Part shown: positions 1-63,412 of the stretch, one piece after another
Layout: each line of letters begins with the position of its first letter
How positions within the stretch are numbered: position 1 is the first letter of the stretch
From: Girardia tigrina
Lineage: Eukaryota
Reading direction: 5' to 3'
Length of the DNA stretch: 63,412 bases
Assembly: GCA_001938485.1 (NCBI GenBank)
Contig: MQRK01218860.1
Span: 1 to 63,412 of the forward strand
Notes under the pieces: generated by a model
What the model saw: the letters and a program-made list of their open reading frames with translations, nothing else
What the model was told of the DNA's origin: nothing
The model's database searches: none
Made by a program: the position numbers and the translations under genes

Positions 1-3000
1 ACGCAATTCCTCACTCACCACACACATCACAAAACAGAGGCAGAAAGCAGTGAACAAAACACACAAAAAAAATGAGGCTCACAACCGCCGTACTGCCGAA
101 TGATCGATTACTTATTGTATCACACGATTAAGAGTGCGTGTGTTGAACACAACTCGCGACAACTCATGAATCCAATCGACATATTTGACGACGATAACGA
201 CGAGATTTATCGACAATCGATTTTATTGTTCATTAATAATTCAATAAATAAATCGAAGTCAAATTAAATTTGTAATAATAATTCTGTGATCATAACTTCG
301 ATAGATCAAGTTGCTGATGCAATATTGAATTTTCTTTCTTTAAACTGATATTTTTGGCTAATAATCTTTTGAATTCGTCGTAAACACCATTCTTAATAAT
401 GGTTTCACAAAAAGAACCGGTTTCATTTAAAATAAAATTGATTTCCGGCCTTGTCTCGGGACATTTAGAAATAAGATTCATGATGTGAGGAGTGTCAATG
501 GTTTTACAGCAATCATCGCAAAACCATATGAACGCGATGATCATATGTATATTTATTTATATATATATACATATATATATATACTTATATATATTTAATT
601 TAATTAATTTAATTTTTATTTTTAGTTTAATTTTATTTTAATTTATAAAATGGGTTAAAAAATGGGTCCAAGGTAATCGCAGCGCGACCAATCGTATATT
701 TATTATGAAAACTGTATTATTATTTGTATAAAACAGACTAAAGGTTTATTTATATTGTTTTATTAATTGTCAATTAAACGACTCTCGATACAAAATACCG
801 AAAGATCGGATAATTTTAAAAGTATCACTCTTTCTGCAACGTCGGAGCTTCCGAATATTTATATATATATATATATATTAATTGTCTACGAAATAATTAT
901 ATGTTACGGTCCACTATCATTAAAATTCGGTTAAAAAACAAAACACCCATAAATCAAAATACATAAAAGATAAAAAACACGAGAATACTATTACGTTAGA
1001 TATATATTAAAAACAAGCAATAAAAGCGATAAGTTCATTCGTGACCCCTTTCATGTCGCACTGAGAAGAGTTACCGGCCCTGAAACGAAATAATTAATTA
1101 AAACATCCGACAGAAAACAAATAAGTCACCTCTTGGACGACCCGTTGTTGTTAAGGCGTTAACCGACCCCCCCACGTATAGCCCATTGTAAGACCAACCC
1201 TTGACGAAAACTCACCAGGTCGTGAGATACCCTCCTGAAAAGTTATCAACCCTAAAAAGAAAATAATCAATTAAAAACCAGACAGAAAATGACAAAGTTA
1301 CCTCCAAGGTGAGCCATTGACGTTATAAGACCAACGGACCACCCACATGTAGCCCCGGAGACGAGGAATCCTTGAAGACCACCCGCAAAGTTCTGACACG
1401 TTCCCCTGAAAAGCTATACCCCTGAAAAGAAATATAAATTGATTAAAAAGAACAAAGGTTAATTAAGTGAAACAAAGCACGGTAAATAAAACTTACGGTG
1501 AGTCAGGCCCACAAAGAAAGAACAGCGTCACGCGATGAATAGTCATCGGTGACAAAGGAGNNNNNNNNNNNNNNNNNNNNNNNNNNNNNNNNNNNNNNNN
1601 NNNNNNNNNNACAAAGGAGCCTTGTGACGAAGCAGTTTGGACATGCTGCATGGAAACTACCCAGCTCGACAAATCAGAGTTTGAAAATAACCAGCCTGGC
1701 CAACCAGAAGCGGCCACGATTAGAAGACAAACGAAATGGTGAGTGTTATAAATACGATATTCACTCACAATTATTTGCACAATTTTTTTTCACGATTCTT
1801 GCAAATTTTCTTGCACAATTTTCTTGCGATATTTGCATAATTTTCACAACTTCGACCAAGTTAAAAGAAAACATTCGGAACGTGTGACCAGAACTCGACG
1901 CGAAGACAACTACGAAGAAAAGGAACTCCGACTAGGAGACGTACAACTAGACGAGGACTCGACGCCGTAATTGACGAAAGAGGACGAGCGATAACGAACA
2001 CAGTAATCTACCTGCGACGAGCGACCCACAGACGTTTCGATCCGAGTGACACGCCGACGAGGAAAAGTATCAGACGACCGAGACATTCAACCGGATTCCC
2101 GATTTTAACTGTAAATTTTAATGTATTATGTTGATTGATTGCGGGTTATTAATATTTATCGTTTAATAAACGTCTTGGATAATATTATTACGGTTTTATT
2201 TTATTCGGTTCTATTTTAATTTTTTATTTATTTATTTATCGTAGTTATTTAAGAAGTTTTAATGAACCGTTTGCGTAGTAAACACTTACCTTCCGTACCA
2301 GAATAGGTTCAGCCCCGTCACCGCCGTCACCGTTTCTCAGTGGGATGCCCCGAGGCGTCATGCGTTTGAGCACTCCGATAGAGCGCATAGAGGATCACCC
2401 AGTACCGATGATTATCAACGTCTTTTCGATTTCGATCGAAGCGTTTCTTGGGGGGCGCTGTATTGAATCCTTCCTCGACATCGTAGGATCGCGGGTTCAT
2501 CCATACCGAGCGAGATAATCGTGAATTCCAACCCCAACTTTAATTTGAATTCAAGCGACCTTCGATCGAAATTCATTTATATTATTTCAACAAATATATT
2601 TTGGCGTAAATTTTATTCCGAGTTTTCATTTGTGCGAGAAAGAGGTTTTTTCGAGTTTTAGTTTTTATACATACGATTTTATCGTTACCAGTAATTTCAC
2701 CGGAAATTTAATCCTTATTTTATGAATTCTAGGCATAACGTTGTTGTTCTAAAGGAAATTTTACTAAATTGTTACTGCGAAATTGTTACTGGATTATGAT
2801 TGCGACAATAATCTGTTGATAATTTTTTTTATTTTTCGGTAAAATGAAATTAGTGATTAAATATCGATAACTCTGATTTTTAAGACAATAGTGGTGGGGC
2901 CACTCGGGAAACAATTGAATTTCAAATATAACTTTTCCATAATTTTAGTCATTTTGTTAAATTGTTTTTATCTTTGATTTTAAAGTGGAGTTTTGTTAAT

Positions 3001-4520
3001 AATAATTAAAAATTAATTATCAATCACATGGTTTAGAGATTTTAGATGATGTATATAATAAATATGGGTGTGGTTTTTCAATTACAGTTAGTAAATAGAG
3101 AATTTAGAGTCTTGATTTAGAAATTTAATTTACCATGGTTTCGGAGTTAGTCGTATAAACATAACTAAGCTGACTTGTACGAACTGCAAAAGACGAAAAG
3201 TGAGATTAGGAAGTGAGGATTGTAAAAATGTAAAGAATTACCTTTTCAATGCAGCTGTTTTATAAGAAATTAGGTTAAAATTCTTTTTGATATAAATTAT
3301 TTAAAAAATCTAAAATGTGTCTACAGGTTGCTATGCAATTTGTATTGATAAAACACATTATTTTTTGATTTTATTGTTATCAGGAAATTTAAGAAAATAG
3401 GATTGTAATTGCATCCTTTGAGTAATTTAGTTAATTTTCGCCATTCACTTTAATTTGAGAATTTTCGAATTAGATTAGGAATTACTATTTCTATGAGTTA
3501 GTGAATTACGCGAACTGTTTCTAGGAACTCTTGCAAATTATTAACTGGAATTGTTAAATAAAATTATTAACTGGGATTTATATTGACGTAATTATTTTAC
3601 CGATTTACGGATAGAATTTTGTTTTGTTTGGAATGAAATTGGGAGTTAAATTGAAAATTAAATTGAGATTTCTTTAATACAATTACAAGTTATTCAATCC
3701 CTAATAAAGAAATGATATGAATTATTATTTTGTTGCAGCTCGTAATTTAATTTTGATAATAATCTAATTTTGATAATCTAATTCATAATAATTCATAAAT
3801 CATAATTTAATTTTGATAATAATAATTACTTTGATCGATATAAATATATTTGACATAAATATTAATACAAGTGATATGAATATAAATACAATTGTTGTAT
3901 GGAAACAATGAATCCGTGCAAGATGCAAAGGTACCGATTGTCGGTATGCTGCGAAACAAATGAGCTACACAACGGTAACGATACATACTGTTGCTGTCAA
4001 TACTTTTAGAAACCCAACAGTGCTACAAGTCACATTACACAACATTGCCCTAAGCTCAACATCACATAACACCAGGCCACAAGTTATAAATCGACATAAC
4101 AATGCAATAAGTTTACACGCGTATATAACAATGCCTCAAGTCTCCGAGATATAGACACACAGCAGGGTAATAAGTTTCATATCATACATCACAGTTTTGT
4201 AATACACAATAAATATAACAATAGATGATAGGGCTTCGAATTATAGTTAGGAAGAATATCATCCCCGAGCGACACTCCGCTAGGTGGGGGGCCCATAGCC
4301 CATCCCATCTTTATCTGAACCCGCAGGCCCTTCAGACTCGGCACTGCCAGGCAGATGTCAAGCGAGAAGAAGCGTCCGACCCATAAATAAATCTAGTACT
4401 TAAATGAGTATTAAAATAGTCTGTAAAATAGTATAAACTGAAACCGGGTTGTGACTGACCCTTAATAGTCACTGGGGGCTCTGAGCGTTCAAAACTGCTA
4501 CGAACGAATGGGTCGTGACA

Positions 4521-5921
4521 AATAAGAATTTTGTAAATCAGTTTAAGAATTTTGTATTTCCATTTAAGAAATTCGTCAATTCATTTATGACTTTGTGTAA
4601 ATATTGCGAAATATACAAGTTTACAAATACCTAAATCACAGANNNNNAAACTAAAATGAATAGCTAAAATTTATTTAATTCCCATCATATATTGGTGTTC
4701 TACTCAAACACTTTGGAAGGAATGAAAAGACATTCCTAAAATATCCAGAACAATCTTCAGCCGTTATATATTAACTAAACTTATCTATATAGGCAAATAA
4801 TTCTGCTTCAGAGTTTGGTCGTGATTCACGTATCATTCCTTTCCATTTCGAAAACATATTTTCAATCGGATTGAGGAATGGCGAATACGGTGGCAAAAAC
4901 TTCAATTCGCATATATTTGCATCCACATGCATTGCTAAAAATTTGTATTTTATGGATTGGTGCTTGTGAAATCGGACATTATCCATAATGACCACAGAAC
5001 GACAGATATGTTCATCTTTGATATACTGTAAAATTTCATCGATGAAATTAGCAAAGGTTGCTGTGTTGAACGCCGATGTTTGGGTCACATATTTTACTAT
5101 TCTACCCTTATTCATTGCGCAACATACAGAAATATTCGTTGATCTAAGGCATATCACGTTATGTACAGCTGGTGATCCAGCTAAAGATCGTCCTCTTTTA
5201 CTTCTAATAGAAACATTAAAACCAACTTCATCAACGAAAAATAAATTATTTTCATCAAGATTGGATAAAATGTNNNNNNNNNNNNNNGCATAATCGTATC
5301 TTTCATTCAAGGACTTCTCATCATTTCTACGTTCAGGGATTAATGTTGCAGACTTTAAGGTATAATTAAAGCAACCAATATATCTGTCAATTGTTTTCAG
5401 ACAGACTGCAACATTAAATTTTGAACACAAAAGTCCTTGAATGTGCTGAAGAGTAATTCCGCAATTTTCATCAATTCATGATTTAATGGCATCAACATGG
5501 TCTTCGATTAAAGCTTTTCTTCTTGGTCCTCCTTTCAGTTTTTGTTCAATACTATTTTCTTTCTCGTAGACCTGAATAATCGAATACACTGTTTTATACT
5601 TCAAATTAAGAATTGAAGTAATTTCGATAACAGAATGGTTCGTCATATACGAGTCAATAATCATTTTCTTTATTTCATTACAAACTGCCATATCTAAAGA
5701 AAATATATATGTAGTAAAAAATAAAAAACAGTTTATTCTACTTTACAAATTTAAATAATTATAATTGTAAACTAAATGTATATTTAAACAAATTCCTAAA
5801 TTGATTGTCAAAATTCTTAAACGGATATGCAAAATTCTTAAATTGATTGTCAAAATTCTTAAACGGATTTACAAATTCTGACGTTGAATTACAATTTTCT
5901 GAAATGTGCTGACAAACCCTG
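4521..5921 (-). mobile_element. IS630/Tc1-superfamily DNA transposon, left end truncated
   Basis: Right end reads TA|CAGGGTTTGTCAGC on the - strand. Inverted subterminal repeats: TTTAAGAATTT copies at 4521-4600 and AAATTCTTAAA copies at 5790-5880. Encloses a DDE transposase. Confidence 0.8.
4675..5691 (-). pseudogene. DDE_3 (IS630/Tc1-like) transposase with two in-frame stops
   Basis: ORFs 5476-5691 and 4771-5430 share one frame, which continues to a TAA at 4675. N-terminal HTH region; motifs FVDEVGF, VIMDNVRFH and FLPPYSPFLNPIE. Confidence 0.88.
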
Positions 5922-7701
5922 TATTAAAATTAAATTGGGCATTCTATTAGACGTGTGCTCTTACTGTCGGATTAAAAGTTCTCGTCGGCTGAGATCGAAG
6001 TGTTGATTTGACCTTTCTTTCTTTGAATTAGTTCGGAGCTTGTCTATGCTTGATATTGAAGTTTCGACTCGTCACATGTAGTTGGTAAAAAGATGTATAT
6101 AATAATGATGATATTGATGCTGTTGAAGTTTTTTTTCGCTGAAGTGGTAATTGTAGTTGAAGTTGAGATTGCAGTTGTGAAAACAAAATCGAATCCAAAA
6201 TCAAAATCAAGAATAACAAATTGGAACTGGTTGAACGCTGCTTTTATACCAACCTCATCAACACAGCACGAGCTGGGGTCTCAATCGATGCATGCGGTGT
6301 GTCTTCTGGCGTATCTAGGTGAATATAAAATTCTATGATCAACACAAAATCAAAACAAGTTAATATTTCTTTAATTCAATATATATATTTATTATTTACG
6401 ACTTACAAAATATGTTAGAAGTAAAACTTAATCTTTATCTTTTGATTTTTTTAAATTTAAATCGATGGAGAAATACTTCGTACTTGCCCTAGGTTAGTTT
6501 AAATATAGATAATTATATAATACTTTAATTATATAAATTTATATATTTCTTGGGGTATTGGGTAGATATTTGCAATTTATATATATAATTGAAATTAAGA
6601 AACAAACAGAAATTATTAAAATATTAAATATATTGTATCTTTATAAAAATTACAAATTAAAAATATGAAACATTTTGAAACCTTATTTAAGTTTATCGTA
6701 GGCGGTGGGATACTACATCCTCACGACCTTCTTATGTTAGAAAAAGGTTAGATAACTATGAAAATTTAACGGATTTTCCTTTAGCGATTTACCTTTCAAT
6801 TAATGAAACTTTTTGCAGTGGTTATTTTGACTTCCATTTTTACAAGTAGATGCATGGTTTTATACTCTGTTGATAACGCTAATGTTCGAAGTTCAGTGCG
6901 TGACAGTCCAAAGTTTATTTACTAAAAATAGAACACTTAGGTCGAATGTTTTTTTAATTAAAATCTAATTAACATTTTGTTGTACTTTTTTATCATTTTC
7001 TTTCCTTTTTATACTTCTTTTTAAAATGTTTAATTGCTATATTTACAAATTAATGTTTAATATTTTTATTTTTTATGTAAATATTTGTTGTGGTTGTGTG
7101 GTGTTTAAAACATGTAAACATATCTTGGGAAACTGAGTCGTTTGGCTTTGAGCCCCCAGGTTATCGGTAACCAACCATAAAACACTATCATACTAATACA
7201 ACCTCTGTATGTACATTTTAATTCCTACTCTTTCAATATCTATGACCACAACTTGCCTCTCACCCAGCATACCATCTGCACGCAGTGATAAGTGATGAGG
7301 ACCTTCCAGGTTCCAGATCTACACAGGTTTAAGACCAGATAGACCAGATCAGCCCTAATGGGTATGATGTGATGTTAGATTAAAACGATTTTCATTAATG
7401 TCGTAACCCCATGTTGTGTCAACCCCAATTACTGTGTGTTATATTTACTATGTTGAACCCCCTTAACCGGTATAATAGCTATGACAACCTTTCATCTTTT
7501 AATATTTTTATCATTATAAAACTATTTACAAAAGTATGAGCTCGAATACCCTAACGCAAATCCTCCATTCATGTATGTGATTTTGGTGTCAAGATAAAGA
7601 GTTATAGAAAAAGAAAGAAATGCTAAAATTTTAAACTAATCAGTGCATGCAATGTTTTAAAACAATATATCAACAACTCATATAAAACTCATATATAAAT
7701 T

Positions 7702-8315
7702 TTATTTTGAAAAACACTTAATTACATTATCTATGCTCTTACGGAGCCTTTGTCGTTTTCGTCTATTGACATAATCTTCTCNNNNNNNNNNNNNNNNNNN
7801 NNNNNNNNNNNNNNNNNNNNNNNNNNNNNNNNNNNNNNNNNNNNNNNNNNNNNNNNNNNNNNNNNNNNNNNNNNNNNNNNNNNNNNNNNNNNNNNNNNNN
7901 NNNNNNNNNNNNNNNNNNNNNNNNNNNNNNNNNNNNNNNNNNNNNNNNNNNNNNNNNNNNNNNNNNNNNNNNNNNNNNNNNNNNNNNNNNNNNNNNNNNN
8001 NNNNNNNNNNNNNNNNNNNNNNNNNTATCTCTTGGCGATCTGTCGCCCTGGCTTTTCTTAACACTTTGTTTTCTTGCTGCAATCTCTCAATGGTTTTCTT
8101 AGCCTCTCGTAATTCTATTTCTTGTATCATTATCTAAAAATTATAACAGTTAAAATACGAGTTGATGATTTATTATTTAATCCCTATTCTACATAAGCGG
8201 TCATGAAAGATAGCAGTCGGATTCCGAAACTGCCTTCCGGTATGAATTCTTGAGCTTTGTTGTCACTCAGAGACTTCATAGACCGGGGACTTATTCTGGC
8301 CGCGCAAAAACGCAT
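7702..8315 (-). CDS. orphan spliced coiled-coil protein (putative)
   Basis: ORF 8184-8372 joins ORF 7702-8130 in phase 0 through a 59-nt GT-AG intron (8134-8192): ...FMTAY|IMIQEIELREAKKTIERLQQENKVL.... Partly masked by Ns. Confidence 0.4.
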
Positions 8316-8702
8316 GCCGGAACCAGCCTTCAAGAAATGTAATAAAATAATTTTAAGGGTTGTCCTACCCAAGGGTATTCGAGCTGAACTAAGTTATAAA
8401 GTAAAATAAAATAAATTATTGTGAAATATTTATAATTGTAACATAATTAATAATAACAAATAATTAATAATAACAACAAAAAAAAATAATAATTGGGTGA
8501 CCGACCGCTCGGTAAAATAAATTTAAATATTCGGGACCCGAGAGAGAGAGTAATCCATTACTTTCCCTCTCGGTCGCGAAAGTTCTAACAATACCAACCT
8601 AGCGTTTCAAATTTGATTCTCGAAAATATTCAGTTTACAAGTCAACTTTTATTCTCTTTGATTCTCAAAATTTTAGTGTGTTTTCTGTCAAAAACTGCTC
8701 GG

Positions 8703-8794
8703 TATTTATACTAGAATTTTTGTCTAAAATTGTCGCGTGTTGAATCTTAATTGGTCCACGTACGTTTTGGAATCGTACGACCAATTTCGATTGG
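8703..8794. promoter_or_regulatory. TATA box plus three CCAAT boxes (candidate bidirectional promoter)
   Basis: TATAAATA on the - strand at 8703-8710; ATTGG at 8750 and 8790; CCAAT at 8781. Spliced units diverge on both sides. Confidence 0.4.
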
Positions 8795-10616
8795 AACACG
8801 TCAGTTCTATTTTTGGACTTTCTAAAATTAAAAAATTTTGGATCGATGATTAATCCGGTAAGTACATTTGTTTTGTTTTAATTTTACTAATTTTGATAAT
8901 CTTTTCAGCCTTTTTCCGGACCTTCGGATGATGGTTGTTTTATCGGACCAAATGGATCCCATCGGTGACGATGTCCTACGCGCGCATTTCAAACCGCGTT
9001 TCCAAATTCCAACGGAAAGTAAGTTATTTTTACATTTTTAACTTGACCTTTAATATTTTATTGTAAATTTTCGTTTATTTTCCCCCGTGTGCCGGCGCAA
9101 TGTATAGGCCCGCCTCTGCGACTTATCCAGAGGAGAGTGGGGACTCTATTTTATCATTATATCTACTAATATTCGATTTGATAACTACTTTTATAATTTT
9201 TGTCGAATTTAACATTTTTATTTGCATTTTGCACGATATTTTTACGATATTTATCTCGTTCAACTTTCTGGTAAATTTAGGAATATTTCGTGCTTTTTGC
9301 TACTATTTATTATATGCGCTGTTCTTCGATTTTCATGTTCGACATCGATTTCGTTCGGATTTCTATGCGGAGTTCGATGATTTCCGTTAATCTATTTATT
9401 TCTGATTTTTTGAATAATTTTTTAGATTTTTCCGCGTCCAATTCATTCCGTTTGGTACATTTTCGATTATTAATTTATTGCGGCTTCGATGGATATTTAT
9501 CATTATTGCGTGTTTGCAGCTTTTTACGTTACTCTACATCGATTGGAATCTGTTTCAGTGGCGTCCGCGTAATATTGGACTCATTGATTGATTATTTTGA
9601 ATGATTTTCGATTTAACTGATTTTTTATGTTTCTTTTCGTATTTTTCTATTTTCGCTGCATATTTTTCATGATTTCTATGGCATAATTTTTATCATAATT
9701 TTTACGAATTTTTTCCGCTCTGATCGATCGATTTTCATTCAGATTTACGTTTTTTGGTCACAATATTGCAATAAAATACAATTTTATTAATTTTCAATTA
9801 TTTTCATTCGAAATCTTGATCGATTAGTATTGATTATAAGGTTTTCGCATCATGTTGATTTTTCTACGATTTTTCCGATTATTTTATGAATTTTTCGTCT
9901 TCATTTTGTGAGATTTTCATCGTTATTTTATTTGGCGATTTTCCAATTTATACTATTTTTATATTTATTTGCTATTTTCACTCGTTTTTCGATGCGATTA
10001 TGATCTTTTATTATCTGTTGGTATTTTACGAGTATTTTCATGATTTTTCCGACTATTTTATTTGTTTATTTCATTCAAATCCGTTCATTAATCGTTATTT
10101 ATCGATTATTTATTTATTATTTTTACTTCGACTTTGTTATTTTTCTGCGAATTCTCAACGGATTTCCGTAATTTTTGTTTTATTTTGCTCGTAAAATTAT
10201 TTGGGAATTTTTCATTATTCTTGCGGATTTTTATCTATTCATTTGCGCACGTTATTCTGATTTTATCGATTATTTGTCTATATTTATTTACTTTTCCGCT
10301 AATATTTACACTTTTTATCCCATTTATATACATTTTAACACTTTTTATTGCTGATTTGTTACAATTCGTATGTTTTTTGTGTGATTCCTCTTGTTTTTCA
10401 TGTTTTGCGATATTTTCGATTATTTTGTTTAAATCGATACTTACATTTTATATGTTTTTACTAAATTTTGGTTCTAACGCAACATTTTCTATTTTTCTAA
10501 ACATTTTTATTCTCATTATTTATTTGTTTTTATTATTGATTTTATAGTAAAAAGTAAATAATTTTCTTATTTTACTAATTTAAACAAAATTTAAATTTAA
10601 AAATTTTATTAATACT

Positions 10617-10930
10617 TGGCTGTCCCAAAAGTCCTTAGGTGGCCTTTAAAAACACACTAATATTTTTCCAAATTTAATCAAATTTGGACTGAATATTATT
10701 CAGACTGTCATAAATACTATGTTAAAATTTCAACGCATAAAATTAAAAAAAGTAAAATTTCGTTTTATTAAAGTTTTGAAATTTTAAAAGTGCAGCGAAT
10801 TCAAATCAAGCGGTTTTTAAAAATGGAACCAAATAAATGTTGCCAACATTTTTTTGTTCTAACTCAAAGTAAAAGAGGATTCTCTGCTTCAGAAATTCTT
10901 CAGCAACTTCAACAGGCATGGGAAGACGCA
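10617..10930 (+). mobile_element. mariner 5' fragment
   Basis: TIR-like start TTGGCTGTCCCAAAAGT, followed by an N-terminal HTH-like peptide MEPNKCCQHFFVLTQSKRGFSASEILQQLQQAWED. Confidence 0.5.
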
Positions 10931-10939
10931 AATCACCAA

Positions 10940-11820
10940 GCATTGACAAATACTTTCTTTAATTTGTGAATTGTAAAATATCGTCAATTCCGGGAATTGG
11001 GTAACGGTCCAGGATCGTCTGCTGATTTAACAATCGATAATCTCTGCACACTCTGTATTTGAGTCTTGTTGAACAAAAAACTTATAAAACTTATGGTGGA
11101 TTGGGACGGTCGACATTTATTTTGTTGGATCATGTCCGAGAAACCACTCTTTGGCTGCTTTCAGTTTCGTACCGAAGAATCGTCTGACTGGTTGACTGAA
11201 TAAATGGATTTTGTGAACAACCGAGTCCGTGTTTAGTGACTTCACGAACGATCAATCCTGTTGCTGTCTGGGCTGAATATTGTTTATATAGACGTCGGGA
11301 CGGTTGACAATATGATCGAAATATCTGGCGGTGTTTGATCGAATATTAAATCTACTATTTCGGCCAAATTATCAATGTCTTTAGCCCTGTGGTCAATGTT
11401 GTGGCAAAAAATTTGAGTCGGAAGTGCATGCTGGAATTTTAATTTAATTATTTCCTGACAGTCAATAATGGCGTCAGGGAATGCTTGACGTAAACTCTGA
11501 AGTAGTACTGACGGTTTTTTGAGTTCTTTTGTTCAGGTGCATAGTGCTGCCTCCATTCGCGCATATTTCGATTTTTGGCTTTGCTTGATGATGTACGATT
11601 TCAATTTTTCGTAATTCTGGTTTAAGACAGTTTCGCGGGAGATCTTAGTTGCAATGTCTTCGGACAATGTTGACCACGCGTGGTTTAAATTTGATGACTG
11701 TGTTCACTATTTGGGCTAGCGCAATCTGAGATTCCATTTGCTAGAACCAGATGGTGCAGTTGTCAAAATAAAACTGCAGAATCTTGATTTCGATTCTTCG
11801 AATTTCGGCGTGGTCGCCAT
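10940..11820 (-). mobile_element. degenerate Gypsy-type gag remnant
   Basis: Interrupted frame QFYFDNCTIWF*QMESQIALAQI...NYEKLKSYII resembles the PFW...WF.Q.E gag N-terminus of Gypsy elements. Confidence 0.55.
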
Positions 11821-11908
11821 TGTTGCAATTCTCCGTACTCATAAACTGAAATTATAAGGGAGACAAATTAATGGAACTCAAAATTGTATTTTTATTAAAA
11901 TCGGTTTA

Positions 11909-12113
11909 TTCAAGTAAATTTTAGAAAAAATGAAAAATTTAGGTAAAATTCAGAAAAAAATGAAAAATCCAATAAATTTGAACAAATTTTCAAGAAATTT
12001 TTTTTTATTTTTTCGAAATTTTACATAAATTTTTCATTTTTTCTAAACTTAACTGAAGTTTTTCTTTTTTTATATTTATTGGATTTTTATTTTTTTTCTA
12101 AATTTTACTTGAA
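11909..12113. repeat. imperfect AT-rich inverted repeat (foldback/MITE-like)
   Basis: TTCAAGTAAATTTTAGAAAAAA...CCAATAAAT is mirrored by ATTTATTGG...TTTTTTCTAAATTTTACTTGAA. Confidence 0.55.
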
Positions 12114-12650
12114 TTTTTCATTTTTTAAAATTTTAATTTCTGAGACTTAAATGTCGCACCCCCGCGATTTCTATGATTCTTCATGTAATTTGTAATTACT
12201 TTTTTATTAATTGTGATAAAAATACACTAATAAGAAATTTACAATAATTTGATATTTATTCCAACTAATTAATAAATTAACCAGAAAATATAATTCATTC
12301 AAAGTAATATTTAATGAACATAAAAGGAACAAATTTTATTCTTTACGTAACTTTTTTATTTCAAAATTAAACTTAAAATGAGCTTGAAAAAAGCTTAAAA
12401 GTAAAAAAAATCAGAAAAATAATATGAATCAACTTTACATTTTGATACTATCAAAAAATTCAAAAAATAATAAAATTAGTTTTAACATAAATGAAAATTG
12501 ATTTTCCTCAACTGGAAATTTCACTTTGTTCATTTAAATGAATCAATATTATAAAAATTCAGTTCGTTATTTTAAATAAGTACATAGTTACAAATTATTT
12601 ATAACTATAAAATCGATTTTTATTTAATGTTTGATCGATTGTGAAACCCG

Positions 12651-12879
12651 ATGTCGTTGGACGAAGAATTCGAAAGTCAAGATTCCGATTTACCATTAAT
12701 TAACGTTTTGAACAACCGCGACGATGCCGTTTCGACTTCCGAATTGTGGGCGATTTTGAAAGAAACGTGTATTGCTTTGAAAACGTACATTAACAATATT
12801 GAGCCACGAAATTTTCAAATCGATGTAAATTGTTTAATGATCGATTCTTCGGGAAATATTAAAATTCATTTCGATTCAA
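12651..12879 (+). CDS. KIND-domain protein (KNDC1/v-KIND-like), exon 1, KIND1 N-terminal part
   Basis: LPLINVLNNRDDAVSTSELWAILKETCIAL...CLMIDSSGNIKI matches the KIND pattern (SL..IL..R...LSE.E.WA...E). Donor GTAAGA at 12880, phase 1. Confidence 0.75.
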
Positions 12880-12947
12880 GTAAGATTTAATTGTGTAACG
12901 GACGAGATTATTATCAATTAATGAAAGATTTATTGACGATTATTTAG

Positions 12948-12977
12948 ATAGACAGTTATTAGCTCATGAAATTCTGG
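12948..12977 (+). CDS. KIND-domain protein, exon 2 (3' boundary uncertain)
   Basis: Follows a 68-nt GT-AG intron and continues in frame as N-RQLLAHEIL, matching the KIND APE-like motif. Confidence 0.5.
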
Positions 12978-13199
12978 TTTTAAGATATAAGGAGTTAGTT
13001 AAAATTTACAATTTGCCAAATAATTTATAGATTTTGTTTAATTTAAAGTTTTAAGAAAAAATAAATAAATACGTAAAACATAAAAATTACATAACGTTTA
13101 TAAAACTTCCTAAAAAGGTTAAAAATGATTTCTTTCAAAAAACACGAACAAACTTTAATTTATTATATTGATTATTAATAAATTGTTTGAGATTATCGC

Positions 13200-13395
13200 T
13201 TGAACATTTATTTTGGATGCATATTCCGCCTGTGACCTCCATGCAACTGTTCAATCGATATCTTATTGTCCGCTTCATCCTTTCTAATAAACTCAAGAAA
13301 CTTCCAAATACTGGCGTGGTTAGATTGAATAGCACTTTGGAAGCGAGAATGCCGGCCTTCAACCACGTTATTGGTCCATTGAAATCCAGAATTTA
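13200..13395 (-). mobile_element. MULE transposase C-terminal fragment
   Basis: WTNNVVEGRHSRFQSAIQSNHASIWKFLEFIRKDE fits the TNN..E.WH...H.SIW.F motif of Mutator-like transposases. Confidence 0.7.
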
Positions 13396-13396
13396 A

Positions 13397-14150
13397 TAAA
13401 GGGTTTAGTTTTACGATAATGGTCTCTGACATCTACTTTTTAAAATCTGATAAAAGTATTAATATACTAACAAACATACTAAATAATAATGTTTATTCAA
13501 AATCTTTTACTGAAAAACTTATAAAGGAAACTATTACTAAATTGCTTGACAAATCTAAGATAAATAATTGTGAGATTAGCAATAATTATTCAATTAATAG
13601 TTGTCAATCCAATAATATCAAAAATGTTGATAAATTGAATGAAAGAAGAATATGTTTTGTTCTAAGCGTTCCTTATTCGGAAGGGTTTAAGAAATTTAAA
13701 AACTATATTAAACGATGTGTCCCAAATAATTTACTAAGAATAAGGATTGTTTCTCAAACATACAAAGTTGAAAGTATGTTTAGCAAAAAATCTTTTACTC
13801 CATTTGGCCTGTGTTCGGATTTAGTTTATCAATATTCTTGTAATGGGTATGATGCCACATATATTGCAGAGACGTCTCGTCATCTCAACAAATGAATCCA
13901 AGAACACAGTCGAACTTATGGTAATGGTAATATTGCTGAACATAGAAAGAAATGTAAAGGTAAATAATTTTAAATAAATAATTTTAAAGTTTTGCGTTCG
14001 AATTTTGCAAATTACTGGAAGAAAGTTGCATGTGAAACTTTACTAGTTAGGACTCACAATCCTAAAATAAATGTTCAATCGACAACCTCAACCAATTTAT
14101 TGAAAGTATTTAATTAAAAGCGATTATATAATCATTGCTTCCATATATAT
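13397..14150 (+). mobile_element. Penelope-like element 3' fragment with GIY-YIG endonuclease
   Basis: ILNNNVYSKSF...LSVPYSE...LVYQYSCNGYDATYIAETSRHLNK*IQEH...YWKKVACETLLVRTHNPKINVQ. One in-frame stop. Confidence 0.85.
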
Positions 14151-15500
14151 TAGAGATAGGCGTTCATCCTTAAAAGTCTCTCAACCCGACCCGAATTTTC
14201 ATCAATCAAACCCGAACCCGATCCGACCCGACTTTATTATAATGTGACCCGACCCAACCCGATTGTATTTTATAACAATCCGAATTAACCAGAATGTAAA
14301 TGAATCTTTATTTGACAACAAATTATAAGTGGCAAAATAAGTAATGACACTATCACTTACATCAACAGTTGGCTGAACTAGTTTCAAAGTCTCTTTTATG
14401 TACTAAAGAGCGGATGACTGTTTCTCAGAAATCAGAAAATGGAACGAATTTTTAGTCTAAAGATCTAAGAAAACAGCAGCGAAATGAATAAAAGAAAACC
14501 GCGCTAACCATTTATCACGAATAGTAAAACTTACTACTCGCTTTCCTGCATTGAGTGAAACTCGCTGGCTTTGTTGAGAGCACAAATGCTGCGGCCGCTT
14601 TATCCAGTAAAGAACACGGTGGATTTTTGGAGTTTTGCCACTCTAAAAATCGTTTGTGGCTTGACGAAATTCTGTCATTAAGCTAATCAAATTATCAAAT
14701 AGACACTTATTGAAGCCATTTATGAGAACTTAATTACCATTGTTGATTATATTTTACCGAAAGTTCGTCCTATGTGGATGCTACGCTTTCCAGGATGACA
14801 AGTTCGTTATTACAACGCACAAGAAAACTTTGTTTCAATGTCTTTGGTAAATCTCGATTGAAGCCGGAACGCTTGGCGCATTGAACCATAGTTTTAAAAC
14901 ATTTTACAAGATCTAGAATTTGCATGCACAATTACAAAAAAGGAATTGAATATAGAATAATGGGAGCCTATCTCCGTAACTTCGTCACTATTTAAGATAT
15001 GCAAACCACTAGATTAGTGCAATGATAACTACATGAAACTCGTTGAGGAAGAGTTTTTGGAGCAGTTATCAGTAACAAACACATGAAATAGTAGATGTTT
15101 AGCAGGAATCGTGTCATAATACCAAGAAACCAAATTTTGTTTACTTTTATTGTGTAAGGAAAAGGACATGTTGTGTAGAAATCTTTTGTAATTCAAAATC
15201 TTGTCCAATGAACAAATATGTCAGAGACCCATAGGACCTGTGACATAACGTAAATTAGTTAAATATAAAACTTTTTGATTCACTGATCGAAGGCTGAATT
15301 ACTTACTCTCCAGTAAAGGTCTCTGTCCATCTAATGTATGAGCGATACCATCATACACATTCATGTCAGTCTCGACCTGATATAACATTTCTTTGTACAT
15401 TAAATCCAAATAGTTTTTCTGCAAATACGTTCAATCCACTAAAATGTTCTTTACATCAAACCTCTCATAATGGACCGCTACGCCGATAAGAGCTATTTAT
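14150..15500 (-). mobile_element. degenerate hAT (hobo/Hermes-like) transposon
   Basis: ACCCGA subterminal repeats at 14184-14262. Minus-strand fragments FVTDNCS, SYHCTNLVV and LPKTLKQSFLVRCNNELVILESV resemble the hAT TD, CxxH and TRWNS motifs. Confidence 0.6.
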
Positions 15501-16670
15501 ACATAACATTTGCATGTTAAAGATTATTTTAAAAACTTAGTGCAAATAATTCTCCTTTTGAAACATGGGCAGCGGTCTCATATCTTTGACATAAAAATTA
15601 ACTGCACTTTTATTAATTTCAAAAAGAGCTTTTTGTGGTATTTGAGTTGTACAGGTAATTTCACACATGTTACGGGCCGCACCCTAGTAATTAAGTATAA
15701 AAAGTCATTATATGGATGTAATATAAACGTTACTTTCATATATAAACATATAAATATTTTCTTTTGGATTTGTATGAAGATGATTGTGAATATGTGAAAA
15801 TTAATATTAATTATAATTTTATTTGACAAAATATCTTTTAAATGGTATTTTAATTTTTGTTTGAATCATTTTTCATTATTGTGCGAATGATCTGAATTGT
15901 TTGTTTGTGGTTTTATATTGTGCATATTGTATGTTGATTCTGATTGTGTCTCTCCTACCCGGATGGATGATTGGTATTTTCTTTTATTCCTACTAATTAA
16001 AAATATTTAATTTAATTTTAAAGTAAAAATATTTAAAATATGTTTCAAATGTAATATTAAAATCATTAAATGAAATATTTAATTTTTAATGTAATTTAAA
16101 ATATTGAAATATTAATTTAATTGGTACTTCTTTTTAAAAATGTCTAGATTTGAATTTAACTTATTTGTAATTTTTAAGTAATAAGTAATTTATAATAATT
16201 TATTTACAAGTAACTTAAAATTAATTTAGAAATATTTTCCCGTTTATTATCATAAACTAGGATGATCGACAGAAAAATATTAATCAAGATGTTGTATAGT
16301 GAACGTGATTTGAATAATTGTTGTAATGACAATTATATTTTGTAATAGTACCAAATGTCCAAAAATTCGTGTTGATGGTATTAATAATTGTATTTAAAAT
16401 AAATTAGGTGAGCTAATATATTTTTTGTTTAGATGATCCATTATTCGAATTAATTTTCTTTTTATATTATTTCATTAGCTTTACAAAGTTAAATTTTTAT
16501 ATATATATATATCATTGAACTCGTTTTTTATTTATTTAGTAATATTAGAATGTGTTTTTAAATATTCTGTAAATTAATAGAATAAATTAATAAATCGTTT
16601 ATAAAAATGTCTTAATAAGTTCAAAGATGAACAGAACAAATCTTAGATTTTATTGTTATCATAAATACTT

Positions 16671-16674
<4 letters not shown>

Positions 16675-16722
<48 letters not shown>

Positions 16723-16772
16723 NNNNNNNNNNNNNNNNNNNNNNNNNNNNNNNNNNNNNNNNNNNNNNNNNN

Positions 16773-16832
<60 letters not shown>
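16675..16832. repeat. (AT)n microsatellite with N gap
   Basis: Direct inspection. Confidence 0.95.
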
Positions 16833-16834
<2 letters not shown>

Positions 16835-16916
16835 CTTGTTATTTAACCTTTTTCTTTATAATTAAATATTAATAATCTTTTATGATTTTTAAAACTGATA
16901 AAAATAATTTCTTTAG

Positions 16917-17242
16917 GCAATTTGATCAGAGGAGCCAAGAAACACGATCATTTTGTAATATATTGTGACGAAATGTAGAATTAGTGTTATTGAATTGTGT
17001 TCAGAATTTGATCAATTCGATCGGTGAAACAATGATGAATATAATGTCGAGCTATGCTAATGTTGATTCAACAAATATCTTATATCAGTACATCACTGAA
17101 CTAATGGTAACCGAGGAGAATGATTTCGGGCATTTGGATAATATTGAGATTTACGCCGATCGACAATTGAACGGATCTTCGGTCGACGTGTCAATCCATA
17201 ACGATTTTGCTAATTTAAAAAAATCAGACGATTACAGTTCTG
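16917..17242 (+). CDS. KIND-domain protein exon (end of KIND1 plus linker), with one in-frame TGA at 16966
   Basis: Acceptor TTTCTTTAG at 16916; frame QFDQRSQETRSFCNIL*RNVELVLLNCVQ...DDYSS; donor GTAATT at 17243, phase 1, matching the next exon. Confidence 0.55.
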
Positions 17243-17814
17243 GTAATTAAATATTGGATTATTTGTCCATTCGATGGAAAATTGATTGAAAAATAATTTT
17301 TATTTTATTTTACTAATATTTTGATATTGATTTTTTTAAAAATAAATTTAATTATTTATTTAACTAAATTTTAACACGGTCTTCACGAAAGAGTAAGAAT
17401 TGCCAGGGACAAGTCCAAGATGTAAGATTCCTTTGAAGTTCAGAAAATGGAAATCATAATCTTCTTCCAAAATTGAAATTTCTTTTAAAACGTTTTTTGA
17501 TATTTCAGAATGGAACACTTGCTTCGATCATTATAGACCAGGTATATCAACTTCTCCTCTGATTTGCATTCTTAAATACTGTCATTATCAATTGCAGTAA
17601 AATCTGATTAATATGATGGCTTGCACTTTGGTTAACTAATGTAGATCTAGTCGTGGTATTTGTAGACAACGTAAAGCTGATTGAGACCAATGCAGAGCAT
17701 CTTCTGATTGACTCAACGTTTTCAGCGAATCAGTAAGTACTTGAAAACTCAGCATTCAAAACGGAATGTGAATTTATTTTGTAAAAAACCGTTGATCTTA
17801 TGGAACATGACCTA

Positions 17815-17935
17815 CCTTCCAGCAGTTTGGGTGTCACCTTTCCTGCTCCTTCAATGTCGCAGATTACTTTGACGGCTTCTTCAGCCACCAAATTCTTCTT
17901 ACAATCATGACGCAGCAATATGTGAAGCTCAAATG
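17815..17935 (-). mobile_element. mariner transposase N-terminal fragment
   Basis: LLRHDCKKNLVAEEAVKVICDIEGAGKV is homologous to the N-termini at 19501 and 57610. Confidence 0.7.
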
Positions 17936-18050
17936 TGGATAATATTGAGATTTAAGCCGACATTTGAAGGGATCTTAGATATTTACAAATAGAAATAAAT
18001 ACATTTCAATAACAGCACAGTGATAGGGGCACGAATCAATAGTCAATAAC

Positions 18051-18233
18051 TAGGGCACGGATTTTATGGACATTTCATTTTATAGACGTCTTGTAAGTGT
18101 ATTGGTTGCATATGAACTAACACAAATAAAAATTGCCATAATCGTATTAAAATGTGTTGAAACTTGTTCATATGCAACCAATACACTTGGAAGACGTCTA
18201 AAAAAATGAAATGTCAATAAAATCCGTACCCTA
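18051..18233. mobile_element. hAT-type MITE
   Basis: ~68-bp TIRs TAGGGCACGGATTTTAT... / ...ATAAAATCCGTACCCTA; near-perfect 8-bp TSD GTCA(A)TAAC / GTCATAAC. Confidence 0.85.
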
Positions 18234-18504
18234 GTCATAACCAATTTATTCAATTTTTGCAGGGTTATTCGAAAGACATGAGGTGACCATTTTATTTACA
18301 CCAACAAACATTTTATAATTTTTTAAGTTGAATATACTCAAGTATTGGAACATTGGTAACCGTACTGATTTAGCTTTTGCTGTTTATTTATCTTATTAAA
18401 TCAAATGTTTACATCTTGTTATCGGATTAAAAAATAACGATTTGTTTAAATAATTAACAGTTTCCATTTTTATTATAATTTTTTATTTTGGCATTATCTA
18501 GTTA

Positions 18505-19609
18505 TTATGTTGTCCTAAAAGTTCCCGGTAAAGAATGATAATACAATTTTTTGTGCAAGAATTTATTTTAAATGAATAACAATTAATCGTTTTCGACTAC
18601 TTTCTGCCATTGGTCTGCAAGCTTTCGGATCAAAGTACCATTCCAGCTGCTTCTAATTGAAGAACTCTTGACATACTTGTTCAACTTCATCGAATGCTTC
18701 GAATCGGCGGCCTTTCAACAAGTGTTGCATGGATCGGAAGAGGCAGTAGTCGAATGGAGCGCAATCAGGGCTGTAAGCAGGATGCGGCAGGATTTCGACT
18801 CCATCCAACTCTTGGAACCTGTCCGTGGTCTTCTTGGCGGTATGCGGCTTGGCATTGTCTTGCTGAAGCAGTGCACGTTTTCGGTTGATTAAGGTAACGT
18901 ACTTCTCCTTAAGCTTCTCGTAGACACGGTCCAGCTGTTGACAATAAAGCACTGCATTGATGACCTGGCCGTTTTGAACCAACTCAAAGTGCACGACTCC
19001 CTCAAAATTCCACCAGACGCACAACATAATTTTCAAACCAAATCGATCTTGTTTTGGAACTGACAGTGTCGCTTGACCCGGTGGAAACCATCGCATGTCT
19101 CGGTTGAGGTTGAACTCGATTGTAGTTGTAATGAGTTCGTGTAGATCTTGACGTGGTTTCTTGTACACAAAGTCGAGCTGCTTCAAATGGCAATGTATCG
19201 TGGACTAGCCAACTCCAAGCTTAAATGCCAAATCGCGAGTGTTTGACGAAGGCTTCATGTTCAACTCTGCTTGCAAGTCATCGTTATCAAATTTTGTTGG
19301 TCCTCCATAACGAGAACTGTCATTCAAGTCAAAGTTGCCTTTATTTAAACACTTGAACCAATCACTTGCCGTACTTTTTCCGACCATTTGTGTGCCTTCA
19401 ACTTTGCAAATTGTCTTGGCAGCATCTCGTGTAGTCAAGGCTTTCTTCCAATAGTGACGCAGCAACAGACGGATTTCAAGCTTTGTAATCTCGAAGTCCA
19501 TATAATGCTATAAATAAATCGATGTATATCAATATCAAATAAATAATGCCAAAAAAATTTGAAAAAATTTTATTTTCATTATTGACCGGGAACTTTTAGG
19601 ACAACCTAT
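18505..19609 (-). mobile_element. mariner element with internal deletion
   Basis: TIRs GTTGTCCTAAAAGTTCCCGGT / ACCGGGAACTTTTAGGACAAC with TA flanks. Transposase pieces 19205-19501 and 18653-19186 carry LQQDNAKPH and HPAYSPDCAPFDY (DD34D type). Confidence 0.92.
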
Positions 19610-21382
19610 ATATCTACTAATCACTATATAACTAGCATTTTTTTATAATAAATAATGTTCCAAACAGTTATTATATATTTGATTAGAAACTCTTTTTGAA
19701 ACATATTTATTGATATTATAAGTTAAGTTATGTTTGTGTTGGACGTAAATTCCAATTCTGAATTATTAAGTATGTTTAATTTTAAACATAATTAATCTTA
19801 ATTTCATATAAAAATGAATTAATAATCAAAATTTACTATAGATCGTATGTTAAATAATATTATATATATAATATATAATATACATAAAAGCCTTAACATT
19901 CCAGTGTTTACGTAGTAAAAACAACATCCCTTTTCTTAGTTTCCCAATATCGGAATCGAACAAATAATACAACATCTTTCATTACATGACATGTACATTT
20001 CGATTTGTAATAAACGTTTTTCGAAATCGATCGAAACATTTTTAATTCAAATCTAGCATAGAGAATCAGAAATGATAGTCTGTTGGATGTCTAGAATTTT
20101 AAAAACAAGAAATCATTTTCATCTATAGGTTCTGAAGAAATGCAATAAAATTTGTAAAAAAATATCGATTTTAAGGGTTTTAAGATAATTTGTGAAAAAC
20201 CGTAGAACTTGTACATACATATATTTGTTTGAGTTCTAGGTCGATTCGACTAACGGTCGATTCAACTAATTTTATGATTTTAAAATATTAATTGTTGATT
20301 GTAACAAAAAAATAAATACTTAATAAATAAATTCTTAAATTGATAAATGTAAAATATTTTTGAAAAACAATTGGAACTTAATGAATTTATTTAAAAATAT
20401 TGCTGCAAGTTTTTTCCCTCTATTCTATTATTCGATTACAAAAATTTATCGATAGTTCACAATTTAATTACCTCACTTATATTATAAAAATTTAAATTTT
20501 AAATTGTTTAAAAATTTAAAATTTAATAAATATCATTTATTATAAAAAATATTTTAGTATTATTTAAAATTATTTTTTTATTTATTAAATATATTATTGT
20601 ACCATTATTATTTTATTATAAACTTCATAAATGACATGGATAATTAACATTACAATAACTCATTCCTTTAAATTATTTTGATAATAATTTTTTATTAAGA
20701 ATTGATTTGAACTTCTTATCTGTGAACTTTCTAAATATTTGAACTTTAGTGAATTTTTGGTAAAGTAAACATTTAATAAAACTATTCCACCTCATTCGGA
20801 AGGAAAACTCATAGGTGTTACCAGTGAAAACGGGAAACAAGAATAAGTGGTATTAGTATGATCAAATCCTACATAACTTAAAAGATAAAGTTAAAAGAAT
20901 TCTTCAATTTACATTATTTAATCTTGTCTTTTTTGTATTCGAGCTCGAAGGCATTATAATAAATGACTCAACATTAAAATGTTTTAATTAAATAAACATT
21001 TTAATTCATAGTACTTTTATCAATCTAAAAATGTAAATAATGGTGAAAAGGAAACAAAGACCCGTTGTAATCTTAAAATTCTTGATTATGCTCCGTAAAA
21101 TGATAACTAATTATTATAAAAGTAATATTGTAATAATTTTGTTTTATAATTTGTCATCATATCTTTGTTATACTTTATTAGAGTTAAAATATTTATTTAT
21201 TTAATGAAATAAATAACTGTACACAATTTAATAATTTTATAATTTTTTTCAAAATAGAATTGCAATGACTTCAAATGTCAAACAGGAATAAACATCTTTT
21301 TATGCATATTTTATAATTCAAAAAAAATATTCATATTTAATAAATATGTATTTTAAAGAAGTATTTTTTAACTTAGTCATGA

Positions 21383-21388
<6 letters not shown>

Positions 21389-21432
<44 letters not shown>
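21389..21432. repeat. (AT)n microsatellite next to a splice acceptor
   Basis: Direct inspection. Confidence 0.9.
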
Positions 21433-21434
<2 letters not shown>

Positions 21435-21444
21435 TTTTTATCAG

Positions 21445-21584
21445 CTTTTCAAGACTCATTTCTGTCAACAGAATACAGTCTAAATACGGAATCTGAAGCG
21501 GATAGTGATCAAAGTCTGTATCTGACAAAAGATCAAGATACTTTAAGTTGTAAATCAGAAAGTATTTCCAGCACAGACTCTGTG
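21445..21584 (+). CDS. KIND-domain protein, Ser/Asp-rich linker exon
   Basis: Acceptor TTTTTATCAG, phase 1 in: AFQDSFLSTEYSLNTESEADSDQ...STDSV; donor GTAGAT, phase 0 out. Confidence 0.7.
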
Positions 21585-21638
21585 GTAGATATACTAATAA
21601 ATTAATTGATATGATTTGATTACTGACCGATTTTTTAG

Positions 21639-21771
21639 TTTTTTCTCAGTTTAAATCAATTATGGAGTCATTGCTTTGACAGAATTATACAAACAGATTT
21701 GGAGTGTCTCGTTTTGGTCTATGCAATCTTAAAAGAGATTTCAAACAATTTATTGAATGACGTAGGCAACA
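21639..21771 (+). CDS. KIND-domain protein, start of KIND2
   Basis: After a 54-nt intron: FFLSLNQLWSHCFDRIIQTDLECLVLVYAILKEISNNL; donor GTAAGT, phase 1. Confidence 0.72.
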
Positions 21772-23779
21772 GTAAGTTTGTTATGAAAATAGGGCTTCTG
21801 TAAATGTATTAATAAATTAAATGAAAACACTTATCATTTAATTAAAAATTTTTATCTTATTATTATTATTTTATTCAATAATAATAATTTCCTCAAGTAT
21901 TAAGTAGGCTTTTTCTTTTATGTCAAATTATTCAATAATTTACATGACATCAATAATTTTCAATGAAATTCACAGTTCAAAGCTTTCTCTCTAATAAATC
22001 GAAAACAATTATTTGATTTCAAGCTAATCTGTTTTATAAATTTAATTGTCACGTGTGTAAAGTTGGATCAGCGGCTTAAATGAGGTCTTTTCCGGAAGTT
22101 GCAGAATCTGTTGCATCGCTGTTTAGTTTAAATGTGTATTAATCGCTTTATTATCATTCTGTAGTGCTCAGAAAAATTAACATTAATTAAATTGAAAAAT
22201 TGAACAAACTTTCAATTTTGATTTTTGTTTAGTTAAACTAAAGGTGTAAAAAATCGTTTGACAATTTTTAAATTTTTGAAAGTGGATTTGTGAATGAAGA
22301 AATAAATGTTCATTTTTATTCTCACCTTTTTATTTTTTATCATAAAAAAATAACACAAAAAAACAACTTCATGCGAGAGCCACGAGATGATGCCGCTCAA
22401 CGGCAACTCGAACCGGTTGGACCGAACCCGGTTCCAACACTCCCCATTCGACGGTGTCCAACAGACCGACATGACCGCACCAGTCAGACCGACGGTACAA
22501 TTCCGCTTTACGCCGTTGAAACGACAAGCCTGTCTTTCTGGGCACTTAGTCCCGGCACAATTAAGAGGTGCTGGTTGAGGCCACTCGGTTTCCGCAGTCG
22601 GTACCACACATTCTAAATGCAAAAATTAACTCATTGTTTGCTTCGGTTTTATATGTTGCTGAATAAATACAAATAGTGGGTTTTTATTCCGGATTAAAAA
22701 AATTGCAGTCAGAATAATGGAATTTCCAAAATTTCTGTGACAATAACATATCAGCACTGAAATTAAATTCGATTTTAAGCGAACATTATTTGAGAAAGAT
22801 GATGTACACGTTGAACGAGATGATTGATTGTTAAAGTAAGGGACCAAAGTACATGGATTGGCAGAAATTTCATAAAATGAAATGGAAGAAGGTAATACCG
22901 AAAGCAACAGTTGTAACTGAGACCGCAAACGTTGAATGAATAATCTCTTTAAAAATCATTATTTTCTGTGAAGGCAATATTTAAAGAGCTCAATTCCAGT
23001 TTGGCCATTCGATAATATTCGGAAGGTGATGAAATACCTAATTATATTTGTCTTAAAATAACGAGAAATATTGTGGATATGGTTTTGTGAACTATAGTGC
23101 AGCTCTTGTTAAGACACTGTAGGCCGTAGTTTATGTCAAAATCTGCGTAATATTGGTTATGTAAGTACAATAATCTACTGGTAAAAAGGAGAACAAGGTT
23201 ATATGCCTGATGAAATTCTTTTGACCAAGATTCAGGAATAGATAAACGTGTGTTAGCGAATTCATTTGAGTCTGGAAAGAATTTAACACAACTGTGTATG
23301 TTAATTGGTTTTTTTCAAAACTGTTACTTTGTCACTTTTATTATCGTTCTCAAACAGTTTTATGTAACGTAATTTTATAGAACGACATTTTATTAATGAC
23401 TTTGAAGCTTTGTCTTTTATTTTCCATTTATTTATTGTATCAAAGTATGAGAACTTTTAAAATATTGTTGTTAATATTTAAAAATTGATAATAATAAAAT
23501 TAATGATTTTGAGTTATTTCAAGTATTTTTGAACTTGAATCAGTTTTTATTCGATGATTCTATACTTTAAAATGCGCGCTAATGATCTGAAATGTATTTA
23601 GCCATCAATTGTATTCTAAGGATATTTTTATATTGACACTTTGATACTTGAAATACAATTACACATCGCAGAATATTTTAATCAACATTGCTGCTTCAAG
23701 ATTGAATCCAAATCTTCAAAATTCCAAAAGCAAAGCAAATATCAAAGGGAAAATGTACTCAGATAGTAATTTTGAATAA

Positions 23780-24200
23780 GATAGGACATTTTCCGCAAAA
23801 AATAGCACAAATAGTGAGAGTTTCCAAGAAAGGAGTCCTTATAACGGCAGGAAATATTCAGGCCTGTCAGAACGACAACAGAAAGTTAAGATAGACATAA
23901 ACAAGTGTTAAGTGAGCGATTTAGGCTCAAATATAGTACCAGATATTACACCCGAGATCAGTCAAATGCTGTCGAATTCGATCTCCCATACAATGGTTAC
24001 AAATGGTTTGCATACTACCGTTTTTTATGGGCAGATCACAGCCAAAACATCATTATTGTGTTCGTTATTCGTTCGTAATCCACTCAAATGGACAAAAGAA
24101 CATAAAAATTGGGCGGTCAAACAATGAGAATAAGTGTTATGGACTGATGATTCCAAATTCAAAATTTTTGGTACGAAGCTGCAAACATATCGCTCCTTCC
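23780..24200 (+). mobile_element. Tc1 transposase remnant
   Basis: LKWTKEHKNWAVKQ*E*VLWTDDSKFKIFG resembles the Tc1 W.K.H..W....W..V.WSDESKF motif. Confidence 0.7.
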
Positions 24201-24470
24201 CAATAAATCTTAAATTAAGTTCATTGGTTTTTTGTTCAGCTTAAAATATTTTTTATGCCAAGCAACATTTTTACCATTTTTCTTTTGCAAGAATAACATG
24301 AAGTCTCTAATATATGCAATGTAAAATAAGTTACACATGTATTGGTAAACGTGATTTGACCACAACCAATTAATGGCATTATTTGAGTAACTTTCTTTCT
24401 ATAAATAAACTTGAAAAAATATGGCAAATTTTTAGTAAAAATACATAAAAGCCATTTAAAAATATATTTT

Positions 24471-24513
24471 GTGATAATATATTTCGACGGTTTAACCGCC
24501 ATCATCATATCCC
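24471..24513 (-). ncRNA. minimal type I hammerhead ribozyme motif in Penelope pLTR (C3 mutated to A)
   Basis: Minus strand reads GGGAT-aTGATGA-T-GGCGG-TTAAA-CCGTC-GAAA-TATA-TT-ATCAC: catalytic core, stem II, palindromic stem III and stem I. Confidence 0.7.
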
Positions 24514-24585
24514 TGATTATGTTGTTTTTTATTGATTTTATATAAGAAATGAATGATTATGCAATCACTTACATAAGTCTAATCT

Positions 24586-26029
24586 GGTACGCCGACTTTA
24601 CCGCGGCGACTTTACCGCGGACGACTTTACCGCAGGTGACTTTACAGTGGGCGACTTTACCGCGGAAAACTTACAAAAAAATTGTCAATAAGTGAATAAT
24701 GTCATCTAAAATATGAATAAAAATTTTTAATTATGTTATGATAAAACAATGAATCATACACAGGTTTAATTTTAAAACATAAATGAATAGAAAATTTCAG
24801 ATCGACATTACATTTAATTATTCTTTTTAATNNNNNNNNNNNNNNNNNNNNNNNNNNNNNNNNNNNNNNNNNNTAATTTAAAAAATTCAAAAAACATTCT
24901 AGAACAAATGAATAACACACCAAAAAAAATTGATGTGTAAATAGAAGAAAGATACAAAAACATTAAACTGATATATTAAAATAATGGAATAGTAAATATA
25001 TACTTTAATCCAAAAATTTTAAATTATGAGCAACGCCTCTAAGATAATCTAATATTGGTAAATTATTGTATTGCTCAACGACACATTCAATCCTCTCACT
25101 TACTTTGGCATAAATTTGCGATGAGAATTGTGGGAATTCTTCNNNNNNNNNNNNNNNNNNNNNNNNNNNNNNNNNNNNNNNNNNNNNNNNNNNNNNNNNN
25201 NNNNNNNNNNNNNNNNNNNNNNNNNNNNNNNNNNNNNNNNNNNNNNNNGAATTTTGAAACGCACGATGCCAATTTTCTATTGCATTGTTTGTGCTTGGTA
25301 GATGAGAAATAACGCCGTCATATACATTCCAACACTGAATTGAATATCGAGGACGTAATCTTCGTTCTTCATGAGCACGGTCAATATATGTATCCTCGAA
25401 ATATGCAAAGACATCATCGAGTTCTGCATAATCATTGGAAAGATCAAGTAAAACAAAAAAGGCAGTGAAAACATCATCCACAGGAACAAACGCTAAGGCC
25501 ATTTTTGATTTCAGAATGGTTCTTATTTCATCATTGTTTGAATAAGATTTGATGTTTCTTTTATTTTTTCCAAATTGATTGGTTCCGATGAAAATAAAAC
25601 AGCCTTTAATCCAAGCGATGAGAATAGCTTGCATACGCAACAATAGGATTTCCAGATTTTGAAGTAAAGAATTGAAGATTCATGCTGAAAAAAGTGAGAA
25701 AATTTTTTAGAAATTTATAATATTTTAAGGTATATTTTTAAAGGTATATTAACGTAAATGGAAAATTTTATTATAAATATTACTCCGAGTATATTTTAAT
25801 AAAGTATTATTCGGTAATAATGGCAAAAAAATATATAAAAATTAAAAATTTTAAGAAAATTGAATTTATTTAATTATTTAATATTAATATTATAAATTTT
25901 TAATATTTTTTCTGAAAAAATCCGCGGTAAAGTCGTCCGCGGTAAAGTCGCCGCGGTAAAGTCGTCCGCGGTAAAGTCGCCGCGGTAAAGTCGTCCGCGG
26001 TAAAGTCGCCGCGGTAAAGTCGCCTCACC
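24586..26029 (-). mobile_element. MULE (Mutator-like) element with minisatellite TIRs
   Basis: Perfect 9-bp TSD GTCTAATCT (24577-24585 and 26030-26038). TIRs built of CGACTTTACCGCGG repeats. Partial transposase 25005-25643 with MALAFVP, YFEDTYI and STNNAIENWH. Confidence 0.92.
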
Positions 26030-26352
26030 GTCTAATCTCAGTCTGTCTATGATGGACTTAGAGTAACCGTTATTATTCATATTCAAGTGTAACAATACTT
26101 TTAATAGATTTTCAAAACGTAGAAGAAAGAGACCAAGAGCGATATAACAAACCTTTGATCATATTCCTTTTATATTTAAACGGTGTAACCGTCGAAATAT
26201 ATTATCAAAAAATATATTTTTAAATGGCGTTTATTTGTTTTTCTTTCCATAAATCATTTTTTCAGCCATCGAATTTAATTAATTAATTTATTAGGTTCAA
26301 TAATTTTTTATTTTATTATCTCTAACTTTTATTTCATATTTGATGATTTCAG

Positions 26353-26480
26353 ATTGTTGTTTATGCATATCAACTGATAATATTTTAATGGATCGAAAGG
26401 GGAAAATTTTAATAAATTTTTCTTCTGAACTCTGTTTCGAATGCGGCAAAGAAAAATTGGATTTGAATAATAGCGATATT
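26353..26480 (+). CDS. KIND-domain protein, KIND2 middle exon
   Basis: Acceptor TTTCAG, phase 1 in: NCCLCISTDNILMDRKGKILINFSSE...SDI, resembling KNDC1 LCLDSVLVAEDGAVLF; phase 0 out. Confidence 0.72.
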
Positions 26481-26530
26481 GTACTTTTATAATTTTTCAA
26501 AGGCAAATAATTATCAGTTGATTTCAACAG

Positions 26531-26724
26531 AAATACGTAAACAAAATTGGTGCTATCGTATTTGAGATTGTGCGATCCGATCATCGTATTGTGATCTCCA
26601 ATTACGTTTGTTTGATACTACAGCGAATGATCGATTCCCAAGATATGATCATAAATGATGTTTTAACTTTTTGTAAGACTCACATCAACCATCAAGACAT
26701 GCGATGTTCTTCAATATTGATCAG
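26531..26724 (+). CDS. KIND-domain protein, KIND2 C-terminal exon
   Basis: After a 50-nt GT-AG intron: KYVNKIGAIVFEIV...VCLILQRMID...INDVLTFCKTHI (KIND C-terminal helices). Ends at a GC donor, AG|GCAAG. Confidence 0.7.
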
Positions 26725-26774
26725 GCAAGAGACATAATTTTTCCCTAATATTTTTCTATTTATTTTATTTATAG

Positions 26775-26802
26775 TTCAATTAATATAGCATTTGACAATT
26801 AG
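26775..26802 (+). CDS. KIND-domain protein, putative terminal exon
   Basis: After a 50-nt GC-AG intron (26725-26774): SSINIAFDN then TAG. Confidence 0.45.
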
Positions 26803-27639
26803 TTTGATAAATTTTCCTGTTTTATTTCTTTCACAAACTAATGCAAGTCTTAAAATATTTTTTAGTGTTTTTTCCACTTTATCTAACATCTATTCCACTA
26901 ATTAAAATTTTGTTTATATTAAATAAGCCCTTGGCATCGGCTATTATACAACTTGAGAGAAGATTCGTACATTTCACTGCACTTTGTGTTCAGATAACAT
27001 TTGGGAATTTCCAAACATTCGGTTGAATAATAAAAATATAAATATTCACACTTTTTTTAACTTAGAAGTTATTCATTTTAGTACTGGGAAGATTAGATTT
27101 ATTAGGAATAAATAAATATTTCTATCATTATTTTAATTTTTATTATTGATAACATTATTAATAATTATAATATTATTGTTGTTAAATGCACTGATACAAT
27201 TATTATTAAAACATTTATTATCAATTATTTTTTACAATTAGAGTTATCCCCAAGATGACTCACAAAAGATTCTACACCATTTGTCATCATTCTAATTAGA
27301 GTTATTTCTAGATTTTTTAATGATGATTATTCAAACAAAATTCTAAATAAAATTTATTATTTATTTAATTTGAAAATACAATTACATTACAAGAAATGCG
27401 TAATTTGTTTTAATTTATTTGAAAAATATTTCATTTAAATTATAAAAATTAATTAAAAATAATTTATCGTAACTAATTACTCTAAATTTAAATTTTATTG
27501 GATTATAAAATTTTCATTAATTTAAAAATGTCAATTCTGTTCGAATGATCAGTTATCGCAAATACAATAAAGCACCTATTTTCCAACTTTTTGGAGAATC
27601 ATAATTCCAATCTCAACACACTCAAATAATCACACCACA

Positions 27640-29950
27640 TTCATGCAAAATGCTCCAGTCGCGTATCAAAAGAGTGCAATTCACGTATCCTTCTTGTTTC
27701 AAAGCTTTTGCGGAACAGAAGGAACTAAGAAGACACATAAAAAACGTGCATACGGTCAAGACGCCGCAGCGTCAGATTGGTGACAAACCTTTCCCATGGA
27801 AAATTGTCACAAGACATATAAAACGGATGGATGGTTAAAGAGACATTTATTGATCGATCACCGAACCCAAGGCAGTATCAGTGGTACTAGTGCTTCACAA
27901 AATAACGCAGATGAAGGATGTAAAAAATCTTTGAACCGGATTGCGATGCATTATGTGTCTGTGCCCCTAGACGGTATCGCGGAGACGGACCCAGGAGTGA
28001 TTCCAAGGGTGGTTATCGGCTTTCGGTTAAGTAATACAAATGATGTGGGGATATTTCGGTGTCCCTTTACTCATTGTACGAAACATGTTTACACAGCCAA
28101 AGGTCTACAGAATCACGGTACGAGGGATCATGACTGGGCCTTTCTGATTGGGAAACCGAAGCGTGCCCGTGCACTGAAAGCTCGCATTCTTGCATCTAAA
28201 GCCGTGCGAGAAAGTCAGTAGGCTCTATATTGTCTATTTTTGTTTTTTACCCGATACAGAGTCTATGACTCACTACCCTGTGCGCCAAGGCTGGTACTGT
28301 AGTCTCTACAATACTCAGTTATCCATTCAGTCGGGGGAGGCTTATATACACGGTGTACCAAAAAATAACATTTTTTGAATTAGAATGCCCTACATATTTT
28401 TGAATTTTTCGAAAATAGACTTAATTCTAAAAAATTTCCCTCTATAGACCATATGTATATATTCAATTGTTGTCGAACTACAGACAGCTGAATATCATAA
28501 TATTGTTAATAAATAGAGTAATGTAAGAATTTTGATTACCGACTGTGTAGAACGTTAATGATAGAGCAAACTTATTTTATTTTTCTGTCTTATTTTTTAA
28601 AGGTTATTTCACTATAAAACTACAACTCAAAGTGAGGTAAGTACCGCATAAAGGACTTAACTCAATTTTCAAAGTTTATTGTACGGATATTACATTGTGA
28701 TCAGAGAACACTAATTGTTTTGTATACCAGTTATTGGCATTTGTGTTGAATAATTACAAATAAGATATTACCTTAAGGTAAGTATTTATATTTCTTTAAA
28801 ATAGACAATTTTCTTAATTAGTTTAATAATCATAATTATTCTTTAGAATTTGCGATCATCCACCAAGTCAAACTATTTAGAAATTATTTTTTTACCAATT
28901 AATGAAGTTTAATATTATAAAACTGTCAAAGAATATTAATTCAATTTTTTATTAAGATATCTTTATATTTGTATAAATTATTTAAAGGTGTATGAGTGTA
29001 GATGCGTCGTCATTTTGTAAAAATTAGTTTTCTATATTTTAATAAAAATCAATATTTTACTCCTCGGGAATTAACAAACTACGCGCATTACGTCAAGAAA
29101 AAGTCAGATTTTAAGAACAACCTGCATGTCGAACTCCGACAACTACTGAAACAAATATGCGACACAGTCAAGAACTCCTCCAACGATTACTTGTATGCAG
29201 ATAAGGATCTTGGAGGACTTGGACTGGTTTCAGCAACAGACAAATATGCAATGCAATCGATAGTGCAAGCATTTTGAAATCTCACTTGTTCGGAATCGAC
29301 ATCTCAGGACTTAACATTAATTAATTTAGCAAAAACTCTATATATGAACAACAAAACAAATAGAGATTGGACACTCTCTGATTGACTAGAGTGCTTAAAT
29401 CAAGGCGACAAAGAGAACGGATACAAATCGTGGTGGACAAAGATTCGCAACTAAGTTACATATCGCGATTCTATTGGGTTGCGAGCAAGATTCACCATTA
29501 ACGAACTTGGAATCTGTTTAAAGATCAGCACGAATACCGAGTTGGTTTTGGTTTCTAAAACTCACATCCACTCAATCTCCTCGCAGCTCCATTGTTTGTA
29601 TGCAAAACTAAAATTCACAAAGTGGAGCAAAAAAAATCGCAGGAATATCTGCAGTTGCGATTGCAGACAACAAGGATAGTATTGATGTCATATACAGGGA
29701 AAACATTACAAACGAAAAATGACGATTCCTTTAATGTGCATGAAAAAAACAGTCTCCCAAATAATTACAAACCCAGAAAATCCCACAATGAAACACTGTA
29801 CCGAGCGTGCGGCAAAGGTACAGCGACACTGATACATATCGATGTAGACAGGGAAGGGGAGAGTAATGCACTCCAAAAAGCAACTCTAGCTTGGAGTGTT
29901 CGCCTGTTTTTCGAGGATAACGATAGGTATTCCGAATAGTAATGTTGTTT
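27640..29950 (+). mobile_element. degenerate RLE-type (NeSL/R2-like) non-LTR retrotransposon pieces
   Basis: N-terminal C2H2 fingers (SCFKAF...LRRHIKNVH; CHKTY...LKRHLLIDH; CPFTHC...HGTRDH). Post-RT segment YLYADKDLGGLGL...QSIVQAF is homologous to 62760-62850. Degenerate CCHC YRACGKGTATLIHI. Interrupted by unrelated AT-rich DNA at ~28345-29050. Confidence 0.6.
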
Positions 29951-30649
29951 TTATTTATCAAAAAATTACCCACCAGGCTTGTCTCCTGAATCCGCCCTTG
30001 CCAGAAAATTAATATTTTTTTGAAAATTTCTCTTTATAAAGATTTAATCAAAAAAACTATAAAAAATAAGGAATTTTAAAATGTATTTTTTTCGAAAATA
30101 CCACATTTTCATAAAGTTGTGACAAATAGAAAAAGTTTATAATCATCTTTCAAGAATAATCGTAAATCTGTTTTTTGAAAATAAATGACCAATTAATCAT
30201 TTTGATTCATATATTGTCACTGGGATTTCACATTTAGACAAAATCAGCTCAATCGGACCATGGTAAGTGGATGAAAAATCATTTGCCAGATTTGCTACAA
30301 ACATACAAATATACCAATTTGATTAAAGCTTCTTTTATATAATTATTGAATATGTTTCAATGTCACATACATCATCATCAGCAATTTTTGAAAATTTAAT
30401 ATTTGCATATTTGAATATAAATGATTTTTGAATATAAAATTTTCGAACAACCAAATATTCGGCTTTTGTGTTGATGTTAAGGTTGACGGAAATGAATGGT
30501 ATAGCATCGTGTAGTATTTATTCTATTTGATATTATTGTATGATATCCATTTATCATCCTGATGTAAAAAAAATTTCTCATCTTATGTAAAAAACCATGC
30601 CTTTGTTACCCTTGAATCAGCTGCTTGCAAAACAAATGAATTTGAATAT

Positions 30650-30773
30650 TGTAGCGACAACGAAAATAAAATTTTTATTAAATCAAAAAAACTCGCTTTC
30701 AATATTTCTGCCAAACATTAGTTCACTTAAACAAACTGTTTTTTGCATCACAAATAATTAACTCTATACAACA
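30650..30773 (-). repeat. 3' LTR
   Basis: TGTAG...TACAACA; aligns with 34358-34491. Confidence 0.85.
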
Positions 30774-33653
30774 TCCCCACCAGATTCGTCAGAACACGAA
30801 TCNNNNNNNNNNNNNNNNNNNNNNNNNNNNNNNNNNNNNNNNNNNNNNNNNNNNNNNNNNNNNNNNNNNNNNNNNNNNNNNNNNNNNNNNNNNNNNNNNN
30901 NNNNNNNNNNNNNNNNNNNCGTTCTCCGGCTCAACTCTCCTCGGCCGTAAATCACCGACATGCCGAGGGAAACTCGATCCATTGCATTCCACTAAATATT
31001 TACAGTTCGAAAGTTCTTTCAAAATCTGACCTTTTAACCATTGCTGCGTGTAACTTATACTACTCATTGGTTTCACCCAAACTAACTGATGATCACAATA
31101 CTTCGCACCTTTCTTCCTCATTTCGAACTTATTGTCGCTTTCGCNNNNNNNNNNNNNNNNNNNNNNNNNNNNNNNNNNNNNNNNNNNNNNNNNNNNNNNN
31201 NNNNNNNNNNNNNNNNNNNNNNNNNNNNNNNNNNNNNNNNNNNNNNNNNNNNNNNNNNNNNNNNNNNNNNNNNNNNNNNNNNNNNNNNNNNNNNNNNNNN
31301 NNNNNNNNNNNNNNNNNNGGTTGATTGCACGATAAATTACCTCGACTCTCCAACCGTTGCAAAGTTCTATAAAATCGTTTGAATAAAAAGTCGTATAATT
31401 ATCCACAATCAGTTCTCTGGGCGCTCCGCACTCCAAAAACACAGAACTTACTGCCGCGGTGATAGAAAGTGAACTTTCATCCCGAATTTCTTTCCATATC
31501 GCAAATCTGGATGGTCCGCAATCGATGAAGCTTAAATACTTATCTCCATTGAATTTGGTGACATATATTACTAATCTTTGCCAGGTCTCCCTAACAGATA
31601 AACCACCGCGATCCCATCTAACCGGTGCGGGATCAATTGACTGGCATTTCTGGCACTTCGCAATCATGTTCGAAATATCTTTATCTGTGACATTAATATT
31701 TTCAATTTTGCAAAGGAACTTCATTCTTTTTGTTCCCAAGTGGCACTTCAAATGAAGATCGTTCAGTCTTTCAATTTCACTCGCCAAAGCGACACCGCAT
31801 ACACTTTTAGTCAGCTCCTTCGGAATTCTCATCAGTACATCTGCTTTATTCAGCTTGCTTGGCACAAACTCTATTCTAATGGTTAAATTAAAATCATCGC
31901 AAATTTCTTTAATAATGGATAACCGCCGTCTGATGAGCAATTCTGAAAAAGCACTCGTGTTTAGTCGAGACTTACTTGTTAAAACGTCATTCACCCAGGC
32001 AACCATAGATTTGTTATCACACTTCACTGTGATGTCTGTCATACACCATTTCACGCATAAATTCAACCCCCTAACAACCGCTTCCAACTCCACAATATTG
32101 ATGTGCCGTGAATCGTCCTTTTTCCTTAACCAAGATCCATCCTCGATGATTTTACGATTAACTTCCAGCAAAACCCCCAACGCAATTAAACTAGCATCGC
32201 ACCACAGAGTACACGTTTTGCATTCTCCAATGCTCCACGTGCCTCGACAAGGGTCATTTTCTGCAACTCTTTCCAAGATCCATTTCATCTTCTCCATCAT
32301 CGACATGTCCACTGGTGAGTCCCAATCACCCTCCGATGCTCGTTTGAGATGAGAACATGCCAATCGTAACCATAACGCCACAGGGTAGATGTCAGTAAGT
32401 TGTCCGCATAGAGAATAAAGCTGTCGCCGTGACATCGGTTCAGATAAATCTTCGACGCGAATCCGATTCGCGTTCCCGTTGATGTTGTTGACTTCCAATC
32501 CAAGCACTCTCACTTTTGTGTCACGATTAACACGTTCAGGTTGTTTGCACTCTAACCCAAAACTCCTGAATAGATGCTTTACTTCTTCAGCACTAACTAT
32601 CGTTTCATCGACAAAAATATCGTCGGCATAGGAACCCGTGGCGACGTTATTCCTTTGGTCAAAAGACAACACCTTTCTAACAATTTCCGACATAATTGTA
32701 GGAGCGATATTCAAACGGAATCCCATACGCGTCAACGCGAACTTCTTTCCGTTGATCGTACACGACTGAAACCGCCACATTGCTTGATGTACACGGATTT
32801 ACATGTAAGCATCGGATAGATCCAGAATTGCGAATTTATTGCTCTTCCTTTTCCACTCCCAAAGTATTTCCACACAAGCATCGGAACACCCACTGTAAAC
32901 ATCGATGTTCTTGTTCACTTCTCTAAAGTCGTACACGGGTCTTATTTTCTCTTTATTCAACTGGGCTATACCATAGATAAGAATCGATCCCACTGACGCG
33001 CCCATCTTCTCATCATCATATTCGACTAAATACCCCTTCTCTATCCACTTGATCAGAATATCCATCGTTGATTTGTCTTTCGACTTTGACTCCTTCAAAA
33101 CTGTATTTCTCGGCAAGTACTCAGGCGCATCCGATTTCAAACTCCAGGAAACAGTCCACACTTTATCGAATCGAATATTGAAATTATACTTATTCATATC
33201 TCCGCTTTCGGTGATAGCTGCCTCTGATGAATCACCTCTCTCACCAGACATACAAAAACTTGCTGAACCAGTGTCCACCCCAAATTTCACGCGGTCGTTA
33301 TTGAGCGTCACCCCGCCTAATTTCTCGATCATGTCAACACCCAATAACACATCAAAATTTTCGGGCAACCTGTTCATAACTGTACAATTTAAAGTTACTT
33401 TTTTATCCTTCACGTCAAATACAACGGCACACGTGCCTACTGGCACCCGCAACCCGTTGGCTAACGTGACGTTTTCCTGCTGCTGCTGTATTGATTCTTC
33501 ATCCACAAGACATCTTTTCACAACCGAACGAGAGCATCCGGTATCCACTAACACTCTACAGCTTTTTCCGTTCACAACGCATCGAATCACCGGAAGCGCC
33601 TTTAATCCCCACGAGAAGCCGTTGGCGCTGACGACCCCTCGCTCGCATTTTCC
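30764..33653 (-). pseudogene. pol: pol polyprotein (protease, RT, RNase H, integrase) with one nonsense codon at 32799-32801
   Basis: LVDTGCS (protease); LDLSDAY, LTRMGF and SYADD (RT); WCDAS, HINIVELEAV and NKADVL (RNase H); H..H...C..C and IVDN (integrase). ORFs 32799-33701 and 30789-32780 share a frame. Confidence 0.88.
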
Positions 33654-34345
33654 GCTCTGCAAAATCTCGCAATATGTCCTTTTCGATGACATTTGAAACA
33701 TATCATGTTACTCCTTTGGGAAAAATTTTTAGAGCGACCCTCGTCCGCATTTCGACGACCCGTATCGACGCCCTCACCTGACTTATTAAAACGGTGGTCG
33801 TCGCGGACGCTGCCGCCATCTGCTCCTTTCAAATGATTGGATCTGTCTAAATCATTTAAACTCACCATCGACGTATTACACATGCTCTGCATGATACTCA
33901 TATATGTTCGGCTTACTTCCACAATTTCGTGCCATTCTCGTCTCTCGATTTCCAACGCAATCTCCGATGGCAATCCAGCTAGAAATGCGGCAATCTCTAG
34001 GCTCTTCACCGTCTTCGCTAACTTCGACACTTCCGCGGCATACTCATCGATGGTGTGATAATCTGAATATTTAATATTCTGTAATCTGCAATACGCCTCC
34101 CGCGGTCGTACGCCAAACGCCAAATTCATCACACGGAACACTTCCTCAATGTTCCTTTGCTGCTTCTCCGACATCTCCATATAAACGCTAAGTGTCGGTC
34201 CGGTCAACAAAAACGGGAATAGCATGGCGGCGTCCTTAATCTGTTGCATCGATGTCAGCAGAACGAATTGTTTCCTCCATAGTTCCCATGATTTCTGCCC
34301 ATCGAACTTCTCGAGACAGTCGAGAATTACTTTTACGTTTGACAT
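33602..34345 (-). CDS. gag: gag with CCHC zinc knuckle
   Basis: ATG at 34345, 12 nt after the LTR; EKFDG...WELW..QF motif; CFKCHRKGHIARFC knuckle. Confidence 0.88.
   Translation of the reverse strand: MSNVKVILDCLEKFDGQKSWELWRKQFVLLTSMQQIKDAAMLFPFLLTGPTLSVYMEMSEKQQRNIEEVFRVMNLAFGVRPREAYCRLQNIKYSDYHTIDEYAAEVSKLAKTVKSLEIAAFLAGLPSEIALEIERREWHEIVEVSRTYMSIMQSMCNTSMVSLNDLDRSNHLKGADGGSVRDDHRFNKSGEGVDTGRRNADEGRSKNFSQRSNMICFKCHRKGHIARFCRAENASEGSSAPTASRGD
33610..33653 (-). promoter_or_regulatory. candidate -1 ribosomal frameshift signal (gag-pol)
   Basis: G GAA AAT followed 5 nt later by the 11-bp stem CGAGGGGUCGU / ACGGCUUCUCG; pol is in the -1 frame relative to gag. Confidence 0.6.
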
Positions 34346-34357
34346 GCCCGGATAGCT
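34346..34357 (-). promoter_or_regulatory. primer-binding site complementary to the 5' 12 nt of tRNA-Lys(UUU)
   Basis: + strand GCCCGGATAGCT equals nt 1-12 of metazoan tRNA-Lys(UUU) and abuts the 5' LTR with no spacer. Confidence 0.7.
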
Positions 34358-34491
34358 TGTAGTGACGATAAGACCAACGACAATATATTTTTTAATTACA
34401 CAAGAATAACTCGATTTCAATAATTCTGCCAAAAGTTAGCTCATTCAAACAAAATCTCTTTTTACATCAAAATAATTAACTCTCTACAACA
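34358..34491 (-). repeat. 5' LTR
   Basis: TGTAG...TACAACA; aligns with 30650-30773. Confidence 0.85.
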
Positions 34492-34494
34492 ATC

Positions 34495-34770
34495 TAATTA
34501 AATGCTTTTCATTTCTTAAAAAATATTAAACTTAATTTAAATTGTTAATCGAATAGTCTACTCGGGTTAGGGTTGGAAAAATAAAATGAAATACATGTTG
34601 AAATGGTGTTGAAATCACGTTAATAAAAAGAATGGGAAAATTATAACATTGTAAATATACAAAACACCAATTTCCATCTGGATGGGAAAATCACCATTCT
34701 AAGATCAACATACAGCATCAATACATTCACACATTCAAACAATTTAAAATAGTCCTCACAATCTCTACTC
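34495..34770 (+). repeat. dispersed repeat, second copy at ~52515-52735
   Basis: Shared blocks AAATGCTTTTC...AAAAAATATTAAACTTAATTT and CATCTGGATG...CATACAGCATCAATACATTCACACATTCAAACAATTT. Confidence 0.75.
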
Positions 34771-37700
34771 TCTTTTAGAGTTCAGAACATTACTACTATT
34801 CATCAGGCAAGTTACCTTCAAGATATTTGCTGAATATATTCTTGTAATAAAAAATTTAATCCTATTTCATCACATCATTTGAAAAGGAAATGAAAGATCA
34901 ATTTGATGAAACACAAAAAATCCCTGTTTCTTCGATTTATTTTTGAATTTTTGATTTGATTTTTATTAGAATTTTATTTGTTATTTATCCATGAAAAAAA
35001 TTCACTATTTATTAATATTTAAATAAAAATATTTCTATTGTTTTTTGAACGTTTTCCTCACGTATTTTTTCAACAACTAGAAATAAAAAATTAATTATTT
35101 AAATGTTCTGGAGTTATAGATTTCGTGACATTTTCTCTAATATTTTTATGGGATTTAAATAATTAAATGGAATTTATATTTCCAAAACAGACACCACCAA
35201 GTACTTTTTTATAATTAATCATTCACAAACTTGAAATTTATTAAAACATGAAGTAGAAATAAATTTAAACTAATGTATAATTTTATCTGTGACTTGTATA
35301 ATCCTAAAAAATGTCTTTTTTATGGCGAGTCTTAGGATAACTTCAGTTCTTCATGGGTAATGGATTAATATTCGTCTTTAAATAGGTTGTGGTTGAGGGA
35401 TTGTGGAATCATTTTCTAAATTTTGCACGAATTTTATTATTTTTTTTGTCTGTAACATTTGCTTGTATAAGTTTTTTTTCATATATGTTGTGAGATATAA
35501 TTAATAACTTAATAATAATTTGTAAATAAACTAAATTAAATTAAAAATAATAATGGTTCAAGAATACTTTTAATAAAACTCACTATTTAGAATTTAGATA
35601 AATTAAAATGTCATTAAATATGACATATTTTAATGTTGTTTGAATAATCAAAAAAATAAGCGAGAATTTAATTTTGGATTATAAATAAATTTTAGAAGAG
35701 TATTTTCGTTATTCCTAACATATAACGAACTTTTGAACTTTTATTTTATAAGTTTGTTTTTAGGAATATTAAAGATTATTACTTCGGCGAAGAGAATGTT
35801 TGAAGTGTTCCAACATAGCATTGATATTTCGGTTCCACTCTAAAAAACTAGCATAATTATAAATTAAAAACCGTTAGGCTGGTAGTCTTTCAGTATCAAA
35901 TTGTTATAATTAAGTATGTTAGGGTTGATTCGACAGAATAGAAAATTTTTATTTTACAAAAGAAATTAGGAAGCGAAGAAAATTAACTAATTACTACACA
36001 ATATTCTGAAAATTAAATTATTACTTAAATCAATAAATTTATAAAACTATAAAAAGAAAATTATGAAGTCAAAGTTTATTGTTAACAAGAAAAGTTCTTC
36101 AGAAGATTTTGACACAATTAAATTAGGGTTTTGTTAAAAAAAGAATTAATTATTAACAGTCATTGCTGTTTTAATAAGCGACTAATGGTGATTGGAAGCG
36201 TGTAATAAAAGAACGCGTTTATTGTACAAATAAAGTTTTATCATCGATTTTGGTTTTATTGTTACTGAAGAAGATAAGGTGGTAATTTTTATTCCTTTTA
36301 ATTGGTTGTCGTTCTTTTATTCGGGCACATAAGTTCTAATTCTGTGTATATGATTGATGAACCCAGCGATTCTAACATATCATATTCATTTTAACAGTTT
36401 CTTCTTTCTATGACTTCTTCTTGTTATCGATTTTATTTGACATCGAATAAAATTCATGTTCCAATTAAAAAGAATTACACTTGTTGGGAGCGTTCATAAA
36501 ATATAAAATTTTTGTATTTTATCAAATTGTTAAACAAACAATTACATTCCGTAAAATATTGTTACAAATATGATAAAATAAGATTTTCAGAAATTTAATA
36601 TAAAAAATTAATTTAAGTAAGAAATAAAATAAATTTTATGGTAGGATTATTAAAAGATTTATTATAAAGTAAAAAAAGTTAATTTCAAATTTGATGAAAA
36701 TATTTATTTGAAATAAAATAAAAAGTAATTTAAGTGTGATATTTATTTGCGAAATAAAAGTAAACTAAACCATTTCGATAACTTTTAAATCAAAGTAAAT
36801 TTAAAATGTGGTTATAATTTTTTTTGTAAAATGTAATTATAATTTTTTAGGAAATTAAAATTGGAAGTAAAAAATAATTGTAGAACCATTAAATCGACCT
36901 AAATAAAAAATGGGATTTTAATTTTTCTTGAAAAAATGTAATTGAGAAACAGGAAAATTTAAATGTACCATAAAATTGAAAAATTAATAAAAGACGCAAC
37001 AAAATCTTTGTGACAAAATTTTAATTCACTATATTTTTATTTATATTGGTTGTGTAAAAAAGAAAGTACAAAAGTTCCTCAAAAATATTTGTTTAAAAAA
37101 TTCAAATTGTTATAGAAATAAATATTTGTGTTCATGATAATGTCTTTTGGACAAGAACCCAATAACACTCAATCAAGATTGATAGATATTCTAAATCCAT
37201 ATAAAGTCAAAATATTAAAAGTCCAACCGAAAACTTAGCGCAACTCAAAATCAACTTCTATTTCGGTCGTCTGAGTAACTTCATCAGAACTTGACACTCG
37301 ATTCTTTTTATAACAATCAGATTCAGCTCCATTGAATTACCGAACAATATTTGCTCAGCCGATATGAGTAAAACAATTTTAGTCGTTACTAGTGGTAAAT
37401 CTGACATAAAAATCAATATCTTCAATAATTCTTGTGCTCATCATTTAAAACAAATATTCTTGTACTTATTCTTAGATTATCATATTGCTCATATGAATCC
37501 AGATATTATTTATCCTAGTAAATTTTATTTTCAATAAAGAAATAAAAAATTAGATTTACATCTAAAAAACATATAAAATTACAAAAAATTGCAATAAAAC
37601 TTCAAAAGTTACACATACATATTTTTTGTACATTTTAAATTTTAATTTAATAATGTATGAAAATGGTGTGTAAAATTTTTATAATTACCAAATTCACAAA

Positions 37701-37859
37701 CTCGTCAAGGAATTTTGTCGAATTCGCGAAGTCAGTATTTTTTTTCCCAAATAGAGTACACAACACAAAAAAAATAAAAAATAACATATTAAAAAGACAA
37801 ATTTTCATTTTAAATTGAGAACTTTTCATTTTTAATTGATAATTTTTCATTTTTGTTAA

Positions 37860-38094
37860 CCCTTTCGCAGCGGCTTTCCGTTTTAAGTTATAGATAATTT
37901 TTGTTAAATATATAATGTTTATTCCGGTCTGAAATTTATTATTTAAAAGTTTTTTTTGGAAATTTATTCAGGGNNNNNNNCTGGGGAGGTTGGGACAAAT
38001 ATATCCCATTCGTCTTTTATGATGGGTCATATATGTCCCAACAGCCTTTTTAAACATTCACTGGGACATATGTGTCCCAGCAGCTGCGAAAGGG
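37860..38094. mobile_element. piggyBac-type MITE
   Basis: TTAA|CCCTTTCGCAGC...GCTGCGAAAGGG|TTAA; internal palindromes TGGGACATATGTGTCCCA. Confidence 0.88.
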
Positions 38095-38730
38095 TTAAAG
38101 CATAGAAAAAAAATATTACAAAATCAAAAATTCAAAATAAAAAAGTTTGAAAAAAGATGTAAAAATGTTTTGTTTAACTATTTTTGTTGAGATCGTGAAA
38201 TCGACTATTACACAAATTCGGCATAACATATGTGCTCTAATCAATCATATCCATGTAGTATTCCTAAATTTTTTAGCATTTTTAATTTGACTTTTTCTGA
38301 CAAAATAAACATATCAAATAAAATAAGAGGATATTTCGGGACGAGTGAGTTTAGCTTAATAGTCAGTTCAATATTCTCTCAGTTTTTTAACTTTGTTAAA
38401 AATATTTTTTATCCTAAAGATTCAACAAATTTTTCAAGATATTCTGTTTCTTTTTCTTTTAAATTTAATACATTATATCCAAATAGGATTAAATTAAACC
38501 AATTTCTGAAGAAATCGTAGAAGTTGATTTTTTTTCATCCGATTAAGTATGTTTAAGAATTACTTTTTACCGACATTAAATTAATCATATTTAACTGAAA
38601 GGAATTCGGTAATAATATATTGTTAGGCTTAATCACAACAATTGAGAAATATTTTCTGAGAATCTTTTTTATCCATTTATGAAAATTTAAATCTTTATAT
38701 AATTTAACGTACGGGTTCAACATAATATAT

Positions 38731-39320
38731 TAGGGCTGGGTGTACCATAATTTTTAAGAACCGGGGCATCGAATTTTAATTTTATTTAAACAAAAACTGT
38801 TATTTTTATCAAAATATTAAATAATTTTTCTATTTTTCAGAAAGACTGCACAATAAATTTTAAGTTGCATAATAATTATAGTATAATTATACAAATACAA
38901 TAAAATAATAATAATACAATTAAACATACGGTGACAAACACATTTTTATTACAACTTACAGTTTAAAAGGCGAGCAGTTCGACAATTTTAGGTTTTAAAC
39001 AATTCCGTTGCGCTGTTACAATATTTTCTGTTACTGAAAATACACGTTCAGAAGAAACACTATATAGATAAAAATTTTTCTGGCATAAGATGCAATAATT
39101 GAGAAACGATTTACATTTTCGCGCCACCATAAGTTAGTATCTTGTACATTTTGATTCAGCGGCCTCATAGATTCATAAGTTACACTTTCTAAATTATAAG
39201 TTTTGATATCAACTCGTTCATGGGTGTGAGTTGAAAACTTATATGAAAACTCGAATTCTTCATAATTATTAATTATATTAATTTTATGTATTAATTCAAG
39301 ATTCTGTTGTTGCAATAGAA
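38731..39320 (-). mobile_element. hAT remnant with C-terminal dimerisation domain
   Basis: TAGGGCTGG terminus; LWWRENVNRFSIIASYARKIF...SERVFS...RNCLKP motif. Confidence 0.72.
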
Positions 39321-39802
39321 TATTTTGAAAATTATTAATTATCCGATTTTTTGTTACTACCCAGGGATGAAAGACTTTTAAATTAATGTAATATAAAGTA
39401 ATGTTTTTATAATTTTAGTAATTGAAAAATAATTTTTAATAAATTCCTTTTTTAAAAAATGATAAATAATGGTCCACCGGAAATTTATTTCGGTGAAAAA
39501 AATTCAGATTACAAGTCATTCTGGCACAATAACTATTACACAATTTATGTTTTTTTTTAATTATTTAAATTTTTTTAATATGATTAGATGATTCACTTTG
39601 GATATTTAATCATGGTTTTAAGATGCTTTATTAATAATGCGTAAGTGACATGTGTCAATTTTGACACTTTATAATACCAAATAAATTTAAATAATTTTTT
39701 CTAATTATTATGATCATGTTTACTCATCATTGAAAAAATATTTATTAATATTTTTATTATTGTTATTATTATTATAATTATTTGAATTATTTTCAAAAAT
39801 AG

Positions 39803-39989
39803 AAAAACAATGGCTGAAAACTGTATTAAAATGGCAGCCAAAATAATATCTCCGGCGATTGAGGCTAATTTCAGTATTGGGTACGACTGGTGTATAGATC
39901 AGGTCAAAATGTCCCTTTACCATGAAGTTGCTCATTGTCTAGAAATTGATAAGGCAATAATGTATCTGAAGCAAAAAGATTTTAATCAG
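39803..39989 (+). CDS. IFT88: intraflagellar transport protein 88, exon (first seen in window)
   Basis: KTMAENCIKMAAKIISPAIEANFSIGYDWC...LEIDKAIMYLKQKDFNQ matches IFT88 KAMAEKYIMTSAKLIAPVIE...GYDWC...LEINKA. AG/GT borders. Confidence 0.95.
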
Positions 39990-41153
39990 GTAATATTTTA
40001 ATCGGGATCAAATGCTATAATTAGTGATTGCGATTTATTATTAAATGTCAGCTCATAATTTTTCATTTTTATAAAACTAGGGTTCTGACGGATCTCTTCA
40101 TTTAAAGGTAAGATTCAGCATGCAAATTATGGAACGTTCGATATGCAAATTCGTTATGCAAAAGTTTTGTTAAGATTATGATAGTAACTTTAAAGCACAT
40201 TGTTAAGTTTTAATTATTATTATCATGTTAAAATTTTTGTTTTCAATTACGTTTTCACAAACGTTACTTCTACAGCTTGTATGGAAATATTTATTTAAAA
40301 TAATTAATTTCGACGGGTTAACCGTAACTTTTAGATTTAACGTCACATATTTCTGAATCACGGATGTTAAAAATAAGTAATATACATTTATATCCACGGG
40401 AATCCTTCTTCTTCTACATGTTCTGGGGCTGATTCGAATAATCACTGTAATTAGCAAAAGTACTTTATGGTTCCCTCTTACCAACTCTGCGTTTCCAGCA
40501 TTACAAATGTTCTGCATTTAAACATTTCTTTTTCATATGCTTATACATTTGTAAAAGCACTTGATATTTCCATATATTTTTGCCAGGAATTCGTACACTT
40601 CTGTTTAATCGAATTAACTTCGGTTGCAATATTGACTGAACTACCTCTGTAGTTTAACGTTCAGACCAATCCAGGAAGACTAAATGTCAGTAGTTTACTA
40701 TTCAGTTAAATATATTAATCTAGTCGATTTACTTTTGAGATTCTGCTTCGGGATACGTTTGACGTAATATCTCTTTGATTTAGCTTCTTCATTTCGTTAA
40801 TACATGGAAATATGTCCGGAAATATAAAATCAATGAGTGACTGTTATCAACATGATAACATTATATTTTCGTTAATGTGAAAAAAACTAATGCAATAGCC
40901 CATCTATCCATATCCGTGGTTTCACTTAGTCATGGTTTAGAGCAAGAACAAGAACACAGGTGGTAAAACATGTGGCTACTCATGTTTTTTGCTTTTCAAA
41001 CCGTCATCCTTAACAATTTATTTTATAAACCCATGTTTTGTTAGAGTAAATAAAATATTCTGCTGGGTTACGTGTTTAGGATCATTGACAACGAATTTTG
41101 TATTTTCTACATGTTCTTGTTGAAGGATTGGATGTTTTTCTTGATATTTATCA

Positions 41154-41821
41154 ATGGAATCCAAACAAAATACTTCTTCTCCGTCAACAAGTGGAACCTC
41201 GGTCATTAGAATCAAGTATAAGGACGGGGTTATTGTGGCCGCCGACATGCTCTGTTCTTACGAATCTATCGCCAAATTTAGTGACATTGAAAGAATTCAC
41301 AAAATCAACAATACAAACGTTCTCGGTTTTACTGGGGATATCGCAGATTTTCAATATCTTCACGGTATTATTAAAGAGAAAGTACACAATGACCGTTTAG
41401 AAACTGACGAGTTCGAAATGACTCCGAATAGTTTACACAGTTTTATCACTCGTGTTCTTTATAATCGACGAACGAAAATTGATCCTTTATGGAATTCTAA
41501 CATTGTCGCTGGATTCGTCAATAACAAATCGTTCCTAGGATATGCTGATATGAAAGAAGTGTCTTTTGAAGACAAGACTTGCGCTACTGGTTATGGTAAA
41601 TTCATGGCAATGCCCAAACTACGAGATGTTGCTAGAATTTGCCTGAGGAGGACGCGAAAATCGCAATAATCGATGCGTTGAAAGTGTTGTATTATCGAGA
41701 TTGTCGCGCCAGTCTCAAATACCAAATGGTAGTGATCGACAAAGACGGTGTCCGACTGACTGGACCTCACATCCTGAAGACGAATTGGGAAGTTGCTCAT
41801 TACGTTTCTGGTTATGAATAA
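41154..41821 (+). pseudogene. PSMB4: processed pseudogene of proteasome subunit beta type-4 (beta7)
   Basis: GTSVIRIKYKDGVIVAADM...GDIADFQYL...DPLWN...ATGYG...VLYYRD...TNWEVAHYVSGYE. Intronless; frameshift/deletion near 41635; conserved Gly residues replaced (GSYGS to CSYES); AATAAA at 41881 and A-rich tail at ~41897-41910. Confidence 0.9.
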
Positions 41822-44800
41822 TTTTTTTGCTGTTTATTTAACTATTTTTGAACAATCAATTACTTTTTAAATTTTTAATGAATAAAGAAACAGTTGAAAA
41901 TAAAAAAATAATTCGAGCATCATAGTGACTGTCTTCAAATTCTTAATCCTGTTATAAAATTCTCCATCATAGTCTGATCTGGAAGAGTTTATTTTATTTG
42001 GAATACACATAACACTGCTTTTACGCAAATTGGATTTATCGCCATTAAAAAATTACATTGGAATAATAATTAGAAAGCATGTATTCGTTTTGTAACATCT
42101 CAGCCAAAAGGTAAATACCATTCTATGTTTTAAAGCAAGAAAATAATTTGTTTTTCCTTAAACGGTCCATAAACGTGGACCACGAGCGTTTGTGAGTGAA
42201 TGATTTCTAATACTCGTCTTTGAAAGTAAATGTTTTCATAAAATTTATTGTAGGTCATTTGACATTTCAAAAATGTATGTTGTTTTTTTATAAAATTGTT
42301 TTTCATTCAGAAATTTTTTAATGTCACATGAAGTTTTTCACTTTTCAAATGTTTTCATTATAGATTAATATTGTTATGTTTTGGGACTACATTTTTAAGT
42401 ATTACAAACTATGTATTCGATTTGTCGAACAGGATTATGTTTCGAATGGGTTATACAAAGGAAACCATGCCTTACAAAATTTAATTGAGGATTAGCACTT
42501 TGACTATCGTTTCGTGTACATCCGACATAAAAATTTTCTTTCTGTGGATTGGATCGGCTGCAGCCGATATCCATGTAGAATTAAATTAGAGAAACACGAA
42601 TGATCGCAGAAGAATGAGACAAATTTTAGTTAAAAATTTAAACCAGAATATGGCACAAAAGTTAGACTCACTGCAGAAAAAAACGTATATTTATTTGCGA
42701 CCGTCAAAATGTTAACTAAGTTTGGTGAACTAACTTTAATACTTTGCGGATTTGATAACTGGTAACAGGGCAAATAGAACGGAAATGTTGTAAATCTTAG
42801 TAAATGAAATACAATGTCTTAATCAAGAATACTTGATTAGGATAATTTTAAGTATTAAAAATCATTCTCAATGAGACAATGTCATATTATGGTAGGAACT
42901 GCTGGGTGGACCGAAAAATACTGTCGGAACCGTAACGGATAAATTCTGATTTCTTCTTTCTCTCGCTTCATTCGATATATTAAATTTAAAACTTGAAAAT
43001 CAGACTAATTTAAGTCGAAAATACAATTCAGGACAATATTTATTGAAATAGATACAAAATCGCATAATTAATGAAATCGCGCGTTCAGATTCGATAATTT
43101 AAACAAAAATAGTTTTTTTTATCTTATTTATTTTCTACACAAATTGTGATTAATAGTTTTAATAATATTTTTTTGTGCTCGTTAATGTTTTATGATGCCG
43201 ATAACCGAACGTAATAATTTAAGTATTAATTAATTTTTTCTTAATTTTTAATGGGTGAACTGGTACGATTTACATTTATGATTTACACAATTTTAATTGG
43301 AAAATTGTGATCAATATTTACCACAAAAGTTAATGGCTGATGCTAATTTTACAAAAATAAAAGACACTTATTGAAAAATTAAGTTAATGCAGTAGAAACT
43401 GTAATGCGTGAAAATTAAGATAGTGATGTGAAATGGCGCTTCTTGACAAACTTTAATTGATCATCATTTATGCTGTCTTTATAAAAATGCAACAAAAGTA
43501 TGTATCCTATTCTTTATCTACCTACGGGAATCAGTTTTGAAATTTCAGTTTTATAAAGGAATTTTGATACAGATATTAATAATCAAATTTTGATTCTTAG
43601 AGATCACATCTTAATTTCCAGTTTCAAGCGTATTTATTTTATTAACCTTGCTTTTCCAAATATATTCTACTCATTTTCAATTTCGATATGTAAAAAAATC
43701 CTTGATGTCATTTTTTCTAATCCAAATAAGAACAATAAAACCTGTGCGATCGAAGCATGTTGTTGTTCATTGGTCTGGTATCCTATTGTGGTGTTCAAAA
43801 AAACACGAAACCAAATTACAAAAATCAATTTAAATAAAAAAATCATGAAATTAAATGAATGAACAGAATTAATGTTTTTGTTGAAATTGAAGCAAATTGG
43901 CGAACAGAATAAAAAACAGAATTAACCATGACACAAACCAGAATTACAGTCAGCAACATCAACAAACTCTCAATCATCAACTCAAATATGCACAGACAAT
44001 ACGCGAGTATCCATATCAATGATTATGTCGATAGACGTCTCTATTCTGCCGATTCGGATCGTGTTTGCGTTTTATGTGTCAATATATTTTATGTTCAATC
44101 AGTTTCTTTTTTCTTTCCGTTCCAACGACGGAAGTTGGTGGTGCAAATTGCACTCGCCAAACCTATGCTAGTTGCTGGTTAGTTCAGTCCCTTGCAAATT
44201 CTTTACTCTCATAACATGCTTTTTCATCTCTACATTTCACCTGGCTTGGTCTTTTTCACTGTTCAGTACATCTTTTTATCGCTTCGTCATCGATGAATTT
44301 TCAATTTGTTCACAGATTAGTGATTGTACAATACAAATTATAAAATAAAATGATATTTGTTTATGTAAACATCTTATTTTTTAATATTTTATTATATTAT
44401 ACTGTGTAAAAATTATATAAATGTGACTAGAGGATTGATATTTTGTGATTAGTAAGTTCTATTTATCTTACAAAACCGTATCTATCAGGTAGTAAACAGT
44501 TTTCCTTGAACTAACTACTAAATATTCGATTTATAAATAAGGAATTATACTTAGCGGAAATTAATTTATTGCAGTGGGTTCATTCTTGCATTGATGGATC
44601 TGATAAACCATAAAAACTAGAAAATAATAAATGATCCTCATAAAAGTATTGAATAATTTTAATTAATCTAAATAACTTTTAAATATAACTATTTTTTTCA
44701 AAAATGTTTTTTTGCTGTAGAAATAATTTTATGTGAAGTTAATACAATTTTTGAGTCCGAATAATTGTTTATTACAAAATCACTTGAATGTTTTATTAAG

Positions 44801-44957
44801 GCCATTGAAACACTGAAGTCATTTGAACGAAAAGATACCAAAGTTGCATCCGCAGCATCGACAAATTTATCGTTCCTTTATTTTCTTGAAGGCAATTTGC
44901 AACAAGCGGATAAATATGCGGAACTTGCATTGAAGAATGACAGATACAATTCCGCTG
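44801..44957 (+). CDS. IFT88: IFT88 exon
   Basis: AIETLKSFERKDTKVASAASTNLSFLYFLE...DRYNSA; phase 0 in, phase 1 out. Confidence 0.95.
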
Positions 44958-45199
44958 GTATTGGATTATCATTGGATTTATCATTATTATTACAATTTTA
45001 ATTTAATATTTTATAGTTATATTTATCGAAGGATATTCTTGTGACTTAAATTAAATTAAAAAATATTTTACTAAAATTATTGGATGGCCTAATAAACCTA
45101 CCAAAAGATTTTCATTTGCATCAAATCATGTCTAACAATTAAATTTTATTTTTATGACTTTTTAAAAAAAGAAATTGACTTTATTGACTTTTGCTTACT

Positions 45200-45560
45200 C
45201 TAATGTGGGCCTCCCATCTATTTCAATGGTATTGAGCCTAAGGCTCTTTAGAGGGTCCACCCAAACTAAAGTCCTTAAGGGCTCCCCGATAGGCCTCTTA
45301 CGGGGTCAGTGGCCTTCTGCCTCTGAGCAGTCGGTTAGCCAGTTATAAACGACCAGCCATGAAACTTGGTACCATGACCATATATACCTCTGGCTGTTAC
45401 GGTGGACGCGTAACAGCCGCGAAATGGGCACTTGAACTCTCCTCTTGCTTTCGAGTAGTCGGCTGGCAGTCGGTATTGTAGGTGCGACTCTTCTTCGGTA
45501 TCGTCATTTGTCTGTATCCTCGGAATACTCACAGTTGCGTCCGGTAACTGAGAGTTGGAT
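45200..45560 (-). mobile_element. zinc-finger fragment related to the non-LTR element at 27796-28221
   Basis: GEFKCPFRGC...TARGIYGHGTKFHGWSFITG aligns with GIFRCPFTHC...TAKGLQNHGTRDHDWAFLIG. Confidence 0.6.
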
Positions 45561-48500
45561 TGGTTTGATGTCGGCTCTTCCTCTAATACTTATTTTGTCA
45601 CTTTTTTGCGACACAAATGCGATTAACTTAACTACCTAAACTTTTCAGCAAAGTCTTATGTAATTATCCACAATTTTTATGTATGGCCAAACGATCTGAT
45701 CAGATCAACATTAAAAATTGGATTAGTAATATAGCCTCAAAGTTAAATATAGTAATGCAATAATAGAAAGCACTACCGCTACCCAGTTATTCCTGAAACT
45801 GTATCTATGTATGTTGAAGCACTCGGGGACAAACGAGTTACTGAAAACTCATTTCAAAGCTCGAATAATCGATGAAGGAGAAACTATCACAGCCATTTTT
45901 TTCAACTTATCTCATATCAACTTTCAATAACTTTGACACCATTTGTAATGATGGAACATTTTTTATCGTGCCAAAAATTTTCAATTAGCTGTTCATCATT
46001 TCTGTGCGTAGTGGACCTGGAATGTTGCCAACATTTTTTGTTCTCATGAAGACTCACCAATATCAGTTCAGTTTTTGAGATGATAATAGTCACTCAATAT
46101 TACTGAAAAAATTCTAAAATTACTATTAATTTTTTAAAATTTTCTAACTCGAAATTAATACATTTTGAAAAAAAACATAAATATTTTTAACCCGTAAATT
46201 ATTTCTATAAAATATAAATAAAAATTTTATTGTAAAATATCTTTTAGAAAGGCTTTAGTGATAATGTTTAAATACGTACAAAAGGTGTCTCGATTTTCGC
46301 TATCCAGTAAGTCATAAACAGGAAATTCGTCCCGAAGAACGATGCAAATATTAATTACTGTAATGAAATTGAAACATTTAACAAGTTTCTTGGTTTAAAT
46401 TTAATCCGAAAATAGGACTAAGTTTATATTTATAGAATAAATAAATTCTGCAGTGACGACTTCATTTCTGGCACAGGGTTAATTGGCATGAAGCAACTGT
46501 TTTCTCTCTATAAATATAGAATAATGTCTGGTATTTTCTGTAGGCAAGGGGAACATTTTTATTGTCAATGAGGATCATTCCATGTGTAAACAGTTTAGTT
46601 CTTGTGTCAACAATATCCCTATCCGTTAATGTTTCCCAAGTATCAAACAGTTGTGTCGTATATCGGCTGAATATTAATAAATAGTCACTTTAATGCATTG
46701 ACAACATTCTGATCCTTGACTGATTGGTTTTGTCGGGATGGAAATTACCAAACTGATTTCTGGTGACCAAATATTATTTTCTGTTAATGTTTTCATTTTT
46801 ATATGAAAGAAGCAAATTATTATATTTAGTTAATTATTTCTTATAATTATTTAAAATTATTATTATTGTGAGGGATTTACCCGGTAACCGTGTTGCCCCG
46901 AGAATCAGACGGCGGTGGCAGTAGCGCGCAGGGTTGATCGAATAAGAGATCGAAATCACTGTGTTGAGCTCATATTTTGAATTTATCCATTTGGTATTTG
47001 TCCAGGGGATCATCCCATCGAACTTCGACAAATTCGTCTCCGAACAGTCGATTTTGTCTAAACAGATTTTTGGGGCTTAATGAATTCAATCTGATCAAAG
47101 GTGATTTCGATTGGGATCGAGAAACAAGATGATTCTCCGCTATGCATCAATCCATTCACCTCATTGGCATTCGTATTGCCTCCAGATCGGCGCGATTTGC
47201 AGCTGTCCCTAGACGGGGTCATACTGATCTCCGAAGGCGCCGTCGACAGCACTGTCGGCAATTTTCATGAGAATCCGCTCTCGACACTTGATTCATCGCA
47301 TCATTACTCATGCGATTCCCAATCGGTTCCCATTGATTGAAAATAGGACCATTCGATGAAATGTGATTTCTCGGGGTGACAAAATTACAAGAATTATCGT
47401 TGTTATCGACAAAATTTTGGGCGTTTAATAACAAATTCACCTGATTATCTTTGCTCTCCATTTCTGATATGCATTTTTAAATTTTCAACAACACTCGGTT
47501 TCAATATTTCTTTGAATGATTAAACAATAACATATTTTTCTTTGATGCTTTATTCATATTTTCCTTTTCTTTCAATTCAAATGTTATTTAATCATTATTA
47601 GGAATTTTTTATGAAATTTTTTGAAAATTTTTGAAATAATAATTGAATTCAAAGTGTCATTTTAAAATAATAAAAAACCAAGAACTAAATAAAGTTATAT
47701 TAACTATGATAAAATTTCGTAAATGTTAATTAAAAAAATGAAATTATTTAATTGTCAGACATTAAAAAAAGTCAAATGGATTAAGAATACTATATTTATT
47801 TTTATTATACCGGTTTGAGATTTATGGAATAAATAGTTCCTCAAAAGTAAAAAAAAAATAAATGAATTTAATTTCGATTAAATTTGTTTAAATAAAATGT
47901 ATTAGACATTTTTTTATAGTGAAATAAAAGTTGAAGAACTGATGTCGGCTTTTAGTATTGATAGTGTGAAAGATGTTCCAAAAACATAAAATTATAAGTC
48001 ATTGTTATTCAAATAAAAAGATTTTTTTCGAGATAATAGAGAGAGATGAAGAAAGAGAGGAGATCAATGGGTATAAATAATGATAGTAAAAACATATAAT
48101 AATAAAATAATAATAATAATAATAATAAAATTTTAATCCTGAACAGTGAACATTTTGGGAAACTCTTCTAAATTTTTGAATTAAAATCTGACTATACAAC
48201 CTTTTACAAATTAATACAATAATTACAAATACAAAGTTAAATATTAAGTTACGTTAAATTAAAAATAAAAAAATATTTAAAAAGTGGTTTCAATAACTTA
48301 TTATAGCTTTTAAGAAAAACAAAATACAAGATTTCAAAAATATTGAAATTTATATTTTATTTATATTTACAATTTATTTTGATATTATTGGTTTGTGCAA
48401 GAAGATTGAAAGTGTTCCTCTGAAATTTATTCAAACAAAACTTGTTTAAATATTAGGCTACATGGTTGATATTAAACAAAAGTTTTAAAAATGTCTTTAT

Positions 48501-48836
48501 CTGAGTTTGCAGTAGAACACAACCATGAACCTAACAATTATTATTATTGTTATTATTATTATTACTATTTAAAATACCATAATATTATTAATAATTATAA
48601 ATTCACAAAGATTAAAAAATACAGTTGAAGTTTCAAGTCTGCTCTAATAGCTAAAGGATTTTCATTATATATATTTAATGATTTTGGGATCGAAACAATG
48701 CTTTAAAATAGAAAATATTTTAGAAAAGATGATTATTTTATTTATTAATTTTACATAAATAATACATTATGTTAGTATTGATTAGCCATAAATTATTTTC
48801 ATTTTTAATGACTAAATATCAATATTTTAAATCTAG

Positions 48837-49104
48837 CACTGGTAAACAAGGGAAATGTTCTTTTTCAACAAAAGGAATACGACAAAGCTCGCGAATATTA
48901 TTTAGAGGCTCTACAAAATGATAGTTCTTGTGTGGAAGCACTCTACAACATGGGCTTAACGGAAAAAAAGATTGATAGATATGAAGAAGCTCTGGATTGC
49001 TTTTTCAAGCTTCACGCGATTTTGAGAAATAACGCCACAGTTATATATCAGATTGCTGATATTTATATGAAGCTAGAAGAGGTTCCCAATCAATCCATTG
49101 AATG
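48837..49104 (+). CDS. IFT88: IFT88 exon (TPR repeats)
   Basis: ALVNKGNVLF...EALQNDSSCVEALYNMGLT...LDCFFKLHAILRN...SIEW; phase 1 in, phase 2 out. Confidence 0.95.
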
Positions 49105-50249
49105 GTAATACAACCTAAATTAGCTTAAATAATTGCTTTATACGTGATAAAAAGTAGAATTTTAGAATTTTTGAATTACTATTTGTACAGATCATACTGT
49201 TTGTATGATTTTATTAACCCGTTATTGTCCTATGTCAAGGTGCCCTCGATGTAATTTTTATACTGGTTAATTCTCCTTTAAACTCAATATTTAGGACTAA
49301 AGTAGTTTTATCTCTTTATCTCATCTCTTTATCTCTTTATCTCCTCTGTTTGCCATTCATTTTATGTACATCGTTTCTTACCTGGTATAAGCAAAATATA
49401 CAATATACGTACATCAATATAGGTTGGCGTCGTACATGTTATTTATTTTTATAAATCATTATATTATATGATTGCATTTTCACTGCTACCATAATGCCAT
49501 AAAAAGAATCACTAGAAACACCAAAAATAAAAATCGAAAAAAATAATCGTATTCGCTTGTCATTAAAAGAGAATTGTTTCTAAATATTAAATATACCTAA
49601 TATTCGCGACCAGCGAGAAGACCGATGAGAACAAACTAAAATACTGACTAAGTAAAACAAAAGACAAACAAACAGTGTTTCATAATTATAACAAAATACG
49701 GATTCTAATAACCTATATGCAACATCATATTGTTTTATGTGTAAAACGCTTAAGTCGCGTAAAAGTGGTTGTTGCGCTTTGAAAAAAGATTGTAAATTCA
49801 TACATATAGTATAAATGGAGTGGAGAACCTTGGGATTAGGATTCTAAAAGCGTGTCCATTTTACTTTAATCGGTCCTTTTATATCAATCAATGGTCCTTT
49901 CGCGATATTCTGTTTCACGGCGAAACATAATTTATTTTAGAAAGAAAATTCTAGTGTTAAATATTGCGAAAGAACCATTAATATATATAAAAAAGTGAAA
50001 CTTTCCCCCCAATCCATCTCGCAATCTTTGACGAGAAACAACACAACCGATTTCAAGCACATCTTCATTTTCTTTTATTCCGCTTAAATAAAACCAATAA
50101 AATCATTTTCAGAAAATCAAAAAACAATACAAAGTTCGATGTTATTTTACCGATTTCTATTTTCAAACGTTATATCGATAAAATACATTTGAAATTTTCC
50201 ATTTAAATATTTATCGTAATTCTATGTCGAATCAAATTACAAATCCTTT

Positions 50250-50900
50250 GTTATATCAATGAAATTCTCAAACAAGATTATTTTTCAAAATGATGATTAC
50301 ATAATCAATTATGCAATTACTGTTTCACGTAAACACTTTCAACGAAGTTGATGAGTCACTTGATTAGACATTAATTGCTGGATTAACCGCTTTAATTATT
50401 GATGCCTCACACAAGACTCATTCCCAATAATTTTAAAAATTGCTGCATAAAACTAGACAAGCTCGTTTAATTAATGTGATGCGACTTTTAAAAAGGTTTC
50501 GGTATTGGCATTTGAAAATTGACAAACTTTTAATGTATTTTGGGTTTTTCCTATTGATATACATATTATTCCATTTGTAGAAAGCAGAGTCAATGGAGAA
50601 CCCCTTTTAGTTTGTAAAATAAGGACTGACATGCATTTCTTCAGAATCTGATGCAACTTTTTACTTCTATTCACTCTGATTTCCGTTGGTTTATTGTGAT
50701 CAGTGAAGTCGCTTATTCTGGTCTCTCTCGTCATCTTCATCATAGACCTGAGTGGTTGCTTCCATATGTTTCTAGAACGGACTTTTTCAATACCTTAGTT
50801 CGAACTTATCAGAGTCGTACATTTTCAGATTTTTTCTGACATTTACTGTATCTTAAAACTTGTTTAGAACCATAGTCACCCTGCTCCTGTCAAATGGTCC
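50250..50900 (-). mobile_element. degenerate Penelope-like RT remnant
   Basis: KRGSPLTLLSTNGII resembles the PLE MGSPLSPLLAN motif; heavily decayed. Confidence 0.35.
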
Positions 50901-51590
50901 TTCCCCCGTAAAACTTATGAAAAATTGTAAGACTTTAAGAAATTTTCTTATTATTTTGCATACAAATGAAAATATAAAGTTAAAAGTACTATCTTTAAGT
51001 CAACATGTCTACATTTTGTAAAAATTAAAAATATCCTAAACTTCTGTACTAAATTCTTAAATTTAGGGAGCCGTTTTTAATAGTACTCTGTACACACGTG
51101 TACAATTGTGTAGACATATACTTCAACAATCCACGAGTCATTGGACTTAGTAAGTCAATTTGGCTGTTTGAAAATTGACCATTGGTCGTTATTGTGTTTT
51201 GCAAGCATTCCAACTATTTAGTGTTTCCAATTATTCTCCTTCAATTTCTCAAACCTTTCAAAGAGTTTTCTTTGTAAATTCTGTACATTGTGCATCAGAG
51301 ACATTACTTGTGAAAAACTGATTTGTATCTTAAAAGTAAAATATTTAAATTCATATGAGCTTTTATAGTACTAAAGTCTCGTCCTAAAAGTGATTAAAAG
51401 AGCAATAGTATTTGTGTTTTAATTGGCATTCTGATATTTATTTATTTTATTTTTTAATTTGAACAATCAAATTGATATAATCTTAAAAGCATTTATTCAT
51501 TAAAATCGTTTTTTGTACAAATAACACTTTCATAATTATGCGATATTTGATAATTCGTAAAGTATCATTAAAATTCATCACTTCGTTAAG

Positions 51591-51702
51591 GTTTATGCAG
51601 CTTCACGGATTAATTCCGACTGATGCGAAGTTGCTTCAGAGATTAGGAGAAATTTATGACGAAGAGGGCGACAAATCGCAAGCGTTTTCCGTTTACGTTG
51701 AT
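51591..51702 (+). CDS. IFT88: IFT88 exon
   Basis: FMQLHGLIPTDAKLLQRLGEIYDEEGDKSQAF; phase 2 in, phase 0 out. Confidence 0.95.
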
Positions 51703-52949
51703 GTTAGTTGTCATATACATTTTTGTATTTCTTTTTATTTATTGATTTTGTTATCCTTTTTTCTTAATGAATGTTTTTAAATTTTTTCTTTAGAAAAAGA
51801 TGTACGTATTTGTATTATCTATTTATGATAAATATGTGAAGAATTTTATTCCAGAATTAAAAAAAAATACTATTTCTATATTTTTAAAAAAAATTCTATT
51901 TGATAAATAAATAATTAAAATTAAATAAAAAAACATCGGTACGAAAAGTTACCTTCTTCTTTAAAAAGGATTTGAATTAATAAACGATAAAAGGAATTTC
52001 TCTTAATATTTTACTGAAAATGAAACGTGATAAAAACTAATAAATACGAAATACATTAGTTTTTATGACAATATATTTTGATAGATCAATCGTCGTCAAA
52101 TTATTGACTAATTTTGTGATTCACATTGGATATTTGAATACATAAATTGGATTATCTAGTCGATGGCGTGAAGTCAAACTAATCAAAAATGTTCAATGAG
52201 ATAGTTTTACGACACGAACGTCTGAACATTGTGTTAAGAACATTGACGAAATTTTCATTTGAATTTTTATTATTATCACATTTAGATTTATTACAACTCT
52301 CAGAAGATCTTTCACCCTTTGACATCGTTCTAATTGGTTTTGTTATATCTATTTTTAATCATGATTATTCGAACAATTTTTCTAAATCTTTTTAAAATAT
52401 TTAATTTCTAAAAATATTAGTTAAAAATAATAATTTTAACCATTTCTTTATAAAAAAACTCAAAATAATAAAAATTTTATAGAATTGTTAAAAAGAAAAG
52501 CATTAAATCTAAATAAATGCTTTTCTTTTTAAAAAATATTAAACTTAATTTTAATTGATAATTTAAAAAATATAAACTGATCAAATTATTATTTTAATTG
52601 TGTTCGAATAGCCAATCACTGTAAATACAGAAATACATCTGGATGAGAGAATCACCATTCTAAGATGATCATACTCAAATCAGCATACAGCATCAATACA
52701 TTCACACATTCAAACAATTTACGATATTCCTCACACATTGATTTTAACACAATGGGACAAAATTAGCAATTCTTCATGAAAATTTTTAAAATGGTATATT
52801 TGATTTATCAATACTTTCAACGTATTTCCAAAAGTTGAATACGACTACCAAGAATAATAAATGAAGACTTTTGTCATTTTTCTTTAATATTCATAATTTA
52901 ATGTTCATTAAATCTGTCTAGTAAAGTATGTATACTGCTGTCAGGTTGT

Positions 52950-53800
52950 TTTATATATATTCCAGTTTCATAATGTTGGCATTTTCTTTCAACAAACTCA
53001 TAAAAGAAACATAGTTTTAGAAAACTGTTGAAAGAATTGATAAAATAAGTTTCTTGTTAAATCAAAATGGTTATTGTGATTTTTTTCCATTAAAAATTAA
53101 TAAATTAAACGAGGTTTAAATATTTTTGAAAGATAATTCTAAATATCAGAATGATGTTTCTTTTGACTGTTCTAAAAAAGAAATCCGAGCGACATTTTAT
53201 AATAATACAACACTGAAATGTTAATTTAAAGTACCTTATTCTAAAAGATTTAAAAACTTTAAAATTGGGACAATAAAAGCAAATGATAATAAATTAAATT
53301 TAAAAATTATATCATAATTTTAAATTAAAATATAATAAAAATATTTCACCTTTAAAACTATGTTCTGGTATTGTTTACGAATATACGGTTCGATTTAACA
53401 TACCTTGGAAAGATTGCCCTCTGTCTTCTCTGTAAACGAATTCAAGACATGAACGAAAAAATGGTAACAGTGATTTAATAAACATTAGAAAAATGTAAAT
53501 GTGATATAAAAATTGATAATCCAACATTAATAGATCATTTTGATAGCTATTGGGAAAGAGTGACCCTTTGTAAAGCATTGTTAATTATGTCACATTGTCT
53601 TAAAGTACTTATTCAAACAATAGTCTTAACTAACGCTTATTGAGAATTTATTGATTAGTATGATTTGATGCATTCGATTACATAATCATAATGTCGAATT
53701 AATGTACAGGTGCGTCAAATGAAGTCAGTGATCTGACGGTGACGGTTGATCCGTCTAAATATATTGTCATAAAAATATATACTAAAAAATCAATGTGCTT
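52950..53800 (+). mobile_element. degenerate Penelope-like 3' end with hammerhead motif at 53728-53770
   Basis: KVPYSK, CSGIVYEY and SYWERV segments are homologous to 13660-14110. Followed by GTGAT-CTGAcGg-T-GACGG-TTGAT-CCGTC-tAAA-TATA-TT-GTCAT. Confidence 0.7.
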
Positions 53801-54240
53801 CTTTTTTATTAAAAAATCTTCCTCTGTATAGAAAAGAAGTTATTTAAAAATTTTCATTTTCTTTATCCTTAGAGGTTTCGAAACAGAACGATTGTATTTC
53901 ATCAAAAAATATTAATTTTCCACCAAAAAATATTAAAATAAGGAAAACTTTTTTTTAAAAAACCGCGTCAACTGTTAACAGAATTTGAGCCTAATTTTTT
54001 TGGTCTCAAAATATTTCGAAAAAAATTTTATCTTTCATTTGTATATGTTTTACCAATAAAAATAAATTGATATTTATAATATTATTTGTAGTAAAAAAAT
54101 TTTTGTCATAAAAATAAGAAATTAATTAAATGACCTGAAATACAGCTTTACATGTCCCTAAAATTGTCTCTGTTTTATCAATTAAGCTTGAATAAATGAC
54201 AAACGATTAATAAAATTAACCATTTATTAAAATAATTCAG

Positions 54241-54356
54241 TCATTCAAATACTATCCCAGCAATCTCGAAGTCATAGAATGGCTGGGTGCCTATTACATT
54301 GAATCCCAATTTTGTGAAAAAGCAATTAGTTATTTCGAACGAGCGGCCCTGATGCA
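54241..54356 (+). CDS. IFT88: IFT88 exon
   Basis: SFKYYPSNLEVIEWLGAYYIESQFCEKAISYFERAALMQ; donor GTAAGT. Confidence 0.96.
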
Positions 54357-54410
54357 GTAAGTTGATATTGGGCCACAATCCCCAACATGTACTTCTTCAT
54401 TACTTTGCAG

Positions 54411-54529
54411 ACCCAATCAAGTCAAATGGCTCCTTATGATCGCTTCGTGTCATCGTCGAAGTGGCAATTATCAACAGGCTCTGGAAACGTACAAATCTAT
54501 CCATAGGAAATTCCCGGAGAATATTGAAT
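54411..54529 (+). CDS. IFT88: IFT88 exon
   Basis: After a 54-nt intron: PNQVKWLLMIASCHRRSGNYQQALETYKSIHRKFPENIE. Confidence 0.96.
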
Positions 54530-55589
54530 GTAATTATTAAATTATTCATTTAGCAATTCTAATAAAATGTGTATTCTTGTGTGAATTTTATCACATTATT
54601 TTGATTATTCTTAAATTAAGAAATATTTTAAGATTTTTTAATGTATTCTAAAATTTGTTAAAAGAAATTAATAAACTATTAATTTAATTACCTTAAATAT
54701 TTGTACTATTCACTCTTTTCGATTTGACCTCATATTTGTATTGAATCATATCCTTTCTATCAGTCAAAGATTTTTAGTTCGGGTACTTCCTTTACAATTT
54801 AGACATTCTGGTCATAATTGAAGATCTTATAAGATTTGAATGTTTATGAATAATTATTTCTTACAACTCTTTTATATCCATTCATACATGTTCTTTCTAT
54901 TCCCGATCTTCCAGTTTATTGTAAATAAAAAATTAAATAAATAAATAAACCTTTAAATAAATAGCTTCTGATTTTTCTATGATTTTTTAATAATTAGTTT
55001 TGAATCAAAGAAGAATGTAAGAACACATATTCAATTTACGAAAATAAGATTGTTTTCTTGACCACATGGGATCTAAAATACCAAAAATAAGTACAGAAAA
55101 CATCAACGATGAACAAATATATTTTTCATTGTTCATCTTAAGTGTTTTAATATGTATTAAAACTACACAAAATTGCACTAAATTACAAAATATTATAATT
55201 AATTCTTAAAATATTATAATCATTAAAAAAGGTATACTCATTTTCGTAAAAAAGAACTCCTTTTCACTATAAAGTCCTACGTTTATTAAATATTTTTGTA
55301 GAATATTCATTTTTCAAGAAGACTGTAAATTTACATTGTTTATAAATGTCAAATAAGAATTCTATTAAAAAAGTTATTAATATTTGTTAAATTTTTTTTC
55401 TAATTTTAAATTTAATTAAGGATATGATTAAAAAATTAAATATTAAATATAAAAGGTACTTTCATAAATTTCAAAAAATAGTAAATATATTATAAAATGT
55501 TTTCTTTAAACGCAATATTAAAAAAAAGCATAAAATATTTCTTTTAAAAAACAAAATTATAAAAAAACATTACTTACAAAATTTATAAA

Positions 55590-56330
55590 TATAAACAAAC
55601 GCCATTTAAAATATATTTTATGAAAATTTCACAAAATTTGATTTTCGTGCAAGCATTTTAAAAATTATTGGGAGAGAGTTTCGAGTGAAGCACTGTTGAT
55701 AAAATGATGTGATACAAAAATCAATGTTCAAACAGCACTCTCAACTAATTTGTAAAGAGTTTTCGATTAGACTTACGTAAGTGATTGAATAATCATTCAT
55801 TAAAGCAATAAAAAAAGAACATAATCAGTGATGATGACGGTCAAACCATCGAAATATATTACCGTATTTATCGGATTATAAGTCGCACTCGCATATAAGT
55901 CGCATCCCATTTTTTTAAAAACTTTTGAAATTTAAATTCAACAGCGTATAAGTCGCATATTTTTGTGACTTGAAAACTTGAATTGAAAACTTATTTTAAA
56001 TAATGCCAATGAAGAAATCATTAAATTTAAATTAATAATATTTTCGAAACATTTGAAATAATAGATGAGGAAGATTTTAATAGATTCGAAGAAATCGATT
56101 AATCTTAAAATAACATTATTGGTTTTGTTTTTATATATTGATGTTTTTATTTTTATATAAGTCGCACACGCGTATAAGTCTAACCAATTTTTTTTTAATT
56201 TTCATACTTTTTTTCATATAAGCCGCGGTTTATAGTCCGATAAATACGGTATCAAAAAATATATTTTTAAATGGCGTTTATTTGTTTCTACTAAAAAATT
56301 GCCATCTTTTTCAAGTTTATTTAAATTTAA
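55590..56330 (+). mobile_element. Penelope-like 3' end and pLTR, interrupted by a MITE
   Basis: NYWERVSSEALLIK...KINVQ matches the PLE C-terminus at ~14010-14110; partial hammerhead at 55828-55861; inverted pLTR stub at ~55595. Confidence 0.7.
55862..56249. mobile_element. pogo/Tigger-type MITE
   Basis: TA|CCGTATTTATCGGA...TCCGATAAATACGG|TA; internal TATAAGTCGCA repeats. Confidence 0.88.
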
Positions 56331-56928
56331 ATATACGTTAAAATAATAATTGTCATAAATATTTTCATGAAAATTTTAAAATTAAAAAATTAAATATTAT
56401 TTTGAATTGTTTAAAATTTTAAAAAAATGAAAAATTATTTGAAAAATAGAGATCGTTGGATTGGTTATTAAATTAGGAAAATTTTAATTGAAAATAGTTT
56501 ATAATAAATGTATAAATTGAGTAAAAAATGATTTCTGAAATTGATGTTACAACACCTCTCACATCATGTAACTTCAAAAAATTAAATTAAATTACAAAAT
56601 ATTATAACTGAGTCTTAAGATATTATAATAATTGAAAAAGGTATACTCGTTTTCTTAAAAGTAAATCATTTTCAATGTAAAGCCATACGTTTATTAAGTA
56701 TTTTTATAGGATATTCATCGTTTCTTTCAAGGAGATTGTAAATTTACTTTTTTTATAAATCTCGTAAAATAAAATAAAGAATGAAATAAAGAATTATTGA
56801 TATTCTATTATTTTTATATTTCTTCATTTTTTTGATTATAAAAAAATAGAGTTGAAAATGATTTTCTCAATTTTATGACCCCCAATGAATTATTGCTCAA
56901 AAAATCACTCATCATATTTTTGTTTTAG

Positions 56929-57129
56929 GTTTACAATTTCTCCACAAAATCTACAGTGATATGGGATTACCGGAAGCAGAAGAGTATTATAACCGATTAA
57001 AGAAAGCGGAAAAGCAAAAAGAAGTTCGCGAGAAAAGATTATCTGCTGGTATGGCCAGACGAAACAGTCTTATAGGTTCAAGTAATTTAAGAGTCGCTGG
57101 AAGTAGAGATAACTCAGCAAGCAGTGGAG
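56929..57129 (+). CDS. IFT88: IFT88 exon (last seen in window)
   Basis: CLQFLHKIYSDMGLPEAEEYYNRLKKAEKQKEVREKR matches IFT88 CLRFLVRLCTDLGLKDAQEY..KLKRLEK; donor GTATAA at 57130. Confidence 0.92.
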
Positions 57130-57424
57130 GTATAATATTCAACATGTCTTTACACATTTACAAATATTTAATGAAAATTATTTTTTATAAGAATAAATGT
57201 AAAAGGTTTTAAATCAATATAATTTCATCTCAAATTACAATTTTCCTTCATAAAGGATCATTGTTTTTTGCAAAATGTTGATATTCTTCGCGTCTATCAT
57301 GAAATAGCTGAAAATGCTTTTAATTATTTGTGTATACCGTATAGTCCGGCACATATAAGGAATTTATGCTAAATCCTAATTTTCTCTTTACAATTTAATT
57401 TCATTATATATATATATATATATA

Positions 57425-58712
57425 TTAGGCTGAACCAAAAGTATTTTCGTATTGTCTACGTCTCTTTGTTCAATTGCTTCTTATTACCAAATAAAGATAT
57501 TTTATATACATGTGTTATGTTTTTAAAGCTCTTGAACTGCTCTATCACAATATATATTAAAACTTCTTATTAGTCCTTAATATAATTTTTATGGTCTTTT
57601 AGAAAAATCATGGAAATTTTTGAAATTCGTGTTCTTTTACGCCATTACTGGAAACATGGCTTAAACGCAACTGCAGTAACAAAGAAAATATGCGAAGTTG
57701 AAGACGATAATGTGGTCTCAAATCGTACTGCACAAAATTGGTTCAAAAGGTTCAACGAAGGCGACATTGACCTCGGAGACAAGGCACGTTCAGACCGACC
57801 TATCACCGTAGATTCCGGAGTAATTCGTGAAGCCGTCGAGACAAATCCGTCAATAAGTACTTGCAGATTGTCGGCCGATCACGATATTCCTCAAACATCC
57901 ATAGTACGACACATTCACGCTCTTGGCAAGGTCAATAGACGATGTCGAGAAGTGCCTCATGAATTGACACAAATTCAAGCCGAAAAGCGTTTCGAAACTT
58001 GTCAAAAATTGCTTGAAAATCGGCGCGATGACCGTTTCATTCGTCGAATTGTAACTTGCGATGAAAAGTGGGTTTACTTCAGTAATCCAGACTAACAAAA
58101 TCAATGGTTTGACCCCGCACAAATGGCGAAACCGGTAGCGAAACGAGATCGTTTTCCTACAAGAAAGGCACTTTTGTGTGTTTGGTGGAATTTCGAAGGC
58201 GTGATTCCCTTCGAGCTGGTTCCAAATGGTCGTACCATCGACGCTGACCTTTACTGCACCCAACTTGATCGAATGTATGTAGCACTTGGCGAGAAATACC
58301 CCGCTTTGATCAATCGAAAGCGAGTTCTTCTACAACAGGACAATGCAAAACCGCACACCGTCAAATAAACAAAGGAAAAAATCAAAAATCTCGATGCCTT
58401 TGAACTTCTTCCACACCCAGCGTATAGTCCGGATCTTGCGCCATCCGACTATCACATTTTCCGCTCTATGGCACACTTTCTTCGTGGTCGCAGCTTCAAT
58501 AATCTGACCGAGGTCGAAAACTGGTGTCACCAGTTCTTCGCTTCTAAGAGCAAGGATTGGTACCGCAGCGGGATCGCACAACTTGCCCATAGATGGGTTC
58601 AAGCTATAGATTCAAATGGCCTTTACTTTGAAACTTAAATGTTTTTTATTTGTTGTAAAATTATGTTTAAATTTTTAATAAAAAATACGGAAAGACTTTT
58701 CGTTCACCTTAA
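57425..58712 (+). mobile_element. full-length mariner element (~1.29 kb)
   Basis: Imperfect TIRs TTAGGCTGAACCAAAAGTATTTTCGTATT / AATACGGAAAGACTTTTCGTTCACCTTAA with TA flanks. Confidence 0.92.
57610..58638 (+). pseudogene. mariner DD34D transposase with two nonsense codons (58093 and 58366)
   Basis: Single frame of 343 codons; VPHEL, IVTCDEKW, QQDNAKPH and HPAYSPDLAPSDYHIF motifs. Confidence 0.92.
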
Positions 58713-59223
58713 TAAATAACTTTGAACTCTATACACCGACAAACTGATCAACCGACACTATTGGATTTTGGTATAAATAATTAAAAATATATTAAGAATA
58801 ATTATTATTATTTTAATTACATTTTATTCAACATTATTTTCATATATTTTTATTATTTACATTTTTTTGATAATTCTTAATTAAATGACAAATAACATTT
58901 AAAATTGTTAGAATATTTCCCTATTTATTTCCGGAGATCCATTTACATCTTTTATCGCCTGTTGGAAAATATTATATTAACTCTTGATCAAATATGTCAT
59001 ATTGATGAATAAATATAAAACTACATTCTTAAATTCAGATTTTATTTCTTTATAAATATTAACTCATTACAACAAAATAATATTGTTCTTTTAAAATGAT
59101 TATACCTAATAATACATATCAAAATTTAATTTTCTTGGAACTTAGAATGAACGGTTTATGTTGGATATACAGTTTTATACTCTTTGGTGTGTAGCAATAT
59201 AGATATTTTTATGTAGAATATGA

Positions 59224-60238
59224 GGTGTCACGTCAATTCAGCGCGGGCGATTTAGCGCGCTACAATTCAGTGCGGACAATTCAGTGAGGTGACAATTCAG
59301 CGAAGCGACAATTCAGCGAAGCGACAATTCAGCGAAGCGACAATTCAGCGAAGCGACAATTCAGCGAAGCGACAATTCAGCGAAGCGACAATTCAGCGAA
59401 GCGACAATTCAGCNNNNNNNNNNNNNNNNNNNNNNNNNNNNNNNNNNNNNNNNNNNNNNNNNNNNNNNNNNNNNNNNNNNNNNNNAATTCAGCGAAGCGA
59501 CAATTCAGCGAAGCGACAATTCAGCGAAGCGACAATTCAGCGAAGCGACAATTCAGCGAAGCGACAATTCAGCGAAGCGACAATTCAGCGAAGCGACAAT
59601 TCAGCGAAGGGACTCGCAGTGGATGTGACGCATACGTCTGAAAAAAAAATTCATGACACTGGTCGATTGCGGGCCTGGACGATTCACAGTTTTGAGGAAG
59701 ACCACCTCAGAATACGACGCAGACTTGTGTGCTGCACTGAGTGCTGTCTTCAATGAGTTTGAGCCGCTGCAAGAAATTCTGATAGACAACTTCAGCACTC
59801 CAAGAGCTGCTATTAGAGATGGGAACCGAGATTCGGTTTCGGTACGCAAATCAGCCCAGTGTCATTGTTCAATTTCGCGTACGGGCTCCCAGGAAATAGT
59901 GGAGTTGTGCAGAAGAGAGAACTTCGAGTTGGTGACGCCGTGTTCGTGAAACCGGCGAACGCGAAGTGCACGAACTAGTGGAAGTAGGCAGTCGTGAGTG
60001 GAATTCGCCTTCCCAATCAAGTTGAAGTTGACGGAGTCCCATACCATCTGTTACATGTAAGACGCATGTCAGGTGTGTGGTCAGCAGAGCCAGTGAAGGG
60101 CTTGCCGGAACCGTATGTCAGTCCATGGGTGAACGCCAACGGCTGCAGCGACAGCTCCAATTCTGAAAACGGGCAGTAGTGGAATCAGGCAACGAATCAG
60201 GCCTCGCTGAATTGTCTGCGTTGAATTGACGTAGATCC
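59224..60238. mobile_element. non-autonomous MULE-like element carrying a Gypsy integrase fragment
   Basis: Termini GG....ACGTCAATTC / GAATTGACGT....CC; TSD-like GAATATGA / GAATATTA; interior LAVDVTH...TLVDCGPGRF...EILIDN. Confidence 0.7.
59275..59608 (+). repeat. 16-bp minisatellite (GACAATTCAGCGAAGC)n in the MULE subterminal region
   Basis: Direct head-to-tail tandem repeats with no spacers; partly N-masked. Confidence 0.95.
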
Positions 60239-60939
60239 GAATATTACAGCTCCAAAATGTGAATTAAAGACTCTTCTGCTCTTTTCTGAGAGGAAAGTTA
60301 TTTAGTGTGGTGAGTTTTTTTCACATTTCTTTGATTCAGCTCCTTACTTCTCAAATTAAGGATAAAATGCCTCACAATTATCTTCCTCTTTAAAAAATGT
60401 TGGATATGTTTTTAAGTTTATTTCTAAAACTATATACAGTCCGCCCTCGTTTTCGGTGCATTCTTTATGGTGGGGCACCTTGATTTCTGGGGAAATTTTG
60501 GTTTTTTGGGACAAGTTTTAAGATAATCACACTACTACATATTATTTATATTGTGTTTTTATTCCAAAAGTACAATTATGTTTCGTTTTTTGGGGCATAT
60601 TTTTTAACCTAAAAATAATATTTAATCTTGATCTGAAATAAGTATCAAAATTTCCCCGAATTTAAAATATTACAAGCTTTTTTTTAAAAAAGTTTGTTAA
60701 ATTTTATGTTAAATTTTGTTTAAATTTATATTAAATTTTGTAAAAAAATCATTATCCCCAATGACGAAAAAACTAACACCGAGCTATTGTTTTTACTTCT
60801 ATTGCCTGGGAGTTAATATCCAAAGAATCGATTATTAATTGTTTCAAAAAGGCATTTTCCAAAAAAGAAGAAACCAACCAACATATGAAAATTCATATGC
60901 TTGAGGAAGACACTTATGTCTTACTAAAAAAGACATGAG

Positions 60940-63412
60940 AATAAATATATTTGGACAGCCACGACAGTTAGTACAACATGGGGGACAAACAGGCTTAATG
61001 GTGTGTGGATACATCAAAGCTCTGATGGAGAATCGACCGCTAAGTTCTATTGATGTTCAGACACTCAAATGACAGATCGCGGCCCAACTAATCAGAGCCA
61101 AGAAGAAGCGCCCCACATCATCCATTCAACAGAAAGAGAACCACACCACTCTTAATGCAACCCGCGCAGCGAGAGTGGAAAGGTCACTCACCTTTGCGGA
61201 AGTCCGATCACTGACTGTGGATCCTAAGATATTGGAAAGGGATATAACAATGTACAATGTATATCTACTCCTTTAGACCCATAAAACGGAGAAATCTCTA
61301 TATGGGCAACAAGGTTGTAGAATCCACTAATCAGGATCCAAGTCTTAGGAAGGCCTATAAAACTCACCCAAGAAGAGCGGTCCAAATCATCCTAAACAAC
61401 ACAGTTGCAGATACCACTCCATCGACAGAAGCAATCATGGAACATTTTAGCTCAAAATCGATTGCCCCTCCAATTAGTGAATTAGTGGATACTCTCTTGG
61501 TGAAGAGAGGGGATCCATTTGAATTCAGAGAGGTCCTGTCTGGTGAGGTGGTAGAAGCAATGAACAACGCCAACAACTCATCCCCGGATTACTCAAATAT
61601 AACATATAAAGATATGTTATATTGTGACCCGGTGGGTGCAATGTACACCAAGCTGTACAACCGGATTATCAACAGTCGAGTTATCCCGAAGAGCTGGAGG
61701 GAGTTCTTTACAACCCTCCTTCCGAAACCGGGAAAACAAGGACAATATGACCAAGTTTCATCGTGGCGACCAATAGCTCTCTTAGAGTGTGCCTATAAGA
61801 TTTTGGCCATACTTCTAAGAGACCAATTAAACAAGTGGATTGTGGATAATGACCTCTTACACCCACTCCAGAAAAGTCTGGGTCCCCATGACGGTTGCGC
61901 CGAACACAACTTTGTCATCCGGGCCATCCTAGATAAATATTACTATCAACTAAAAGGAGCAGAGTTCCACGCGACAATGCTAGACAATGCTGATGCATTT
62001 GGCTAAGTGTCGGTGGAAATCATCCTTAAATTATTAAGACGAATGGGTGTAGGAGCGGACTCGTGTGACCTGATCAGACAGCTATACAACGACTGCTTAT
62101 CGGCGTACAAATGTGACAACACGGTGACGGGGCAGATTCCGATTTTAGTGGGAGTCAGGCAAGGATGTCCACTCTCAATGTTGCTATTTAATATTGCTAT
62201 TAACCCTGTACTGTTGGAATTGGACCAACAGTCTTATGGCGGCATGTTAATAGCCAATCACCGTGTGAGTTGCCTGGCCTATGCTGATGACCTTGTGTTG
62301 CTAGCTGATAATCANNNNNNNNNNNNNNNNNNNNNNNNNNNNNNNNNNNNNNNNNNNNNNNNNNNNNNNATTAAATTCAGACCTTCCAAATGTTCACGAA
62401 TAGCGATCCCACATAACCCAAACAATAGGATCCAAATATATGGGAACGCTATCCCCGAAATTACCGAAGGTGAATTCGTTGTATATTTGGAAGGTCACTT
62501 TTCCGAAAATATTAAGTTAGCACCAGTAGAGAAGCTTGCAGAAGTTACTAGGGAAACAATTAAGATTACAGAATCTATACTGTTTCCCTGGCAGAAACTG
62601 CACGCTTACATNNNNNNNNNNNNNNNNNNNNNNNNNNNNNNNNNNNNNNNNNNNNNNNNNNNNNNNNNNNNNNNNNNNNNNNNNNNNNNNNNNNNNNNNN
62701 NNGTTATCAGACTGTTGCACAAGAAGGTGTTGGGATTGCAGAAAAACGCATCGAATGCGTATCTCTACACGCCAAGGGAAAATGGTGGAGTCGGTATTAA
62801 ATCGCTACTCGATGAGTACCTGATATAATCACTGGCCCACGCTTTCTAAATGATTGCGTGTAGTGATGCGACAACGATGGATGCTGCAATCTTCTCCCTT
62901 CAACGTGGAGCGGCTGGCCCCCGGAAAACGCGACTCTTATCGATTGAGGAGGCCATTAACTGGCTTAACGCCGGAACTCAATCGGGAGGATCAAGAACTG
63001 GTGGGCCAAGATCAAATTTGCCATCCACAAAATCAAAGAACTGCACCAGATCTCAGCTAGTCTGGTGCAGAATGAGAGAGGCATTTGTCTACACCTTCAC
63101 CAATNNNNNNNNNNNNNNNNNNNNNNNNNNNNNNNNNNNNNNNNNNNNNNNNNNNNNNNNNNNNNNGAAAACATACTCCTCACCCCCCTCCTAAAATCCA
63201 GTGTGTCCAAGACACTAAGAAGACTAGTGGAAAAATCTTGGACGCACAAATGGAATGTCCAAAACAGTGCTGGTCGATTTGCAAGAAGCCTGAAATCGAC
63301 GATTAGCTTTCACAGTGCTGTCTATGGGGGGGAGCTCAACTATGCTGAGTGGTATTTTTACCACAAAGCATTTACATACACGGTGCCAGTCAACTTCCGA
63401 CCAGGAATCACC
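60940..63412 (+). mobile_element. RLE-type (NeSL/R2-like) non-LTR retrotransposon RT region, with stops, running off the window
   Basis: WRPIALL, GCAEHNF, LDNADAFG*V, GVRQGCPLS, LAYADDL, PWQKL and YLYTPRENGGVG motifs in ORFs 61257-62006 and 62007-62828. Confidence 0.9.

What the first reader, a model, noticed from the sequence alone, without database searches (positions are those of the whole stretch)
34346..34357. LTR retrotransposon primer site matches the first 12 nt of tRNA-Lys(UUU): priming by a tiny 5' tRNA fragment?
Seen: on the element strand the 5' LTR ends ...CTACA and is followed immediately by AGCTATCCGGGC and then the gag ATG, with no TGG. The complement is GCCCGGATAGCT. Established: this is nt 1-12 of metazoan tRNA-Lys(UUU) (GCCCGGAUAGCUCAGUCGG...). 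Typical PBSs pair with the tRNA 3'-CCA end; known exceptions use an anticodon-cleaved tRNAiMet half (copia, Ty5) or self-priming (Tf1). The match starts exactly at tRNA nucleotide 1, ends flush with the LTR and fills the whole leader. The AT-rich LTR has no such sequence, which argues against self-priming. Inference: minus-strand DNA is primed by a ~12-nt 5' fragment cut in the D-stem, possibly by the element's own RNase H as in Tf1. I do not know of a description of this mode, but could not check the literature.
Basis: partly seen in the sequence, partly recalled or inferred. Interest (0 to 1): 0.9.

Follow-up and report, generated by a model that had tools for sequence, protein, structure and literature searches.

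The report
Retrotransposon primer site matching tRNA 5' ends
A small, decayed LTR retrotransposon in this window, and about fifty relatives from other genomes, carry directly after the left LTR a 12-base site that pairs with the first 12 bases of a tRNA instead of its 3' end, which points to a way of starting reverse transcription that I could not find described.

Summary
On the minus strand a 134-bp LTR ends in CA at 34358. The 12-mer occupies 34357-34346, and the gag ATG follows at 34345. Its complement equals bases 1-12 of mouse and zebrafish tRNA-Lys(UUU), but also of E. coli tRNA-Phe, so the isotype in this unknown host stays open.

The element is an old 3.8-kb copy (LTRs about 81% identical) of a large, very compact family with the order gag, PR-RT-RNaseH-IN.

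- **Close relatives:** four of six carry the same 12-mer exactly; the other two differ by one base.
- **Distant relatives:** about 44, with gag only 20-28% identical, have a 12-mer at the same place. This includes copies with 96-100% identical LTRs.
- **Pattern of change:** only the columns facing acceptor-stem bases 4-6 (once 7) vary. The variants fall into a few discrete classes.
- **Class identities:** three classes equal the 5' ends of Lys(UUU), Lys(CUU) and Phe(GAA).
- **Rivals excluded:** no copy has a TGG-type site, and none has a self-complement in its LTR.

The best reading is a primer-binding site for a 12-nt 5' tRNA fragment. The cut after base 12 is inferred, not shown. I found no prior description.

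The parts
34358..34491 (-). 5' LTR, 134 bp, TG...CA ends
   Evidence: It aligns to the 3' LTR at about 80% identity. Near-identical LTRs occur in L002, L101 and L182.
34346..34357 (-). 12-nt primer-binding site, complementary to bases 1-12 of a tRNA (Lys-UUU type in vertebrates)
   Evidence: Searches give its place and uniqueness in the window. Searches give the tRNA match. Searches show the same position in about 50 relatives.
33602..34345 (-). gag ORF, 247 aa, one CCHC zinc knuckle; no break seen
   Evidence: It is 92% identical to P0223 and 65% identical to P0224.
30764..33701 (-). pol: protease, RT (YADD), helical thumb (Pfam DUF7047), RNase H, integrase. It overlaps gag in another frame, as in relatives. 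It is broken by one in-frame stop. Two masked N runs lie inside it, and frame continuity across them cannot be judged. In relatives the stop codon lies inside the first bases of the 3' LTR.
30774..30781 (-). purine-rich tract (plus-strand primer site) directly before the 3' LTR, inside the pol coding region
   Evidence: G-rich tracts lie at the same place in relatives.
30650..30773 (-). 3' LTR, 124 bp, ends CTACA and is followed by unrelated flank

Best explanation
The 12 bases are the minus-strand primer-binding site of a compact LTR retrotransposon, and the primer is the 5'-terminal 12 nucleotides of a host tRNA.

**Shown**
- The site starts at the first base after the LTR.
- It is exactly complementary to tRNA bases 1-12. 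These are the 5' strand of the acceptor stem, then U8 and A9, then the first three bases of the D-stem.
- Complementarity stops at the LTR on one side and at tRNA base 1 on the other.
- Across the family the site changes only where tRNAs differ from one another, and it jumps between a few discrete versions.

**Inferred**
- Only a 3'-OH at tRNA base 12 can be extended into U5, so the tRNA must be cut between bases 12 and 13.
- The cut is made either by a host nuclease or, as in Tf1, by the element's own RNase H acting at the end of the RNA-RNA duplex.
- Plus-strand strong-stop synthesis would then copy the whole 12-nt primer and run off its 5' end. That would set the site length without needing a modified-base stop.
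- The gag zinc knuckle would help to unwind the tRNA.

The window copy itself is old and broken. Relatives with identical LTRs look recently active.
For: **Position**
- There are zero bases between the LTR end and the 12-mer in the window.
- The same holds in nine other full copies, eight of them with LTR pairs 96-100% identical (L085: 93%). These include a barnacle genome copy with 100% identical 398-bp LTRs and a 5-bp target duplication.
- The distance to the gag ATG varies from 0 to about 45 nt, so the motif is anchored to the LTR and not to gag.

**Identity**
- Window class: Lys-TTT bases 1-12 in mouse and zebrafish.
- L043 class: Lys-CTT bases 1-12.
- The largest class: Phe-GAA bases 1-12 in human and Drosophila.
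- The four remaining classes each start real tRNA genes in phage contigs.

**Conservation**
- In an unbiased extraction of the 60 nt before gag, 28 of 32 loci show the motif although gag is only 20-28% identical.
- In 44 distinct contexts, columns 1-6 and 10-12 are the same in 43-44 and only columns 7-9 vary.
- Classes switch inside pol clusters of 60% identity or more.

**Alternatives absent**
- No TGG-type site is present.
- No complement of the site occurs in the upstream 350 nt (at most 8 of 12 bases, no better than shuffles) or anywhere in the locus.

**Enzymes**
- The RNase H DEDD, RT and integrase catalytic residues are kept in 38 of 38 relatives.
Against: - No tRNA gene of any host was recovered, so no pairing partner has been seen in the same genome.
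- Four of the seven classes have no known eukaryotic partner.
- Two close relatives (L002, L085) carry a mismatch at the LTR-proximal end of the site. A primer's 3' end is most sensitive there, and L085 does not look old.
- A cut inside a D-stem that leaves exactly 12 nt is not a known tRNA processing event. The usual short 5' fragments are 14-16 nt (one search lists a 14-nt one).
- All evidence is comparative. No replication intermediate has been seen.
Confidence: 0.75

Rival explanations
1. Tf1-like self-priming: the site pairs with the 5' end of the element's own transcript, which is cut to give the primer.
For: The site is short (12 nt against 11 in Tf1), there is no TGG, and the primer would pair over its whole length. 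Self-priming is known from fungi to vertebrates.
Against: The window has no second copy of the complement even at 2 mismatches. In 44 loci the upstream 350 nt match at most 8 of 12 bases, no better than shuffled sites. Nothing better than 10 of 12 is found anywhere in the loci. The LTRs are unalignable between subfamilies while the site stays the same.
Confidence: 0.03
2. The site binds a primer, but the primer is another small RNA that merely shares the tRNA-like start, for example a tRNA-derived repeat transcript or a tRNA precursor product.
For: Only 12 bases are constrained. Four classes have no identified eukaryotic tRNA.
Against: Three classes equal bases 1-12 of named tRNAs exactly. Complementarity ends at tRNA base 1 in all classes. 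The invariant columns are the ones that are conserved among tRNAs.
Confidence: 0.07
3. The motif binds a tRNA for a purpose other than priming, such as packaging or control of gag translation, and DNA synthesis starts in some other way.
For: The site abuts or nearly abuts the gag start codon in many copies. The cut that priming needs is unobserved.
Against: It always sits at base +1 after the LTR, which is the defining place of a primer-binding site, while its distance to gag varies. No other candidate site exists: in the window the leader is only these 12 bases.
Confidence: 0.1
4. Chance, or decay of a normal TGG-type site in this one old copy.
For: The window copy is old: its LTRs are about 81% identical and pol is broken.
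Against: The same site is present in copies with 96-100% identical LTRs and open pol genes and in about 50 loci overall.
Confidence: 0.01

Closest known systems
Tf1/Tj1-type self-primed LTR retrotransposons of fission yeasts and relatives
   Same: Both use a very short RNA primer (11 nt there, 12 here) that pairs with the site over its whole length. Both have no TGG. In both, the primer must be released by an endonucleolytic cut at the end of an RNA-RNA duplex, which in Tf1 is made by the element's RNase H (titles and text cited).
   Different: There the primer is the 5' end of the element's own mRNA. Here no such complement exists, and the partner has the sequence of tRNA 5' ends, with switches between tRNAs.
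Half-tRNA priming of copia, Ty5, Osser and Bianca lineages
   Same: In both, the primer is a 5' piece of a tRNA made by cleavage, not the CCA end.
   Different: In those lineages the cut is in the anticodon stem and the site pairs with internal bases next to it. The tRNA is initiator Met or Ile, and the elements are Ty1/copia with IN before RT. Here the site pairs with bases 1-12, the cut would be in the D-stem, several tRNAs are used, and the gene order is PR-RT-RH-IN.
Canonical priming by the 3' end of a whole tRNA (retroviruses, Ty1, Ty3, gypsy)
   Same: Both use a host tRNA as partner. The site lies directly after U5. Switching between tRNAs occurs among relatives (for ETn).
   Different: This site uses the opposite end of the tRNA. 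It has no TGG, it is 12 nt instead of about 11-18 nt ending at CCA, and the tRNA must be cut.
Odin retrotransposons and lokiretroviruses (dual RNase H lineages, PMC9040795)
   Same: Both are env-less gag-pol elements of marine invertebrates whose RNase H scores with cellular-type RNase H models.
   Different: In the model of P0004 the three thumb helices (DUF7047) run straight into the RNase H, with no tether domain. That paper mentions neither primer sites nor tRNA. No Odin sequence was compared.

Membership tests
LTR retrotransposon | Two direct LTRs with TG...CA ends, a primer site at base +1 after the 5' LTR, and a purine tract before the 3' LTR | tested here: met
   Relatives show 5-bp target duplications (L083, L084, L034). 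None is recognisable for the old window copy.
LTR retrotransposon | gag with a zinc knuckle, and pol with protease, RT, RNase H and integrase | tested here: met
   Catalytic residues are kept in 38 of 38 relatives.
Ty3/gypsy (Metaviridae) | Gene order PR-RT-RH-IN | tested here: met
Ty3/gypsy (Metaviridae) | Ty3-type RNase H (Pfam RT_RNaseH / RT_RNaseH_2) | tested here: not met
   0 of 34 pols match. The RNase H scores with RVT_3 (31 of 34) and RNase_H (6 of 34) instead.
Ty3/gypsy (Metaviridae) | RT groups inside the Ty3/gypsy clade in a phylogeny | not tested
   No reference set was at hand. The profile search finds HIV, foamy virus and Ty3 pol proteins at similar E-values of about 1e-11 to 1e-12; the retroviral matches lie in RT, and the Ty3 row's best stretch lies in integrase. 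The fold search lists only retroviral PR-RT among the 50 rows shown, at 11-13% identity.
Bel/Pao | Pfam Peptidase_A17, DUF1758, DUF1759 and DUF5641 signatures | tested here: not met
   0 of 34, and none among the precomputed domains of the 120 listed hits.
Ty1/copia with half-tRNA primer | IN before RT; site pairs with tRNA bases next to the anticodon stem | tested here: not met
   IN lies after RNase H. The site pairs with bases 1-12.
Tf1/sushi self-priming group | Site complementary to the 5' end of the element's own transcript within the LTR | tested here: not met
Tf1/sushi self-priming group | The element's RNase H cuts an RNA duplex to free the primer | not testable with these tools
   Only the presence and conservation of the RNase H active site could be shown.
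Canonical 3'-CCA tRNA priming | Site begins TGG within a few bases of the LTR | tested here: not met
Dual-RNase-H lineages (retroviruses, lokiretroviruses, Odin) | A degenerate RNase H (tether or connection domain) between the RT thumb and the active RNase H | tested here: not met
   In the model of P0004, helices 416-472 (DUF7047, pLDDT about 90) are followed by the first RNase H strand at 487. This rests on a predicted structure only.
5'-tRNA-end primed elements (the class proposed here) | A host tRNA starts with the exact complement of the site | tested here: inconclusive
   This is true for vertebrate and Drosophila tRNAs taken from papers. No tRNA gene from any host genome of the elements was obtained.

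The most novel reading that the evidence does not exclude
A widespread clade of the smallest known autonomous LTR retrotransposons (3.8-4.6 kb) in aquatic and other invertebrates starts reverse transcription from the first 12 nucleotides of tRNAs, freed by a cut in the D-stem. This would be a fourth priming mode beside whole tRNA, anticodon-cut half tRNA and self-priming. It would make short 5' tRNA fragments direct players in retroelement replication or control.
Probability: 0.6. Interest if true: 0.85.

Novelty: new variant of a known kind. Interest (0 to 1): 0.8.

Why it matters
Reviews list three kinds of minus-strand primer for LTR elements: a whole tRNA, a tRNA half cut in the anticodon stem, and a self-primer. 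A 12-nt 5' tRNA end would be a fourth kind. It sits between the copia and Tf1 solutions.

It has practical consequences. Annotation tools that look for sites complementary to tRNA 3' ends (my knowledge of how they work) would score this whole family as lacking a primer site. Yet the family is large: 487 proteins matched among the 8000 candidates scored, many from metagenomes.

It also bears on the small-RNA field. 3' tRNA fragments are known to target primer sites (PMC7472051). Here the complementary partners would be 5' fragments.

Finally, the family shows how far an autonomous LTR element can be compacted. The pol stop codon lies inside the LTR, the purine tract lies inside pol, and gag starts right after the primer site.

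Tried and rejected
**Host identity.** The only host exon found, a proteasome beta subunit at 41154-41669, is at most 48% identical to anything in the database. The window's gag is not on record. Cluster members carry no organism names, and sample accessions appear in no paper.

**Host tRNA genes.** ARAGORN found none in the window or in 62 family loci, including 20-kb flanks in the barnacle genome. Rfam found nothing in the window.

**tRNA identity of four classes.** No paper prints their complements. Scans of viral contigs show that they do start real tRNA genes, but those are phage genes. This shows only that they look like tRNA starts.

**Dual RNase H idea.** I dropped it after the structure model.

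**Fold and sequence searches against solved structures.** They gave only generic retroviral and Ty3 matches and cannot place the lineage.

**Literature searches.** Searches for an earlier description of a site matching a tRNA 5' end found none. The library lacks most subscription journals, so this does not prove absence.

Full report
**Observation.** On the minus strand the window reads LTR end ...CACTACA, then the 12-mer of the finding at 34357-34346, then the gag ATG at 34345. The 5' LTR (34491-34358, 134 bp) aligns with a 3' LTR (30773-30650) at about 80% identity. The 3' copy ends with the same CTACA but runs into unrelated DNA. The 12-mer is therefore the first internal sequence and not part of the LTR. 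A G-rich purine tract lies directly before the 3' LTR. The complement of the 12-mer occurs nowhere else in the window at up to 2 mismatches. The window holds no tRNA gene and no Rfam match.

**The element.** gag (34345-33602) is open and has one CCHC knuckle. pol (33701-30764) encodes protease, RT with a YADD motif, Pfam DUF7047, an RNase H that scores with RVT_3, and an integrase.
- pol carries one in-frame stop.
- It holds two masked N runs, which I did not fill. Frame continuity across them cannot be judged.
- gag and pol overlap in different frames, as in intact relatives, so I do not count the overlap as a break.
- With LTRs 81% identical, this copy is old and dead.
- The unit is only about 3.84 kb.
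- In relatives the pol stop lies in the first bases of the LTR and the purine tract lies inside pol.

**The family.** The pol piece finds 487 proteins among the 8000 candidates scored, mostly 900-1000 aa on contigs of 3.5-4.5 kb. One is annotated in the barnacle Amphibalanus amphitrite.
- Across 34 pols, DUF7047 matches in 34, rve in 33, RVT_3 in 31 and RVT_1 in 31. None matches the Ty3-type RNase H, Bel/Pao or copia models.
- RT, RNase H (DEDD) and integrase (HHCC, DDE) residues are kept in 38 of 38.
- A model of the intact relative P0004 (mean pLDDT 80) shows DUF7047 as three thumb helices running straight into the RNase H, with no tether domain.
- Profile and fold searches find retroviral PR-RT and Ty3 pol at similar distance; the Ty3 match lies mainly in integrase, and the fold search shows retroviral hits only.
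- I therefore file it as an unplaced, very compact lineage with the gypsy/retrovirus gene order.

**The 12-mer in close relatives.** Copies with gag at least 90% identical were recovered from four other samples. L101, L182 and L183 have the identical 12-mer after the LTR, and L002 differs at one base. L100 belongs to a sister subfamily, with gag 65% identical and a quite different LTR, and has the identical 12-mer. L085 has pol 52% identical and both LTRs present, and differs at one base. Both variants change the LTR-proximal end of the site.

**The 12-mer in distant relatives.** I fetched 80 metagenome loci with a pol alignment and located gag by tblastn.
- The 60 nt before the gag ATG were printed without any motif filter. 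In 28 of 32 loci a 12-mer follows a CA. It is identical to the window's in columns 1-6 and 10-12.
- Three of the remaining loci have near variants (L062, L064, L065). In the fourth, L007, the site lies further upstream, 249 nt before the called gag ATG.
- In 44 distinct contexts collected with a pattern search, columns 1-6 and 10-12 agree in 43-44 and only columns 7-9 vary. This count is partly circular, because the pattern fixed those columns. One search is the unbiased view.

**Position relative to the LTR and to gag.**
- The distance to the gag ATG ranges from 0 to about 45 nt.
- The distance to the LTR end is zero in every full copy where both LTRs are present: L010, L025, L034, L038, L055, L083, L084 and L085.
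- Those LTR pairs are 93-100% identical.
- The barnacle copy L083 has 398-bp LTRs that are 100% identical and a 5-bp target duplication.
- The site is therefore a feature of young copies, not a product of decay.

**What the site is complementary to.**
- Window class: bases 1-12 of mouse Lys-TTT fragments and the target of a zebrafish Lys-TTT probe.
- L043 class: Lys-CTT bases 1-12.
- Largest class, including the barnacle copy: Phe-GAA in human and Drosophila.
- Those probes continue with the complement of tRNA bases 13-15, whereas the elements continue with the LTR end. Pairing therefore stops at base 12.
- After the base facing tRNA base 1, the sequences diverge.
- Four further classes are not printed in any paper I could search. 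Each starts genuine tRNA genes in phage contigs, mostly Phe and Thr. This shows they have the form of tRNA starts but says nothing about the hosts.
- E. coli tRNA-Phe begins with the window's complement too, so 12 bases do not fix the isotype.

**Switching.** Site classes change inside pol clusters of at least 60% identity. For example, L045 differs from L037, L038 and L059, and several pairs alternate between two classes that differ by one base. LTRs and leaders are otherwise unalignable across the family. A discrete set of versions, reused in different branches, fits selection by trans-acting partners.

**Rivals.**
- Self-priming fails. In 44 loci the upstream 350 nt match the complement in at most 8 of 12 positions, which is no better than shuffled sites, and nothing better than 10 of 12 exists anywhere in the loci.
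- A lost TGG site is excluded by the young copies.
- A non-priming role cannot be excluded, but it does not explain the fixed zero distance to the LTR.

**Mechanism.** Shown: the place, the complementarity, its limits, its conservation and its switching. Inferred: only a 3'-OH at tRNA base 12 can be extended into U5, so the tRNA must be cut between bases 12 and 13, inside the D-stem. Tf1 sets a precedent for an element's RNase H cutting an RNA duplex to free an 11-nt primer. Copia sets one for a cleaved 5' tRNA piece. Copying the whole 12-nt primer would give the plus-strand stop and the site length.

**Literature.** A systematic plant survey names three primer types only. The Odin paper does not mention primer sites. 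Five searches found no description of a site matching a tRNA 5' end. The library is incomplete, so novelty is probable, not certain.

- Relatives were fetched only by similarity to the finding's own proteins.
Retroviral names appear only as rows of search tables.
Each tblastn comparison used a single segment.
- The masked runs were not filled. L002 and L182 were read for their LTR junctions, and nothing from them was carried over.

- None of the recalled letters went into a tool. The tRNA evidence above comes from papers and loci.
- The place of the stop is not given here, though ORF bounds in my calls touch it.
- My notes and scripts contain degenerate search patterns for the 12-mer and the purine tract.

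Noticed in passing
window 24586-24682 and 25905-26029: Two arrays of a 14-15 bp unit lie in inverted orientation, up to 48 nt at 94-100% complementarity and about 1.3 kb apart. They flank an ORF of 212 aa (25005-25643, minus strand) that has no Pfam match. This looks like a small DNA transposon or foldback element with subterminal repeats.
   Followed up: partly
window 4771-5430, 18653-19186, 57610-58095, 62007-62828: The window is rich in other mobile elements: two Tc1/mariner-type DDE ORFs, a Mos1-type HTH ORF and a separate reverse-transcriptase ORF.
   Followed up: no
window 41154-41669: The only clear host exon is a proteasome beta subunit. It is at most 48% identical to any protein in the database, so the host has no close sequenced relative there.
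   Followed up: partly
L006, L014, L015, L026: These contigs carry the internal region plus one LTR twice, at 4.01-4.06 kb spacing. They are either tandem LTR-internal-LTR-internal arrays or assembly walks around collapsed LTRs.
   Followed up: partly
L055 1842-1853: The window's exact 12-mer occurs in GC-rich flanking DNA with no LTR context. The expectation over all loci is about 0.04, so this is probably chance.
   Followed up: partly
window 34358-34380 versus 30650-30665: The 5' LTR carries about 10 extra bases near its end compared with the 3' LTR. Relatives L002, L101 and L182 share the longer form, so the 3' LTR has probably lost them.
   Followed up: no
L083 8329-12938 (A. amphitrite, GCA_019059575.1): This full copy has 100% identical 398-bp LTRs and the target duplication GTATT. 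It is annotated in the genome as an ordinary gene (LOC122378020) and is probably a very recent insertion.
   Followed up: partly
L062 about 1400-1423; L064/L065 about 60-83 and 1950-1970: These loci have atypical sites. L062 has a 12-mer whose complement has a different D-stem start. L064 and L065 have a version altered at its last bases.
   Followed up: no
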